Shown: positions 1 to 64,000, counted from the first letter of the stretch. The stretch is DNA of 64,000 nucleotides from Nitrososphaeraceae archaeon (GCA_025922715.1 JAICHH010000001.1:1266-65265), one strand, 5' to 3'. Numbers and translations are program-made. Notes: a model not told the origin generated them from the sequence alone.

Positions 1-77
1 ACAAAGAAATTTTTACTAAAACTGCTAAATATATACCTGCACAAAAAAAACATATTATTGAAGAAACTAATATTAAT

Positions 78-1571
78 TTGGCGTATTTAAGTAATGATGA
101 ATTAATTGAATCATTACTAGTTCTTGCAAGGCTTAAGAATATACGTTCAAGAAGTATAGAAAAAATTAATATTCTTTTACAATTTCTTAAAAATGAATAT
201 GAAAAATTAGGGTTAGGTGATGGTTCTAAAAGGTATCATAACCTTCATCATAGTCTTGAGGTAGCATATGTGAGCTTGCAGATGTTACCTATAGAATTAC
301 ATGGATATTATTTTTCATCGGAAGATTATGAGTATATCTTAGTAGCAAGCTTATTACACGATTATGATCCTTATCAATATAATTATAAAACCAGTATAGG
401 ATTATATCGATTTGAAGGTCCTAAAGTTGAAAATACAATCAGAGAACTCAGGAAAATTAGGATTATAGATGCTTATTTTAATATGAATGAAATAGAGTTC
501 AAAAATTATTTCCGTCAATATCACTATCACTTATTACCCCCCGTTGATTATGTTACTACCCATCCTGAGTATGTGAAGTCTAACAAACCTCTCAAAAGTT
601 TAATAATTGAGGCCTTGATCTGGAGAACAGATTATCCATTTACAAAAAAACCCCAAGCTCAAAGAAATTACTACGAACTAATTGATAAAATTTCTCATTT
701 AATAGGATTATCCGAAAAATACATACTATTATCTGAAGTTTTATCTTTAGCAGATCTGTCAGTAACATATATGAGCTCGGATCCTATTAATGCATGGTAT
801 AGAGTAACAAGCCTATATGAAGAATTAAACCTTCCAAGATCTGAGGCTATTTCTAGAACTGATCAGTTTTTTTCTGAAATCATGAAAATTGAGTTATTTC
901 AAGAATTATTAAACAATCGTAATTTTTCTGGAGTTTTCAAGCAACGATGGAGTTTAGTTTATCAGTTTTATCATGAGGGTAATCCATCAACTCAAATAAA
1001 CAGGACAATAGAAAATGCTCAAATTTCATATTCAAAAATTAACTTACAAATTGGTATCCAAACTGGAGATATTTTGTACCATATAGCATTAGAGCATAAA
1101 GACGAATATTTTATAGGTATAAGTACTGATGAAGATGTTGTACTCCGTATTAAAGATAAATTTGCCAATTTGAAGCAACAAAATATATCTTGTTTTTGGG
1201 GTGATGCAAAAAAACTGCTACCTAATCTTCAATGTAGATCTATTGATAATATTTTATTTATACTGAATAATTTTCCTAATTTTAATAATCATAATGGGCA
1301 AGACCAAGAATTATTGTTATTATTTAAAGGAGTCTCAATATCTCTTAAAACCCACGGTACGTTTCAAATTCTTACTAATATAAATAAAAATAGCGATAAG
1401 GAAAAAGAAATAATAAAAATTGCATCAAATTATGGGTTTCAACTATTGAAAAGTAACCATGATCATAAAATATATTTCCCTCAATCATATATTCCAAAAG
1501 AATTTTTTCAAACGGATTCAGTTTCATTATTAGTATTTCATCTTTATGTTAATTCTACTATTGTAGGATGA
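78..1571 (+). CDS. HD-domain (PDEase-like) phosphohydrolase fused to C-terminal class I SAM-methyltransferase-like domain
   Basis: YHNLHHSLEV...LLHDYD...LADLS metal-binding pattern; C-terminal INLQIGIQTG..YFIGIS..FWGDAKKLL..SIDNI..LKTHGTFQILT follows the Rossmann MTase strand order; TTG start. Confidence 0.7.
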   Translation: MAYLSNDELIESLLVLARLKNIRSRSIEKINILLQFLKNEYEKLGLGDGSKRYHNLHHSLEVAYVSLQMLPIELHGYYFSSEDYEYILVASLLHDYDPYQYNYKTSIGLYRFEGPKVENTIRELRKIRIIDAYFNMNEIEFKNYFRQYHYHLLPPVDYVTTHPEYVKSNKPLKSLIIEALIWRTDYPFTKKPQAQRNYYELIDKISHLIGLSEKYILLSEVLSLADLSVTYMSSDPINAWYRVTSLYEELNLPRSEAISRTDQFFSEIMKIELFQELLNNRNFSGVFKQRWSLVYQFYHEGNPSTQINRTIENAQISYSKINLQIGIQTGDILYHIALEHKDEYFIGISTDEDVVLRIKDKFANLKQQNISCFWGDAKKLLPNLQCRSIDNILFILNNFPNFNNHNGQDQELLLLFKGVSISLKTHGTFQILTNINKNSDKEKEIIKIASNYGFQLLKSNHDHKIYFPQSYIPKEFFQTDSVSLLVFHLYVNSTIVG

Positions 1572-1646
1572 CATTTGCTAATCGTTCATTACCAAGAGTG
1601 TTCTTAAAAGTATATAAATAAATGAAAAAGTAGACTATTAAAAACA

Positions 1647-2717
1647 ATGACAAAAAAAATCCGGGTTGCAATAGTTGGGGTGGGAAACTGTGCTTCAGCG
1701 CTAGTTCAAGGAATCCACTATTACAAGTCAGTAAAGGAGAAGGATTCCATTGGTTTGACTGCATATGATTTGGATGGTTATACCCCTATCGACATTGAAT
1801 TTGTAGCAGCTTTTGATGTTTCAGATTCAAAAGTTGGCCTAGATCTTTCTGAGGCAATTTTTTCTAATCCGAATAACGCTAAAAAAATCACCGATGTTAA
1901 TAATTTGGATGTTAAAGTAAATAAAGGAAAAGTTTTAGACGGCGTAGGTAGACATCTTGCAGAAAAAATAAACTTATCCAATTATCCTACATCCAATATA
2001 TCAGAAATATTGAAAGATTCCCAAACCGATATCCTTTTGAATTATTTGCCCGTTGGAAGTCGGGAAGCAACAAAATTCTATGCAGAACAGTGCTTGGAAG
2101 CAGGCGTTTCATTTATCAATGCAATTCCGGTTTTTATCGCATCTGAGCCTCAATGGCAACAGTCATTTAAAGATAAGAATGTTTTGTGTGCAGGCGATGA
2201 TGTTATGAGTCAAGTAGGAGCCACAGTTGTGCATAAAACATTAGTAAAATTATTTATTGACAGAGGTGTTAAAGTGGATGAAACATACCAATTGAACATA
2301 GGTGGTGATATGGATTTTTATAATATGCTCGATACAGAGAGATTAGAGGATAAAAGAATAAGTAAAACCAGTGCAATTGAAGCAATGTCTCCATATTCTA
2401 TTCCTATGAGGATAGGCCCATCTGATTTTGTTGAATCCTTAAAAAATGATAAAGTATGCTATATTAATATTCGTGGTAAAAAATTTGGAAATATTCCAAT
2501 AGAACTAGATCTGAAACTCCGAGTAGCTGATGCATATAATAGTGCTGGAATAATGATCGATGCAATACGTGCAACCAAAATAGGACTAGATAGAGGATTA
2601 TCAGGAGTGTTAGAAAGTGTTTCGGCATATTGTTTTAAACATCCTCCAATCCAAATGTCGTATACTCAAGCAAAAGAAAAATTTCTGAGATTTATTAATG
2701 GAGAACTAGACACATAA
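1647..2717 (+). CDS. ino1: myo-inositol-1-phosphate synthase
   Basis: IRVAIVGVGNCASALVQG NAD-binding start, NYLPVGS, GDD, YQLNIGGDMDF, SKT. Confidence 0.93.
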   Translation: MTKKIRVAIVGVGNCASALVQGIHYYKSVKEKDSIGLTAYDLDGYTPIDIEFVAAFDVSDSKVGLDLSEAIFSNPNNAKKITDVNNLDVKVNKGKVLDGVGRHLAEKINLSNYPTSNISEILKDSQTDILLNYLPVGSREATKFYAEQCLEAGVSFINAIPVFIASEPQWQQSFKDKNVLCAGDDVMSQVGATVVHKTLVKLFIDRGVKVDETYQLNIGGDMDFYNMLDTERLEDKRISKTSAIEAMSPYSIPMRIGPSDFVESLKNDKVCYINIRGKKFGNIPIELDLKLRVADAYNSAGIMIDAIRATKIGLDRGLSGVLESVSAYCFKHPPIQMSYTQAKEKFLRFINGELDT

Positions 2718-2939
2718 TAATTTATTTAAAATTATGTTGTTTGTTTATTTTTTATCTATCAACCAAATAAAATTATATGACAAACTCCAAACTCAAGATC
2801 TTCTTCATTTTTAAATTCAGTAGGGCTAGTTTCATCATTGTTTGCCAAAATGCAGTGAATTATATAAAATAAAAAGTTATCTGTTCTATTTTATTACAGA
2901 TATAGATTTATTATTGCAAAAGTTGTATTCATTTAAATG

Positions 2940-3710
2940 TCAGTGGTCATTTGTAGCATCATTCCACAAGTAGTTAAAATAATCTTTTGCATATCCTGCT
3001 AGCCCCGGATGCTCTGCCCAGATTGCAATGGGTTCAGATTTACCCTTTCTATTGCCCTCTTCTCCTAATAAGATTAAAACTTGAGTGCCATCACCGATAA
3101 CTCCTCCACCAAACAAATTATCTTTAATTCTTACATCTGCGATTCTTGAAATAGTTTTTATAATTTCTGTACTTGTTTCTTCTGAAACAAGAACTACAAT
3201 TCTTATACCTTTGTCATGTAAACTTCGTAACATAGGTTGTAATGGTTTAGCTATTTCCTGTGCTATTTGTGGTAACGCTATTAACAATTCTCTTTGGCTA
3301 TTCTGAATGATCTCGCTTACTTTACCTGCAATGTTATAAAACCCTCTTACTACCCATATTTCTGGTTTTTCTTTTATTCCACTTTTTTCATAAATAGGCA
3401 TTAGTTCATTTCTAATGATTTCCTCATTACTTTTAATTTCATTTTCTTTTTGGAGCCTTATTGCATCTAATGCAGTAGAAGGAGATTTTGGAAAAAATGT
3501 TTGTGGCCTAGAACTATCTGATTCAAGCCAAACTTTATTTTCCAAACTATTCAATACTTCATAAATTTTTGAGTAGGGAACACCTGAGGTTTTACTTATA
3601 TCTGCTGCTGTCATAGAACCATGTTCTAATAATGATAAATATACTTTAATTTCATAACTTGTCAAGCCAAGACTTTCCATTGATTTTCTCGACTTGTCGG
3701 TAATATTCAT
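2940..3710 (-). CDS. TrmB-family (sugar-sensing type) transcriptional regulator
   Basis: LGLTSYEIKVYLSLL..ISKTSGVPYSKIYEVLNSLENKVW wHTH plus C-terminal effector domain; the ATG at 3710 is a more likely start than 3752. Confidence 0.88.
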   Translation of the reverse strand: MNITDKSRKSMESLGLTSYEIKVYLSLLEHGSMTAADISKTSGVPYSKIYEVLNSLENKVWLESDSSRPQTFFPKSPSTALDAIRLQKENEIKSNEEIIRNELMPIYEKSGIKEKPEIWVVRGFYNIAGKVSEIIQNSQRELLIALPQIAQEIAKPLQPMLRSLHDKGIRIVVLVSEETSTEIIKTISRIADVRIKDNLFGGGVIGDGTQVLILLGEEGNRKGKSEPIAIWAEHPGLAGYAKDYFNYLWNDATNDH

Positions 3711-4320
3711 TGAACCAATTTTAATTGTTTCAAGTAATATATGTATGTTCAATTATATATTAATGTTAAACCGTTAAACTTTCTATTTTTCGATCTTTTT
3801 GTTATTATGAAAATGTTTTTAGCATTTTTGAAGTTACATTTTGCATTCTCGTTTAATACTTCAATGTACAATATAGATCAATCAAATTAAATAGAGTAAT
3901 CTTCTACCATATTTTTTATTTAGTATATTAATAGAGTTAAGAATAGCTTTTTGCAATCTCTTATACTTTCTTAAACCAAATAGATATCCTTAAAATAGGA
4001 ATTGTTTCTGTTAATTTTTTACAAAATCTACAAATCCTTACATTATGTGTAAGGGAAACTGATATGATATTCAAAATAGAATTTTTTTGAAAGACATACC
4101 AATTAATGCACCTATTACTCTATAATTGAATTTGTGAATGTTATTTCGCTTAATCATAGGATTATTTCTCATGAAGTATAAATTCCAAGAAAATTTAAAA
4201 TGTCAATTTTTCTACTATCTTTCAAATTTTGTATAATAATTAATTATATAATCAAAAAAGAGGAAATTATACTAAGTTTATCTTTTAAATAAGGGAGAAT
4301 TAATTATTTTCTGATCAAGG

Positions 4321-4332
4321 AAAGTTTAATAA
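4321..4332 (+). promoter_or_regulatory. BRE/TATA promoter of aEF-2 (probably leaderless)
   Basis: AAAGTTTAATAA ~25-35 nt upstream of ATG 4356. Confidence 0.5.
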
Positions 4333-4355
4333 TCTATTTAATTTTTTTTTTCTAT

Positions 4356-6557
4356 ATGCCTAAATTCAAATCAACTCAAGATATTATTAGAATTATTGAT
4401 ACTAAAGATCAAATACGTAATTTTGGTGTTATTGCTCATGTAGATCACGGTAAAACTACCATGAGTGATAGTCTTTTAGCTGCATCAGGAATTATTTCCC
4501 CTTCTGTAGCAGGACAAGCATTAGCTCTCGATTCAATGAAGCTTGAACAAAATAGGCAGATGACTATCAGAGGAGCTAATGTAACACTATTTTATGAGCA
4601 CGAAGGTAAGGAATATGTTATAAATATGATCGATACACCTGGGCACATTGATTTTACTGGTAGAGTTACAAGAGCTTTACGTGCAATTGACGGGGTAGTA
4701 GTTGTTTCTGACTCTGTAGAAGGTATCATGACTCAGACTGAAACTGTAACAAGACAAGCTCTAGAGGAAAGAGTTAGACCTGTCCTTTATATAAATAAAA
4801 TAGATCGATTGGTAAAGGAATTACGTCTAGATCCACCTGCAATGCAAAAATGGCTATCAAATATTATCGCAGAGTTCAATAAATTAATAGATATTTATGC
4901 AGAACCAGAATTGAAAGAGAAATGGAAGGTAAGCATACAAGCCAATAATGTAGCCTTTGGATCTGCTAAAGATAGATGGGGATTTAATTTTAAGGTAGCA
5001 CAAAAAAAAGGGTTCAGTTTCAAAGATGTTTATGATGCATATACTTCTGATGATCCATCTAAGATCAAAGCTCTTTCTGAGAAAGTACCCCTTCATGAAG
5101 CAGTTCTAGGTATGGTTGTTCAACATCATCCTCCGCCTTATATAGCTCAAAAATATAGAATCCCAAAGATATGGCCAGGAGATCTAAATTCTGATATTGG
5201 GAAGTCATTGGTAAATTGTGATGAAAAAGGTCCAGCAGTTATGATGGTGACTACAATTAATGTGGATCCACAAGCTGGCAGAATAGCTACAGGAAGATTA
5301 TTTTCAGGTACTATTAAAGATGGAGATGAGGTTTATTTAATTGATGCCAAACGGCCTGGGAAAGTTCAATCCGTAAACATCTATATGGGAAATACTAGAG
5401 AAGTTGTGAGTGTTATACCTGCTGGTAATATTCCTGCTCTTTTAGGTTTAGATTATGCCGTTGCTGGTGAAACAATTTCTAGCGTTAAAAATATAGTTGC
5501 TTTTGAATCCATTAAATATGTTTCTGAACCTGTTGTAACAATTGCTGTAGAAACTAAACATCCAAAAGATCTTCCTAAGCTCGTAGAAGCTCTTCGTAAA
5601 ATAACAGTTGAAGATCCAAATCTTATTATCAAAATAAATGAAGAAAGTGGAGAAACATTAATGGCTGGAATGGGAGTATTACATCTTGAGATCGCTACAT
5701 CACTGTTACAAGAAGCAGGTCTATCTATAACTACCTCCCAACCTTTAATCAATTATAGAGAAACGATTCGTTCCAAAGGCGGACCAATCATGAGTAAATC
5801 TCCTAATAGACATAATAAAATATTCATGAGAGTAGAACCACTTAAAGACGATATTATTGAAATGATTAAAACTGGACACATAAAGGAAGATATGGATAAA
5901 AAGGAATTAGCCAAAATCCTCAGAGAAAAGGGATGGAATGCAGATGAAGCGAGGAATGTTAGCGCTATTGATCCATCAGGAAATATGTTGATCGATGAAA
6001 CTAAAGGTGTTCAATTTATTCAAGAATCAATGGACTCTATCAAATCAGGATTTGATGACGTAGTGCATTCAGGAGCCCTAGCACATGAGACTCTACGAGG
6101 TGTGAAATTTGTTCTTAACCATTTTGTGCCACACGAAGACCCTGCTCATAGAGGATTAGCACAATTGATGCCGGCAACAAGAAGATCGATGTTGGGCTCT
6201 ATGTTAATTGCAGATCCAGTACTTTTGGAACCTATACTAGGAATCGAAGTAAAATGTCCTCAAGAGCAAATAGGTACAGTAGCAGGAATTTTATCCGGAA
6301 AACGAGGTAAATTATTAAATGTTGACCAAAAAGGTGTTATAGCTATTATGCAAGGTGAGGTTCCAGCTTCTGAAACTTTTGATTTATCAGAGGTTATGCG
6401 TGGCGGGACAGCAGGTAAAGCAATGTGGAGTACTTACTTTAAAAGTTGGCAAGCCGTTCCTCAGTCTGTTATAAGAACACTTATTGCTGACGTACGAAAA
6501 AGAAAAGGTCTTAATCCAGAACCTCCAAGTCCTGATGAATTTATTGACAAAGAATAA
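4356..6557 (+). CDS. fusA: translation elongation factor aEF-2
   Basis: AHVDHGKTT, DTPGH, NKID, KSPNRHN, diphthamide loop HEDPAHRG. Confidence 0.98.
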   Translation: MPKFKSTQDIIRIIDTKDQIRNFGVIAHVDHGKTTMSDSLLAASGIISPSVAGQALALDSMKLEQNRQMTIRGANVTLFYEHEGKEYVINMIDTPGHIDFTGRVTRALRAIDGVVVVSDSVEGIMTQTETVTRQALEERVRPVLYINKIDRLVKELRLDPPAMQKWLSNIIAEFNKLIDIYAEPELKEKWKVSIQANNVAFGSAKDRWGFNFKVAQKKGFSFKDVYDAYTSDDPSKIKALSEKVPLHEAVLGMVVQHHPPPYIAQKYRIPKIWPGDLNSDIGKSLVNCDEKGPAVMMVTTINVDPQAGRIATGRLFSGTIKDGDEVYLIDAKRPGKVQSVNIYMGNTREVVSVIPAGNIPALLGLDYAVAGETISSVKNIVAFESIKYVSEPVVTIAVETKHPKDLPKLVEALRKITVEDPNLIIKINEESGETLMAGMGVLHLEIATSLLQEAGLSITTSQPLINYRETIRSKGGPIMSKSPNRHNKIFMRVEPLKDDIIEMIKTGHIKEDMDKKELAKILREKGWNADEARNVSAIDPSGNMLIDETKGVQFIQESMDSIKSGFDDVVHSGALAHETLRGVKFVLNHFVPHEDPAHRGLAQLMPATRRSMLGSMLIADPVLLEPILGIEVKCPQEQIGTVAGILSGKRGKLLNVDQKGVIAIMQGEVPASETFDLSEVMRGGTAGKAMWSTYFKSWQAVPQSVIRTLIADVRKRKGLNPEPPSPDEFIDKE

Positions 6558-6631
6558 TCTAGCAAACCTAAATATTTTTTATACCATTCATATTATTTTT
6601 ATATTTTGGTATTAAACGGATTTTACACAAT

Positions 6632-7819
6632 TTAGTAATTCCAATGTATCAAACTAGTTGCTTTGTCATGTAATTTTTTATCAAAAGTTTTTATATCTAC
6701 CTCTTTAAAGGGATTTATTTTTTCTAACACCGGTGGAGCTCCATTGTTATCTAATGTTGATTTATTTTTTAGTTCTTCAAGTATCTTTTCTTGTAACTTT
6801 GGATGACATATTCTACTATGATATATACATCCTAGTGATCCATTAATCATCTCTTTCAAATGTGCTTCTCCTTTGTCCTCATGAAAGTGCGGATTTCTGG
6901 TTTCAACCTGCATTACCTCTACACCTTTATCCATTGCCTCTTGATTTTCTGTAGGTAATATTCCACCAAATTGTTCAAGTAGATTCACAATTTCATAAGT
7001 TTCTACAGAGAACCCTGAAGAAAAATTAAGTAATTCTGCAAGTTTGATAGACATACAATGTTCACCTGAATTTCCAGTTCGCATTACTTCAGTTTCAAAT
7101 CCAGTATAATATGAAATAAGAGAATTTAAATAGTAATTAGTTATTTCAGAAACTCTACCCCATTTTGAAAAATAAATTCCGCTTTCAGAAATCTTGGGTT
7201 TATAAATCCAAGAAACTCTTATCATCTTATAAGGTGTGTCGGACATTGCAATTCCTGATGCAAAAATTTTTACATATTCATTGACAGCACCAGGTACATA
7301 ATTATCTCCATCAATGAAACCGACATATTCTTTTTGAGCCATTTTGGCAAGAAGCATTCCTAATACCATTCCTTCTGCCTTGCCGTTTCTAATGAGTTGA
7401 TCAGAACCTATTAACTCATTGTAATTTACTTCTCTTAAGGTCTCAGCAAGACCTTCATCTCGTTGATGAATAATTAAGGCATTTTTGTTAGCAAATCGAT
7501 TAAATTGTTGAAGTGACTCTTTCTCTAATTTGTATCTATCAACTGGTTGGCGAGGACTATTTGAAACTATAATAGTCATACAGTCATGAGGAATTCCACT
7601 TAAAACACCCTCTAAGAGCTTCAATCTTTCGTTTTTTATGGGAATGACTATGGCCATCTTACTTTCTATCTCTGAAATTTGCTCATTGCCAACTCCGGTA
7701 ATATTTTCTGACACTTTTTTTCCTTTATCTGAACCAGAATCAAGCTCAAAGACCCGCTGGACACCATGAAGACTTATTGATCCAAATCTTTCAGTAAATC
7801 TAGGTAAATCTAATTTCAT
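6632..7819 (-). CDS. mpgS: mannosyl-3-phosphoglycerate synthase (GT55)
   Basis: ERFGSI, LEGVLSGIPHDC, RNGKAEGM, GFIDGDNYVPGAVNEY, WGRVSE, ETRNPHFHE. Confidence 0.93.
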   Translation of the reverse strand: MKLDLPRFTERFGSISLHGVQRVFELDSGSDKGKKVSENITGVGNEQISEIESKMAIVIPIKNERLKLLEGVLSGIPHDCMTIIVSNSPRQPVDRYKLEKESLQQFNRFANKNALIIHQRDEGLAETLREVNYNELIGSDQLIRNGKAEGMVLGMLLAKMAQKEYVGFIDGDNYVPGAVNEYVKIFASGIAMSDTPYKMIRVSWIYKPKISESGIYFSKWGRVSEITNYYLNSLISYYTGFETEVMRTGNSGEHCMSIKLAELLNFSSGFSVETYEIVNLLEQFGGILPTENQEAMDKGVEVMQVETRNPHFHEDKGEAHLKEMINGSLGCIYHSRICHPKLQEKILEELKNKSTLDNNGAPPVLEKINPFKEVDIKTFDKKLHDKATSLIHWNY

Positions 7820-7901
7820 ATATTTCTCTCCTTTTTAGTAAGAACCAAATTAAAACGAGACTTACATATATTTAAATCAGATAATATTGTAATAATAAAT
7901 T

Positions 7902-8072
7902 TTAATTGTAGAAATGATTTAGTATATCTTTATGTACTATGTTTCTAAAATTATTATCAATTTTTAGACTCTCTTTTTCTATATTTTCATCATCAAGTAC
8001 TCTAAGTAATTTAATCAACGATTTTTCGTCAATAAATGATTTTAATACCCTCTCGAATGATTCGTCCTTCAA
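7902..8072 (-). CDS. possible 56-aa hypothetical protein or gene remnant (MKDESFERVLKSFIDEKSLIKLLRVLD...)
   Basis: Manually translated open frame, TTG 8072 to TAA 7902, protein-like composition; below the ORF-track cutoff. Confidence 0.3.
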   Translation of the reverse strand: MKDESFERVLKSFIDEKSLIKLLRVLDDENIEKESLKIDNNFRNIVHKDILNHFYN

Positions 8073-8246
8073 TTTAGTAAAGAATTGATACTATTTTATT
8101 TAACTGATATTCAATCTGATAACACTAGAATTTTCCCTTTTTTTTTTAAATAAAATTGCTCTAGTTTTTAACTATACATATGTTCTCAATTAATTTGAAG
8201 AGATAAATTTGTATGAATATAAAACTTAATGAACTTTAAATATGTT

Positions 8247-9068
8247 TTAAATGATTCGATTTTTAAAAGTCTTTGCAATTATAAATGGTGCAATCATTAA
8301 AGCAGGAATACTTATAACAATAAATACAGTTTGAAACGATGCTAATATCGATATAGTTGTGGTTCCAGCACTAAATCCAAAAATTGCTGCTATTATACTA
8401 CCTGCACAAGTAGGACATCCAATAAATAATCCACATGATGCACCAATACCTCCTATAACTCTTGATTTATTATTATTATTATTTTTTAATCTTTTTATCA
8501 TAAAAGTATTTATTGAAATATTAAAGCCTACTAAGAAAGAAACAATAAATACTAATGCTATATTAATTGGAATTAGAAAGATAAAAAAATATTCAGCTAA
8601 ATAAACATATGTTATAGGTACATACCCTATTGTGTTACAACATGGAATTATTTTTATTGAGGGATTAAATTTAGTATCTTCAAAAGAATTTGATCTATTA
8701 TCAGTAAAGACAAATATCTGAGAAAGAAAACTAAAAATAATACCATAAAAAATTCCAGATAATATCATTATTAAAATGTATCTTTTTTCTTTAAATGGTA
8801 AGGAAATGAAATATTTTAATTTTTTTTTTGATGGTTCATTTGAAACATAACAATTCCACAAACCGAAACAAATAGCTATTGATGAAATAAACGTTATTAT
8901 TAGTATTCCTATTGATATGTTAAATAAGACAGGTGTAAACATGATTATTTCATTAAAATTTGGATTAGTAAATTTTGAATAAAAAATATAAGAAAATATT
9001 AATGATGAAACGCTAAAGATTATTATTCTTAGACCTTTATTCAATAAAATATTCTCTTTTATCCTCAT
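8247..9068 (-). CDS. multi-pass membrane protein with Cys motifs (CC; CGLFIGCPTC)
   Basis: About 6 hydrophobic segments; IIPCC loop and GASCGLFIGCPTCAG. Confidence 0.75.
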   Translation of the reverse strand: MRIKENILLNKGLRIIIFSVSSLIFSYIFYSKFTNPNFNEIIMFTPVLFNISIGILIITFISSIAICFGLWNCYVSNEPSKKKLKYFISLPFKEKRYILIMILSGIFYGIIFSFLSQIFVFTDNRSNSFEDTKFNPSIKIIPCCNTIGYVPITYVYLAEYFFIFLIPINIALVFIVSFLVGFNISINTFMIKRLKNNNNNKSRVIGGIGASCGLFIGCPTCAGSIIAAIFGFSAGTTTISILASFQTVFIVISIPALMIAPFIIAKTFKNRII

Positions 9069-9170
9069 AGTTGTGAATTACTATACTAAACTAGAACACC
9101 AAAAATAAATTTTATTATTAGATGAATATATGAAAAATTTATCTCGTAGTTTGTCCTAGTATTAATAGAT

Positions 9171-9605
9171 ATGAATGACATTTTTTCATCAAATGATGAA
9201 TACATTCCAGTAGAAATTAGTAATATTGGTTACGCTGATCATTTGGGATTGGAAGGTTTTTTAATTTTGAAATCAATCGAAGGAAAGGAATTTCCTATTA
9301 ATGCATTTTCGGGTGAGGTCGCAAAACATATACTTCGGTTCAGAGAAGGAGACAAGAATACTATTCCTACAATATATAATCTAGTTGAAGAAATAGCTGT
9401 AATGCAAGATCTATTATTAATGGAAGTCAGAATATATATGAGCGGATCAGTACTACGTGCTAACCTATATTTTAGAGGAAGAAAGGATACACTTATTCTA
9501 AGAAATTACCGAGCATCTGATGCGATTGCCCTAGCATCATATTATGACGTTCCTATAAAAGTGAGAAAAAACTTATTTGAAGATGAATTACAAACTACAG
9601 AATAA
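9171..9605 (+). CDS. bifunctional nuclease (DUF151/DNase-RNase) family protein
   Basis: FPINAFSGEVAKHI, PTIYNL, RASDAIALA..PIKV signature. Confidence 0.8.
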   Translation: MNDIFSSNDEYIPVEISNIGYADHLGLEGFLILKSIEGKEFPINAFSGEVAKHILRFREGDKNTIPTIYNLVEEIAVMQDLLLMEVRIYMSGSVLRANLYFRGRKDTLILRNYRASDAIALASYYDVPIKVRKNLFEDELQTTE

Positions 9606-9923
9606 CCCAAGCAGAAACTTAATTTCTTTATTTTGTTAATCACTCTTAGTATATAGATTTAAGGAGATATTGTTATCTTTGATTAATATGGACATTAATA
9701 TAGACATTAAATAAATTTTATAAAGAATTATTTCTATTTTTCAGCTCATAGTTTTTTTAATAAATTAAAATTTTATTGTTATTGTACTAATAAAAAATCA
9801 TTATTGTCTTTTTAGCAGTAAATAATGGAATCGACCCATAATACTTTAGTAATTACATTGTTATTTGTTTTCAATGGTTTAATGAATAAATACATATACT
9901 CAGTCAGTCGTAGACTTATTATA

Positions 9924-10379
9924 ATGATACAAAAACATTCAAATTATTTTGCAATAATAGGATGTGTTTTAACAAGTTCCTTATTAGGATATGCTTTTGT
10001 TGTGGATTCTTTTGGTGTTATGGATCAAAACTTGTTTCATTCGACTACAGGTGGCTCGTTGGATGTAAATATTACTTCATCTCCTGAAGTTATTATTACA
10101 GATAACGAAGCAAAATTCAAGATCAATTTTTTTGAACCTGGTACTAATAAAATTCAGGTTCATGTTGATTATGATTTTCAGGTCTTAGAAAATGGAGAAG
10201 AAATATTTTCAGCAGCAAAACAAATTAATCAACCCCTCCTCCATACAGCAGAAGGTTCTGTGACTATTCCATTTGTGTTTTCTTCTCCTGGAATTTATTC
10301 AATTAAGATACCTGTTTTAGGGATAAACTTTATTCCTATAAACCCAGAATATGCTGAATTCAAATTTGTTATAAAATAA
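9924..10379 (+). CDS. secreted/surface protein with Ig-like beta domain
   Basis: N-terminal hydrophobic segment, then TTGGSLDV..QVHVDYDF..LHTAEG..GINFIPI; start at 9924 preferred over 9825. Confidence 0.65.
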   Translation: MIQKHSNYFAIIGCVLTSSLLGYAFVVDSFGVMDQNLFHSTTGGSLDVNITSSPEVIITDNEAKFKINFFEPGTNKIQVHVDYDFQVLENGEEIFSAAKQINQPLLHTAEGSVTIPFVFSSPGIYSIKIPVLGINFIPINPEYAEFKFVIK

Positions 10380-10455
10380 TTGATTGATTTATCTTTATCA
10401 ATTTTTTATATAACTTAACACTTTTTATTTTGTAAGGTTCCTATACTTTATTGCT

Positions 10456-10729
10456 TTGAAAGAAGAAGAATCTTGGAATTTTATAAGGTCTGTCTGTCAA
10501 GAATTGGATGAATTAGTTAATCTAAGAAAAGTAAAATTCCTATCTGGCTTTCATAGTGAAAGAGAAGGTTCATATAAGATTTATCTTAAGTGCAGCAAAA
10601 TTCATCTTTCATTCAAGAGGAATTTTTGATAAGATTGGAGATATTGAATATCAAAATAATAAACTCAGAATAGGATTTAGTAGTAATAAAATACCATTAA
10701 ATCTTATTATTTATATGACAAATACTTAA
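10456..10729 (+). pseudogene. frameshifted ~90-aa hypothetical protein
   Basis: Frame A from TTG 10456 (MKEEESWNFIRSVCQELDELVNLRKVKFLSGFHSEREGSYKIYL..) stops at 10629; the +1 frame is open from 10535 and reads SAAKFIFHSRGIFDKIGDIEYQNNKLRIGFSSNKIPLNLIIYMTNT to TAA 10729. Confidence 0.6.
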
Positions 10730-10747
10730 TCCTTACAGATTTGTTAT

Positions 10748-11104
10748 TTAGGACGAATTGTTATTAATACTTTCGAGAAATTTTTGTAGATGAGTAACTA
10801 GGTCTTTTAAAACCTCAATTTTCCTCGCTGGATTATTTGCATAAGTTATAACATCATTAATGAATACATCAATTTCAATTATTTCTTCTCCTAAGACTTC
10901 GATTCCTTTAGAAGTTAGTAAATAGGATTTTCCTGGTATTCCATACTGAATACCTGATAAAAAATAGCTTTGATTTTCATCCATTTTTTCGCTAGTACTT
11001 CTATATTCGTTTATTACTATACGACTAGCATTTTGAATATCGTTTTCAATTTGATTAATCTTTTTTGTTAACCCGTTAATACATTCTAAAAGCTCCGAAA
11101 TCAC
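10748..11104 (-). CDS. hypothetical protein
   Basis: 118-aa ORF, GTG start, co-oriented downstream of the PadR gene. Confidence 0.7.
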   Translation of the reverse strand: MISELLECINGLTKKINQIENDIQNASRIVINEYRSTSEKMDENQSYFLSGIQYGIPGKSYLLTSKGIEVLGEEIIEIDVFINDVITYANNPARKIEVLKDLVTHLQKFLESINNNSS

Positions 11105-11180
11105 AGTACTCTTTGATATTGATCTTCTTTAAGCATTTATAACTTTCCTTATGATATCTAATCAAAATAAAATTAAAATT

Positions 11181-11669
11181 TTATCTTAATTCCTTTTCTT
11201 GCTTTTCGATCTTTTTTAATTCTGTAATTAAAAATTCTTTATACTTTTCACGTTCCTGTTCAGTCATTTTATCCAAATTAGAACTCAATGTGGATCCTAT
11301 AGATGATATTCTATCAATTAGATCCATAGCCATAAATCTTCCTATACTTCCAAACCTAAACATTACATCCAATTGTTTTTGTAATATCTTTTGTATAGAT
11401 TGAATATCTTCTGCAATTCCAACACCTTTGTGTGTAACTTTGTATTTTCCATTTTCTGTCTCTGAAATTAACCCTTCCTCTAATAATCTGCCTAGCATGG
11501 GATAAATAAGACCTGGAGATGGTTTCCATTTTCCTTCGCTTTCATAAATTGCAAAATCTATAATTTCTTTGCCGCTCATTGGTTTCTCTTTTAACAAGTT
11601 TAAAATATACTGTCTAGAGAACCCTCTGGGGATAACACTGTTTACTCTTGAAAACCAATGGGAAATCAT
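11181..11669 (-). CDS. PadR-family transcriptional regulator
   Basis: PRGFSRQYILNLLKEKPMSGKEII..WKPSPGLIYPMLGRLLEEGLI..YKVTHKG. Confidence 0.9.
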   Translation of the reverse strand: MISHWFSRVNSVIPRGFSRQYILNLLKEKPMSGKEIIDFAIYESEGKWKPSPGLIYPMLGRLLEEGLISETENGKYKVTHKGVGIAEDIQSIQKILQKQLDVMFRFGSIGRFMAMDLIDRISSIGSTLSSNLDKMTEQEREKYKEFLITELKKIEKQEKELR

Positions 11670-11888
11670 ATATTCATAATATCACTAGCGATTTATTAAT
11701 ATTTCTTTCCAACAAGTTCTGCTGCGTAAGTGAATGATTCTTTAACCCCCTCCAGGTCAGATGATAATGGTTTAGATTATTCAATTACTGAAAATGGAAT
11801 AGATGAATTTACAAATAAATAGAGGATTATTTGAGCTCTTGAGATAACTTTTGATATTTCTATTATTTTAAAATTTGTAAATAAGGAG

Positions 11889-12155
11889 GTGAACAAAAAA
11901 CTGAATTCGAAGGATTTCATACATGAAGACGTAAAATTAATTTCAGGTTATATCGCAGACCCCAAACTGAAAGAAGAAGCAATATACGATATATTAAGAG
12001 ATAATTGTAAATAACTTTATCACAAATTTACCCAACAGGATAAGACAACAAAGAAATAATACAGAAATGGAATAGTAGTGCCTATATATAAGAAACATAT
12101 CAGCGGTCGAGTAACCCGTTACTCATGTATCATAGTCTTCTCTTCCTTTGTATAA
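11889..12155 (+). pseudogene. interrupted reading frame of unknown family
   Basis: VNKKLNSKDFIHEDVKLISGYIADPKLKEEAIYDILRDNCK*LYHKFTQQDKTTKK*YRNGIVVPIYKKHISGRVTRY.. in one frame with two internal TAA; ends approximate. Confidence 0.35.
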
Positions 12156-12159
12156 TCTT

Positions 12160-12330
12160 TAATTTTTTTTTATACTTTTATTTCTACATTATTGGCTTTT
12201 ATACTTATTTTCCATCTAAGATATCTCCGTTAGATAATTCAATCATCTTTACTATGCTTTCGGGGATTGTTGTTCTTAATGACGGTGAGTTAGGTCTTGC
12301 TGATGTTGCTTTAGTAATAAATTATGCCAT
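12160..12330 (-). pseudogene. AbrB/MazE/SpoVT-type DNA-binding protein pseudogene
   Basis: ATG 12330: MA*FITKATSARPNSPSLRTTIPESIVKMIELSNGDIL, then after a 1-nt frameshift WKISIKANNVEIKV*; matches the SLxxTIPxxIxxxLxLxxGDxLxW swapped-hairpin pattern. Confidence 0.72.
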
Positions 12331-12360
12331 AGTTCTTTTATAAATTAAATATTATAGTAA

Positions 12361-12420
12361 TCTACCTACATGTAGGCAATATATTTATGAATTTTTATAT
12401 ACATACTATTTGTAGGTAGA
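12361..12420. promoter_or_regulatory. inverted-repeat operator-like site between divergent pseudogenes
   Basis: TCTACCTACA (12361-12370) / TGTAGGTAGA (12411-12420) perfect 10-bp IR, plus palindrome CCTACATGTAGG (12365-12376). Confidence 0.45.
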
Positions 12421-12537
12421 TGCATAAAAAAATAATGTATATTTTTTCCAAGTTCTCAAAGTATTAAGAGAAAAATCAGCAGAAGATCGCGAAGGTAATA
12501 TAACTATAAAGATATTCACAACTAGATTTCTGTATGT

Positions 12538-12885
12538 AGATTTGATAATGCACGAGTTAAAACAATTAGTATAAGAGAAGATTTACGATTATTTGAACTT
12601 AAAAATGGTAAGCTAATATTTCCATAAGCTAGTTCAGATGAATTTTATGAAATAACAAAAAAACGATTTGGAAAAAAGAGATAACATTTCAGATATATTA
12701 ATGAATATTAAACTGTAGAAATTGATAGTAAGAATGGTTACAAGTTAAAAACAACATTGCCAATAACGAATATACTTTCTCTGAACGGTGTAAACAAATC
12801 TCTTAAGAATCGATTATTCAATAGACTAAAGGTTTATTTTGGAACAAAATTGGATGTCATCAGTCGATTAGCAGCACCTACCTAA
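12538..12885 (+). pseudogene. interrupted reading frame of unknown family
   Basis: RFDNARVKTISIREDLRLFELKNGKLIFP*ASSDEFYEITKKRFGKKR*HFRYINEY*TVEIDSKNGYKLKTTLPITNILSLNGVNKSLKNRLFNRLKVYFGTKLDVISRLAAPT*: ~115 codons with three internal TAA. Confidence 0.4.
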
Positions 12886-12982
12886 ATCAGTAGGATACTC
12901 AGCAGAACTTTTCAGTGGATCTAACATTAGTATAATGAAGCATTAAAAAAATATATATTGAATTTTATTAAATGTTTTATTA

Positions 12983-13141
12983 ATGACTATGAAATGTCCA
13001 GTGTGCGGAAACATTATGATATGGCTAAATGGGTCTATTAGTCATGATCCTCCAGTTAAATATTATTCTTGCAGAGAATGTATGATAGGCGTCTCTAAAT
13101 TTTCTGAAACTAATTACGACATTTATGAAATCAAAAATTAA
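12983..13141 (+). CDS. 52-aa zinc-ribbon micro-protein (CPVCG...CREC)
   Basis: Manual translation MTMKCPVCGNIMIWLNGSISHDPPVKYYSCRECMIGVSKFSETNYDIYEIKN; absent from the ORF track. Confidence 0.75.
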   Translation: MTMKCPVCGNIMIWLNGSISHDPPVKYYSCRECMIGVSKFSETNYDIYEIKN

Positions 13142-13194
13142 CATGTAACTTTTCAAATCTATTTATTAATTAATAAATCTGTTAAAGTAGTGAG

Positions 13195-14067
13195 ATGCAT
13201 AATAAAAGAAAAATCTCTCTAAGAGAACGTCTAGCGGATACTAATGATATTATAATCCTTCCAGGGGTATATGATGCTTTAACCGCTAAAATTGCCGAGG
13301 ATGTAGGATTTGAAACGGCCTTTCAAACAGGGTATGGTACTTCAGCCTCTCTGTTAGGAATGCCCGATTTTGGATTCTTGAATGCTGGTGAAACTTTGGA
13401 AAATGCAAAAAGAATTATTAATTCTGTAAATATTCCGATTCTAGTTGATATAGATACAGGATATGGAAATCCTTTAAATGTTTGGAAAATTGTTAAAGAT
13501 TTAGAAAGAATCGGCGCAAAAGGAATTTTCTTAGAAGATCAAGTATGGCCTAAAAGATGTGGTCATATGACTGGCAAAACAGTTATTCCAAAAGAGGAAT
13601 ATATTCTCAAATTAAATGCTGCCATGGATGCAAGAGAAGATAATGAATTTATCATAGTCGCAAGAACGGATTCCCTTGCACAATTTGGAATTGAAGAAGC
13701 GATAGAAAGAGGAAAAGAGTACAAAAGAATTGGAGCTGATGTCATTTTTATAGAAGCACCCAAAAGTATCGACCAAATGGAATTGATTGCAAAAGAAATT
13801 AAGGCTCCTTTATTAGCAAATATGATTGAAGAAGGAATAACCCCTAATCTAACTGCTGATCAACTAAGAAAAATAGGCTTTAAAATGGTCGTTTTTCCAT
13901 TATCTGCACTATATTCAGCTACTTTTGCAATAAAACAAACCCTTCAAACCTTAAAGAAAACAGGTACAACTAAAGAATTGAAAAATAAAATGATTACTTT
14001 TCAAGAATTCAATGATCTTGTCAACTTATCTGTATATAGGAAATTAGAAAAAAAATACTCTTCTTAG
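13195..14067 (+). CDS. prpB: isocitrate lyase/PEP mutase family enzyme, probably 2-methylisocitrate lyase
   Basis: PGVYDAL, GMPDFG, VDIDTGYG, LEDQVWPKRCGH, VARTD. Confidence 0.8.
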   Translation: MHNKRKISLRERLADTNDIIILPGVYDALTAKIAEDVGFETAFQTGYGTSASLLGMPDFGFLNAGETLENAKRIINSVNIPILVDIDTGYGNPLNVWKIVKDLERIGAKGIFLEDQVWPKRCGHMTGKTVIPKEEYILKLNAAMDAREDNEFIIVARTDSLAQFGIEEAIERGKEYKRIGADVIFIEAPKSIDQMELIAKEIKAPLLANMIEEGITPNLTADQLRKIGFKMVVFPLSALYSATFAIKQTLQTLKKTGTTKELKNKMITFQEFNDLVNLSVYRKLEKKYSS

Positions 14068-14152
14068 ACCCTATTTTTTTCTAATCGATTGTTTTAATTC
14101 ACTATACTCAATAATTATATAAAATACTGATTTAGTATTATAATAGCCAGTA

Positions 14153-15568
14153 ATGCAAAAAATAAAACCAGATCTTATTGAATATATCTCAATTTTGAAA
14201 AAGAATGTGAAAATAAATAATTATGATCCTATCTATAAATTAGACAATAAAATAAAACTGAATAGAAATACTAAAAAAAATGTATGGATTGAAGCCTATG
14301 GATGCTCGGCCAATATTGCAGATTCAGAAATTATAGCCGGCACATTAAATAGTCATGGGTATAATATAGTGAATTGTATTGATGACTCAGATCTTAATAT
14401 AATTGTAACATGTTCAGTTAAAGATTCTACGGAACATAAAATGCTTCACCGCATTCAGCAATTAACTGGAGACAATAAACCATTACTAGTAGCAGGATGT
14501 CTTACAAAAACAGAACGAAAAAAAATAGAAAAGATTAATCCAAACGTCGGCTTATTAGGTCCAAATTCCTTAGATAGATCAGTCGAAGCTGTTAATCTTA
14601 CATTGTCAAATAATAAAATTGTATTTCTTGATGATTCATCTGCTGAGAAAGTAAACTTACCCAAGTTAAGAGTGAATAAATCTATTAGTATTGTAGAAAT
14701 TGCATCAGGTTGTTTAAGTAATTGTTCCTTTTGTCAGACCAAAATTTCAAAGGGTAATCTTAAAAGTTATCGACCTGGGTCTATAATTAGCCAAATAAAA
14801 AATGATGTTAAAGATGGTTGTAATGAAATATGGTTAACGTCAACTGACAACGGCTGTTATGGAAAAGATATAAAGTCAAATTTAGTTGAATTGCTAAAAT
14901 TATGTACTAAAATAGAGGGGAATTATAAACTTCGAATTGGAATGCTGAATCCGATGTATTTATCTGAGATATTATACGACCTTATCTTAGTATATAAAAA
15001 TGAAGAAAAAATATTTAAATTCTTGCATATACCAGTCCAAAGTGGCAGTAATAAAATTTTAAAACAGATGTATAGAGGTCATGATATTGAAATTTTTAAA
15101 AAGACTATAAACGAGTTTCGAAAATCTATTCCTGAAATTACAATAGCGACTGATGTTATAGTAGGTTTTCCAAATGAGACAGAAGAGGACTTTAAATTGA
15201 CTATGGATTTAATTAGAGAGACTGAGCCAGATATCATAAATATATCAAAATATAGTCAGAGGTCGGGTACAGTTTCTTCAAGGTTAAAGAATATATCTTC
15301 TGATCAAAGAAAAATTCGTTCTACAATTTTACATAGTCTTTCTCGTGATATATCAAGAAGAAGGAATACTCTCTGGAAAGGATGGATAGGCGATGTATAT
15401 ATCGATGAAATAACAAATACGTTAGTTCAGGGAAGAAATTACGCATATAAATCAGTGATTATAAATAACGCTAATACATTAAACCTAAGATTTGGACAAA
15501 TAATTAAGGTCAAGGTGGTTGATTCTTCTCAATATTCACTTTTTGCTGAATTCTTAGATTTTAAATAG
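14153..15568 (+). CDS. tRNA methylthiotransferase (radical SAM, archaeal e-MtaB/CDKAL1 type)
   Basis: YGCSANIADSE, VTCSV, AGCL, GCLSNCSFC CxxxCxxC, HIPVQSGS, TRAM-like C-terminus. Confidence 0.9.
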   Translation: MQKIKPDLIEYISILKKNVKINNYDPIYKLDNKIKLNRNTKKNVWIEAYGCSANIADSEIIAGTLNSHGYNIVNCIDDSDLNIIVTCSVKDSTEHKMLHRIQQLTGDNKPLLVAGCLTKTERKKIEKINPNVGLLGPNSLDRSVEAVNLTLSNNKIVFLDDSSAEKVNLPKLRVNKSISIVEIASGCLSNCSFCQTKISKGNLKSYRPGSIISQIKNDVKDGCNEIWLTSTDNGCYGKDIKSNLVELLKLCTKIEGNYKLRIGMLNPMYLSEILYDLILVYKNEEKIFKFLHIPVQSGSNKILKQMYRGHDIEIFKKTINEFRKSIPEITIATDVIVGFPNETEEDFKLTMDLIRETEPDIINISKYSQRSGTVSSRLKNISSDQRKIRSTILHSLSRDISRRRNTLWKGWIGDVYIDEITNTLVQGRNYAYKSVIINNANTLNLRFGQIIKVKVVDSSQYSLFAEFLDFK

Positions 15569-15700
15569 GATTACGTAATAGATTTGTTAATGAGTAGTAT
15601 TAAATTGTTTTATATGTGACCATTAGGAAGTATTATATAATCCATAAATTTTCCTTGTAAATATAAAAACAAATTTATATATTAAAATTATTTATTATGT

Positions 15701-15880
15701 ATGTTCTGCAGTTGCAGATGTATGAAATGTAAAAGTATAAATTTAGAATATTTTGCGTTTAAAGCTTCTGATGGATTTGAAGAAGTTCATCATACATGTA
15801 GATCGTGTAAAACTCATTTTAATCATCTTGATGGCGATACCTATGATCATTGTGAACAATGCAATTATAATGATAAATAA
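15701..15880 (+). CDS. 59-aa Cys/His-rich metal-binding micro-protein
   Basis: Manual translation MFCSCRCMKCKSINLEYFAFKASDGFEEVHHTCRSCKTHFNHLDGDTYDHCEQCNYNDK (8 Cys, 5 His); absent from the ORF track. Confidence 0.75.
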   Translation: MFCSCRCMKCKSINLEYFAFKASDGFEEVHHTCRSCKTHFNHLDGDTYDHCEQCNYNDK

Positions 15881-16142
15881 TTTAAGTCTAGATTACGTTT
15901 TAAAACTATCAGTTAATTTTTTATGGTATAATCCATTACATTGATTCTTTTCAACAATTTTAACATTCTTGATATCTTGTATATTTTTACTTGTCTTCAA
16001 GAATTCAAAACACAAATTACACAGTTCTACCATACTTTAAACTTGATTTACTTTTATATTATATTTTACGCAGTTTAATTATTTATACCCTGACTATTAC
16101 ATATCAACACTTAAAAGTAAGAAATAGGATTCTTTTACTGGA

Positions 16143-16301
16143 ATGCCCGCCCGAAAAAATACATCTAGAAAAAAAAGATTAATTAGGAAAATTAAACAGA
16201 ATAGGCCTGTACCGGCATGGGTTATTATTAAGACACATAGACAAGTCCGATCCAATCCAAAACGTAGACTATGGAGAAGATCCGATGTTAACGTAGGATA
16301 A
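16143..16301 (+). CDS. rpl39e: 50S ribosomal protein L39e
   Basis: [52 protein letters not shown], directly upstream of rpl31e; absent from the ORF track. Confidence 0.96.
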
Positions 16302-16318
16302 TGAATGGTGATTTATGA

Positions 16319-16633
16319 ATGTCAAAATCTGATGAGAATTCAACTCATGTATATACTATTAATTTAGGAAAGGCTTGGTTAACTCCTCAATATCGACGAA
16401 CTGATAGAGTAATTAATATGATTAAGGAATTCGCCAAACGTCATATGAAAAATGAGAATATAAAAATAGATCAAGAGTTAAATAAAGAAATCTGGAAACA
16501 AGGCAAAACAAATCCACCAAGAAAAGTACGTGTACGAATGTCCCTTGATGATAACGTTGTTTTAGTGTCATCCTATCAAGAAAGTTTAAAAGAAAGCGAA
16601 GTAAAGAAGGACGAAAATAAGGACAGTACTTAA
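16319..16633 (+). CDS. rpl31e: 50S ribosomal protein L31e
   Basis: YTINLGK..RRTDRVINMIKEFAKRHMK..LNKEIWKQGKTNPPRKVRV. Confidence 0.95.
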   Translation: MSKSDENSTHVYTINLGKAWLTPQYRRTDRVINMIKEFAKRHMKNENIKIDQELNKEIWKQGKTNPPRKVRVRMSLDDNVVLVSSYQESLKESEVKKDENKDST

Positions 16634-16734
16634 ACAGATACTAACCTATATATTTTCTACCCTTAAATACTGGTTTTTAAATATTATTTCTATTACCATT
16701 TATATTTTATCATTACAAGTTTCCTTAAAATCCA

Positions 16735-17043
16735 TTAAATAAATGGGATTTCCCTAGATGATGATTTATCATTTTCCTCAGGATGAATTCTATGTTTTCT
16801 AGCCAATAATAATAATATTCCACTAAACAAAAGTAATACTAGTGCTAACCCCTGAGCTCCTCCATTAGGAATAAAAATCAGATAAGTAACTGAAAATACA
16901 ATACATGAAAAAGCCTGTAGACAGTATTGGATTGATGCTACTAACTTAGCTTTTTTTGCAAAAAATGTAATTCCAAATAATGCAATACTAGGATAAATTG
17001 TTAGTAAAATAAACTGGTCAATATCTATTTCATTATGTGTCAA
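16735..17043 (-). CDS. small membrane protein (about 3 TM)
   Basis: Three hydrophobic segments in a 102-aa ORF. Confidence 0.65.
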   Translation of the reverse strand: MTHNEIDIDQFILLTIYPSIALFGITFFAKKAKLVASIQYCLQAFSCIVFSVTYLIFIPNGGAQGLALVLLLFSGILLLLARKHRIHPEENDKSSSREIPFI

Positions 17044-17093
17044 TATTTTAATGAATATTATTCATAATATTTTTCTTTCCGTCGAATTAAATA

Positions 17094-17675
17094 TTAATCA
17101 AAGATAGGAGCGATCTCAGTTGCAGTTTTATTATTAACAAGAGATAATGCATTTTCAAAAGGTAAGTTTGCCACATCATCAACGCTAAAAGGGCCATATT
17201 TATACATATCAACTCCAACAAATTGCTCCATTGGTTTTACAAACATAATTAGTAATTTTTTTTGTTTTATTGTATCTGTTATTTTTTCTAAAATCTTTGA
17301 CTGGCCATTGGTTATTAAGGTAGTTATTTCTTTTCTCTTTCTTTTTGACTGAATTTCTCCATCGATTATAAATTTTTCTTCATCTGTCATTTTAGAATAC
17401 CCTATCTCTAAATTTGATTTTATATTTCCTATAAGGATTTTTTCGATTCTGATTTGCAGTAAAAGATTCGATATTATCGATAAATTTTCAATAATTTTTT
17501 GCATAATTCTTTTTTCAAGAATCTCATACTCTTTTGCCTTTAAATTTCCAATTGTAATAGCTAATCTCTGATATGTATCATAAGGTATTTCTTGTAGTGA
17601 AGAAATTTGATATTCTTTTAAAAGAATATTATATGCCATTTCTAATGTGAAGTTCTCTTCCAAATTATCAGACAT
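17094..17675 (-). CDS. GINS complex subunit (Gins51/Psf1-Sld5 type, A-B domain order)
   Basis: E..SLQEIP..TY, R..KI, MTDEEK helical domain, then FVGVDMYKYGPFSVDDVANLPFENALSLV beta domain. Confidence 0.75.
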   Translation of the reverse strand: MSDNLEENFTLEMAYNILLKEYQISSLQEIPYDTYQRLAITIGNLKAKEYEILEKRIMQKIIENLSIISNLLLQIRIEKILIGNIKSNLEIGYSKMTDEEKFIIDGEIQSKRKRKEITTLITNGQSKILEKITDTIKQKKLLIMFVKPMEQFVGVDMYKYGPFSVDDVANLPFENALSLVNNKTATEIAPIFD

Positions 17676-17776
17676 TCATTTAATATGGTATCTGAATTAA
17701 GTTATAAATAATTCCATTTTTCTATTTAAATTTCTGAAAGCCTTAATTATGAGATCCTTAATTATAACCAACTGAT

Positions 17777-19243
17777 TTGCCATATAGGATTATTGAAGGA
17801 AAAATTGAACAACAACATTTTAGCACTGATGATGTTATGGATAAATTAGAAAAAGACGATATCAAGTTTATAGATTTACAATTTACTGGACTTTATGGAA
17901 AATTTCATCATATTACTATTTCTGCAAATATGTTTAAAAAAACTGATTTTGAAAATGGATTACCAAAAGTTGATGGTTCTTCAATTCGTGGATTTACTGA
18001 AATTCATGAATCTGATTTAATTGTTAGACCAGACCCTTCTACTTATGCTATAATTCCTTGGATAGAGAAATACAAAACATGCAGATTGATTTGCGATATT
18101 TTAAGAGGAGGATCTAATAGAATACAATTTTTGCGGGATCCTCGAGGTATAGCAAAGAAAGCTGAAAAATATGTTAATGAGAATGGTTATTCGTTATCAT
18201 ATTGGGGACCAGAAGTCGAATTTTTTGTTTTTGATAAATTGTTAGTAAATACCCTTACCCCATATCATGGTCAAAGTTATGAAATAATTTCAAAAGAATC
18301 TCCTTGGGCTTCTGATGGCTTTGGATATACCATTAATTTAAAGGAAGGTTACCTTCCTAGTGCTCCAGGGGATAGTTTAATAGGTTTCCGCAATGAATGT
18401 GTCGATATTCTTAGCAATAATTTTGGTATTGCATGTGATGCACATCATCATGAAGTTGCAACAGCTGGACAATGTGAAATAGATATAAGATATGATACAT
18501 TAGTAAATGCTGCAGATTCTGTCCAAAGTTATAAATTTATTGTAAAAAATGTTGCCAGAAAACACAACATGATAGCTACTATGATGCCAAAGCCAATAGC
18601 ACTTGATAATGGATCTGGTTTACATGTTAATATCAGTCTTTGGAATGATAACACCAACTTATTTTTCGACCAAAATGATGAATATGCTGAAATTTCTGAA
18701 TTGGCTCGATATTTTTGTGGAGGTATATTAGAGCATTCTTTTGCACTTGCCGCAATTGTAGCCCCGACAACCAACTCATATAGACGATTAGTTCCAGGAT
18801 ATGAAGCTCCTGTGTATGTTGCTTGGAGTACTGGTAATAGATCAGCTATAATACGTATTCCAGGACATTTTAGAGGAGAAAAATTTGCGTATATGAAAAG
18901 GATTGAATTTCGTGCTCCTGATCCCTCGTGTAATCCATATCTAGCTTTTTCTTGTATTGTTGCAGCTGGATTAGATGGAATAAAGAAAAAAACATCTATA
19001 GGTGATCCTATTGATGAAGATATTTTCAAAATGACCTCCAAACGAAGACGTCAACTTGGAATAAAACAATTACCAACTAGTTTATTAGAGGCGTCTGAGG
19101 CTTTAGACTCCGATAGAGAGTTTCTTAAACCAGTATTTGATGGCTCAGTAATTGAGAGATTGATAGAGCATTCAACAAATGAATATAGAGAAGTTACTTT
19201 AAGACCTCATCCACATGAATTTTCTTTATATGCAGATGTATAA
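17777..19243 (+). CDS. glnA: glutamine synthetase type I
   Basis: DGSSIRGF, GPEVEFF, HHHEVATAGQCEI, MPKP..NGSGLH, NSYRRLVPGYEAP, RIEFRAPDPSCNPYL. Confidence 0.97.
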   Translation: MPYRIIEGKIEQQHFSTDDVMDKLEKDDIKFIDLQFTGLYGKFHHITISANMFKKTDFENGLPKVDGSSIRGFTEIHESDLIVRPDPSTYAIIPWIEKYKTCRLICDILRGGSNRIQFLRDPRGIAKKAEKYVNENGYSLSYWGPEVEFFVFDKLLVNTLTPYHGQSYEIISKESPWASDGFGYTINLKEGYLPSAPGDSLIGFRNECVDILSNNFGIACDAHHHEVATAGQCEIDIRYDTLVNAADSVQSYKFIVKNVARKHNMIATMMPKPIALDNGSGLHVNISLWNDNTNLFFDQNDEYAEISELARYFCGGILEHSFALAAIVAPTTNSYRRLVPGYEAPVYVAWSTGNRSAIIRIPGHFRGEKFAYMKRIEFRAPDPSCNPYLAFSCIVAAGLDGIKKKTSIGDPIDEDIFKMTSKRRRQLGIKQLPTSLLEASEALDSDREFLKPVFDGSVIERLIEHSTNEYREVTLRPHPHEFSLYADV

Positions 19244-19300
19244 GTATAAGAACTTCAGATATTGTTAATTAATAATTAATTTATTAATTATTTTGTATTC

Positions 19301-19585
19301 TTAAAGGTCATCAATTTTCTTTGCCAATATAAAGTCATATTCACTTATCCCATTAACTTTGTGTGTAGATAAAAAAATTTTCACTTTGTTAAAAACATTA
19401 AATAATTCTGGATGATGATCTAGTTTTTCTGATTCTAATGCTATCTTGGTAATAAAACCAAAGGCTTGAGTAAAATTTTTAAATTCAAAAGATTTACATA
19501 ATTTACCTTGGTCGATTTGCCAGTTTCTTATTTCTTTTAACTTTACTTCAATTTCATTATCAGAAAGTTTTTTATAATTATTCAA
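19301..19585 (-). CDS. pterin-4-alpha-carbinolamine dehydratase
   Basis: FKNFTQAFGF..EKLDHHPE..LSTH..GISEYDFILAKKID. Confidence 0.92.
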   Translation of the reverse strand: MNNYKKLSDNEIEVKLKEIRNWQIDQGKLCKSFEFKNFTQAFGFITKIALESEKLDHHPELFNVFNKVKIFLSTHKVNGISEYDFILAKKIDDL

Positions 19586-19733
19586 CTAAAAATACTTACT
19601 TGATTACTATTAATGTATTTTACTATACTTGTTGATTACAGTAAAAAATTTTACTTTGTCTCCTCTCTTCGTAGAATAGATTCATTTTTTGATAATCGAA
19701 ATATAAATAAAGCAGATAAATACTCTTCCGTGT

Positions 19734-21041
19734 ATGAGCTCAAGCAAAAAACCACATATGAATCTCGTGGTTACAGGACATGTAGATAATGGTAAATCTA
19801 CAATTGTAGGCCATTTAATGGTTGATTTAGGAGTTATTGATCAAAGGACTATAGAACAATTTGCAAAAGAATCAGAAGCTACTGGTAAGGGTGATACTTT
19901 CAAATATGCATGGGTTTTAGATAGTATTAAAGATGAAAGAGATCGAGGAATTACCATAGATCTAGCTTTTCAGAAATTCGAAACTAATAAGTTCTTCTTT
20001 ACGTTAATTGATGCCCCTGGTCATAGGGACTTTATTAAAAATATGATAACTGGTGCCTCAGAAGCTGATGTGGCTATCTTAGTTGTTTCCACAAAACCAG
20101 GAGAAACAGAAGCCGCAACGGAACCTGGAGGTCAAGCAAGAGAACATGCATTTCTATGTAGAACATTAGGGGTAGGACAAGTAGTAGTTGCATTAAATAA
20201 AATGGATGATTCCAACTATTCAGAAGCAAGATATAATGAAGTTAAAGGTATTGCAGAAAAAATGCTGAAAATGGTGGGTTATAATACCAGTAAAGTAAAT
20301 TTTGTACCTGTATCTGGATGGAAAGGTGATAATTTAGCAAAAAAATCTGAAAATATGGGTTGGTATAAAGGTCAAACTTTGTTAGAAGCACTAGATTCTT
20401 TCGATCCGCCAGAAAAACCAATTGGGAAACCCTTGAGAATTCCAATTCAAGATGTATATTCAATTACGGGTGTAGGTACTGTTCCAGTAGGTAGAGTAGA
20501 AACAGGTATTGTTAAGGCTAATGATAAGGTAATAGTCATGCCTGCAGGAGTAACCGGAGAAGTGAAATCTATAGAAACTCATCATACTCAGATGAATTCA
20601 GCCGAAGCAGGTGATAATATAGGATTTAATTTAAGAGGAATTGACAAAAAATCTATCCATAGAGGAGATGTTATAGGACATCCAGATAACCCTCCAAGTG
20701 TTGCTAAAGAATTTGAAGCTCAAATAATAGTAATCCACCATCCAACTGCTATGGCGCCAGGTTACACACCAGTATTACATGCTCATACAGCACAAGTCGC
20801 AGCGACTTTATCGGATTTTGTTGCCAAAATTGATCCTAAAACTGGCGGAATTTTAGAAGAAAAACCAAAATTTCTTAAAACAGGAGATGCAGCAATTGTA
20901 AGAATTAGACCAGTCAGACCTCTTGCTATAGAAACTTTCAAAGAATTCCCTGAAATCGGTAGATTTGCATTAAGGGATATGGGTACTACAATTGCTGCTG
21001 GAGTTGTTAAATCAATTACAGAAAAATACGAAAAGAAGTAA
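19734..21041 (+). CDS. tuf: translation elongation factor aEF-1A
   Basis: GHVDNGKST, RGITID, DAPGHRDF, NKMD, GRFALRDMG. Confidence 0.98.
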   Translation: MSSSKKPHMNLVVTGHVDNGKSTIVGHLMVDLGVIDQRTIEQFAKESEATGKGDTFKYAWVLDSIKDERDRGITIDLAFQKFETNKFFFTLIDAPGHRDFIKNMITGASEADVAILVVSTKPGETEAATEPGGQAREHAFLCRTLGVGQVVVALNKMDDSNYSEARYNEVKGIAEKMLKMVGYNTSKVNFVPVSGWKGDNLAKKSENMGWYKGQTLLEALDSFDPPEKPIGKPLRIPIQDVYSITGVGTVPVGRVETGIVKANDKVIVMPAGVTGEVKSIETHHTQMNSAEAGDNIGFNLRGIDKKSIHRGDVIGHPDNPPSVAKEFEAQIIVIHHPTAMAPGYTPVLHAHTAQVAATLSDFVAKIDPKTGGILEEKPKFLKTGDAAIVRIRPVRPLAIETFKEFPEIGRFALRDMGTTIAAGVVKSITEKYEKK

Positions 21042-21055
21042 AGTGAAATCTTACA

Positions 21056-21364
21056 ATGCCTCAGGAAGCTAGAATAAAACTAACAAGCACCAATCTTTCT
21101 ACCTTAGAAGGTGTTTGTTCTGAAATAAAAGGAATAGGTGAAAAAAGTGGTATCAATTTAAAAGGCCCTTATCCACTGCCTACAAAAAAAATGAAAGTAG
21201 TAACAAGGAAATCTCCGTGTGGACAAGGGACAAATACATGGGATAAATATGAGTTAAGGATTCATAGACGAGTAATTGATTTAGGTGCAGATGATAAAGC
21301 TATTAGACAGCTTATGAGATTGAGAATACCTGATGATGTCTATATAGAAGTATCTCTCACTTAA
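21056..21364 (+). CDS. rps10: 30S ribosomal protein S10
   Basis: ARIKLTS, KGPYPLPT, RKSPCGQG..WDKYELRIHRRVID. Confidence 0.97.
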   Translation: MPQEARIKLTSTNLSTLEGVCSEIKGIGEKSGINLKGPYPLPTKKMKVVTRKSPCGQGTNTWDKYELRIHRRVIDLGADDKAIRQLMRLRIPDDVYIEVSLT

Positions 21365-21451
21365 ATTTTTATAATTATGTCTAACAAATAATCTTTGTAC
21401 CAATTGTTACCATATTAAGGAAATAACTTCCATTAATATTAAAAATATAAA

Positions 21452-22021
21452 ATGAATTTATTCTGGTCACTAGTGTTATTACAATCATTTTTATTATTAC
21501 TCTTTAATTTTAATCAAATTTTTGCAGAATCATCTACATCTACAGATGATTTTAAATCGTATAAAAATGAAAATTATACTCTGGAATTAATGTATCCATC
21601 AGATTGGACATATGTAGAATTTAGAGATCAATTTTCAGATAATGATCTCTCTATAATAATTAGTTTTATTTCTCCATTAGAGGCTCCTCTAGATACATTT
21701 CAAGAATATTTTACTATTAAATCCAAAATTCTAGATCCAGAAGATACTTTTTCTAGCCACTTTAATTCATATTTAGAAAAACTAAAGAAAACTATAACAA
21801 ACATAAATATATCAACTATAGAAAATATGTCCAACAAAAATAAATATATACACTATTCATTTTCGCCTCCACAATCAGGATTAATTATAAACAAAGAAGA
21901 ATATATCTTTCTAAAAAATCCTAATAATGTATTTCATATTGAATTCACTTCTAATGATGATGATTATAAAACATTCAAGCCAATGATTAATAAAATATTA
22001 TCATCTTTTCGTATTACTTAA
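21452..22021 (+). CDS. secreted PsbP/Mog1-like fold protein
   Basis: Signal peptide; FKSYKNENYTLELMYPSDW and C-terminal FKPMINKILSSFRI typical of PsbP-like domains. Confidence 0.65.
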   Translation: MNLFWSLVLLQSFLLLLFNFNQIFAESSTSTDDFKSYKNENYTLELMYPSDWTYVEFRDQFSDNDLSIIISFISPLEAPLDTFQEYFTIKSKILDPEDTFSSHFNSYLEKLKKTITNINISTIENMSNKNKYIHYSFSPPQSGLIINKEEYIFLKNPNNVFHIEFTSNDDDYKTFKPMINKILSSFRIT

Positions 22022-22066
22022 CATAATATTTGATGTATTAAAAAAAAGTAATTGAAAAGAAAACCT

Positions 22067-22690
22067 TTATGTATTGATCTTATCAAAACGTTGTGAAACG
22101 TCTTCCCAGTTTATAACATTCCACCAAGCAGAAATGTAGTCAGGCCGTTTGTTCTGATATTTGAGATAATATGCATGTTCCCATACGTCACATCCTAAAA
22201 GTGGTATTAACCCTTCGGTTCTTGGACTGGTCTGATTGGGCATTGCTTTGTATTCTACTTTATTGGTAGATGGATTGTAGACAAGCCAACCCCAACCACT
22301 GCCTTGAATCAATGTGGTCGTAGAAGAGAATTTCTCTTTAAAGTCTGAAAAACTTCCAAATGACGAATTTATTGCATTAGCAATCGGTCCACTTGGCTCA
22401 CCTCCTCCATTTGCTTTCATGTTATGCCAGAATATTCGATGGTTATCAAATCCTCCTCCGTTAAAGTTGATTGCACTTTTTTGATCAGCAGGAACTTGAT
22501 CAAGATTAGATAATATTTCCACAATGTCTTTTTCTTGAATTTCAGTAGAACATTTCTCAAGTGCTGCGTTGAGTTTATCTGTATAAGTTTGATGGTGTTT
22601 GGTATGATGGATTTCCATAGTTCTTGCGTCAATATATGGTTCTAGTGCATCATAATTGTAAGGTACTGGAGGTAATTCATATTTTCCCAT
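22067..22690 (-). CDS. sod: Fe/Mn superoxide dismutase
   Basis: LEPYID..HHTKHH, NH..FW, GSGWGWL, DVWEHAYY. Confidence 0.97.
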   Translation of the reverse strand: MGKYELPPVPYNYDALEPYIDARTMEIHHTKHHQTYTDKLNAALEKCSTEIQEKDIVEILSNLDQVPADQKSAINFNGGGFDNHRIFWHNMKANGGGEPSGPIANAINSSFGSFSDFKEKFSSTTTLIQGSGWGWLVYNPSTNKVEYKAMPNQTSPRTEGLIPLLGCDVWEHAYYLKYQNKRPDYISAWWNVINWEDVSQRFDKINT

Positions 22691-22829
22691 AAATATATTT
22701 TTTTTTGTAATTATTAACCTTTGTGTTATCTAGCATATTTTTTAATAGTGACTTGATTTTATATCCACTTTCTTTGTCAGAAGGAAACATATTTATTGAA
22801 ATTTAAATTTCTATTTTAACTGCTTACTC

Positions 22830-23252
22830 ATGGTTATTAATAAGGAACTGCTAGAAAAAAGGAAAAAAATATCTGAACACCGACCTAAATTTGTAAGACA
22901 AGAAAGCTGGAGATACGACAGGCTTGCAGAAAACTGGAGGAAGCCTAAAGGGAAAGATAATAAAATGAGACTACAAGTTTCTGGCGTTCCGCAATTAGTA
23001 AAAGTTGGATATAGAGGCCCAAAGGTCGCTAGGGGACTTCATCCATCAGGTTATACTGATAATTTAGTCTACAATACCAATGATCTGTTATTATTAGATT
23101 CAAAAAAAGATGCTGTAAGAATAGGTCATATCGTTGGAAAATTAAAGAAAAAACAAATTTTGACTAAAGCAGCGGAATTGGGATTTAAAGTTTTGAACCC
23201 AGGAAAAGATTCTAAATTACAAAATAAATCACAAATAAAGGAGAATGAATAG
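22830..23252 (+). CDS. rpl32e: 50S ribosomal protein L32e
   Basis: FVRQESWRY..WRKPKGKDNKMR..GYRGPK..RGLHPSG. Confidence 0.96.
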   Translation: MVINKELLEKRKKISEHRPKFVRQESWRYDRLAENWRKPKGKDNKMRLQVSGVPQLVKVGYRGPKVARGLHPSGYTDNLVYNTNDLLLLDSKKDAVRIGHIVGKLKKKQILTKAAELGFKVLNPGKDSKLQNKSQIKENE

Positions 23253-23254
23253 AT

Positions 23255-23701
23255 ATGGTTGTAAATCTTAAAAAGAAACGTGAATTAGTAGCTCGAATAC
23301 TTAGTGTTGGTTCTAATCGAGTTAAATTTGAACCTGATAAGCTTGATGATATAGCGGATTCTATAACGAGAGAAGATATTAGATCTTTAATTAAAAATGG
23401 AGTTATATGGACATCAAAGCCCAAAGGAACGTCTCGAGGTAAAGCTAAAGCAAAATTAGATATAAAAAAGAAACATGGAACTGGCGCTGGGTCTAAGAAA
23501 GGTCGTAAAACAGCAAGAACAGGAAAAAAAGAGTTATACGTAAAAAAAATAAGAGCAATGAGATACCATTTGAAAGTATTAAAAGACAGAAATGATGTTA
23601 ACCGTGAAATATATTGGTCTTTGTACAAAAAAATTAATGGTGGTCAGATTCGATCCTTGACTCACTTAAGAGATACTGTAAAAAATTGGAAATCACAATA
23701 A
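23255..23701 (+). CDS. rpl19e: 50S ribosomal protein L19e
   Basis: TREDIRSLIKNG, GTSRG, GAGSKKG..AR. Confidence 0.96.
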   Translation: MVVNLKKKRELVARILSVGSNRVKFEPDKLDDIADSITREDIRSLIKNGVIWTSKPKGTSRGKAKAKLDIKKKHGTGAGSKKGRKTARTGKKELYVKKIRAMRYHLKVLKDRNDVNREIYWSLYKKINGGQIRSLTHLRDTVKNWKSQ

Positions 23702-23725
23702 AAGTTCAAAAATAGAATATTTTAA

Positions 23726-23923
23726 TCAATTAAAATCGTTTATGATTGAACTGGACCTATTGATTAGTTTTTCTCTTAAACTAATAACTTGGGATCTCTT
23801 TTCTCCATCCAAATTAGTTTGAAGCAATACATTTAATGCTTCCACTATATATTTTATATTGGGTAAAGTAAGAATATTTCGATCATCCCGATCGTCTTGA
23901 TTATTTTCTTCCCAATTATTCAT
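23726..23923 (-). CDS. small hypothetical protein
   Basis: ORF; likely start is ATG 23923 (MNNWEENNQ...). Confidence 0.5.
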   Translation of the reverse strand: MNNWEENNQDDRDDRNILTLPNIKYIVEALNVLLQTNLDGEKRSQVISLREKLINRSSSIINDFN

Positions 23924-24002
23924 ACTTTTAGAATGTTTTGTGTTAATGTTAAATGTTTTGGATTTCAATTTAATAATTAATTGATGCAATTACTAAAATA
24001 TT

Positions 24003-24833
24003 ATGGTTTTTAGACTATTGAATTATATGTTATTTACCTTAATTACTTCAGAAATCGATCCCGCTAGTAAAACAATGATGAAATATTTACAAGAAGACAG
24101 AAAATTCAAAGAAATAAAAAATTGCTATTTGACTTCTTCTTTGTACGATAATATTTCCATGTGTATATCTCCACACCAATTACTATTTTCTGATAGTATA
24201 GATGCCAGATGCAACGAAACCGATGTTTTGATTTTTCTTTCTAGACATCAATCCAAAAGTAAGATTCCATCGTTGACTTGTCATTTTCCGGGAAATTATT
24301 GTACAAATCCTTTAGGGGGAAATAAATTCGAGTTAGGAATTGCATATCCCTCATTGCAAAAGAATTATCTTTTAAAAATATTCCAATTAAGAGAAAAAGT
24401 TCCTTTGTGTGATATAACTATAGAAACTACACATCACGGTCCCACTAGTATAAAAAAACCTGTTATGTTTGTTGAAATAGGTTCCTCTGAAGACCAATGG
24501 ATTAATATTGAGAATGCATCATTCGTATGTGATTCTTTATTAGATACATTAACAAAAAAGATTTGTCCGGCAAAAGATATTGCAATAGGATTAGGAGGAA
24601 ATCATTATGGTTCCAAATTCAATGAAGTAATACTACATACTGAGTATGGAATAGGTCATATAGCAAATAAATATAATTTGTTTACTATTGATAAAGATAT
24701 GCTAAACCAAATGATTTCAAAATGTTATGAAAAAGTTACACATATAATAATTGACCAAAAGGGTTTGGGCAATGAAAAACAAAGAATAATGAATCTACTG
24801 AAGGATATTGAATTAGAAGTAATTAAAATATAA
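24003..24833 (+). CDS. dtdA: archaeal D-aminoacyl-tRNA deacylase (DTD2/GEK1)
   Basis: DPAS, FLSRHQS..PSLTCHFPGN, ETTHHGPT, FVEIGSSE..W, GLGGNHY. Confidence 0.92.
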   Translation: MVFRLLNYMLFTLITSEIDPASKTMMKYLQEDRKFKEIKNCYLTSSLYDNISMCISPHQLLFSDSIDARCNETDVLIFLSRHQSKSKIPSLTCHFPGNYCTNPLGGNKFELGIAYPSLQKNYLLKIFQLREKVPLCDITIETTHHGPTSIKKPVMFVEIGSSEDQWINIENASFVCDSLLDTLTKKICPAKDIAIGLGGNHYGSKFNEVILHTEYGIGHIANKYNLFTIDKDMLNQMISKCYEKVTHIIIDQKGLGNEKQRIMNLLKDIELEVIKI

Positions 24834-25332
24834 GTCTAGATAATTGTATGATTAAATACTTTTACGTATTGGTATTGATGAAATTTCATCATAGCTCTAA
24901 AGTTTGTTATTATTTCTTATTGTAAAAAGTGAAAAAAGAATATTAATAGGACCAATTATAAAAGTTAAAGATAAGAAAAAAGAGATATACTAAATGTCAT
25001 TTCGAAAATGAACATGCATAAAATGCTCTAACTTCAAATTTATGAGAAGAGAGGAAGGAATCATTAGGAGTATTCTTATAGACTATAGAATTATGTGAAA
25101 GCTATATCTTATTTGGTTTCAATAATTCTTTTGAATTATTCCTCATCATTTTTTTTCTTTAATATCTACAAAAACTATGAACTAAAGAAAAGTTTCCTCT
25201 ACCTAAATTTACCAATCATCATTTTTAAACAGGATAATGCCAAAACTTAATCATATTTTATTGTGTTATTCAACAACTAATAAAGGATTTTTTTAGCTTT
25301 GTTTTTATATTCTAATTCTATATATATTAGTA

Positions 25333-25743
25333 TTGAAAAAATTCTCAGAAAAACCTCCAATGATTATAATATCTGGGTCTTGTTTGAATTTTGAGCAAGA
25401 AAGAAAGAAAATAGTTAAATTAATAGAATATTTGCGATCTTCCGTTGGCTCACAAATTAATTGTGAAGTGTCATCTAATGGTGCTGCTTTAGGATGGGAT
25501 TTCTTCAACATATATTTTGACCTTTCTCTTATAGAAAAATTGATAGTAAATTTTCCAGAAATTACCAAGGAAGAAGGAATAACTCTTGAACAACAATTCG
25601 TTTTATGGCTTACAAAGCAATATAAAAGACAAAATTTGGATTATCATCTTAAGCTAAGTGACATTCCCTATGAAAATACAAAAGGATTCAGATTAGATCC
25701 AAACAATTACCGTGACGATAGTCTGTTGGAAGATTTAAGATAA
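25333..25743 (+). CDS. hypothetical protein
   Basis: 136-aa ORF with TTG start and protein-like composition (GAALGWDFF). Confidence 0.7.
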   Translation: MKKFSEKPPMIIISGSCLNFEQERKKIVKLIEYLRSSVGSQINCEVSSNGAALGWDFFNIYFDLSLIEKLIVNFPEITKEEGITLEQQFVLWLTKQYKRQNLDYHLKLSDIPYENTKGFRLDPNNYRDDSLLEDLR

Positions 25744-25916
25744 ATTATTCTTTCAAATACCATTTGATTTATATTAATAATTTCTATGAATGGTAAATAT
25801 GCTTTGTAATTAGACTTGGAAACGTAATTTAATACACTTTATAAAAATTAATGTGAGTTTAAAATAAGCTTAATTGATAACTATTAATACAAGGCTATAA
25901 ATTTTTTTATATACTC

Positions 25917-27719
25917 ATGATTCTATTACAAAAACCTCAGTTAGGGTATTGGGATTTATCAGACTTAGTAGATGGGGAAAAAAATAATATAAAAAATTAT
26001 TTAAAAATATTACATAATGATGTCAAAAAATTCAAAGAAAACCGTGAATTACTAAATGATAATATTTCTTTACAAAAATTTTCTAAAATGCTATTACAAT
26101 TGGAGAAGATTTCAGAGAATTTAAATACGGTAATAGGTTTTGCACATTTGCAATACTCATCCAATACTTCTTCTAATGAATATTCTGCATTCGTTACAGA
26201 AATGGAGTTATTAGGTACTGAAATTTCTAATAATTTAATCTTTTTTGATATATGGTTCAAAAATACTCTAAAAGAAAAAGATGCAAATAGAATTATTCAT
26301 ACTATCGATCCAGTTTATAAACATTTTCTTACACATAAAAGAGTTTTAGGTAAATATACTTTATCTGAAAAGGAAGAAAAAATTGTTAATATACTCGAAG
26401 TGACTGGACCCAATGCATTAGTCAAAATATATGATCGAATGACAAATAATTTTGAATTTATTCTTGAAATAAAAAAAAATAACAAAATAAAAAGAAAAAA
26501 AATTATAAATAAGGAAAAATTAATGTCACTAGTAAGAAGTAACAAATCAGAGGAAAGGAAAGCCGCATATAAATCATTGTTCAATGTATATAAAAAAAAT
26601 AGCGGAGTTTTAGGTGAGATATATTTAAATTTAATAGTACAATGGCATGATGAAAATATTAAACTTCGTAGTTTTGATTCACCAATTTCTGTAAGAAATG
26701 TCTATAATGATATAAGTGATACTGTAGTATCTACATTATTGGACACATGCAAGAAAAATTCTTTTATTTTTCATAAATATTTCAATTTAAAAGCAAAAAT
26801 GTTAAAATTAAAAAAACTAGAACGTTATCACTTGTACGCCCCTCTCATTAAACAAGGAATCATACAAAAAAGATATACCTATGAGCAAGCAGTGAACATT
26901 GTTTTAAATGTTTTTGAGTCATTCGATCCTAAATTTCGAGATTATGCAGAAATAGTTTTTAATAAAAACCATGTTGATGCAGAAATAAGAAAGGGAAAGA
27001 TGAGCGGAGCATTTTGTTCTACTATTACTCCTAAACTAACTCCATATGTTCTATTGAATTATGATGGTATGTATCGTGATATTTCTACAATGGCTCATGA
27101 ATTTGGACATGCTATACATAGTATTTGTTCTTCAAACCTCCCAATCGCTGTCTCTCATGCTCCTCTTCCTTTAGCTGAAACAGCTTCTGTCTTTGCCGAG
27201 ATGTTGTTGAATGAAAAGTTAGCAGAAGAAATGACAGAACAAGAAAGATCTATTCTATTAGCAGAACAAATAGATGATATGTATGCAACTATTATGAGAC
27301 AATCATATTTTACATTATTTGAAATTGATGCACATAATAAAGTCATTGAAAACAATGCTAATATCGATAATATCTCATCTTTATATCAAAAGAATCTCCA
27401 AGATCAGTTTGGAAATTCTGTAATTGTTTCCGATGATTTTATGTGGGAATGGACATATATACCCCATTTTTATCATACTCCTTTTTATTGTTATGCATAC
27501 GCTTTCGGTAACCTTCTTGTTTTATCATTATTTAAAATGTACCAAAAAGAGGGAAAATCTTTCATTCCAGAATATTTGAATTTACTTTCTGCAGGGGGAT
27601 CAAAAAACCCAGAAACTTTACTAACTGAAATTGGTTTCGATATCTCTGACAAAAGATTTTGGCAACAAGGTTTTAATCTCTTGTCAGAAAAAATAGGTGA
27701 TTTAGAAAATATCGTTTAG
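25917..27719 (+). CDS. pepF: oligoendopeptidase F (M3B peptidase)
   Basis: WDLSDL, GKMSGAFC, AHEFGHAIH, AETAS, IPHFY..FYCYAY. Confidence 0.92.
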   Translation: MILLQKPQLGYWDLSDLVDGEKNNIKNYLKILHNDVKKFKENRELLNDNISLQKFSKMLLQLEKISENLNTVIGFAHLQYSSNTSSNEYSAFVTEMELLGTEISNNLIFFDIWFKNTLKEKDANRIIHTIDPVYKHFLTHKRVLGKYTLSEKEEKIVNILEVTGPNALVKIYDRMTNNFEFILEIKKNNKIKRKKIINKEKLMSLVRSNKSEERKAAYKSLFNVYKKNSGVLGEIYLNLIVQWHDENIKLRSFDSPISVRNVYNDISDTVVSTLLDTCKKNSFIFHKYFNLKAKMLKLKKLERYHLYAPLIKQGIIQKRYTYEQAVNIVLNVFESFDPKFRDYAEIVFNKNHVDAEIRKGKMSGAFCSTITPKLTPYVLLNYDGMYRDISTMAHEFGHAIHSICSSNLPIAVSHAPLPLAETASVFAEMLLNEKLAEEMTEQERSILLAEQIDDMYATIMRQSYFTLFEIDAHNKVIENNANIDNISSLYQKNLQDQFGNSVIVSDDFMWEWTYIPHFYHTPFYCYAYAFGNLLVLSLFKMYQKEGKSFIPEYLNLLSAGGSKNPETLLTEIGFDISDKRFWQQGFNLLSEKIGDLENIV

Positions 27720-28111
27720 TTTTATCTAATATTAATTAGATATCTATGCTACAATTTTAAGTGGTAAGATTAACAATTATTTATTTTGTTAATGTAGTTA
27801 TCTTACATTACTTCATTTTGTTTCATGATATTACTAAAAGTTTATTGTTTTATGGGAATGAGAACTCTATAACTAATTATAAATACTAACAAAATAAGGA
27901 AAAATTCTAGGATGTATTTCGTTAAAAAATTTTCTCCATATTCTTATCCAGTTACTTTTGAAAAATATTTATTATATCTATATATAATCTAATGTTAATT
28001 ACCAATACAAATTTTAAAATCCTTAACTAATAATAAATTCTTGACAAAATTATATGAGTTAAATGAATTATAGTTGATACAAATAAAGCAAATAAACAAA
28101 CCCAAAATGCT

Positions 28112-28264
28112 TTATTTTGGTATAATTTCACCTGAGACAGAACTAAATTTTCTCATTTTTGAATGTCCAGTTTTTTCTTTATGATCTTCAGCATCTGAAT
28201 TGAAAAAAAAACTACTTTGGCAATCTTCACAAAACCAAATTTTATTTAGGTCCTCTGGATGCAT
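28112..28264 (-). CDS. 50-aa C2H2-type zinc-finger micro-protein
   Basis: WFCEDCQSSFFFNSDAEDHKEKTGH (C-x2-C-x12-H-x5-H); ATG 28264 preferred. Confidence 0.72.
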   Translation of the reverse strand: MHPEDLNKIWFCEDCQSSFFFNSDAEDHKEKTGHSKMRKFSSVSGEIIPK

Positions 28265-28613
28265 AGTTAATAAACAAATTTCTGCAATATAAGAAATTAG
28301 ATAATATCTAATATACAATTTATAGAAACTAAGTGCTATTTCAAACTTATATTTTTTTTATAAAGTATAATCTTTAGGTAAAATCATATATTTTATTATT
28401 ATAATTCAAATAAATTAGAATCTCAAGATGTATTAATTTAGGCTATATCTAATGTATACCGTAAAAAAAAAGAATATCTAAATAATATTTATCTCTTTGT
28501 CATTATCAGACCCGAGGTATCTACTTAAATATTCGATCTCGCCGTTATTTATTCTGTTTCTGAATTACGAGCTTTAAGTGCTACTACTGCCCTTTCCAAA
28601 CTATTTTTCCTAT

Positions 28614-29999
28614 TTAAACTAATCCTATGATTCTTTCATAAGATAGTGCATCTTCTAATTCCTTTTCAGTCATCAATTTTTTTCCTAAAATTAGTTCTCG
28701 TATTCCTCTACCTGTTTTTAACGATTCTTTATATATTTCTGCTGCTGTCAAGTATCCAATATATGGATTTAATAAGGTTATGAGAATAGGACTTGTTTCT
28801 ACTTGTTGTTTTAATCTTTCAGAATTTGCTTGAATTCCATTAATAAAATTCGTTGCAAAAATTGGCAAGAAATTTATTAACATGTCAGTGGCATCCAATA
28901 CATTCTTTAGCATTCCTGGCAACATGACATTTAATTCAAACTGACCTGCTTGTGCAGCCATGGATACAGAAACATCCTTTCCTATAATATCAAAGCAAAT
29001 CATGTTTAAACATTCAGCCAAAGAAGGATTGACCTTTCCTGGCATGATAGAAGAACCTGCATGAACTGCTGGAATGAGTATTTCTGCTAAGCCTGCTATG
29101 GGGCCAGAAGCCATAAGTCTTAGATCGTTAGCCATTTTTATTAGTTCAATTGCCAAGTTCCTTAATCCTGAAGAAAAATCAGCTATATAGAATTTGCTTT
29201 GGAGGAAAAAGTAAAGGTTTTCAGACATTTTTAAATTTAGCCCAGAAATGTTAGAAAGATGTTTAACAATTTTTTCTCGATAGCCTTTAGGCGTATTGAC
29301 ACCAGTTCCAACTGCTGTTCCACCTATTCCAATGAACTCTAATTTTCTTTGGCTATTGATAATTTCTTCTTTAGCTCTCTCTAATGCATATGCATATACC
29401 TCAAACTCAGAGCCCAGTGTTACAGGAATAGCATCCATAAGATGAGTCCGTCCAATTTTTATAATATTTTTAAAATCAATAGATTTGATTTTCAAAGATG
29501 CAATCAATACCTCAAGAGATTTTATAACTAAATTAATATTCATTAATATCGCAATATGCATTGCTGTTGGAAATGTATCATTACTTGATTGAGACATATT
29601 AACATGATCATTAGGACTAATAATCCTATAATCGCCTTTACTTTTTCCCAATATTTCTAGAGCACGATTTGCGATTATTTCATTTGTATTCATATTAACA
29701 GCAGTACCGGCTCCGGAATTAATAGCATCTACAACAAATTGATCTAAGAATTGTCCTGATAAAATTTCATCACAAACTTGAATTATTACTCGGGCAATTC
29801 TCTCATCTAAGATTTGTAATTCAAAATTAGTTAACGCTGCTGATCTTTTAATCATAACATAAGCTTTTATAAGGTTAAGATGAGATTTATTACCCGTTAC
29901 GTTGTACTGTCCTAATGCACGAGCGGTAAATGGACCATAATATGCATTGTCAGGAACTTTAAACTCTCCTAATGAATCTTTGTCAATTCTAAATGACAT
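28614..29999 (-). CDS. class II fumarase / aspartate ammonia-lyase family
   Basis: DSLGE, NMNTNE, PNDHVNMSQSSND, GRTHLMDA, GSSIMPGKVNP; FumC versus AspA not resolvable by eye. Confidence 0.92.
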   Translation of the reverse strand: MSFRIDKDSLGEFKVPDNAYYGPFTARALGQYNVTGNKSHLNLIKAYVMIKRSAALTNFELQILDERIARVIIQVCDEILSGQFLDQFVVDAINSGAGTAVNMNTNEIIANRALEILGKSKGDYRIISPNDHVNMSQSSNDTFPTAMHIAILMNINLVIKSLEVLIASLKIKSIDFKNIIKIGRTHLMDAIPVTLGSEFEVYAYALERAKEEIINSQRKLEFIGIGGTAVGTGVNTPKGYREKIVKHLSNISGLNLKMSENLYFFLQSKFYIADFSSGLRNLAIELIKMANDLRLMASGPIAGLAEILIPAVHAGSSIMPGKVNPSLAECLNMICFDIIGKDVSVSMAAQAGQFELNVMLPGMLKNVLDATDMLINFLPIFATNFINGIQANSERLKQQVETSPILITLLNPYIGYLTAAEIYKESLKTGRGIRELILGKKLMTEKELEDALSYERIIGLV

Positions 30000-30135
30000 T
30001 ATAATGACTATAAAATTCTTGTTTATATAATATTGGTTAACTAGGTAAGAATGGGTTAATGATAAATGATCTCCAAAATCATTTTTATAAAAGTTTATAT
30101 AATATATTTATATAGCCCACAAACCGCATACCAGT

Positions 30136-30699
30136 ATGCCGCAAACTAAACCCATTGTAAGTATTGAGAATGTTGTCGCTTCAGCAACTATAAATCAAAC
30201 AGTTAATCTAAATCAAATCACACAAATCTTTCCAGATGTTGAATATCACCCAGATCAATTTCCGGGACTTGTTTTTAGACTTAAATCTCCAAAAACCGCT
30301 ACTTTAATTTTTAGCTCGGGAAAAATGGTATGCACAGGAGCCAAATCAGAAGATCAGGCAATTAAAGCCGTCAAAAGTGTCGTTCAAAAGTTGAAAAAAG
30401 GAAGTATCCAAATTGAAAATGAGCCTATAATTGAAATACAAAATATAGTTGCATCTGCAAGTTTAGGAGGTAAAATTCACTTAGAATTAGCTGCTAGAGT
30501 TCTTCCTCGCAGTATGTATGAACCTGAACAATTTCCTGGATTAATTCATAGAATGTTAGACCCCAAAACAGTTATCCTTCTGTTTGCAAGTGGGAAGTTA
30601 GTTTGTACTGGAGCTAAAAAAGAAGCAGAAGTATATCGTGCTGTACATAATCTTCATAATTTATTAGAAGAAAAGAACCTTATGATATATGAGGGGTAA
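30136..30699 (+). CDS. tbp: TATA-box binding protein
   Basis: Two repeats ENVVAS..YHPDQFPGL..LIFSSGKMVCTGAK / QNIVAS..YEPEQFPGL..LFASGKLVCTGAK. Confidence 0.98.
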   Translation: MPQTKPIVSIENVVASATINQTVNLNQITQIFPDVEYHPDQFPGLVFRLKSPKTATLIFSSGKMVCTGAKSEDQAIKAVKSVVQKLKKGSIQIENEPIIEIQNIVASASLGGKIHLELAARVLPRSMYEPEQFPGLIHRMLDPKTVILLFASGKLVCTGAKKEAEVYRAVHNLHNLLEEKNLMIYEG

Positions 30700-31319
30700 T
30701 TATTTTTGTACTACTACGTTTATCTTTATTTATCCACTCTTTTTTATAGATAATATTTGCCAACTCTTTGATAATTAATAAAATGTAAAGTTATTCAATT
30801 TACATTAAAATTTTTTATTGTATCTCTTAAAATATACATAAAATCTTTTTGACTATTCCTCTATTATTTCTAATATTTTCAATAGCTTTGTTTAAAGAGT
30901 GTCCTGTAGTAATTATATCATAAATTAAAGGTATTTTTTAAGTTTTTTCCGACTTTTCTTCAACTAAATAATATTTCCTTAAACATTCGTTAATATCTAA
31001 TATAAATTAGTGATCTAAACATTTCCTATGTTAGTACAGAAATAAAAATTAATCCAGAAGTAGAAATTCTAGCAAGCATATCAAATTGGAGATTTTCGGT
31101 TGAATTTATCTCGTAATGCTATTGTTGGGTGATGAAATATTTTAGGAAAACTTTGCATTAACCTTGAATCAATATAAAAAAGACATTTTTACCACTCGCT
31201 AGTGAAATTACCAAACTTTAAAGAATGAGAGTTTATAGGAACGCTGCAAGGTTAGTTGTATACTATTGTTCATTATCTAATATGAAAAAGATTTATTTTA
31301 ATTCTTTATAATCATATCC

Positions 31320-32426
31320 ATGCCAGAAATATGGCTTGGTTATGGTTCCACAGATGTAGTGTTAGATATTAAACAAGAAAATTTACTGCACTGTTATCCA
31401 GAGTTAACTTTGTTATCTGATGAAAATATAAAGGAAATTCTAACTGATATGAAGTTTTCAAAGAAAACTCTCATTTTTCCATTATCCTCTTCAAAATCTA
31501 TTATAAAAATAATATCTTTTTTAATAGAAATTAATAAAACTGATATCACAAAGGAAATTGAAATTGGAACATTTTACGAATATTTTCTTCAAATTAAAAC
31601 TCATTTTGATGATAATATTAGAATTTTTCAAATGGATAAAAAAGATTTTTATGAAAACATCAAAAAATTTGATAATGTTATTTTTATTTCAAAGATTGGT
31701 TATGAACCTCTTTTTGGCTTCAGTGGAACTCCTTCTATACTGATAAGAAATTGTGTAAATGGTTTGATGGATGAAATTTTTCATTCTAATGAAATTATAA
31801 GTCCTAATTCTGGTCAAATAGGCGATCCACTTAAAATAGCATTAGAGTTTTATGATAAATTAGGTTTCTATTCTATCGAGGTTTTATCTAATCAATATGG
31901 AATTTCTCATATTTATTGTGGATTTAATTCAACATTTATTATATCGTCAATTTCAGATTTTAAATCAAAAACGAATTTTAATTTCAATGAGCAAAAGTCA
32001 TTAATAATTAGTGCAGGTGCAGAACCGGAAAATCATACCACTCTTACTAACTCGTTATATTCATTATGGAATTCTATTGGAATTTTAAAAAATCAAGGAA
32101 TGGCTGTTTTACTAGCAGAAAATAGCCATGGTATAGGTGATGGTGCTTTAACTATGTATTTAGAAGGTAAATTGAATCTTTCTCAAATCAAAAAAATCAA
32201 GTATATAAATGGATTAGAGCACCTAATTTACCTTGAGAATTTAAAGAATGAGTATAACCTAGGCCTAGTTTCTTCAATACCTTTCCATTATACTAAAACA
32301 AAATTAGGATTTAATACTTTTAATAATGTTAAAGAAGTTTTACAAAATATGCTTGCACGTTATGGAAAATCAAATAAGATTATGATTTGCCCTGATCCGA
32401 GTATTACATTTTTGATGAAACAATAA
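31320..32426 (+). CDS. divergent LarA/DUF2088 (lactate racemase-like) protein
   Basis: N-terminal IWLGYG, EPLFGFSG, LIISAGAEP, GMAVLLAENSHGIG, C-terminal KIMICPD mirror LarA-family motifs. Confidence 0.6.
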   Translation: MPEIWLGYGSTDVVLDIKQENLLHCYPELTLLSDENIKEILTDMKFSKKTLIFPLSSSKSIIKIISFLIEINKTDITKEIEIGTFYEYFLQIKTHFDDNIRIFQMDKKDFYENIKKFDNVIFISKIGYEPLFGFSGTPSILIRNCVNGLMDEIFHSNEIISPNSGQIGDPLKIALEFYDKLGFYSIEVLSNQYGISHIYCGFNSTFIISSISDFKSKTNFNFNEQKSLIISAGAEPENHTTLTNSLYSLWNSIGILKNQGMAVLLAENSHGIGDGALTMYLEGKLNLSQIKKIKYINGLEHLIYLENLKNEYNLGLVSSIPFHYTKTKLGFNTFNNVKEVLQNMLARYGKSNKIMICPDPSITFLMKQ

Positions 32427-32526
32427 GAATTATTTTTAATCGGATATACCTTCAATCTATTTACTTTTTAATAAGAATTTGTCCTATTATATAAAGTTAA
32501 ATACCTTGTCAAGTTAAATATAGAAA

Positions 32527-33024
32527 TTGCAATCTATTCTTAGAAGTGTTGGTGGTTATGTTATTCGTAGTTGCGAAGAAAAAGATCTCCCATTTGTTAT
32601 TAATATAAACATGATAACACTTCCAGAACATTATTCTGATTATTTTTTTAGTTCTATTTTAGCAGAATTACCTGAAGCATTTATTGTGGCGGAAATAAAA
32701 AATCAGATAGTTGGTTACATTATGTGTAAAATAGAATTTGGATTCTCAAATTTCAGAAAGTTAGGTTTTGTAAAGAAGGGCCATGTGGTATCCGTTGCAG
32801 TTTTAGAAGAACATCAAGGAAAAGGTGTAGGAACAGCATTAATGCTAGAAGGAATTAATGGTGTTATTATTAAAAAAACCGATGAAATCTATTTAGAAGT
32901 TAGAGTTAGCAATGAAAGTGCAGTTCAACTATACAAAAAACTAGGTTTTATTATAAAATCTCGATTAAAATCGTACTATCGTGACGGTGAAGACGCCTTT
33001 TTAATGGCCAAAGATCTTAGTTAG
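32527..33024 (+). CDS. rimI: N-terminal acetyltransferase (RimI/Ard1 family GNAT)
   Basis: LPEHY, GHVVSVAV..QGKGVG, LEVRVSN..A..LY..GF, YYRDGEDA. Confidence 0.92.
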   Translation: MQSILRSVGGYVIRSCEEKDLPFVININMITLPEHYSDYFFSSILAELPEAFIVAEIKNQIVGYIMCKIEFGFSNFRKLGFVKKGHVVSVAVLEEHQGKGVGTALMLEGINGVIIKKTDEIYLEVRVSNESAVQLYKKLGFIIKSRLKSYYRDGEDAFLMAKDLS

Positions 33025-33051
33025 ATATATAATATTTAAATTGGTTTTTTT

Positions 33052-33276
33052 ATGATAATGAAAAGTAACAGACCTACTGGCATTTTTCTTTTAATTGTTC
33101 CTACAGTAATTTTTCTAATATATATATATCTATTATTTGCTTCAAGTCTGGATTTGCTTATAATAAAACTTACCATTGTAGGAACTGTAGGAATAATTGT
33201 TTCCGTATTCATATGGATTGGATATACTATGATTTCTACTTCTAATCCTAGTGAAATTACAGATGATAATATTTAA
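33052..33276 (+). CDS. small two-TM membrane protein
   Basis: Two hydrophobic helices ending WIGYTMIST..P. Confidence 0.7.
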   Translation: MIMKSNRPTGIFLLIVPTVIFLIYIYLLFASSLDLLIIKLTIVGTVGIIVSVFIWIGYTMISTSNPSEITDDNI

Positions 33277-34115
33277 AGTATCCCTAAATCAAAAACCGTT
33301 TGATATATTCTAGGACCAACCTCTCTTATTACTCTTCCACAAATTATCTTATATTGGTAACATTGGAAATTATTATGGCAATGTACTTTTCCTTCTTCTA
33401 ATGCATTCAATTTACTTTTGGCTTTAATATGTGCAAAATAGTGAATAATTCCCTTATTATTTTCAAGAGCCATAACCGCTGAATCAATAAATTCTGCTGC
33501 TTGTTCTGGAAGTGGCATAAGAACTCTTGTAGCTTTACCCTTTAATTGAGTAGATATAATTGTTCTAGCATCACCCAAAATAGGAATAACTCTGTCTTGA
33601 ACTTTGTTTAACTTGGAATTAACAATACATAAATCGTGTGCATCAGGATTCGAATCTATACTATACACAAGACAATCAGGATTTTTTTTTGCAAGAATAA
33701 TTGAATAAGTTCCTATTCCTGCAAACATGTTAACGATTACTTCATTATTTCTTATCAACTTCGAAACTCTAAGTCTTTCAGTCGCAAGACGAGGAGAAAA
33801 ATATGTCTTTAATACATCTACTTTAAACATACATCCATATTCTCTATATTCTGTAAGTGATTTATTGATCCCTGTTAAAAAACATAGTCTTCTTGTTCTG
33901 TACTCTCCTTGTACTGAAGAGATTTGCTGAAAAACAGTTTTTACTGTCTTAATTTTATTTATCAGTATTTTTGCTATGATCTCTTTTTTCCCATCGAGTT
34001 CCTCTGGAATTTTAATTATTATTATATCGCCAATTATATCAAATGATGAATAAACCTTTTCAATTTCTTCTTTTGTAAATACATCTTTTAATGCATTTTT
34101 AAGCATTGATCCCAT
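33273..34115 (-). CDS. Trm5/Taw2 (Met-10+) family tRNA methyltransferase
   Basis: FDIIGDI, GEYR, YFSPRLATER, NMFAGIG, DSNPDA, GDAR, MPLP. Confidence 0.88.
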   Translation of the reverse strand: MGSMLKNALKDVFTKEEIEKVYSSFDIIGDIIIIKIPEELDGKKEIIAKILINKIKTVKTVFQQISSVQGEYRTRRLCFLTGINKSLTEYREYGCMFKVDVLKTYFSPRLATERLRVSKLIRNNEVIVNMFAGIGTYSIILAKKNPDCLVYSIDSNPDAHDLCIVNSKLNKVQDRVIPILGDARTIISTQLKGKATRVLMPLPEQAAEFIDSAVMALENNKGIIHYFAHIKAKSKLNALEEGKVHCHNNFQCYQYKIICGRVIREVGPRIYQTVFDLGIL

Positions 34116-34119
34116 GTCT

Positions 34120-35922
34120 TTATCTTTTTATGTAGTAATATTCTCCTGAATTTTTTTGTAATTTATCTAATTGACTTCCATTTTTATTTACTCGTGGTCT
34201 TCCAGTAGTCTCATCCCTTCTATACGTAATAGCTAATTCTCTAAGAAATTGGTTCATACCTTCTATCTTAGAGATGGGTTTGCTCGCTATACCGTCTAAA
34301 CCTGGCTTCCCATTAAATATTATTAAAGAATCAGAAACTATATCAATTAACTGCATATCATGATCAATAATTATTGCTGATTTTCCTTGCGCTCTTACAA
34401 ACCTCTGAATAAATTTTGCTAATGCTATTCTCTCCTCAATATCTAGAAAAGCTGAAGGTTCATCTAATGCATAAATATCAACATCTCTCATTAATGATAT
34501 TGCTATTGCTACTTTTTGTAATTCTCCTCCACTAAGATTCTTTATATTTTTTTCATACAGTTTTTTAACTCCCATTGGAATAATAATTTGTTCCTCTGCA
34601 ACACTTCCTTCTAGAATATTTTGATATGCTGTATATAATAATGACTTAACATCAGAATCATATTCTTGAGTTATATATTGTGGTTTATATGAAATTTTAG
34701 CATTAGTTTCTATCTTTCCATTATCCACATTTTCTACTCCTGCAATCATTTTCATAAAAGTTGTTTTTCCTAATGCATTTGCACCAATAACTCCTAAAAC
34801 CTCACCTTTTCTTATTTTTCCCTCGGAAACTTTTAGACGAAATGCGTTAAAATTTTTTTCTAATTCTGAATATTGACTAATAATATTGTTTAAAATAAAA
34901 TCATCAATAGGATTGAATGTATCAAATCTGAATTTTTTCTCTCTAAATCTTATATTTTCGGAGGGAATAAAACCGTCTAGAAAATTATTGATACCTGCCT
35001 TCGTAGACTGTAAACTGGAAACAATTCCATAAGCTCCAGATTCACCATATAGTATATGAATATAGTCCGATAAATAATCTAATAAAGTTAAATCATGCTC
35101 GATAACCATAACTGTTTTTCCTTTTGAAGCAAGATTTTGTATTACTTTAGCTACGGCTAATCTTTGATAAATATCATTATATGATGATGGTTCATCAAAG
35201 AAATAGTACTCTGCATCTTTAATTGCAGCAATAGTGACGGCTAATCTCTGTAATTCTCCTCCACTTAATTCATTTAGGTTTTTATTCAGGGAATTTTTCA
35301 AACCTAGTTTCTCAGAGATTTCATCTGCAGTTTTATTTTCATCAAATTTCTTTAAAATTTCATCTACAGTTCCTTTGAACACCTTTGGTATTTTATAGAT
35401 GAGCTGAGGTTTTATCGACACTTTAAAATTCCCATTAGCAATGCTTTCAAAATGTGACTTTAATTCAGAACCGTGAAATTTTTCAATAACATACTCCCAT
35501 TGAATATTTGAATCATAATTGCCAAGATTAGGTTTAAGATTACCTGATAATATATTTACAATAGTAGATTTGCCCATACCATTTCTACCAAGCAGACCTA
35601 CAACAGAACCTTTCTTTGGAGTCGGTAAATGATAGAGCCTAAAAGAATTTATTCCATATTGATGAATTTTATGTTCACCCAATTCTTTTGGTAAATTTAC
35701 TATTACAATTGCTTCAAAGGGACATTTTTTTACACATATTCCACAACCAGTACATAGATCTTCGGAAATCACTGCTTTTGCATCTTCTTCCCTTTGAACA
35801 ATGCATTTACCCCCTGTTTTATTTACTGGACAATAAATAATACATTCTAATCCACATTTTTTTGGTTTACATAATTCTTCATCCAAAACTGCTACTCTCG
35901 CCGTTGATTCAGGGTTTCCCAT
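34120..35922 (-). CDS. rli: ribosome recycling ATPase ABCE1/RLI
   Basis: N-terminal Fe-S Cys clusters (CKPKKC..C..CP; CTGCGICVKKCP) and two ABC domains (GRNGMGKS, GANALGKT, LSGGELQ). Confidence 0.97.
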   Translation of the reverse strand: MGNPESTARVAVLDEELCKPKKCGLECIIYCPVNKTGGKCIVQREEDAKAVISEDLCTGCGICVKKCPFEAIVIVNLPKELGEHKIHQYGINSFRLYHLPTPKKGSVVGLLGRNGMGKSTIVNILSGNLKPNLGNYDSNIQWEYVIEKFHGSELKSHFESIANGNFKVSIKPQLIYKIPKVFKGTVDEILKKFDENKTADEISEKLGLKNSLNKNLNELSGGELQRLAVTIAAIKDAEYYFFDEPSSYNDIYQRLAVAKVIQNLASKGKTVMVIEHDLTLLDYLSDYIHILYGESGAYGIVSSLQSTKAGINNFLDGFIPSENIRFREKKFRFDTFNPIDDFILNNIISQYSELEKNFNAFRLKVSEGKIRKGEVLGVIGANALGKTTFMKMIAGVENVDNGKIETNAKISYKPQYITQEYDSDVKSLLYTAYQNILEGSVAEEQIIIPMGVKKLYEKNIKNLSGGELQKVAIAISLMRDVDIYALDEPSAFLDIEERIALAKFIQRFVRAQGKSAIIIDHDMQLIDIVSDSLIIFNGKPGLDGIASKPISKIEGMNQFLRELAITYRRDETTGRPRVNKNGSQLDKLQKNSGEYYYIKR

Positions 35923-36040
35923 TTGTTTATATGTTTTACATTTATGTATTATATCTCTTGCTAGGTTGCATTTTTGATTGTTGTTAAGTGTGTTTTGAAG
36001 GTTTAAAAACGAATAAATTAACCTTATGATACTTTTTATT

Positions 36041-36156
36041 TAGCCGGTCATAGTGGCAGGGCGCGACCCGGACTCATACCGAACCCGGAAGTCAAACCTG
36101 TCGTCGCTGCCTAGTACTGACCTACGTGAGTGGTTGGGAAAGGGCAGTGCTGGCGT
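36041..36156 (+). rRNA. rrf: 5S rRNA (stand-alone)
   Basis: GCCGGTCATAG..ACCCGGACTCATACCGAACCCGGAAGTCAA..AGTACT..GGGAAAGGGCAGTGCTGGC; ends pair, GC-rich island. Confidence 0.95.
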
Positions 36157-36192
36157 TCTAAAATTATAAATTATATTAAAGGATGTTAAATT

Positions 36193-37665
36193 TTATAGAC
36201 CTTCACTCATAATAAACTTGATTATTGTTCGTATCCCAAAACCTGTTGCTCCTGGTGGATTATATGTTTTTGACAAACTTCCTTCCTGATTCCATGCTGT
36301 TCCTGCAATGTCAAGATGTACCCATGGTGTATTTTCTACAAAATTTGACAAAAAAGCTGCTGCAGTGATGGCCCCAGCAGCTCGTCCTCCGATATTTTTA
36401 ATATCTGCATTTTTACTTTTTATCTGCTCATGATGATCCTCTAATAATGGTAATTCCCACATTTTTTCATCGGTAACTTTGGATATGTCAAGAATTTTTT
36501 TGATTAATTTTTCATCATTACCTATTATGCCTGCTATATTACTACCTAGTGCTATAATACAAGCTCCTGTCAATGTGGCCATATCAATTATTAGTTTGGG
36601 TTTATATTGCTTAATTCCAAAGGAGAGTGCATCTGCAAGTATTAATCTACCCTCTGCATCTGTGTTAATGACTTCCACGCTTTTTCCATTATACATCTTG
36701 ATAATGTCACTAGGTCTGTAAGAAGAATTAGAAGGCATATTTTCAACTGCAGGAACTATTCCAATCACTTTATGTTTTATTTTTAAAGAAGATAATGATT
36801 TCATAATTGCAATAACGTTTACACCACCGCATTTATCAAATTTCATTTCCTCCATTTTCTCACTTGGTTTAAGCGAGATTCCACCAGAATCAAATGTTAC
36901 TGCTTTACCTACAAGTAAAATTGGATTCTCTTCTTTTTTAGTCCCTTCATATTTCAATACTATTAGTTTAGGAGTATTGATACTACCACCTCCTACAGAA
37001 ACTATTCCGTTTAATCCCATATCTTTCATAGAATCCAGACTTATAACCTTAGATTTAATTCCTTGATTTTTTAAATCCAACGCTATTTTTGCAAGATATT
37101 CTGGCGAACATTCATTAGGAGGTAAATTACTGATTTCTCTACCTAAATTCACAGATTGACATATCACAGATGTTTCATTGATTATTTTTTGAGATTCTTT
37201 TGAATTTGATTCTATCAATATCGAAACCTTATCGATAGTATTATTGTTGTTGGAATTTTTAAATTTTTCAAATGAATAAGATGAAAGTATAATTCCTTCT
37301 ACAAATGATTCCATTATATCTTTAGAGAAATTAAATGTAATAATAGAAAGTTCTTTTATTTTGAATTCTTTTGCATATTGAATTATTTTTCCAGAAATGA
37401 TTCTTGATTTTTCTGTATTAAATTCATTTTTGTTACCTAATCCTGCAAATAATATTTTTCTAGCGGGTAGTTTTGCAAATGTGTGTAATTCATTCAATAG
37501 TCCAAATTTATGAATATTGGAAATAATTTCTTTTCCTGCAATACTTATTTCCTCATTGAATTTATTAAGTAAATCTGAATAATCTTCATTGAGAAAACAG
37601 CCAATAACCAAAAGTTCTGTTCTTTTTTTACTTATCTTTGTTTCATCTGCTATAATTTTTAACAT
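36193..37665 (-). CDS. pepA: leucyl aminopeptidase (M17)
   Basis: GKAVTFDSGG, MKFDKCG, NTDAEGRLILAD, ATLTGA, HLDIAG. Confidence 0.95.
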   Translation of the reverse strand: MLKIIADETKISKKRTELLVIGCFLNEDYSDLLNKFNEEISIAGKEIISNIHKFGLLNELHTFAKLPARKILFAGLGNKNEFNTEKSRIISGKIIQYAKEFKIKELSIITFNFSKDIMESFVEGIILSSYSFEKFKNSNNNNTIDKVSILIESNSKESQKIINETSVICQSVNLGREISNLPPNECSPEYLAKIALDLKNQGIKSKVISLDSMKDMGLNGIVSVGGGSINTPKLIVLKYEGTKKEENPILLVGKAVTFDSGGISLKPSEKMEEMKFDKCGGVNVIAIMKSLSSLKIKHKVIGIVPAVENMPSNSSYRPSDIIKMYNGKSVEVINTDAEGRLILADALSFGIKQYKPKLIIDMATLTGACIIALGSNIAGIIGNDEKLIKKILDISKVTDEKMWELPLLEDHHEQIKSKNADIKNIGGRAAGAITAAAFLSNFVENTPWVHLDIAGTAWNQEGSLSKTYNPPGATGFGIRTIIKFIMSEGL

Positions 37666-37812
37666 AAATTATGAAAAACAACGATAATATTTTAAATTAT
37701 TGAATTGAGTTTTAATTGATGTGAATACTTTAATCATTTCTCCAGCTAGATTTTTATCTTTCTTTATATTTTGTTTCTCTATGCCACATTTGTGGTTTGA
37801 AGGTATTGATAT

Positions 37813-39450
37813 ATGATATTTCACATGCGTTACCTAGATCTAAAAAGAAAAATTCAAGAGATTAGAATTAATGCTATCAAAGGAATTGCTGAAGCAGGAT
37901 CCGGACACCCAGGAGCCTCTTTTTCTGCTGCTGAAATCATGGGTGTATTATATTTTAGGGAATTACGTCATGATCCTTCAAATCCCACCTGGGCAAGAAG
38001 AGATTATTTTATTAATTCAAAAGGACACTCGGCTCCAGGTTACTATGCAACGTTGGCAGTAGCGGGATATTTTCCAAAAAATGAAATGAAAGATTTAAGG
38101 AAATTTGGATCTAGATTGCAAGGTCATCCTGTAAGGTATTCAAAACTTTTAGAACATCATTCTGTACCCGGAGTAGAATATTCTGGAGGCTCAGAAGGTA
38201 TAGGTCTTTCTGTTTCAATTGGAATTGCTTTGGCAAATGTTATTGATAATAAAGATAACAATGTGTATGTTTTACTAGGTGATGGTGAGACAAATGAAGG
38301 TCAAGTATGGGAAGCTGCAATGACTGCACCTAAATTTAAATTAGATAATCTTGTAGCAATTTTGGATCGAAATAAAATTCAACAAGACGGGTTTACCGAG
38401 GATATAATGCCTCTGGATCCAGTACGTGATAAATGGGTGGCTTTTAACTGGAATGTAATAGAAATTAATGGACACAAAGTTGAACAAATAATGGATGCAT
38501 TGAACAAAGCTAGTGAAATCAAGGATAAACCTACTATTATAATTGCAAATACCGTAAAAGGAAATGGGATTAAACATATGGCTAATAATCCTCAATGGCA
38601 TGGTAAAGCACCTCATAATTTGCATATTCCATTATTAATCGAAGAATTAGAAGGAGAATATATGATAGCACCCTCAATAATCGCAGGGGAAAAAGAAAAT
38701 TATGAAGAAAAAATAAAAAAAGTTGAAAGAGGTGGAGCAGACATTATACATTTAGATGTGATGGATGGAATATTTGTCCCTAATATTACGTTTTTAGCAG
38801 ATACAATTAAAAAATTAAGACCAATAACCAATATACCCTTTGATGCACATCTAATGATTGAAAAACCATACGACCATATTGAGGAATATATAAACGCTGG
38901 TTGTGATATTATTACAATTCATGCTGAAACTTGTGATAATGAGAAATTCTGCTACATTCGAGAGAAGGTAATGTCTGCAGGAATAAGTTTAGGTATAGCT
39001 ATTAATCCACAAACTGAACTTCCAGAATGGACATTTTCTTATTTAAACGATATTGATGTCATAATAGTTATGTCTGTAAATCCTGGCTTTTCTGGACAAA
39101 AATTTATTCCTGATATAACATCCAAGATTAGCAAATTGAATATGACTTTAAAAAGGAGGGGATACAAAGGATATATTGAAGCTGATGGAGGTATTGATGC
39201 TTCTACTGTTCAAAGTGTATATGACGCTGGAGCACGAATTATGGTAGCAGGTAGCGCAGTTTTTTCTAATTCAGATATAAATACAGCAATTCTACAGTTA
39301 AAACATAAAACTAATGTCACGTTAGAAAGAAACCTATTAAAAAAAGCTGATGAAAATAGTACAAGAAAAGATTGGATTATTGCACGTAAGCACATTTTGA
39401 TACCTGTTGCTAATGAGCTGGGAATAGAAGATGAACTTAACCGACTTTGA
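37813..39450 (+). CDS. fusion of transketolase N-terminal subunit and ribulose-phosphate 3-epimerase
   Basis: SGHPG, SKGH, LQGHP, GDGETNEG, WHGKAP, then IAPSI, HLDVMDG.FVPN, DAHLMI, MSVNPGFSGQKF, DGG, VAGSAVF. Confidence 0.93.
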   Translation: MIFHMRYLDLKRKIQEIRINAIKGIAEAGSGHPGASFSAAEIMGVLYFRELRHDPSNPTWARRDYFINSKGHSAPGYYATLAVAGYFPKNEMKDLRKFGSRLQGHPVRYSKLLEHHSVPGVEYSGGSEGIGLSVSIGIALANVIDNKDNNVYVLLGDGETNEGQVWEAAMTAPKFKLDNLVAILDRNKIQQDGFTEDIMPLDPVRDKWVAFNWNVIEINGHKVEQIMDALNKASEIKDKPTIIIANTVKGNGIKHMANNPQWHGKAPHNLHIPLLIEELEGEYMIAPSIIAGEKENYEEKIKKVERGGADIIHLDVMDGIFVPNITFLADTIKKLRPITNIPFDAHLMIEKPYDHIEEYINAGCDIITIHAETCDNEKFCYIREKVMSAGISLGIAINPQTELPEWTFSYLNDIDVIIVMSVNPGFSGQKFIPDITSKISKLNMTLKRRGYKGYIEADGGIDASTVQSVYDAGARIMVAGSAVFSNSDINTAILQLKHKTNVTLERNLLKKADENSTRKDWIIARKHILIPVANELGIEDELNRL

Positions 39451-40408
39451 ATTAAGAAAAGGGGATATGCGATCTGCGTATGGCAATGCTCTGGTTGATT
39501 TAGGTACAATTAATAAAGATGTTGTCTGTGTGGGGGCAGATACTACTGATTCATTAAAAACAAAAAAATTCGGAGATCAATTTCCTGAACGTTTTTTTAA
39601 TATAGGAATAGCTGAGGCTAATCTTGTTTCTATTGCAGCAGGTTTAGCAATTGCTGGAAAAACAGCATTTGCAAGTACATATGCTGCATTTTTACCTGGA
39701 CGATGTTTAGATCAGATTCGTAATACAATATGTTATCCTAGTCTGGATGTTAAATTAGTAGTATCTCATGCTGGTTTAACAGTCGGCCCAGATGGAGCCT
39801 CACATCAGCAAATTGAAGATCTAGCTATTATGAGATCAATTCCTAACATGAAAGTCCTCGCACCTGCTGATTCTATATCTGTTTTCAAAATAATTAAAAA
39901 TATCGCAGAGATTCCAAGTCCATTTTATGTACGACTTGCTCGCCCCTCCTCAGAGATAATTTACGATGACAATGATAGTACCTTCCAAATAGGTAAAGGA
40001 AATATTTTGAAAGATGGTTCAGACATAACTATTATTGGTTGCGGATTGATGGTATATAAAGCTCTTAAAACAGCTAAAATATTAAAAGAAAAATACCATA
40101 TATCCGCTCGTATAATTGATTCTTATTCAATAAAGCCATTAGATAATGATATGGTGTTAAAAGCAGGACAAGAAACTGGCGCGATTATTACAGTTGAAGA
40201 ACATAATATAATAGGGGGCTTAGGTAGTGCCGTAGCAGAGATATGTTCTGAATATTATCCTTGTAGTGTAAAACGAGTTGGAGTTAGAGATACATTTGGA
40301 GAGTCTGCAAGAGATTCCGAATTAGATATTTTGCTAGAGCATTATGGCCTAACCGAAAAAGAAATAGAACGGGCTGTGCTATCTACCATTGATAAGTTAA
40401 AAAAATGA
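39431..40408 (+). CDS. transketolase C-terminal subunit
   Basis: GIAEANL, GPDGASHQ..ED, TVEEHNIIGGLGS. Confidence 0.94.
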   Translation: MNLTDFELRKGDMRSAYGNALVDLGTINKDVVCVGADTTDSLKTKKFGDQFPERFFNIGIAEANLVSIAAGLAIAGKTAFASTYAAFLPGRCLDQIRNTICYPSLDVKLVVSHAGLTVGPDGASHQQIEDLAIMRSIPNMKVLAPADSISVFKIIKNIAEIPSPFYVRLARPSSEIIYDDNDSTFQIGKGNILKDGSDITIIGCGLMVYKALKTAKILKEKYHISARIIDSYSIKPLDNDMVLKAGQETGAIITVEEHNIIGGLGSAVAEICSEYYPCSVKRVGVRDTFGESARDSELDILLEHYGLTEKEIERAVLSTIDKLKK

Positions 40409-41073
40409 AAATATTTCTTGATACCGCTAATCTCGCTTCCATTCGTCATTATTCTGAGATGGGAATGGTTGATGGAATAACAACTAATCCTACTCTTCTT
40501 TCAAAAGAAGGTGGAGATCCGGAAGAAATCATTAGAGAAATCATAAAGATAGTCCAAGGACCAGTTAGCCTAGAGGTTATATCTACTGAAATCAATCAAA
40601 TAATGGAAGAAGCATATATTCTCCAGCAATATGGTTCAAATGTTGTAATTAAGGTTCCAATGATTCCTGATGGATTAAAAGCAGTTAAAAAATTAAAAGA
40701 AGAAGGAATAGAAACAAATGTTACTCTTGTTTTTTCAGCTAATCAAGCGCTATTAGCTGCAAAGGCAGGAGCATCCTATGTAAGCCCATTTATTGGAAGA
40801 CTTGATGATATAGGTAATGAGGGCATGAGTCTTATCAGAGACATAAACCAAATTTTCAAAAATTATCAATATAATACTAAAATTCTTGTGGCAAGTATAC
40901 GTCATCCAATTCACGTGATTGAGTCTGCTAAAGTTGGTGCAGATGTAGTAACTTTACCACCTGATATTCTTGGAAAAATGTTTTTACATCCTCTTACAGA
41001 TAAAGGCTTAAAGACATTCATTTCAGATTGGGAAAATCTTAAGAAAACAAATCCCTCCATTAAGATTTTATAA
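40405..41073 (+). CDS. tal: transaldolase (FSA/TalC type)
   Basis: FLDTAN, GITTNPTL, VVIKVP, NVTLVFS, YVSPFIGRLDD, ASIR. Confidence 0.95.
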   Translation: MKIFLDTANLASIRHYSEMGMVDGITTNPTLLSKEGGDPEEIIREIIKIVQGPVSLEVISTEINQIMEEAYILQQYGSNVVIKVPMIPDGLKAVKKLKEEGIETNVTLVFSANQALLAAKAGASYVSPFIGRLDDIGNEGMSLIRDINQIFKNYQYNTKILVASIRHPIHVIESAKVGADVVTLPPDILGKMFLHPLTDKGLKTFISDWENLKKTNPSIKIL

Positions 41074-41101
41074 TTATATTTATCCTTATTTTTATGAACA
41101 A

Positions 41102-42688
41102 TTACACTTTGAGCAACTTAATAACCTTCTTTGGTATATCTTCTACTCTACTAGCTAGAGTTTTATTGTAATTAAGATATTTTAAATTGTGACCAATATT
41201 GATAAGATCATTTAAATCTTTTCCTAATCCCAGGGCTACCATGTGGATAGACAAATTTCTGTAGGTTAAAACCATTTCTTTAACTGCATCATAATTTGAA
41301 GGCTCTCCATCCGTTAATGTAATCATTATCTCGGGTTTGAATGATTTAATAAAAGGTAAAAGAATAGTGTATATTTCAGCTAATGGTGTACCGCCACTTG
41401 CTCTTATTTGAGCTAATCTTCTGGCATTTACAAGAGACCATGGAATTTTCGGTGGTTTAACTAGCCAACATTTCACTTTTTTTGCTTCAGTACTAAATGC
41501 ATAGACTGCAAAATCAATCCCTAAGTAACTAAGGGCTTCACATAACGCTACGGTCGCTTGTTTATATTTTAGTTCAATTTCTTCTATACTACTAGAATGA
41601 TCAAGTAAAATGACAACTTTTGTTCTGATTGATATTTTAAAGTCGCTTAGAAAAGGTCTAGTCTGAGAATCAATATATGTTTCTGTATCTAATTCATCGC
41701 CTTGTTCTTGATGAACTTCTACCCACCCAGTTTTCCAATCTCTAAATGCTGATTTAATTTTTTGAATTAGTTCTATGTCATAGATTTCTGATTCATTAAT
41801 ATCCATTCTATTCGGAACACTAATGTCAAAGTTTTCTAAACTGTCATATCCTTTTGTTTCTGATTTCTTACTTTCTTTTACTAAAGTTTCATATTCTTTT
41901 ACAACATCCTTTCCTTCGATAATTTCTTTTATTGCTTTGTCAAATTCTTTATTGACTAGTTTTGATTTTATTATTTTTTCTAGTTGCTTAAATAAATCTA
42001 ATTTGTTCATTGCCAGACCTATACTAGATCGAGGAGTAGTCAAAGGAATTGATAATAAAGGATCTATTTGTAATATTTTTACAATTTCTCTGACCTTGTC
42101 ATAAATCCAGTCTGTTCCTAGTCTTTTATCAAGAGCTTCTCTGATGCACTCATTGGCAACGTCTGTGGCTTCTCGTACCTTGTCAAATTCATTTCCAAAT
42201 AGTTCCCCTTTAATATAACCAGTAAGAAAAAATTGTGAAAAAGCTTCGATTATTTTATGTCTTCCATATATTGTATTTAGAAGAGGTTTTGACAACCAAG
42301 ACATACTCTCATAAAAAATTATTTCATTTGTCATACCTTGCCATCCACGTAAACCTAATATTTCGATTCTTTTTGTTTCTATAATATTAAGAATAAATCC
42401 ATATGCATGCTCCTGACGAGAGACTTTTACTTTAGAAGTGTGTCTTATTCTCATTGCTTCATACCATAAAGAAACTCTCCATTGTCTATATCTTTGAAAT
42501 TCTTCACCATGAAAATAATTTAATGTTGGTATGATAATCTGTTGTTTTTCAATATCTGTCTGAGGAGGTTTATCTTTAGAAAGTGTAACAATGACTTTTG
42601 CATTATTAGACCACCTACGTGCAAGAAATGTAGCTATGTCTAGCAGAATATCATTTCTTAAATATTTTTTATTATTGTCCAATATCAC
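41102..42688 (-). CDS. vWA-domain protein (NorD/CbbO/CobT-like adaptor)
   Basis: N-terminal ILNIIETKRIE helix; G.ELD; MIDAS DHSSS, GGTP, TDGEP at the C-terminus. Confidence 0.85.
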   Translation of the reverse strand: MILDNNKKYLRNDILLDIATFLARRWSNNAKVIVTLSKDKPPQTDIEKQQIIIPTLNYFHGEEFQRYRQWRVSLWYEAMRIRHTSKVKVSRQEHAYGFILNIIETKRIEILGLRGWQGMTNEIIFYESMSWLSKPLLNTIYGRHKIIEAFSQFFLTGYIKGELFGNEFDKVREATDVANECIREALDKRLGTDWIYDKVREIVKILQIDPLLSIPLTTPRSSIGLAMNKLDLFKQLEKIIKSKLVNKEFDKAIKEIIEGKDVVKEYETLVKESKKSETKGYDSLENFDISVPNRMDINESEIYDIELIQKIKSAFRDWKTGWVEVHQEQGDELDTETYIDSQTRPFLSDFKISIRTKVVILLDHSSSIEEIELKYKQATVALCEALSYLGIDFAVYAFSTEAKKVKCWLVKPPKIPWSLVNARRLAQIRASGGTPLAEIYTILLPFIKSFKPEIMITLTDGEPSNYDAVKEMVLTYRNLSIHMVALGLGKDLNDLINIGHNLKYLNYNKTLASRVEDIPKKVIKLLKV

Positions 42689-42692
42689 ATTA

Positions 42693-43502
42693 TCAACCGA
42701 ATATCGAAATAACCATATCCATGACTTTTCTATACTCTACATCTCCCCATTGATTATAGGCATTTGCAAAAACTATTTCAGCTGCAAGCTTAGGGTCGGT
42801 ACCAATATTGAGTAATTTAGTAAAGGCAATTGTTTCTCTTAAACTAGGCCCATAAAATAGTTCCTCTACTCCCGCTGCTTCTCTTAATGCTCTTGCTAAT
42901 TTTATAGCACGTTGAATATTAATTAAATTGTCATTATTTACTAAAGTATGTTGTTTAATAATTTCTAGTTCTGTTTCCTCTGGTGGGTAATCTAAACTTA
43001 GCCTAATTGGGAATCTGCTTAAAAGTTGAGGTGGTAATTCTTTAGTACCAACGTGCGATAAAGGATTAATTGTAGCAACTACAAACCATCCTTCACTAGC
43101 TTTAATAATCTGACCTTCTGCTTCTTTCAATATTATTTGTCTCCTATCATCTAGAGCCTCATCTAATCTTAAGAGCATATCTGGTTCTGCAGCATTTAAT
43201 TCATCTAAATAAAGAATTCCTCCTTCTTTCATAGACTTTACCAAAATTCCCTCCACAAAGTTGATTTCACCATTCTCTATAGTTTTAGTTCCCACTAAAT
43301 GAGATTCTCTTGTTCTAAGACTAAAGTTTACTGAAAAAATATTCTTATTAAGTTCAGAGGCAAATTTTCTTGCCAACGATGTTTTTCCTGTTCCCTTAGG
43401 ACCAATTATAAGAGCAAAAAGATTTATTTTGTAAGCTTTTTTTAATATATCCATAGATTCATTCCAGTCTAAATAATTGATGGTCTCCACTACATTACTC
43501 AT
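42693..43502 (-). CDS. MoxR-type AAA+ ATPase, CbbQ/NirQ/NorQ subfamily
   Basis: GPKGTGKT, ILYLDELN, LDDRR, ATINP..GTKELP..LLSRF, LDYP, GPSLRE. Confidence 0.9.
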   Translation of the reverse strand: MSNVVETINYLDWNESMDILKKAYKINLFALIIGPKGTGKTSLARKFASELNKNIFSVNFSLRTRESHLVGTKTIENGEINFVEGILVKSMKEGGILYLDELNAAEPDMLLRLDEALDDRRQIILKEAEGQIIKASEGWFVVATINPLSHVGTKELPPQLLSRFPIRLSLDYPPEETELEIIKQHTLVNNDNLINIQRAIKLARALREAAGVEELFYGPSLRETIAFTKLLNIGTDPKLAAEIVFANAYNQWGDVEYRKVMDMVISIFG

Positions 43503-43548
43503 TGTTAATATTACAGATTGAGTTTAATTTATAAATTAACTAAATAAG

Positions 43549-44976
43549 TTAGAAATTATCTTTTGAATGAATAAACTTCTTTTTATTATTTATATAATCA
43601 GTTAATAACATCTTATCTATTGAATCTGGATTAATATAATATGATCTTCCTTTTACGTATTTTTCCATTTCATTTACATAACTCAACATAGAGTTTTCTT
43701 CACTTATCATTATAGTATCAATCTGAATTCCTTTTTTGTAACATTTTTTGGCTTCAATTATAGTACGTTCTCCTATAAATTGATCTACTTGTCTATATCG
43801 ATAACACAAATAAACTAATGCGCCTGAATGTATATCTAAATTCATTTCATGACTTTTCTTAATAGAATTTATTGTATTTTTATCAGGAATATAAAAGTGA
43901 GAGTAGGGTCTTTGTGAGAGGATTTTTTGTTGCTCTTTGTCATTATCAATAAAACATGCGCTCGGGTGGCCATCAGTAATAAGTACTATTCTTTTATTTT
44001 CTACAGGATTTTTTTGTAACATTTTTTTAGCTAGTCTTAATGCCGCTTGATAATTTGTATAATGAAGAAAATCAACCCCAGGTTCAAACGTTTTTAAATA
44101 GGGAATATCTAGTGGATTTATTTTAGAAGCTAATGCACCGAATCCTATCATATTAATTATATCTGAAGGAAAATATTTTTTATGTAGTATATACAAAGAC
44201 CATAATGCTCTCTTAGCAGCTTCTATTCGACTTAAATCCCCGTACAATGTCGAATATCTCATTGTGGAACTGAGATCTATACAATATACTATCGAAACTC
44301 TAACGTCTTGGATAGTTTCATATTCTTCAAAATCTTCAATATCCAATTTTATTGGTATTTCGACTTTACCATTTTCTCTGGCGAGCCTTTGAATTGAATT
44401 TAATAATGAATTTGGAATATTAATTAATCTGATATCATCACCAATTTCGTATTTTTTTGTTGTATCTAATAAAAGAGACCCATATCCAAAGTTTTTGGTT
44501 TCATGTATTCCAAAATCTCCTTTTTTTAGCACTTTCAAAATATCTTGCAGTATTTTTTCACCAATCTTCGCGAATCCTTTACTGCTTAACCATTTTTCAG
44601 AATTTTTTAAATAACCTTCCCTTATAAGGTGAGTAATAATCGGTAGATTCGATTTTACATTGCTATCTGATGGGTTTGAATCATTTTTATAGTTAAAATC
44701 GTTTTCTTTGTTAAATTTATTCTTCTTTCCTTTTTTTTTAATAATTTCTTGTAAAGTTTGTTCTAATTCTTGCACAGAGGGTGTTTTCTCTTTAAGAATT
44801 TCTCTTCCGAGAGATTTTAGTAAGTCATCCAGTATATCATTATTTATGTTATGTTCTCCTTGATCTTCAAACTTTTTATTTGAAGTTTTATCTGATTCTT
44901 TTGTAAAAGGAAAATAAATAAAATCTATTGATTTATTAGTGAACATTTTCATATATCCCCTTTTCTCTCCTATCAA
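43549..44976 (-). CDS. vWA-domain protein (partner of the chelatase-like ATPase)
   Basis: G.HET, YEIGDD, DLSSTM, HYTNYQAAL, ITDGHPSA. Confidence 0.82.
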   Translation of the reverse strand: MIGEKRGYMKMFTNKSIDFIYFPFTKESDKTSNKKFEDQGEHNINNDILDDLLKSLGREILKEKTPSVQELEQTLQEIIKKKGKKNKFNKENDFNYKNDSNPSDSNVKSNLPIITHLIREGYLKNSEKWLSSKGFAKIGEKILQDILKVLKKGDFGIHETKNFGYGSLLLDTTKKYEIGDDIRLINIPNSLLNSIQRLARENGKVEIPIKLDIEDFEEYETIQDVRVSIVYCIDLSSTMRYSTLYGDLSRIEAAKRALWSLYILHKKYFPSDIINMIGFGALASKINPLDIPYLKTFEPGVDFLHYTNYQAALRLAKKMLQKNPVENKRIVLITDGHPSACFIDNDKEQQKILSQRPYSHFYIPDKNTINSIKKSHEMNLDIHSGALVYLCYRYRQVDQFIGERTIIEAKKCYKKGIQIDTIMISEENSMLSYVNEMEKYVKGRSYYINPDSIDKMLLTDYINNKKKFIHSKDNF

Positions 44977-46600
44977 TAATTGGATTATCTAAATTCCTTA
45001 ACCCTTCCAGTATTAACTCTAGTATCGATGCTCTATATTCTTTATCTTGTTTATTAGAAAACGCTAACCCATTAAGATTAATTCGGTTATATTCTATATT
45101 TTTAATAAAAAAATTTTTTTCATTTTCATCTATATCTATCATCCTGTCAACTATTTTTAAAAGAGTCGGAAAATTTTTCAATTGATTTTCATAATTATCA
45201 TGTGAATTGCTGCTGTTCTTATCTCCTAAAAGATTTTGTGAGACTATAAATTTCTTATTCTTACTAAATTCATTTTTTAACAGCATAATGTCTTCGCCCT
45301 GTATGTTTTGGATATATTCTCTCGCTGTAATCTTTATTGCTTCTGCAATCAATTTATCTAAAATATCTAATCTATTTTGATTATTATCATCTAATTCAGA
45401 TAATTCAAATTTCGATGTTTGATGTATACTATTAATATCTGAAAATCTAGGTACGGCCTTTACGTTATAAATTAAAGATCTTACTCGCTCAGCCTCACTA
45501 ATTATAGCTTCAGTGGAATGAACCGACATTCTCACACTTACTCCTTTGTCTTGGTTAATGTCTGAATTTGTTCTAGCTAATTGTGTGATCGTGGCAAGGG
45601 CTTTCAAAACGAATATAGGTAAAATAACATTTTTTGGTTCGCTTAGTTTTATTTCTTGAATTATTATAAGCATTTCATCAATTAGTTTTACAGGATAACG
45701 TGTCTTAATATGACTTCGAAGTCTATCAAATAAAGGTTCTATTATTTTTCCAGAATGAGTATAATCAATCGGATTTGAAGTAGCTATTATTTTGAGATCA
45801 GGTTCAAAGTAAACAGGATATGAACCGGTAGTAAATTTACCTTCTTGCAATACGCTTAATAAAGAAACTTGTTTTCTAGGATCTAAAACAGGTAATTCAT
45901 CAATACACAATATTCCATGTCTGGCTTGTAAGAGCTGACCTGGTGAGTATGATTCTATATTATAAATCTCAACTCCTTTTTTTGCTATTTTTATGGCATC
46001 AATTTGTCCTACTAAATCTTTAACTGAAATATCGGGAGTTGCTAAAATGTATCTGTATCTTTCAGATCCACTAATCCAATCTATTTTAGTATCTAATCCA
46101 TTATTCCTAATAGTATCTTCGGTTTCTTTTGAAACGGTGAACCTAGGAGAATAGTGTATAATTTCTTTGTCTTCTAATAAAGAAATCATTTGTTCAGGTC
46201 TAATTGTTGTTGGAATGTCATTTGTTAAAGACTTTCTAATTATGGGTATTGGTGATAATAAATTTTGAGATATAGCTTCAGATAATTTCGTTTTCGCTTG
46301 ACCTATTTGTCCTACTAATAACAGATCATGACCAGCCAGAATACCTCTATTTATTGATGGTATTATGTCATCATCATATCCGATGATTCCACGGTATGGA
46401 TTTATACCTTTTTTAAGAAGCATTATTAAATTCCCTCTAATTTGATTATCGACTTTAGCATGCCTGTAGTTTATTTCGAGAAGATCTTTTAATGTCTTAA
46501 TTTCTTTATAATTATCTGGAACACCAGGGAATATTTCATTATATGTGGGATCAGAGTTGTAAGAGTCTAAAACCATTTTCTCAATATCTTTAAAATTCAA
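44936..46600 (-). CDS. Mg-chelatase-I-like AAA+ ATPase
   Basis: GIIGYD, Walker A variant GQIGQAKT, LATPD.SV.DLVG, ILCIDELP.L, ATSNP.DYT..GKII.PL.DR, GVSVR. Confidence 0.82.
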   Translation of the reverse strand: MNFKDIEKMVLDSYNSDPTYNEIFPGVPDNYKEIKTLKDLLEINYRHAKVDNQIRGNLIMLLKKGINPYRGIIGYDDDIIPSINRGILAGHDLLLVGQIGQAKTKLSEAISQNLLSPIPIIRKSLTNDIPTTIRPEQMISLLEDKEIIHYSPRFTVSKETEDTIRNNGLDTKIDWISGSERYRYILATPDISVKDLVGQIDAIKIAKKGVEIYNIESYSPGQLLQARHGILCIDELPVLDPRKQVSLLSVLQEGKFTTGSYPVYFEPDLKIIATSNPIDYTHSGKIIEPLFDRLRSHIKTRYPVKLIDEMLIIIQEIKLSEPKNVILPIFVLKALATITQLARTNSDINQDKGVSVRMSVHSTEAIISEAERVRSLIYNVKAVPRFSDINSIHQTSKFELSELDDNNQNRLDILDKLIAEAIKITAREYIQNIQGEDIMLLKNEFSKNKKFIVSQNLLGDKNSSNSHDNYENQLKNFPTLLKIVDRMIDIDENEKNFFIKNIEYNRINLNGLAFSNKQDKEYRASILELILEGLRNLDNPIIDRREKGIYENVH

Positions 46601-46949
46601 TAGATTTCTTGCTTACTAAAACAAAATTTAAACATTGTTAAAAGAATTAGATAATAGTATTCATTCGTAATTATTTATACTAATAAGAAAATTAAGGATT
46701 TTCTTTAATCATTCTATTTCTTAAACTCTTGAAAATTCCCTTTATTAACTTTTCATTATGTTTTTATAATCTTTTTAATTTATAGTTATATTGGATATAT
46801 CATTTTAACAAAAATACTTACTAGGTAAATTTTATAAAATATCTAATTTGACTTAAGTTATTTAAAACGAATATTTGAGATTATAAACAATTACGTTAAC
46901 TTAACTCCTAGTATGATTTTTATTTAGGTCTAGACTCTAGTTTTAAGAG

Positions 46950-47432
46950 TTGTCAACAGCAGACTATAAACACATTGTTAGAATTATGGGTAAAGATGTT
47001 GAGGGAGATAAAAAAATAACTGTAGCTTTGAGTAAAGTTAAAGGTGTTGGTTATAATTTCGCTCAAGTATTACTTCAAAAATTAAATATTAATCCATACA
47101 TTAGAGTCGGTCTTCTAACTGATAAAGAATTAACTGATATAGAGAACGCTCTTAAAGATCCTAATAGAATAGGTATACCATATTTCTATTTCAACAGGAG
47201 GAAAGACATGGATACAGGTTCCAATATTCATTTACTTACGTCAGATTTGGATTTTATTGTTTCAAATGATATAGATAGAGAGAAAAGTATCATGAGTTGG
47301 AGGGGGTATAGACATATGTTTGGCTTGCGTGTAAGAGGTCAGTGCACACGTACTACTGGTAGAAGAGCTAGCGCAGTCGGCGTACGTAAAACAGCCCTAG
47401 CTACACCAAAAACACAAAAGAGTGGTGAATAA
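46950..47432 (+). CDS. rps13: 30S ribosomal protein S13
   Basis: IVRIMG.D, KGVG, NRRKD, WRGYRH..GLRVRGQ.TRTTGR. Confidence 0.97.
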   Translation: MSTADYKHIVRIMGKDVEGDKKITVALSKVKGVGYNFAQVLLQKLNINPYIRVGLLTDKELTDIENALKDPNRIGIPYFYFNRRKDMDTGSNIHLLTSDLDFIVSNDIDREKSIMSWRGYRHMFGLRVRGQCTRTTGRRASAVGVRKTALATPKTQKSGE

Positions 47433-47938
47433 TGGGAGACCCTAAGAAATCAAGAAAAACTTTCCGTAGACCTCGTCAGATATGGACTACTGATCAGTTA
47501 AGTTCAGAGTTGTATCTTATAGGATCTTATGGTCTTAGAAGCAAAAGTGAATTATGGAAGGCACAAACTAAAGTTGCAGATATAAGAAACCAAGCACGTG
47601 AATTATTAGCTTTGACACTTGAGGCAAGACAGATACAAGAAACTAAACTATTAAACTATTTACAAAGACTTGGATTAGTAAAAGATTCTGCAACTTTAGA
47701 TGATATTCTTAATTTAAAACTGGAAGATATTCTAGAACGGAGATTGCAAACCATCATTATGAAAAAGGATAATGCCAAATCTCCACATCAATCTAGACAG
47801 TTGGTAGTGCACGGTCATGTATCAATCGGCGAAAGGATTATTAACATTCCTGGATACATTGTCAAGAAAGATGAAGAATCGAAAATTGCCTTAAGAGCTC
47901 TATCTATGAATTCGTCTCAAAATATGCCAAGCAGTTAA
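47432..47938 (+). CDS. rps4: 30S ribosomal protein S4
   Basis: MGDPKK, YGLRSK.ELW, LERRLQT, RQLVVHGH. Confidence 0.97.
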   Translation: MGDPKKSRKTFRRPRQIWTTDQLSSELYLIGSYGLRSKSELWKAQTKVADIRNQARELLALTLEARQIQETKLLNYLQRLGLVKDSATLDDILNLKLEDILERRLQTIIMKKDNAKSPHQSRQLVVHGHVSIGERIINIPGYIVKKDEESKIALRALSMNSSQNMPSS

Positions 47939-47941
47939 TAA

Positions 47942-48898
47942 TTAAGAAACAATATCAACATGGTCTATTTTTCCATCTGCATTCATATCGAACCCTTGAA
48001 CAACTAATGCCAATTGATCATCACTTAAAGAATTATCACCTATTTTATTTCCATAATTGGTTAATGCAATAACTGATGCTTTTGTTCCTATACTTCTTAC
48101 ACCTGCTAGAATGAGAATTTTTTTATCTTTGTTATATGGATTATTTATTTTGGCAATTAGTCCATGATTGTCCATATTAAATATTCTTCCCGATTGGTCA
48201 GTTAATCCCGACCAAAAATTATCTTCATTAAATTTGATCTGAAGATATCTATTGAATTCTGAAGTAACGATATTTGTACCAGGCCCACCAATCAATATTA
48301 AATTTTTATTATCAATATCCTTTTCTGCTTTCGCATCTACATCCAGTTTAACTATGAATCCGGAAGTAGATGAATCACATAAAGTTCCCAAATAAAAACT
48401 CAAATGAACAGCATAATGCCCATCCCGTGAGGAAGATTTGTAAGGACCGTGAGGGTCAGGTGCTCCTACAACGATTAACCCAGAAAAAGAGTTATTTTCA
48501 TAAAACTCTTTTAATATATAAGGAATATTTTTTCTCTTTTCATCTTTTGTGTAATGAGAAGGTTCAAGTTTCTCTCCGTGTCCTTCAAGTTCTAAACCAA
48601 ATGAAGAACTAGAAGTTGAGTAAAGCCTAGCTGTACCTCCTCTAATCAAAGTTGTTCCTACTTGTTCTATTGCTCCTATTCTAACCAATTTTCTGATATA
48701 ATAATAAACTGTTTGATCATAAAGCTTTAATTCCTTTGCTACTTGTGCTGGATACATAGCTTTGGATGATAATAACTCTATTATTTTCCATGCAATATTG
48801 TTTGATAAAATTTTCATGTCAGCTATATCATCAAATATTAAAATTTTTTTACTTATGGTGTGTCCGTTACCATCAGATATTATCATCTTTTTTCTCAT
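47942..48898 (-). CDS. ArsR-like HTH regulator with C-terminal alpha/beta domain (S-layer-C-like motifs)
   Basis: WKIIELL..MYPAQVAKEL..QTVYYYIRKL..G; C-terminal NLILIGGPGTN, LILAGVRSIGT, DMNADG. Confidence 0.75.
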   Translation of the reverse strand: MRKKMIISDGNGHTISKKILIFDDIADMKILSNNIAWKIIELLSSKAMYPAQVAKELKLYDQTVYYYIRKLVRIGAIEQVGTTLIRGGTARLYSTSSSSFGLELEGHGEKLEPSHYTKDEKRKNIPYILKEFYENNSFSGLIVVGAPDPHGPYKSSSRDGHYAVHLSFYLGTLCDSSTSGFIVKLDVDAKAEKDIDNKNLILIGGPGTNIVTSEFNRYLQIKFNEDNFWSGLTDQSGRIFNMDNHGLIAKINNPYNKDKKILILAGVRSIGTKASVIALTNYGNKIGDNSLSDDQLALVVQGFDMNADGKIDHVDIVS

Positions 48899-49065
48899 AA
48901 CATCATATTGTTTATTTTCTATAAAATGTTTTATACCGGTAAACAGATATAATAATGTTTTTTCTAATGATGATTTGAAATTAAGATCACAATTATAACT
49001 ATCTTTATAGTGGTATGGTATAAGTGTTAATATACTATTTAAACTAATTTTATATGATCTAGTTT

Positions 49066-50832
49066 ATGTGTTCTATAATAGGCTATATTGGTAAATGTAT
49101 GGCAGCATCCGTTATCGTTGAAAGTTTAAAGAAAATGGAATATAGGGGATATGATAGTGTTGGAATAGCTACCCTTGAAAGAGACAGAATTTTACTTCGT
49201 AAAGACGTAGGAAAGGTTATGGATGTTGATAGCTCGTTACAATTAAACAATATGCCCGGACAAATAGGAATAGGACACACACGATGGGCTACACATGGAG
49301 GTATAACTAAATTAAATGCACATCCTCATACAGATTGTACAAATAACGTAGTTGTAGTTCATAATGGAATAATTGATAATTATCAACAACTAAAGGATAC
49401 TCTTATAAAACAAGGACATATTTTTAAAAGTCAAACTGATAGTGAAGTTATTGCACACTTAATAGAAACCTATCTCAAAAAGTTTGATGATGTCAAAAAG
49501 GTTATTATTGAAACATGTAAACAATTATGTGGTTCTTATGCATTCGTTGCAATTTTCAAATCTGGATTGATAGCAGGTACTAGATTAGATGAACCATTAA
49601 TTATTGGAATGGGAAATGATGGCAATTTCATTTCCAGCGATGTGTTAGGGTTCTTAGAATATACCGATAAAGCTATCTTTCTTGACAATCATGACATAGT
49701 TATTCTCGATCATCAACATGTAAACTTATTCGATTTTAATGGTAATAGTGTATCCAGACCTATAACTCAGGTCGCTTGGGAATTAGGAGATATTGATAAA
49801 GGCAAGTACGCACACTATACGATCAAAGAAATACATCAACAAAAAAATTCTATACCTATGGCCTTTCAGATTGATCCCATATCTCTTCAAAAAGCCGTAG
49901 ATCTTGTTTCTTCTTCTAAAAATATTTTTATTACGGGAAGTGGTACAAGCTATCATTCGGCATTATTAGCAAAATATCTTTTCTATAAATCTGCGAAGAT
50001 AAGAACGGAAATAATAATGTCAAGTGAGTTTGAATATATGTCTGCACCTATTGATGAAAACTCAGTACTGATCGCTATTTCACAAAGTGGTGAAACAGCA
50101 GATGTTTTAAATTCTGTAAAGATAGCTAAAGAGCATAAAGCAAAAATTCTTTCCATCGTCAATATATCCACTTCTTCTTTAGCTCGATTAAGCGATCATT
50201 ATGTTTCCATAAATTGTGGACCAGAAATGGGCGTTGCTGCAACAAAAAGCTTTACAGCACAATTGGCAACGTTATATTCTATTATAAACAATTTATGTGT
50301 AAATGAAAGATCAGTAGATATGTCAATAAATATGTTTGGTAATGCTCTAAATGAGATTCTAATAGATGATTCATACTTAGAAAAAATAGCTGAGGATATA
50401 AAATCTGTCCAAGACATCTATATCCTAGGCAAATCCTTTCATTATCCAATTGCATTAGAGGGATCTCTAAAAATTAAGGAACTTGCTTATATTCATGCAG
50501 AAGGTATAGCTGCTGGTGAAATCAAACATGGACCTTTGGCGATGATTGAACTTAATACAATCGTCATAGTTCTTAATCCAGAAGATGAAACTTATTATGA
50601 TACATTACATAGTATCCATGAAATGAAATCAAGAGGTGCAAAGATTATTGGAATTTCAAATAAAAATAATGATATGTATGACTATTTTATCAAATTGCCT
50701 TTAGTTAATAAGATTTTGTATCCCATAATTGAAATTATCCCAATTCAAATATTATCCTATTACCTGGCATTAAAAAAGGATGCTAATCCTGATTATCCTA
50801 GAAATTTAGCTAAATCAGTAACTGTAAAATAA
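49066..50832 (+). CDS. glmS: glutamine--fructose-6-phosphate transaminase
   Basis: N-terminal Cys (MCSIIG), EYRGYDS, GHTRWATHG, HNGII, SQSGETAD, PRNLAKSVTV. Confidence 0.97.
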   Translation: MCSIIGYIGKCMAASVIVESLKKMEYRGYDSVGIATLERDRILLRKDVGKVMDVDSSLQLNNMPGQIGIGHTRWATHGGITKLNAHPHTDCTNNVVVVHNGIIDNYQQLKDTLIKQGHIFKSQTDSEVIAHLIETYLKKFDDVKKVIIETCKQLCGSYAFVAIFKSGLIAGTRLDEPLIIGMGNDGNFISSDVLGFLEYTDKAIFLDNHDIVILDHQHVNLFDFNGNSVSRPITQVAWELGDIDKGKYAHYTIKEIHQQKNSIPMAFQIDPISLQKAVDLVSSSKNIFITGSGTSYHSALLAKYLFYKSAKIRTEIIMSSEFEYMSAPIDENSVLIAISQSGETADVLNSVKIAKEHKAKILSIVNISTSSLARLSDHYVSINCGPEMGVAATKSFTAQLATLYSIINNLCVNERSVDMSINMFGNALNEILIDDSYLEKIAEDIKSVQDIYILGKSFHYPIALEGSLKIKELAYIHAEGIAAGEIKHGPLAMIELNTIVIVLNPEDETYYDTLHSIHEMKSRGAKIIGISNKNNDMYDYFIKLPLVNKILYPIIEIIPIQILSYYLALKKDANPDYPRNLAKSVTVK

Positions 50833-50871
50833 CTTTAATTATTCATTTAGTTATATTTTTATAGTCAAATA

Positions 50872-52002
50872 TTAATTTCGTTTAACGTAATTTTTTTCAA
50901 TATTTTTCTCATATTCATTCTCAATATATTTCAACAAAGTTTTTCCGTTTAGTTTTCCATTTGCATTTATCATTGTTGCTATTGATACTCCTCCAGCACC
51001 AACTCCTTCTTTTACAAAGCCATTTGCAAATGCTTTTAGTCCTAGTTTTGTTGATTCGATTAAATGTAAATCTGAAACAAAAATACTTACATTGTTATCT
51101 ATAGATAATACTAGGTTTGTAAAATCTGCGCTATGATCATTAAAAATATATTTTGTAGTACCTATGAAGACTTTATCAGTTTTAACATTAAGTCTTTTTA
51201 AAATTGATAAAATAGTACACATTTGAGTTCCGCCTGCGAGCATTACTCTTCCACCATTATCAATAACCCCTTGAGCAATACCTGTCACTGAAGGAATCAT
51301 TGGATCTCCTATCAAAGAGATAGCATCAAAAGGTTTATCTTTTAATGACCCAAAAGTTATATTATTTTTTTTCATACTTTTTCTTACTATCATATTTTTG
51401 AGAGTATGTGGATTTTGTGGCATACTACTACTCATTTTATTTTCTGCGTCTATACCTAAAGAAAGCATAACCCCAAGTGCAGTTGTAGTTCCACCAGGAA
51501 TGCTTTCACCAAGAATTACGAAATCATTGTTTTTAGAAAGTTGTTTCCCGAGTATTAATCCATATCGATAGGCTTTTTCTACCTCTTCTGACTTCATTGC
51601 TATATCTTTCAAGATATTTTTCCCTGGCCGTAGATTAAATGAAAATAATGGTATATCTGGTTTTACTTTTACTCCTGAATCTACTACAATAAAAGGAATA
51701 TTACTAATATCTAACATTGTTTTTGTTATTAGAGCAGGCGTTGGTTTTCCATCCGGAGTTGCAGGTACATCATCTATACATTTACATCTACCATAATAAA
51801 GAAACTCGGCATCAGCTGAAGGTGTATATTTTATTAAATCTTTATTAGCGCCAGCTACAGTAATACCTGAAATTTCACTTGTTTCAGTATATGCTATTAC
51901 ACATACGAAAATAGGATTATTTGATTCTAGTATATTAATACTGTCTTTGCCGTTGACTACTGTAATATCTTTATATTTTTCTATCAATTTGTTATTCTCC
52001 AT
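50872..52002 (-). CDS. cobT: archaeal nicotinate-nucleotide-dependent phosphoribosyltransferase (cobamide lower-ligand activation, TIGR00303 type)
   Basis: GITVAG, YTPSADAE, PTPALIT, GESIPGGTTTA, SSSM, LAGGTQM, VKEGVGAGG. Confidence 0.88.
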   Translation of the reverse strand: MENNKLIEKYKDITVVNGKDSINILESNNPIFVCVIAYTETSEISGITVAGANKDLIKYTPSADAEFLYYGRCKCIDDVPATPDGKPTPALITKTMLDISNIPFIVVDSGVKVKPDIPLFSFNLRPGKNILKDIAMKSEEVEKAYRYGLILGKQLSKNNDFVILGESIPGGTTTALGVMLSLGIDAENKMSSSMPQNPHTLKNMIVRKSMKKNNITFGSLKDKPFDAISLIGDPMIPSVTGIAQGVIDNGGRVMLAGGTQMCTILSILKRLNVKTDKVFIGTTKYIFNDHSADFTNLVLSIDNNVSIFVSDLHLIESTKLGLKAFANGFVKEGVGAGGVSIATMINANGKLNGKTLLKYIENEYEKNIEKNYVKRN

Positions 52003-52618
52003 GAGTAATAAATTTTATAAATTCATTCTTTGATCTAGGAAGTAGAACATAATTATTTTTCTTTTCTTCTTCTATCGTAGAAGTCGGTTTGTATCCATAA
52101 TCATGACCGGGATAAACAATCAGGTTATTATCTAAATTCATTATTTTTTCAAACAAGCTATTGTACATCTCTTCGGGATCACTACCGGGTAAATCTGTAC
52201 GGCCACAATTTCCAACAAATAATGTATCTCCAGTAATTATTATTTTAGAATCAACTATTAAACATATACTATCCTTGGAATGGCCTGGAGTAAATAATAC
52301 TTGTACAGTAGTCTTTCCAATCATCAATTCGTCTCCATCATTTACTGATATATCATGTTTTTCTCTAGAATTTTTATGTTGAACAACTTTACATTTGGTG
52401 TGAACAACAATTTGATCGTTTCCAAGTATGTGATCAAAATGTGAATGAGTATTAATCAGATACTTTATTTTATATTTATTCTTATTTATTATTTCAAAGA
52501 TCTTTCCTAAGTCCCATGATGGATCGACAATTGCTGTTTCTTTTCCTTCATTATCTATAATTAAATAAGTGAAATTTGCCATTTTTCCAACAGGAATTTG
52601 TTCTATTTTAAAGGTCAT
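51992..52618 (-). CDS. MBL-fold metallo-hydrolase (glyoxalase II-like)
   Basis: THSHFDH, TPGHS, TGDTLF..GRTD, YPGH. Confidence 0.9.
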   Translation of the reverse strand: MTFKIEQIPVGKMANFTYLIIDNEGKETAIVDPSWDLGKIFEIINKNKYKIKYLINTHSHFDHILGNDQIVVHTKCKVVQHKNSREKHDISVNDGDELMIGKTTVQVLFTPGHSKDSICLIVDSKIIITGDTLFVGNCGRTDLPGSDPEEMYNSLFEKIMNLDNNLIVYPGHDYGYKPTSTIEEEKKNNYVLLPRSKNEFIKFITHGE

Positions 52619-52619
52619 A

Positions 52620-53354
52620 TTATACTATTCCTTCCTCAACTTCTATGGGTATTCCTATCTTCTTCAATATTAAATTACCAGTATATTTTCTGTTGTTCAA
52701 CAATCCGATTTTAATTCTATGAAATGTTATTGTTGTATTGGCCCTTACACAATCCCCTGTAATTTCTCCATTATTAGGATTTAAACCAGAAGGTATATCT
52801 ACAGCTACAATATATGATTTAGATTTATTTATCAATTTAATTACCGATAGATGTGGATCTTGAATATCCCCTTTAATTCCAGTGCCAAAAATTCCATCGA
52901 TAATTATATCTGCATTTAATACTTGTTTTTTTATTTTCGTATCTACTTTACTATTTATTATTAGTTCAATAGTCTTATTCATTTTATTAATAATTTGAAA
53001 ATTTGTTAATGCTTCTTCTGTCTTTATTGAGGATGTTTCTCCAAGAAATATTACTTTAAGATTAATACCTGAACAAGTTAAATGTCTCGCTGCAACCATT
53101 GCATCACCACCATTATTACCAGATCCACAAATAGCCAAAATTTTTAATTTTGAAACTTGTTTATTTTTAAATCTTTTAATAATAAAATCTGCTACTCCAA
53201 AACCTGCATTTTCCATCATTAAAACTTTTTTCATACCGAATTTAGTATGTCCAATATTTTCAATTTCATACATTTGATTCGATGAAATAGCACTCTCTGA
53301 ATCCTTTTCGCTGATTTTTTCAAATTTCTTCTTCTGTACTTTAGTATGATTCAT
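52620..53354 (-). CDS. nnrE: NAD(P)H-hydrate epimerase (YjeF_N)
   Basis: MMENAG, CGSGNNGGD, DGIFGTG, AVDIPSG. Confidence 0.92.
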   Translation of the reverse strand: MNHTKVQKKKFEKISEKDSESAISSNQMYEIENIGHTKFGMKKVLMMENAGFGVADFIIKRFKNKQVSKLKILAICGSGNNGGDAMVAARHLTCSGINLKVIFLGETSSIKTEEALTNFQIINKMNKTIELIINSKVDTKIKKQVLNADIIIDGIFGTGIKGDIQDPHLSVIKLINKSKSYIVAVDIPSGLNPNNGEITGDCVRANTTITFHRIKIGLLNNRKYTGNLILKKIGIPIEVEEGIV

Positions 53355-53363
53355 TTTTGATAT

Positions 53364-53891
53364 TTATGGGAGTGTATTTGTATTTAATTTGATATCTTTT
53401 ATTTTTTTTTGAAAATGCATCTTGTAATTAGAAAAATTGATCTCCATTGATCCGTTACTAGTAATTAAAAATGTTTTGCCGTCATAATTACATTTTATTT
53501 GTGGAGTTTTTCCTTTCTTCCATATCGGCTCAATAATTTTATAATATTCTACAAGTTTTCTTTTTTCATAAGATAATTCATTATTAACTTTTATTCTCTT
53601 TTTTCTCAGAAACTTAAATGCTAAAATTACATATTTATAATTATAATATCTAAACATTTTAACAATTGAAAAACATCTCTCTATTTGATCGCTTGGGACA
53701 TACAATGATTCTCCTGTGCCTGACTTAGCTTCAATAACTAACAAAATTGCTTTCTTGTTATTTACAGCTATTATATCTGGAAGACCAACACTGGAACCTC
53801 CAAGCCTTTTGGCTATCCAATTACGATTATTAATTCTATTTACAATCGAATATTCATAACTGTATCCTCGGCTTCTACGAATGTTTCCCAA
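53364..53891 (-). CDS. Hjc-type Holliday junction resolvase (PD-(D/E)xK)
   Basis: RGYSYE, PDIIAV, VIEAK, QIERC, AFKF. Confidence 0.75.
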   Translation of the reverse strand: MGNIRRSRGYSYEYSIVNRINNRNWIAKRLGGSSVGLPDIIAVNNKKAILLVIEAKSGTGESLYVPSDQIERCFSIVKMFRYYNYKYVILAFKFLRKKRIKVNNELSYEKRKLVEYYKIIEPIWKKGKTPQIKCNYDGKTFLITSNGSMEINFSNYKMHFQKKIKDIKLNTNTLP

Positions 53892-54004
53892 GTATTTTTC
53901 TATTCAATATTCAAACTTTTATTAATTGTTGGTTTTAAATAGCATATTTCATTATCATATTAACTAATTAAAACTCTATATTATGAATATTAATCAATCT
54001 TTAT

Positions 54005-54625
54005 ATGGTATCTGAAAAAATTAAGATTTCACTTAAATCTATAAACGATGAATTGCATTCTACAGAAAATAGAAGAGAACAATTAATAAAAGAATCGCGA
54101 GATGTTATTATTTTGTGCAGTCAGTCTATCATATCTCTTCATCAAGGCCATATACAAGAAAGTCAATTAAAATTAGATAAAGCAAAAGATTTGTACTTGT
54201 CTCTCAAAACACTTGCTCAGGTAGATCTTTTACGATATCTGTCCATGTCAGAACAAGAACTAGTAGAATCTAGTCTCTTGATGAGTATAGTAAAAAATGA
54301 AACTCTGCCTGGATTAGATGAAATTGGTGTTTCTAGCCAAGCATATCTATTTGGAATATTAGATTGTATTGGTGAAATAAAGAGAATGGTTTATGATATG
54401 GTAAGACTCGGCAGGTATGAGCAAGCAGAATCCCTTTTTAGAGTCATGCAGGAAATTTATAGCGATATTTATCCATTTTCGATATATGATAATATAGTAA
54501 GTGGTATCCGAAAGAAATTGGATATATGTAAAATCTTAATCGAAAATACTAGAGAATTGATAACAGAAGAATCGAGACGATCAATCCTAATTGAATCATT
54601 AAAGAAATTAGATAGCAATCTTTAA
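54005..54625 (+). CDS. translin/TRAX family protein
   Basis: RREQLIKESR, QELVE, YLFGILDCIGEIKR, RKKLD. Confidence 0.88.
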   Translation: MVSEKIKISLKSINDELHSTENRREQLIKESRDVIILCSQSIISLHQGHIQESQLKLDKAKDLYLSLKTLAQVDLLRYLSMSEQELVESSLLMSIVKNETLPGLDEIGVSSQAYLFGILDCIGEIKRMVYDMVRLGRYEQAESLFRVMQEIYSDIYPFSIYDNIVSGIRKKLDICKILIENTRELITEESRRSILIESLKKLDSNL

Positions 54626-54706
54626 TCAATATTAATACGTTTGCAAATAATATTGAATAATAAGTAAAGTTAATTAGAAACTATACTAGCTTTTTCTCCA
54701 TATGGT

Positions 54707-56830
54707 ATGAAAGATAATGAAAAAGTTCAAAAAATAATACATGATGCTATTCAAAAAGGAAATAAAGTAATTACTGAAGAGGATGCAAAATCTATATTGT
54801 CAGTATATGGGATAAAGGTACCCGCATATTCCATCGTAACTACCGAATCAGAAGCTGTATCCAAAGCAAAGGAAATTGGCTTTCCACTTGTTGCAAAAAT
54901 AGTATCAGATCAGATATTACATAAGACAGATGTTCAAGGAGTAAAAGTTGGCTTACAAAATGAAGATGAAGTTAAAGAAACATTCTTAGATATGTATAAC
55001 CGTTTGTCTAAAGACTATACAATTAAAGGAGTCCTCTTAGAAAGGATGGTTCCTAAAGGAATTGAATTGATAGTGGGCTTACAAAATGATCTTCAATTTG
55101 GTCCAGTCATAATGCTTGGGTTGGGAGGAATTTATACAGAATTATTCAAAGATGTATCATTTAGAGTTCTTCCAATAACTAAAGAAGATGTATTAGATAT
55201 GATAGACGATCTCAAAGCTAAAGTGATCTTAAAAGGATTTAGAGGAGCCGAGCCAATAAATCTCGAGATACTTTGTGATGCGATTCTCAGAATAGGTAAT
55301 TTAGGAATTGATATAGCTAAATATATTGATAGTATAGATTTTAATCCCATTATAGTTTATCCAAATAATTACTATGTCGTTGATGCAAAAATTCTTCTGA
55401 AATCAGTTCCTGATGAAAATATCATCTCTCGATCAATACCTGATTCAAGTTATATGAATAACTTCTTTAATACGAATTCAATAGCATTAATAGGAGCATC
55501 TCCGGAAGAAAATAAGATAGGCAATTCTGTGTTAAAAAGTTTATCTAAATATGATTATAAAGGTAAAATATATCCAGTAAATGCAAAGGGTTATAATGAA
55601 ATTTTAGGATTAAAAGCATATAAAAATTTAGAAGAGATTAGTGAAAAGGTAGATCTAGTAATAGTCACAGTGGATTTAAAATTTGTGCCCGCTATATTGG
55701 AAACATGTGGAAAGAAAGGAATACATAATATGGTAATCATTTCTGGAGGTGGAAAAGAACTCGGTGGAGAAAGAGCAGAAATAGAACAAAAAGTGAAAGA
55801 ATTATCTTCTCAATTAAAAGTTAGAATAATTGGACCAAATTGTATAGGAATGTTTAATGGTGAAAATCGATTAGACTGTGCTTTTCAAGGACATGACAGA
55901 ATGATTAGACCAAAAAAGGGAGATGTTGCTTTCTTATCTCAAAGTGGAACTATTGGAATTGCTTTTATGGAAACTTCAGACACTTTTGGAATGAGCAAAA
56001 TGATTTCGTATGGTAATCGTTCTGATGTAGATGAAGCAGATATGATTTGGTATTTATCAGAAGATCCAAAAACAAATGTAATTGGTCTCTATGTTGAAGG
56101 TCTTGGTGATGGTAGGAAGTTTATGAATACTGCAAAGAGAGTTATAAAAGAAAAAAAGAAACCTATAGTAGTTTTTAAAAATGGACGAACCCAAAGAGGT
56201 GCTAAACAAGCAGCATCTCATACGGGATCTTTGGGAGGATCATATTCTGTTGTCAAAGGAGCATTTGATCAAGCTGGTATTATATCTGTAGATAGCTATG
56301 AGGAATTAACGGGATCATTAAAGGCTTTAACTTGGCAACCTATTCCCCAAGGAAATAAAGTGGCTTTAGTTACCAATGGTGCAGGACCAATAATTGCTGC
56401 AATAGATCACTTTGAAAGATTAGGATTAAAAATTGCTGATTTAAGCGAAGATTCTAAACAGAAGTTTAATGAACATTATCCTGCAACCTATGTCATAGGT
56501 AATCCTCTTGATGTAACGGGTTCTGCCAATGCTGATGATTATAAATTCGCTATTCAAACATTTATGGATGATCCTAATGTTGATATTATAATGCCCTGGT
56601 TTGTTTTTCAAGATGATCCTCTTGAAGAAACTATTGTAAATATATTGGGAGATTTTCAAAAACAAAAGAAAAAACCAATTTTAATAGGTGCTTTAGGCGG
56701 ACCATTTACTATTGATATCTCAAAAAGATTAGAAGAAAATAATGTACCAGTATATCATTCAGTAATATCATGGGTCACAGCAGCCGGTGTACTTGCAAAA
56801 TGGTCAGAGCTTAAAAATAGAAAGTCTTAA
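54707..56830 (+). CDS. ADP-forming acyl-CoA synthetase, 3-hydroxypropionyl-CoA synthetase type (3HP/4HB cycle)
   Basis: ATP-grasp domain first (HKTDV.GV, DFNP), then CoA-binding domain (IGAS, GPNCIG, SQSG, SHTGSL); domain order and motifs NRLDCAFQG and [12 protein letters not shown] recall Nmar_1309. Confidence 0.85.
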
Positions 56831-56890
56831 CGTCTTAATGTCTTTGTTAAGACAGGGAAAACTTATATTCTTTTTAAACATACTTAAACT

Positions 56891-57241
56891 ATGGAAAGTA
56901 CACAACAATCGCAAATAGTAACTGTTACCTCAAAAGCCGCAGAAAAAGTGAGTGAATTTATGAAACAAGAAGGCAAAGATAGTTTATTTCTGCGTGTATA
57001 TGTCACTGGTGGAGGCTGTTCTGGCTTATCTTATGGTATGGGTTTTGAAGAAAATTCTGAAGAAGATGATCTTGTTATAGAGCAAAACGGTGTCAAAATT
57101 TTGGTAGATAATTACAGTCAAAGATATTTGAAAGGAGCTAATATTGATTATATTGATAGCCTTATGGGTTCTGGATTTAAAATTAATAATCCAAATGTTA
57201 CCAAAAGCTGTTCATGTGGTCATTCATTCTCTACTGAGTAA
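56891..57241 (+). CDS. A-type Fe-S carrier (ErpA/IscA/HesB)
   Basis: GGGCSGLSY, NPN..SCSCGHSF. Confidence 0.94.
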   Translation: MESTQQSQIVTVTSKAAEKVSEFMKQEGKDSLFLRVYVTGGGCSGLSYGMGFEENSEEDDLVIEQNGVKILVDNYSQRYLKGANIDYIDSLMGSGFKINNPNVTKSCSCGHSFSTE

Positions 57242-57330
57242 TATCAGTTTTTTTAATTTTTTTTAATATTATTTGCTTCTGGCAAAGTTATTTACTGCGT
57301 AGAGTAAAAAATTAATAATATAGAGTTAAA

Positions 57331-58599
57331 TTATGGCCATAATCCTCTGATATTAATTGCTTCAACAACTCTCTTTACTGCAAGTAAGGTAGCGGCTTTT
57401 CGCATATCTACATTGTATTTTGTATGGGTATCATAAACATCATAAAATGATTTTGTGATGTTTATATCTAATCTCTTATTAACTTCTTCTTCTGTCCAGT
57501 ATTCTCTTCTTAAATTTTGTAACCATTCAAAATAAGATACAGTTACACCACCTCCATTAGCAAGCACGTCAGGAATAACCAAAATATCTTTTTTATATAA
57601 TATTTCATCTGCTTCAGGAGTTGTAGGCCCGTTAGCTGCTTCTGCTATGATCTGTGTTTTTATTTTATCTGCATTATTCTTAGTAATTTGATTTTCCAAC
57701 GCTGCTGGAATGAGAATAGTACATTCTGTTTCCAGAAGTTCATCATTAGTAATTGATTTCGCATCCCCGAATCCTACTATACTCCCTGTTTCTCTTTTAA
57801 ATTTCATTAATTCATCCACAGATATTCCATCTGTCTTAATTATTGCACCTTGAGAATCTGAAGCTGCTATCATCTTTGCACCTTGCTCTTCAACCAGTTT
57901 GGAAGAAAACTGTCCTGCATTTCCAAAACCTTGAACTACACATGTAGCTTGTTTCATGTCAATATTCATTTTTTTTGCAGCTTCTCTAACGGTATATGCC
58001 AACCCTCTACCCGTTGCCTCATTTCTACCTAATGAACCACCAATTGCTATTGGTTTTCCAGTTATTACCTCTGGTTGAACATAATTTCCTTTCAATGCAG
58101 AATAAGTATCCATAATCCATGCCATTTCGTTACCTCTAGTATATACATCTGGCGCAGGAATATCTCTATATGGACCGATAATATCAGCTATAAGGTATGC
58201 AAACCTTCTAGTCATTCTTTCTAACTCGTTTTCTGACATCTGTTTTGGATTGCAAATTATTCCACCTTTTCCACCGCCATAAGGAATATTCGCTATTGCA
58301 CATTTCCATGTCATCCACATTGATAAAGCCTTAACTTCGTCTAGCGTAACATCAGGATGATATCTTATTCCTCCTTTGTGAGGTCCTCTGGCATCATTAT
58401 GTTGGGATCTAAACCCAGTAAACACCTTAATCGAACCATCATCCATTCTTGTTGGAATAGAAACAGTTAGAATTCTTTTAGGATTGGATAATATCTCAAG
58501 CATTCCTTTCTCTAGATTTAGAATTTTTGATGCTTCTTCTAGTTGTTTTAGTGCTACCTCATATGGGTTTATTTTTTCATTTAAATTAGATGAAGACAT
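57331..58599 (-). CDS. gdhA: glutamate dehydrogenase
   Basis: GPHKGGIRY, MTWK, GGGKGG, PAPD, GFGNAG, EAANGP, NGGGV.VSYFEW. Confidence 0.95.
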   Translation of the reverse strand: MSSSNLNEKINPYEVALKQLEEASKILNLEKGMLEILSNPKRILTVSIPTRMDDGSIKVFTGFRSQHNDARGPHKGGIRYHPDVTLDEVKALSMWMTWKCAIANIPYGGGKGGIICNPKQMSENELERMTRRFAYLIADIIGPYRDIPAPDVYTRGNEMAWIMDTYSALKGNYVQPEVITGKPIAIGGSLGRNEATGRGLAYTVREAAKKMNIDMKQATCVVQGFGNAGQFSSKLVEEQGAKMIAASDSQGAIIKTDGISVDELMKFKRETGSIVGFGDAKSITNDELLETECTILIPAALENQITKNNADKIKTQIIAEAANGPTTPEADEILYKKDILVIPDVLANGGGVTVSYFEWLQNLRREYWTEEEVNKRLDINITKSFYDVYDTHTKYNVDMRKAATLLAVKRVVEAINIRGLWP

Positions 58600-58647
58600 A
58601 TATTTTATTCATAATGTGATGTTTAATATTAGATAATAAATATATCT

Positions 58648-59004
58648 CTACAAACTATCATTTTTCATCTTTTTCAAAATAATTAAACGTAGTTGATCAT
58701 CAGACATATCCAAATATTCAATATTGAGTGATATGGCAATTTTTTCTAGTTTTTCCCTTTCTGTTGATACAGGTCCCTGGATCATCTTTCCAAAATACAA
58801 ATTTTTTTCGTTATTATGATCATCAGATGAATTGTGATTGATTTTAACTTTATTTACTTCTCCAAGAAGGGTTTGTTTGGTATTATTATATTCGCCAATT
58901 GCTTTGCCTATATGTCTTGCCATATCTGGCAATTTTCTGGAACCAAAAAGTAAAAAGATAGTTATTAAACCAATTATTATCCATTCTGATCCGCCAATTC
59001 CCAT
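58648..59004 (-). CDS. tatA: twin-arginine translocase TatA/TatB subunit
   Basis: GGSEW..LLFGSRKLP..ARHIGKAIGEY. Confidence 0.88.
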   Translation of the reverse strand: MGIGGSEWIIIGLITIFLLFGSRKLPDMARHIGKAIGEYNNTKQTLLGEVNKVKINHNSSDDHNNEKNLYFGKMIQGPVSTEREKLEKIAISLNIEYLDMSDDQLRLIILKKMKNDSL

Positions 59005-59202
59005 ATTATCTATAAGAAGTACAGATAATTTATTTATTAATTATGTATTTATCAATTATAGAGGCTTATCAAAAATTTTTAAAATTACTTTTAAAAAAGA
59101 ATTATAAATTTAATAATTGTTACATTTATGTATTGATATTGGTCAAAGCACTTATATTCGTGCCAATCACCCATAATTTTACTTTACAATAAACATGAGG
59201 TT

Positions 59203-60480
59203 ATGGAATTGCCTAGTACTGGGATAGTAAAATATCACGTTAAATTAAGTTTCGACGTAGATGGACTCGTAGAAAAAGCTGATATAATAGGTGCTATTTT
59301 TGGCCAAACTGAGGGACTCTTAGGACCCGAAATGAATTTGAATGAATTACAAAAGGTCTCTAAAGTAGGTAGAATCGAAGTCAATGTGGATACCAAGTCG
59401 AATATAGCAAAGGGTGATGCTCTTATTCCTATGAGCACTGATATCTCTACTGCTGCTCTTATAGCTGCGGCAATAGAAAGTATAGATAAAGTTGGACCAT
59501 TTCAAGCAAGGTTTGAACTGTCTGGCATTGATGATATTCGGGCCATAAAGAAAAAAGTTATAGTAGATAGAGCAAAAAAAATTGTACAAGAATGGGCTAC
59601 TAAAACTATTAGCGAAGGTGAAGAAATGCTCAAAGATGTATATGATGCAAGTAAACCTGGAAAACTTACTACATTTGGAAAAGGGCAACTTGCATGTGGC
59701 ACAGGTGTATTCAATGCTGATTGGATTATTTTAGTCGAAGGCAGAGCTGATGTTATTAATCTGTTGAGAGCAGGATTCGATAATTCTATAGCTATAGAAG
59801 GTGCTAAGATTGATGAAAGTATTATCCACCTGACCGAAGGAAAAAAAGTTATAGCTTTCTTAGATGGTGATAGAGCAGGTGATCTAATTTTAAAAGAACT
59901 CCACGGCTTAGTTAAAATCGATAAAGTGTTTAGAGCCCCTGCTGGAAGAGAAGTTGAAGAATGTACACCTTTAGAAATAACTGAAATATTAAATAATGCA
60001 GTGGACTACCCCCAAGAAGAATCATTCTCGCCTATAAAAAAACAACAATCTCTATTACAAAATCATAAAAAATATAACAAAAACGATAGAGGAAAAACTT
60101 CTTATCAGCAGACACAACCACAATTTAATCAATTGGAAACATATCCACTTACTAAAGAAGATAATGGATTACAAACTAATAATGAATCTACATCAGTTAT
60201 TAGAAACATATATTCTCAAATCAATGAAACCTTAGAAGCCATTCTTCTGGATGGGTCAATGAATACTATTATGAAAGTTCCTGTTTCTGAGATAGTTAAA
60301 AAACTTTCAGATTCAGATGGGGGTAAAATATTGGTTTTAGATGGAATAGTAACTCAAAGGTTGATTGATGCTTCTGATAAAGCTGGCATTGAACAAATCA
60401 TAGGTCATAGATTAGCTGATATAAAACGTAATTCATCTATTAAAGTAGGTACATTCAGTGAAATGGGATTATTACAATAA
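59203..60480 (+). CDS. dnaG: archaeal DnaG (exosome-associated TOPRIM protein)
   Basis: GAIFGQTEGLLG, VEGRADV, FLDGDRAG, DGIVTQRL.D. Confidence 0.95.
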   Translation: MELPSTGIVKYHVKLSFDVDGLVEKADIIGAIFGQTEGLLGPEMNLNELQKVSKVGRIEVNVDTKSNIAKGDALIPMSTDISTAALIAAAIESIDKVGPFQARFELSGIDDIRAIKKKVIVDRAKKIVQEWATKTISEGEEMLKDVYDASKPGKLTTFGKGQLACGTGVFNADWIILVEGRADVINLLRAGFDNSIAIEGAKIDESIIHLTEGKKVIAFLDGDRAGDLILKELHGLVKIDKVFRAPAGREVEECTPLEITEILNNAVDYPQEESFSPIKKQQSLLQNHKKYNKNDRGKTSYQQTQPQFNQLETYPLTKEDNGLQTNNESTSVIRNIYSQINETLEAILLDGSMNTIMKVPVSEIVKKLSDSDGGKILVLDGIVTQRLIDASDKAGIEQIIGHRLADIKRNSSIKVGTFSEMGLLQ

Positions 60481-60487
60481 TTAATTT

Positions 60488-61183
60488 ATGAGTAATATTA
60501 CGTTTCAACATATTTTACTTCTCTCAGAACTGTTGTTGTGTGGAGCAAAGAATAACTTTGTTGAGTTAACCACTAACGAGATAGCAAAAAAAATAAAACG
60601 ATCACAACAATTAGCTTCTAAAGAATTACTCGATCTTGAATTCTTTGGATATATAAAAAGAAACAAAAAAAGTAAAAAATATAGTATAAAGGTTACAGAA
60701 AAAGGGTATCAACAAGTATATGATCTTTTTTTATTTCTAAAGACTGCTGTAGAATCTTTTAAACATGTTATTGATTTCGAGGGTCATATTATAACGGGAA
60801 TGGGAGAAGGTGCCTATTACATGTCATTAAATGGATATAAAAAACAATTTAAAGAAAAATTAGGTTATGAACCTTATCCAGGAACTCTAAATATAAAATT
60901 AAATTCTTTGTTATTTATAGAGGCAAAAAAGGAGATGTTAAAATATCCGTCAATATATATTGAAGGATTTAGTGATCAATCCAGAACCTTTGGATGGGTA
61001 AAATGTTATCCTGCTTATATTAACGATAGTATGAATATAAACTCCTCAATTTTAATATTGGAAAGAACTCATTATGATGATTCTATAATTGAGATAATAG
61101 CTCCATTTTCCATTAAAGAACAATTTTCTTTGAAAAACGGCGATTATATCAAATTGAAAGTTAATACTAATAATCCTATCTAA
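60488..61183 (+). CDS. ribK: CTP-dependent riboflavin kinase with N-terminal wHTH (RbkR-like)
   Basis: HTH EIAKKIKRSQQLASKEL; GMGEGAYY, YPGTLN, ERTH, EIIAP. Confidence 0.9.
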   Translation: MSNITFQHILLLSELLLCGAKNNFVELTTNEIAKKIKRSQQLASKELLDLEFFGYIKRNKKSKKYSIKVTEKGYQQVYDLFLFLKTAVESFKHVIDFEGHIITGMGEGAYYMSLNGYKKQFKEKLGYEPYPGTLNIKLNSLLFIEAKKEMLKYPSIYIEGFSDQSRTFGWVKCYPAYINDSMNINSSILILERTHYDDSIIEIIAPFSIKEQFSLKNGDYIKLKVNTNNPI

Positions 61184-61193
61184 CTAATTAAAA

Positions 61194-61826
61194 TTATATA
61201 TTGTAGAATGAATCTCCTAAATCTCGTTTTAATTCAGAACTCTTTATATTTGGTATTGGAGTATTTAACCTTAATATTCTAACGTTGATATTTCTTTTCT
61301 TGCAATTTACTGCAATGAATTTCTCCGTATGTGATTGATCATAACCTAATGCTATAATGTCAGGTTTTACATGCTCAACTGTATCAAATAATGTTCCTTC
61401 TTTTCCAATTAATGCCAAATCTACAAAATTTAATGACGAAACCATTTCTCTTCTTAAGTTTTCATTATGAAATATGACTCTATTTTTTTTTATTTTAGTA
61501 GCTGTAGTTTCTGTGGCAATTACTACTACTAAAACATCACCTAGTAATTTTGCTCCCTTGAGAGTAAATATGTGACCAGGATGTAGTATATCAAAAACAC
61601 CTCCAACAAGGACTACTTTCATCGTCTCTCTTCCTAATGAATTTAATTTATATTGTTCCGAGTTTATTTTTCTTATTAATCCCAATTTTATTAGTTCTCT
61701 CATTCTTGATTCAAAAAAAGGGGTATCTAATTGATATTTCTCTTGTAAATATCGTAAAAATGATTTTGATGGATCTAAATTACTTATGTATATTGCTTTC
61801 AAAATAAGTTTATCTAGTGATTTCAA
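61194..61826 (-). CDS. ribL: archaeal FAD synthase (cytidylyltransferase family) with N-terminal wHTH-like extension
   Basis: GGVFDILHPGH, GDVLVVV, KPDIIALGYDQ. Confidence 0.85.
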   Translation of the reverse strand: MKSLDKLILKAIYISNLDPSKSFLRYLQEKYQLDTPFFESRMRELIKLGLIRKINSEQYKLNSLGRETMKVVLVGGVFDILHPGHIFTLKGAKLLGDVLVVVIATETTATKIKKNRVIFHNENLRREMVSSLNFVDLALIGKEGTLFDTVEHVKPDIIALGYDQSHTEKFIAVNCKKRNINVRILRLNTPIPNIKSSELKRDLGDSFYNI

Positions 61827-62022
61827 TTCTATCCCGAGATTTTTAAATATGATACTTAATAAATAATATATATTCGTTTGAGGATAGAATAGTTACATCT
61901 ATAATTCGATATCATTTATGAACTTCATTTTTCTTGCTATGTATATCATTGGACTATCAAAAAGCTTTGTATGATATATTCTCATAATACTTTTATAAGG
62001 TTTGCATATATTTTAAATTGAG

Positions 62023-62238
62023 TTGGTCAAATTTTGTCCTGAATGTGGTGGAGATTTAAAAATGGATTCATCTACAAGAAATTTTATTTGTAAAAGTTGT
62101 GGTCTCTATGCTTCAAGAGACAAAATTGAGGAATTAAAAGACAAATCACAAATTAGTTCTTCTGAATCTAAACAAAGAACTCATGATGATTATTTAGATT
62201 GGTGGCAATCCTCAAAAAAAGAAAAACAAAGAAATTAG
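62023..62238 (+). CDS. small zinc-ribbon protein
   Basis: CPECGG...CKSCG, C-terminal YLDWW. Confidence 0.8.
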   Translation: MVKFCPECGGDLKMDSSTRNFICKSCGLYASRDKIEELKDKSQISSSESKQRTHDDYLDWWQSSKKEKQRN

Positions 62239-62241
62239 TTT

Positions 62242-62748
62242 TTAATATTTAAAGAATTCTTCAGTTTTTTCACTCATTTCTTTTTGTAATGAGATCATCT
62301 GTTCTTCTTTTCTCGTTCTTAATACTGTCATTAACTCTATTTCCTTTACATAATTAATTGATAATATTTTATTTACAATTATATCTCTAAGGTTGTCCAA
62401 ATTTTTTGATCGAATTTTAATCAGCAAATCAAATTTGTCATAGATTTCATGTATTTCTAAAATTTCATCGATTTCCATAAGATTTTTTGTTGTTTCTTCT
62501 GTTCTTCCCCTTTCAATTTTTAAATTAATAAATGCTAGATGGTCATACCCAAGCAAATCATTATCTACAAAAATGGTAAATTTTTTTATAACTCCTAAGG
62601 TCAATAGTTTCTTGACCCTTGTATGAATAGTTGCATCGGAAATACCAATTTGTTTAGCTAATTCTACAAATGGTAAGGATGAATTTTTACTTAAAACATC
62701 CAAAATCCTACAATTGATATAATCTAATAAATTTGGTTTAATATTCAT
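62242..62748 (-). CDS. Lrp/AsnC family regulator
   Basis: ELAKQIGISDATIHTRVKKL..GVIKKF and RAM domain. Confidence 0.9.
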   Translation of the reverse strand: MNIKPNLLDYINCRILDVLSKNSSLPFVELAKQIGISDATIHTRVKKLLTLGVIKKFTIFVDNDLLGYDHLAFINLKIERGRTEETTKNLMEIDEILEIHEIYDKFDLLIKIRSKNLDNLRDIIVNKILSINYVKEIELMTVLRTRKEEQMISLQKEMSEKTEEFFKY

Positions 62749-62928
62749 AATTCTTCAGATATATATTACTAAAATATATTAATACTGGTTTAATCCATGT
62801 TTAAAGATAACAATAATCTATATGCACTCATATGGTAAATAAATCATACAAGCATTGATAAACAATAATTTTTTCAAAGTCTAGTTTAAATTAAATACCT
62901 AACAAATACTAAAAACTTTGTCATATAA

Positions 62929-63864
62929 ATGCAACATTCACTATGTTCAAAATGTCAAAAGATGGAGAGTGTATATTTTAGACAATATTCAGGTGAATAT
63001 CTTTGTAGATCTTGTTTTATAATTTCAATTGAAGAAAAAACCTCTAGAACTATTTCAAAATTTTCAATGATTAACTATGAAGATAAAATTGCAATCGGTG
63101 TTTCAGGTGGCAAAGACAGTCTTTCCTTACTATTAGTTTTGAATCATATATTTGAAAGAAAGAAAACTAATGATATTATTGCAATTACAATAGATGAAGG
63201 AATTACTGGATATAGAAATGAATCTTTAAGAATAGTTAAAGACTTTTGTTCTAAACTAGGTATCAAAAATGAAACCTTTAGTTATAAAGAACTTTTTGGA
63301 ATTGATATGGATGAATCTATGTTGTTACGCCCTTCAGAAAAAATGACTTCCTGCTCTATATGTGGAACATTTAGGCGAAGAGCTATAGATGTAGCTGCAG
63401 ATTTTGTGGGAGCAAATGTTATAGCAACAGGACATAATCTTGATGATCACCTTCAATCTTTTATGATAAATATTATAGCAGGAGATGTAAATAGAATAGG
63501 ATGGATATATCCAGAACCAGTTTATTATGGTAAAAATCAAATAAAAAAAATTAAACCATTCATAGAAATTTATGAACGAGAAATAGTTTTTTATGCACTT
63601 CAACAAAATATTCCATTTCAATCAGAGCAATGTCCATATCAAGATGAAAGTATTAGGAGTGAGATAAGGGAATTCTTTAATTCTTTAGAGGAAACCCGAT
63701 CGGGTGTTAAATATAATACCTATAATTCACTTTTGAAAATATCCAAAATATTAAAAAAATATGATAGTTCAGTGAAAAATAAATGTACAGTATGTGGACT
63801 TGATTCTACTAGATCTGTTTGTTCAGTTTGTAAAAATATCCAAATTTTAAAAAATGACTTATAA
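62929..63864 (+). CDS. tRNA 2-thiolation protein (TtuA/Ncs6 family)
   Basis: N- and C-terminal Zn fingers, PP-loop SGGKDS, CSICG, TGHNLDD, CPY. Confidence 0.92.
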   Translation: MQHSLCSKCQKMESVYFRQYSGEYLCRSCFIISIEEKTSRTISKFSMINYEDKIAIGVSGGKDSLSLLLVLNHIFERKKTNDIIAITIDEGITGYRNESLRIVKDFCSKLGIKNETFSYKELFGIDMDESMLLRPSEKMTSCSICGTFRRRAIDVAADFVGANVIATGHNLDDHLQSFMINIIAGDVNRIGWIYPEPVYYGKNQIKKIKPFIEIYEREIVFYALQQNIPFQSEQCPYQDESIRSEIREFFNSLEETRSGVKYNTYNSLLKISKILKKYDSSVKNKCTVCGLDSTRSVCSVCKNIQILKNDL

Positions 63865-63895
63865 ACAAATATAACTTAACTTAGTCAAATAAAGA

Positions 63896-64000
63896 CTGCG
63901 GAGGCAGGGAGGATCAGGGTGCTAGCCGTACCCTTCTCTGGAAATCGGCTTTATGCCAGGATCAGTAACTATTAGATAAATCCTTGGATAGGAATTTCCT
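63896..64000 (+). ncRNA. ffs: SRP (7S) RNA, 5' Alu domain, truncated by window end
   Basis: GATC-closed pair of hairpins GGGTGC/GTACCC (63917-63933) and CTGG/CCAG (63938-63959); loop AAATCGGCTTTATG resembles the archaeal helix-4 loop and is complementary to AGCCG in hairpin 1. Confidence 0.7.

Follow-up and report, generated by a model that had tools for sequence, protein, structure and literature searches.

Two AAA+ ATPase genes, each followed by a gene for a vWA protein, stand in one row on the minus strand of the DNA of a Nitrososphaeraceae archaeon, and the question raised by this locus is whether the four products act together on one client or form two modules that work separately. The host is a soil-type ammonia-oxidising archaeon (AOA). 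In the ORF listing of the window, by which we mean the whole stretch of 64,000 nucleotides that was analysed, the four co-oriented genes run in the order AAA+, vWA, AAA+, vWA. We refer to AAA1 and vWA1 (43549-46600) as pair 1 or module A, and to AAA2 and vWA2 (41102-43502) as pair 2 or module B (Table 1). When the longest starts are used, AAA1 and vWA1 overlap by 41 nt, vWA1 and AAA2 are separated by 46 nt and AAA2 and vWA2 by 4 nt; an alternative vWA1 ATG 24 nt further in would shorten the overlap to 17 nt, matching the relatives. The translations contain GQIGQAKT and ILCIDELP (AAA1), DLSST...ITDGHPS (vWA1), GPKGTGKT and LYLDELN (AAA2) and DHSSS...GGT...TDGEP (vWA2). An earlier interpretation made from the DNA letters alone (the sequence-only reading) had described four packed, co-oriented genes with these motifs and spacings, and this was borne out by the ORFs, translations and Pfam matches; the two AAA+/vWA modules are also unrelated, as it had claimed, since they fall into different families by Pfam and sequence matches. 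The flanking genes are housekeeping genes, namely a transketolase-N/Rpe fusion, transketolase C, transaldolase, S13, S4, an HTH protein and GlmS. The explanation that we consider probable is that two independent AAA+/vWA remodelling modules lie side by side in an old conserved housekeeping block.

Table 1. Features of the four-gene locus, in window coordinates
Feature	Position	Strand	Description
Putative promoter, BRE/TATA-like motif AATGTTTAAATT	46625..46636	-	ends 25 nt upstream of the AAA1 start
AAA1 (P0001, 554 aa)	44936..46600	-	divergent ATPase of the ChlI/MoxR clade; P-loop GQIGQAKT
vWA1 (P0002, 475 aa)	43549..44976	-	vWA partner of AAA1, overlapping it; MIDAS DLSST...TDG
Inter-pair spacer, 46 nt	43503..43548	-	contains the perfect 16-nt palindrome TTAATTTATAAATTAA
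AAA2 (P0003, 269 aa)	42693..43502	-	NorQ/CbbQ-type (CGN subfamily) MoxR ATPase
vWA2 (P0004, 528 aa)	41102..42688	-	NorD-like partner; C-terminal vWA, MIDAS DHSSS...GGT...TDG

Both pairs have the arrangement that characterizes the MoxR family in the broad sense, a helix-2-insert AAA+ gene adjoining a vWA gene (Snider and Houry 2006). AAA1 carries extensions of ~90 aa at the N-terminus and of ~200 helical aa at the C-terminus, and its Pfam matches to AAA_5, AAA_PrkA, Sigma54 and Mg_chelatase are weak; the AAA_3 score is borderline (27.4 against a cut-off of 27), and that for AAA_PrkA exceeds the Pfam cut-off (30 against 25 bits). Walker A, Walker B (D234 E235), R293 and GVSVR357 do not vary among 18 orthologues, and the AF2 model (pTM 0.80) yielded weak fold matches to RavA, MoxR (2r44), BchI, ComM and NorQ. 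vWA1 matched Pfam VWA_2, and 21 orthologues share its residues D234, S236, S237, T238 and T334-D335-G336 without exception. Pair 1 was present in 80/80 genomes of its own family, and clear orthologues were found in only 16 of the 120 other class genomes sampled. Relatives of AAA1 in actinobacteria are 33–38% identical over ~400 residues and share the motifs [LF]LG..GQAKT and ANP.DYT; in 24 of 25 actinobacterial loci the ATPase gene is directly followed by one for a ~650-aa vWA protein, which matches VWA_2 and is homologous to vWA1 (BLASTP 9e-26). Across these 25 loci the pair is a conserved two-gene unit, and other conserved neighbours are absent. Both proteins and the ATPase-then-vWA gene order are thus common to archaea and actinobacteria, but the C-terminal extension of the ATPase is longer in archaea (554 versus ~470-480 aa), where the vWA protein has 475 aa against ~650 aa and a MIDAS of the form DxSxT in place of DxSxS. 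Judged by these sequence relationships, pair 1 belongs to an uncharacterised ATPase/vWA family that is widespread and also occurs in Actinomycetota, and which is presumably that of M. tuberculosis Rv0958/Rv0959. Members of the family occur in the Mycobacterium loci L082 and L091, with purH ~3 kb upstream in L091. Rv0958 has been called a "magnesium chelatase" and assigned a sigma-54 interaction domain (PMC7092591), a description that corresponds to the Pfam pattern of AAA1.

AAA2 scored 91 bits against Pfam AAA_5, aligned over its full length with NorQ (9qhd_A; 3.4e-22, residues 10-269 on 16-268) and matched CbbQ (5c3c) at 2.6e-19, while its highest-scoring PDB sequence matches came from midasin, 4 AAA modules of which together gave 225 bits. 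In vWA2 a linker connects a helical N-terminal domain (~1-280) to the C-terminal vWA domain, for which the Pfam VWA match of 22.1 bits falls just below the gathering cut-off of 23.8 bits and the fold results support the assignment as vWA. No variation was seen in the MIDAS residues DHSSS 363-367, T434 and D460 among 20 orthologues. The top structural match of the AF2 model of vWA2 was the NorD vWA domain (Foldseek 4.6e-9; VIA-align Z 20.6), aligned over 207-227 residues (model residues 283/300-528) that include a stretch before the vWA core and not the N-terminal ~280 residues; the MIDAS domain of MDN1/Rea1 came second (Z 18-19). A profile of the 20 vWA2 orthologues reached NorD only at E=0.12 and within the vWA domain only, so by sequence the two proteins are barely related. 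From the sequence of AAA2 and the predicted fold of vWA2, pair 2 is an orphan NorQ/NorD-like pair common to AOA. It has been discussed as the orphan NorQ/NorD of AOA since 2006 (PMC1403158, PMC4084955, PMC6790972), and to call the system undescribed, as the sequence-only reading did, was an overstatement.

NorQ/NorD of denitrifying bacteria inserts the non-haem iron of cNOR (PDB 9qh4-9qhg; PMC13036017, PMC9976466). Pair 2 resembles it in its single-module ATPase of ~270 aa, which aligns with NorQ over the full length, in the complete DxSxS-T-D MIDAS of the partner's C-terminal vWA domain, and in that the two genes abut; in vWA2 a linker and an N-terminal domain precede the vWA domain. A difference is that norB/norC do not adjoin the pair in AOA loci: the neighbourhood of pair 2 contained no COX1-family (norB-type) gene in the window, in the 14 loci from other AOA families or in the 20 from the own family. 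There is essentially one PF00115 gene per AOA genome, and norB/norC are absent from AOA genomes according to PMC4084955 and PMC6790972.

The sequence-only reading had also seen no Rubisco large subunit, NorBC or chelatase large subunit nearby, and the window flanks are indeed clear of all three. A genome search agreed, as neither the Rubisco large subunit (PF00016) nor CobN/ChlH (PF02514) was found in the window's own genome, which is 78% complete, and 40 family genomes of at least 95% completeness likewise gave no CobN/ChlH match, whereas the control genomes did. Of the known clients, CobN, Rubisco and an adjoining NorB were not found in these searches. The 528-aa vWA2 is shorter than CbbO, which has ~770 aa. 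CbbQ/CbbO, the Rubisco activase (PDB 5c3c, 6l1q), resembles pair 2 in its logic of an ATPase plus a vWA adaptor. Rea1/midasin, a eukaryotic AAA+ ring with its own MIDAS domain, resembles AAA2 and vWA2 in the respective parts but is one giant polypeptide of six fused modules that acts on pre-60S ribosomes, whereas pair 2 consists of separate small proteins; kinship with midasin is a clade-wide property of MoxR (PMC3495828).

The distribution of the pairs was surveyed in samples of genomes that are related to one another. Pair 2 was present in 56/56 genomes of families f1-f3 in the order sample and in 0/64 of the remaining class genomes, and in 121 class genomes it coincided exactly with amoA (57 with both, 64 with neither). 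In the own family, 79 of 80 genomes contain pair 2. This pattern bears on the client of pair 2, which may be the archaeal ammonia monooxygenase complex or an AOA-specific copper enzyme (NirK, multicopper oxidase) that pair 2 would mature by inserting or guarding a metal site, in the way that NorQD serves the non-haem iron of cNOR. Besides the match with amoA, this reading draws on the occurrence of haem-copper oxidase also in non-AOA relatives that have no pair 2, on the position of amoA ~10 kb from pair 2 in most Nitrosopumilaceae-type genomes, on the NorD-like fold predicted for vWA2 with its MIDAS intact, and on the reported expression of the NorD homologue (PMC6790972). However, the match with amoA goes back to essentially a single event, the origin of AOA, which left many AOA-core genes with the same pattern; the 10-kb linkage sits in a translation-gene block and is missing in f1 and f3, and amo, nirK and multicopper oxidase genes do not adjoin the pair in the window or in 14 further loci. 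We regard this particular client as unlikely, though likelier than the other alternatives. It concerns the client only and is compatible with two independent modules.

Whether the two pairs belong together was addressed by synteny. The four-gene tandem recurs in 15 of the 18 genera sampled in the own family, so its adjacency is not a peculiarity of this genome, and it is maintained at only 50-65% protein identity, which could reflect selection for co-expression. However, the whole ~14-kb block (Tkt-Tal, the four genes and S13-S4-HTH-GlmS) is syntenic in 20 family loci, and because synteny extends equally to the unrelated housekeeping genes, conservation of the tandem does not specifically point to a functional link. 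In the remaining three genera sampled, including g56 and g2, the pairs are not linked; the distance between them is ~1 Mb in the complete genomes G133 and G198, and 8-17 kb in g2. They are also unlinked in all 16 f2/f3 loci examined, Nitrosopumilaceae-type genomes included. The rearrangement breakpoints lie between the pairs and never inside a pair.

The non-coding elements were then compared across loci. An exact match to AATGTTTAAATT occurs once in the window, and (A)ATGTTTAAAT or close variants occupy the same place upstream of AAA1 in 20/20 family loci; its archaeal promoter geometry makes this motif a putative promoter. The operon anatomy was the same in 21 loci, with overlap inside pair 1, abutment inside pair 2 and a spacer between the pairs, which measures 40-112 nt in 19 of 20 loci (the exception, L125, has a doubtful start call). 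In the window, the palindrome TTAATTTATAAATTAA lies at 43524-43539 with its centre ~29 nt upstream of the AAA2 ATG; it occurs once in the window and is conserved in 6/6 other loci of the genus. Spacers of other genera contain TTAGTTTTTATGTAT-like elements (TATA-like, T-rich/oligo-T), and GTTTTTAT was found in the spacers of 7 of 15 genus representatives versus 0 of 500 shuffles. These features suggest an internal promoter and/or terminator. Since the TATA-like T-rich element is conserved, pair 1 and pair 2 may be separate transcription units, and the predicted promoter for pair 2 probably lies in the 46-nt spacer. Read-through from the candidate AAA1 promoter into pair 2 may occur, and the spacer motif could be a regulator site coordinating both pairs.

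These observations also allow us to weigh the proposal that the four genes are one operon and that both modules act together, sequentially or as a complex, on a single AOA metalloenzyme. Such a joint machine would be in keeping with the order conserved in 15 of 18 genera, the co-orientation and short gaps, the universal presence of both pairs in the family (80/80 and 79/80) and the absence of a known client nearby. It is nevertheless improbable: the surrounding unrelated genes are just as syntenic, the spacer between the pairs is conserved and contains a promoter- or terminator-like element, pair 2 persists in ~40 of 56 genomes of two other AOA families in which pair 1 was not found, pair 1 stands free in Actinomycetota (25 actinobacterial loci lack an adjoining pair 2), and the pairs are unlinked in g56, g2, f2 and f3. 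The equally syntenic block, the element in the 40-112 nt spacer, the independent occurrence and the unlinked genera together tell against the earlier suggestion that the two modules were brought together in a single transcription unit and may cooperate.

Far less probable still is that pair 1 serves a class I tetrapyrrole chelatase as its ChlI/ChlD-type motor for the insertion of Mg, Co or Ni. Close AAA1 homologues are annotated as "magnesium chelatase subunit I", there are weak Mg_chelatase and BchD matches, and BchI is among the fold matches of AAA1; against this, the genomes searched yielded no large subunit of the CobN/ChlH family, AAA1 scored 20.2 bits against a TIGR02031 cut-off of 499.55 with TIGR02030 not listed for P0001, and the architecture differs in its long N- and C-terminal extensions, which brings this candidate close to refutation. 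A MoxR-vWA conflict or defence system, or a PrkA-YeaH-SpoVR-like stress system, made up of one or both pairs is equally remote and largely refuted, because, despite the AAA_PrkA score of P0001 and a P0003 score close to the bpMoxR cut-off (26.6 versus 27 bits), 5 family genomes, unlike the control genomes, gave no match to the PrkA C-terminal domain (PF06798) or SpoVR (PF04293), PADLOC gave generic weak AAA matches only, a third effector gene is absent, and these are core, syntenic genes among housekeeping flanks, unlike mobile defence islands.

Under the favoured explanation of two independent modules, by analogy with NorQD (PMC13036017), each ATPase would assemble into a hexameric ring and grip its own vWA partner, whose MIDAS site and N-terminal domain would hold the client protein, and ATP hydrolysis would twist or stretch the partner so that the client is opened for cofactor insertion or assembly. 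Translational coupling would operate inside each pair, and the clients of pair 1 and pair 2 need not coincide. COX1 (haem-copper oxidase) is present in f4-f6, families without pair 2, and a terminal oxidase is therefore disfavoured as the client of pair 2. The genome distribution points instead to an AOA-specific enzyme, which may be the ammonia monooxygenase complex or another copper enzyme.

The region holds four co-oriented minus-strand genes encoding, in order, an AAA+ ATPase (AAA1), a vWA protein (vWA1), a second AAA+ ATPase (AAA2) and a second vWA protein (vWA2), and their translations contain all the motifs quoted in the sequence-only reading. AAA1 and vWA1, hereafter pair 1, overlap by 41 nt; a gap of 46 nt separates vWA1 from AAA2, and AAA2 and vWA2, hereafter pair 2, are 4 nt apart. 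Both start codons of pair 1 are uncertain. The longest AAA1 ORF opens with a TTG located 25 nt past a TATA-like motif, the protein atlas sequence beginning at the ATG of codon 9, and vWA1 starts either at the TTG at 44976 or at an ATG 24 nt further in. The locus is flanked by housekeeping genes on both sides: a transketolase-N/ribulose-phosphate-epimerase fusion, transketolase C and transaldolase, convergent with vWA2, and ribosomal proteins S13 and S4, an HTH protein and GlmS, divergent from AAA1. In the fusion ORF, residues 12-267 are the N-terminal half of transketolase and residues 285-484 a complete ribulose-phosphate 3-epimerase domain; the two parts match as separate segments in genome G116. 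The assembly (1.8 Mb, 216 contigs) carries archaeal amoA, the marker gene of ammonia-oxidising archaea (AOA). The earlier observation that the pairs lack a known client extends from the window to this 78%-complete genome, in which neither CobN/ChlH nor the Rubisco large subunit was found; CobN was likewise not found in 40 Nitrososphaeraceae genomes, each at least 95% complete.

Features of the four-gene locus and of loci compared with it
Feature	Location	Strand	Description
AAA1	44936-46600	minus	554-aa ORF, pair 1
vWA1	43549-44976	minus	475-aa ORF, pair 1
AAA2	42693-43502	minus	269-aa ORF, pair 2
vWA2	41102-42688	minus	528-aa ORF, pair 2
Transketolase-N/epimerase fusion	37813-39450	plus	545-aa ORF
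ATGTTTAAAT	46625-46636		exact match, unique within the window
TTAATTTATAAATTAA	43524-43539		perfect 16-nt palindrome, unique in the window; centre about 29 nt before the AAA2 ATG
wHTH-like ORF, example from family f2	L008:6415-6708	minus	follows pair 1
Genes upstream of the AAA1 homologue, Mycobacterium sp. PS03-16	L091:1889-8374		purH, GGDEF protein, Ser/Thr kinase fused to LpqN lipoprotein domain

Pair 2 corresponds to the orphan NorQ/NorD-like pair already known from AOA. Its ATPase, AAA2, is clearly a MoxR ATPase of the AAA_5/CGN type (91 bits in Pfam/NCBIfam searches); it aligns over its full length to NorQ (PDB 9qhd, 3.4e-22) and matches CbbQ at 2.6e-19. The vWA domain of vWA2 sits in the C-terminal half of the protein and scores 22.1 bits against Pfam VWA, slightly below the 23.8-bit cut-off, an assignment that is backed by the fold results. 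The best structural match of its AF2 model (mean pLDDT 81) is the NorD vWA domain, with a Foldseek E-value of 4.6e-9 and a VIA-align Z of 20.0-20.6 over 207-227 residues starting from model residue 283-300; the MDN1/Rea1 MIDAS domain comes next (Z 18-19), and no generic vWA domain scores above Z 17.6. By sequence the likeness to NorD is marginal (profile E=0.12), and a phmmer search with vWA2 found no match. The MIDAS residues DHSSS, T434 and D460 are invariant across 20 vWA2 orthologues. Homologues of norQ and norD in AOA genomes without norB or norC have been noted since 2006 (PMC1403158; PMC4084955; PMC6790972), and expression of the NorD homologue has been reported (PMC6790972).

The distribution of pair 2 was examined in a class sample of 121 genomes; of the families named here, f1 is Nitrososphaeraceae, f2 and f3 are the other AOA families and f4-f6 are non-AOA. 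Orthologues of AAA2 and vWA2, always adjacent, occur in 56/56 genomes of f1-f3 and 0/64 others, a distribution identical to that of amoA. The COX1 family also occurs in f4-f6, which makes the terminal haem-copper oxidase a poor candidate client. Genomes of the Nitrosopumilaceae type place pair 2 within a block of unrelated genes, preceded by S15, a DHH protein, Pcc1, SerRS, S3Ae, an RNA-binding protein and a GGR-type flavoprotein, and followed by a PLP enzyme, an ASCH protein and TBP. The GGR flavoprotein was rejected as a client, being missing from that position in f1 and f3. The only nitrification gene seen recurrently near pair 2 is amoA, which lies about 10 kb away in most Nitrosopumilaceae-type genomes (G047, G050, G004, G096, G024, G086, G115 and about 20 more), across an interval of translation and housekeeping genes. 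This linkage is absent from Nitrososphaeraceae, f3 and genomes G066 and G032, and the proximity is probably a matter of block synteny.

Pair 1 is a member of a different, widespread and uncharacterised family. AAA1 gave only weak, overlapping Pfam/NCBIfam matches (AAA_5, 37 bits; AAA_PrkA, 30; Sigma54_activat, 28; AAA_3, 27; Mg_chelatase, 21). Its AF2 model (pTM 0.80) weakly resembles RavA, BchI, ComM, MoxR and NorQ, and Foldseek returned nothing at E<=0.001, listing weak AAA+ clade members only; the extensions at its N and C termini received no assignment. Nevertheless AAA1 looks like an active ATPase, since its orthologues retain the unusual P-loop GQIGQAKT, the Walker B Asp-Glu, R293 and the GVSVR sensor motif. 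The vWA domain of vWA1 again occupies the C-terminal half, and the profile of its orthologues had no meaningful match in the PDB. Exhaustive searching recovered AAA1 relatives of about 470-510 aa at 33-38% identity which, where named in their sources, are called 'magnesium chelatase' (Micromonospora, Planctomycetota). When one genome per species was scanned, members of the family turned up throughout Actinomycetota, among them in Micromonospora, Nocardia, Mycobacterium, Rhodococcus, Arthrobacter and Thermobifida. Of the 25 actinobacterial loci examined, 24 encode a vWA protein of about 650 aa, homologous to vWA1 (9e-26), immediately after the ATPase; no other conserved neighbour was found at these loci. 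The pair is probably of the M. tuberculosis Rv0958/Rv0959 type. At one Mycobacterium locus purH lies about 3 kb upstream of the ATPase, and at 7/25 loci the ORF immediately before it is about 400 aa long and has no family assignment (cluster c6). Three other identities were weighed for pair 1. A class I chelatase motor is very unlikely, as CobN was not found in this genome or in the 40 more complete family genomes and equivalog scores were far below the cut-off; a PrkA/YeaH/SpoVR system is likewise very unlikely, the PrkA C-terminal domain and SpoVR not being found in five family genomes, and the pair matches no defence-system model.

Within Nitrososphaeraceae pair 1 is universal (80/80 genomes, 18 genera); beyond it, clear orthologues were found in 15/55 sampled f2 and f3 genomes. 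A co-oriented wHTH-like ORF of about 100 aa follows pair 1 at a series of f2 loci (L002, L003, L005, L006, L008-L010, L012-L014 and L017), holding the place that pair 2 occupies in Nitrososphaeraceae. With this ORF as the query, no homologue was found in the window, in 20 Nitrososphaeraceae loci or in five genomes of the family. The literature searched contained no published discussion of pair 1 in AOA, nor of the tandem.

The class sample contained only one other Nitrososphaeraceae member; the tandem was followed in the family survey of 18 genera; the unpublished genomes G154 and G196 were counted in the tallies, their genera (g51 and g54) being covered by other genomes as well. By coordinates, AAA1 and vWA2 share a strand in 15/18 genera, with vWA2 lying 2.3 kb downstream, or 3.0-3.1 kb in two genomes, a recurrence that rules out an arrangement unique to the window's genome, and tblastn confirmed the four-gene order on 20 fetched loci. 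The exceptions are genus g56, where about 1 Mb lies between the pairs in two complete genomes, g2, where the distance is 8-17 kb, and g46, in which the pairs are on different contigs and may be linked or not. Every break in the tandem falls between the pairs. In the same 20 loci the entire block is syntenic, from Tkt-Tkt-Tal through the four genes to S13-S4, HTH and GlmS. Because this whole housekeeping block is conserved, the adjacency of the pairs is no stronger a sign of a functional link than that of transaldolase and vWA2. In other families pair 1 is still divergent from S13-S4-GlmS and pair 2 is sometimes near Tkt-Tal (genomes G050, G074 and G012), and in G116 Tkt-Tal directly abuts vWA1; these split contexts suggest that the tandem is an old arrangement that was later broken. 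At one locus (L130, G134:C44) AAA1 is followed by a gap of 550 nt and a truncated vWA1, and vWA2 is divided between two frames, which could reflect gene decay or assembly error in this 5-Mb, 81%-complete MAG.

Gene spacing was compared across 21 loci. In 19 of them the genes of pair 1 overlap, by 4-47 nt; of the remaining two loci, one has a 7-nt gap and the other is L130. The distance from AAA2 to vWA2 ranges from -11 to +58 nt, except in two genomes of one genus (L115 of G197 and L116 of G167), where an insertion of 734-860 nt without a long sense ORF disrupts the otherwise tight coupling; it may be a small mobile element or a relic. Leaving aside one locus where the start call is doubtful, the vWA1-AAA2 spacer measures 40-112 nt. 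In all loci an (A)ATGTTTAAAT motif stands 25-35 nt before the AAA1 start, which fits an archaeal BRE/TATA promoter producing a leaderless or short-leader transcript. The window's genus is represented by six other loci, and all of them conserve the spacer palindrome TTAATTTATAAATTAA, which is TATA-like and could also be the binding site of a dimeric regulator. Other genera carry TTAGTTTTTATGTAT or a similar element, and GTTTTTAT was present in 7/15 genus representatives, a count reached by 0/500 shuffles in a control that ignores relatedness. Judged by its sequence and position, this TATA-like, T-rich spacer element would fit an internal promoter of pair 2, a terminator of pair 1, or both.

The sequence-only reading had proposed that two unrelated modules, joined into one transcription unit, may act together on an AOA metalloenzyme or complex. 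A more far-reaching version of such cooperation is that the pairs mature an AOA-specific copper enzyme, for example the ammonia monooxygenase (AMO) complex, as a two-step or mixed machine, and that the palindrome in the spacer serves both as a regulatory site. Such a machine would account for the head-to-tail retention of the pairs in most Nitrososphaeraceae, but the surrounding block is equally syntenic, and adjacency by itself does not make a four-component machine; we consider such a machine very unlikely, and cooperation of any kind between the pairs improbable. The region more probably holds two independent AAA+/vWA modules that are neighbours inside a conserved block. Their independence is supported by their distributions, in which pair 2 follows amoA whereas pair 1 has a patchy occurrence in AOA and is shared with Actinomycetota, by their lack of linkage in many lineages, and by a tight coupling that joins the two genes of a pair but not all four. 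By analogy with NorQD (PMC13036017), the ring formed by each ATPase would probably take hold of its own vWA partner, and ATP would drive the remodelling of a client bound at the MIDAS site. Our best guess for the client of pair 2 is an enzyme specific to AOA, perhaps AMO or some other copper enzyme, on the basis of the co-distribution with amoA, which itself reflects a single evolutionary origin.

AOA carry out a major share of global nitrification, and to our knowledge it is not known how their copper enzymes are assembled. The analysis reveals no new kind of system; its result is a narrower choice of worthwhile experiments. The orphan NorQ/NorD-like pair is among the few AOA-core chaperone candidates, to which we add that its distribution follows amoA exactly, not the terminal oxidase, and that the soil family Nitrososphaeraceae universally has a further ATPase/vWA pair, unrelated to the first and usually beside it.
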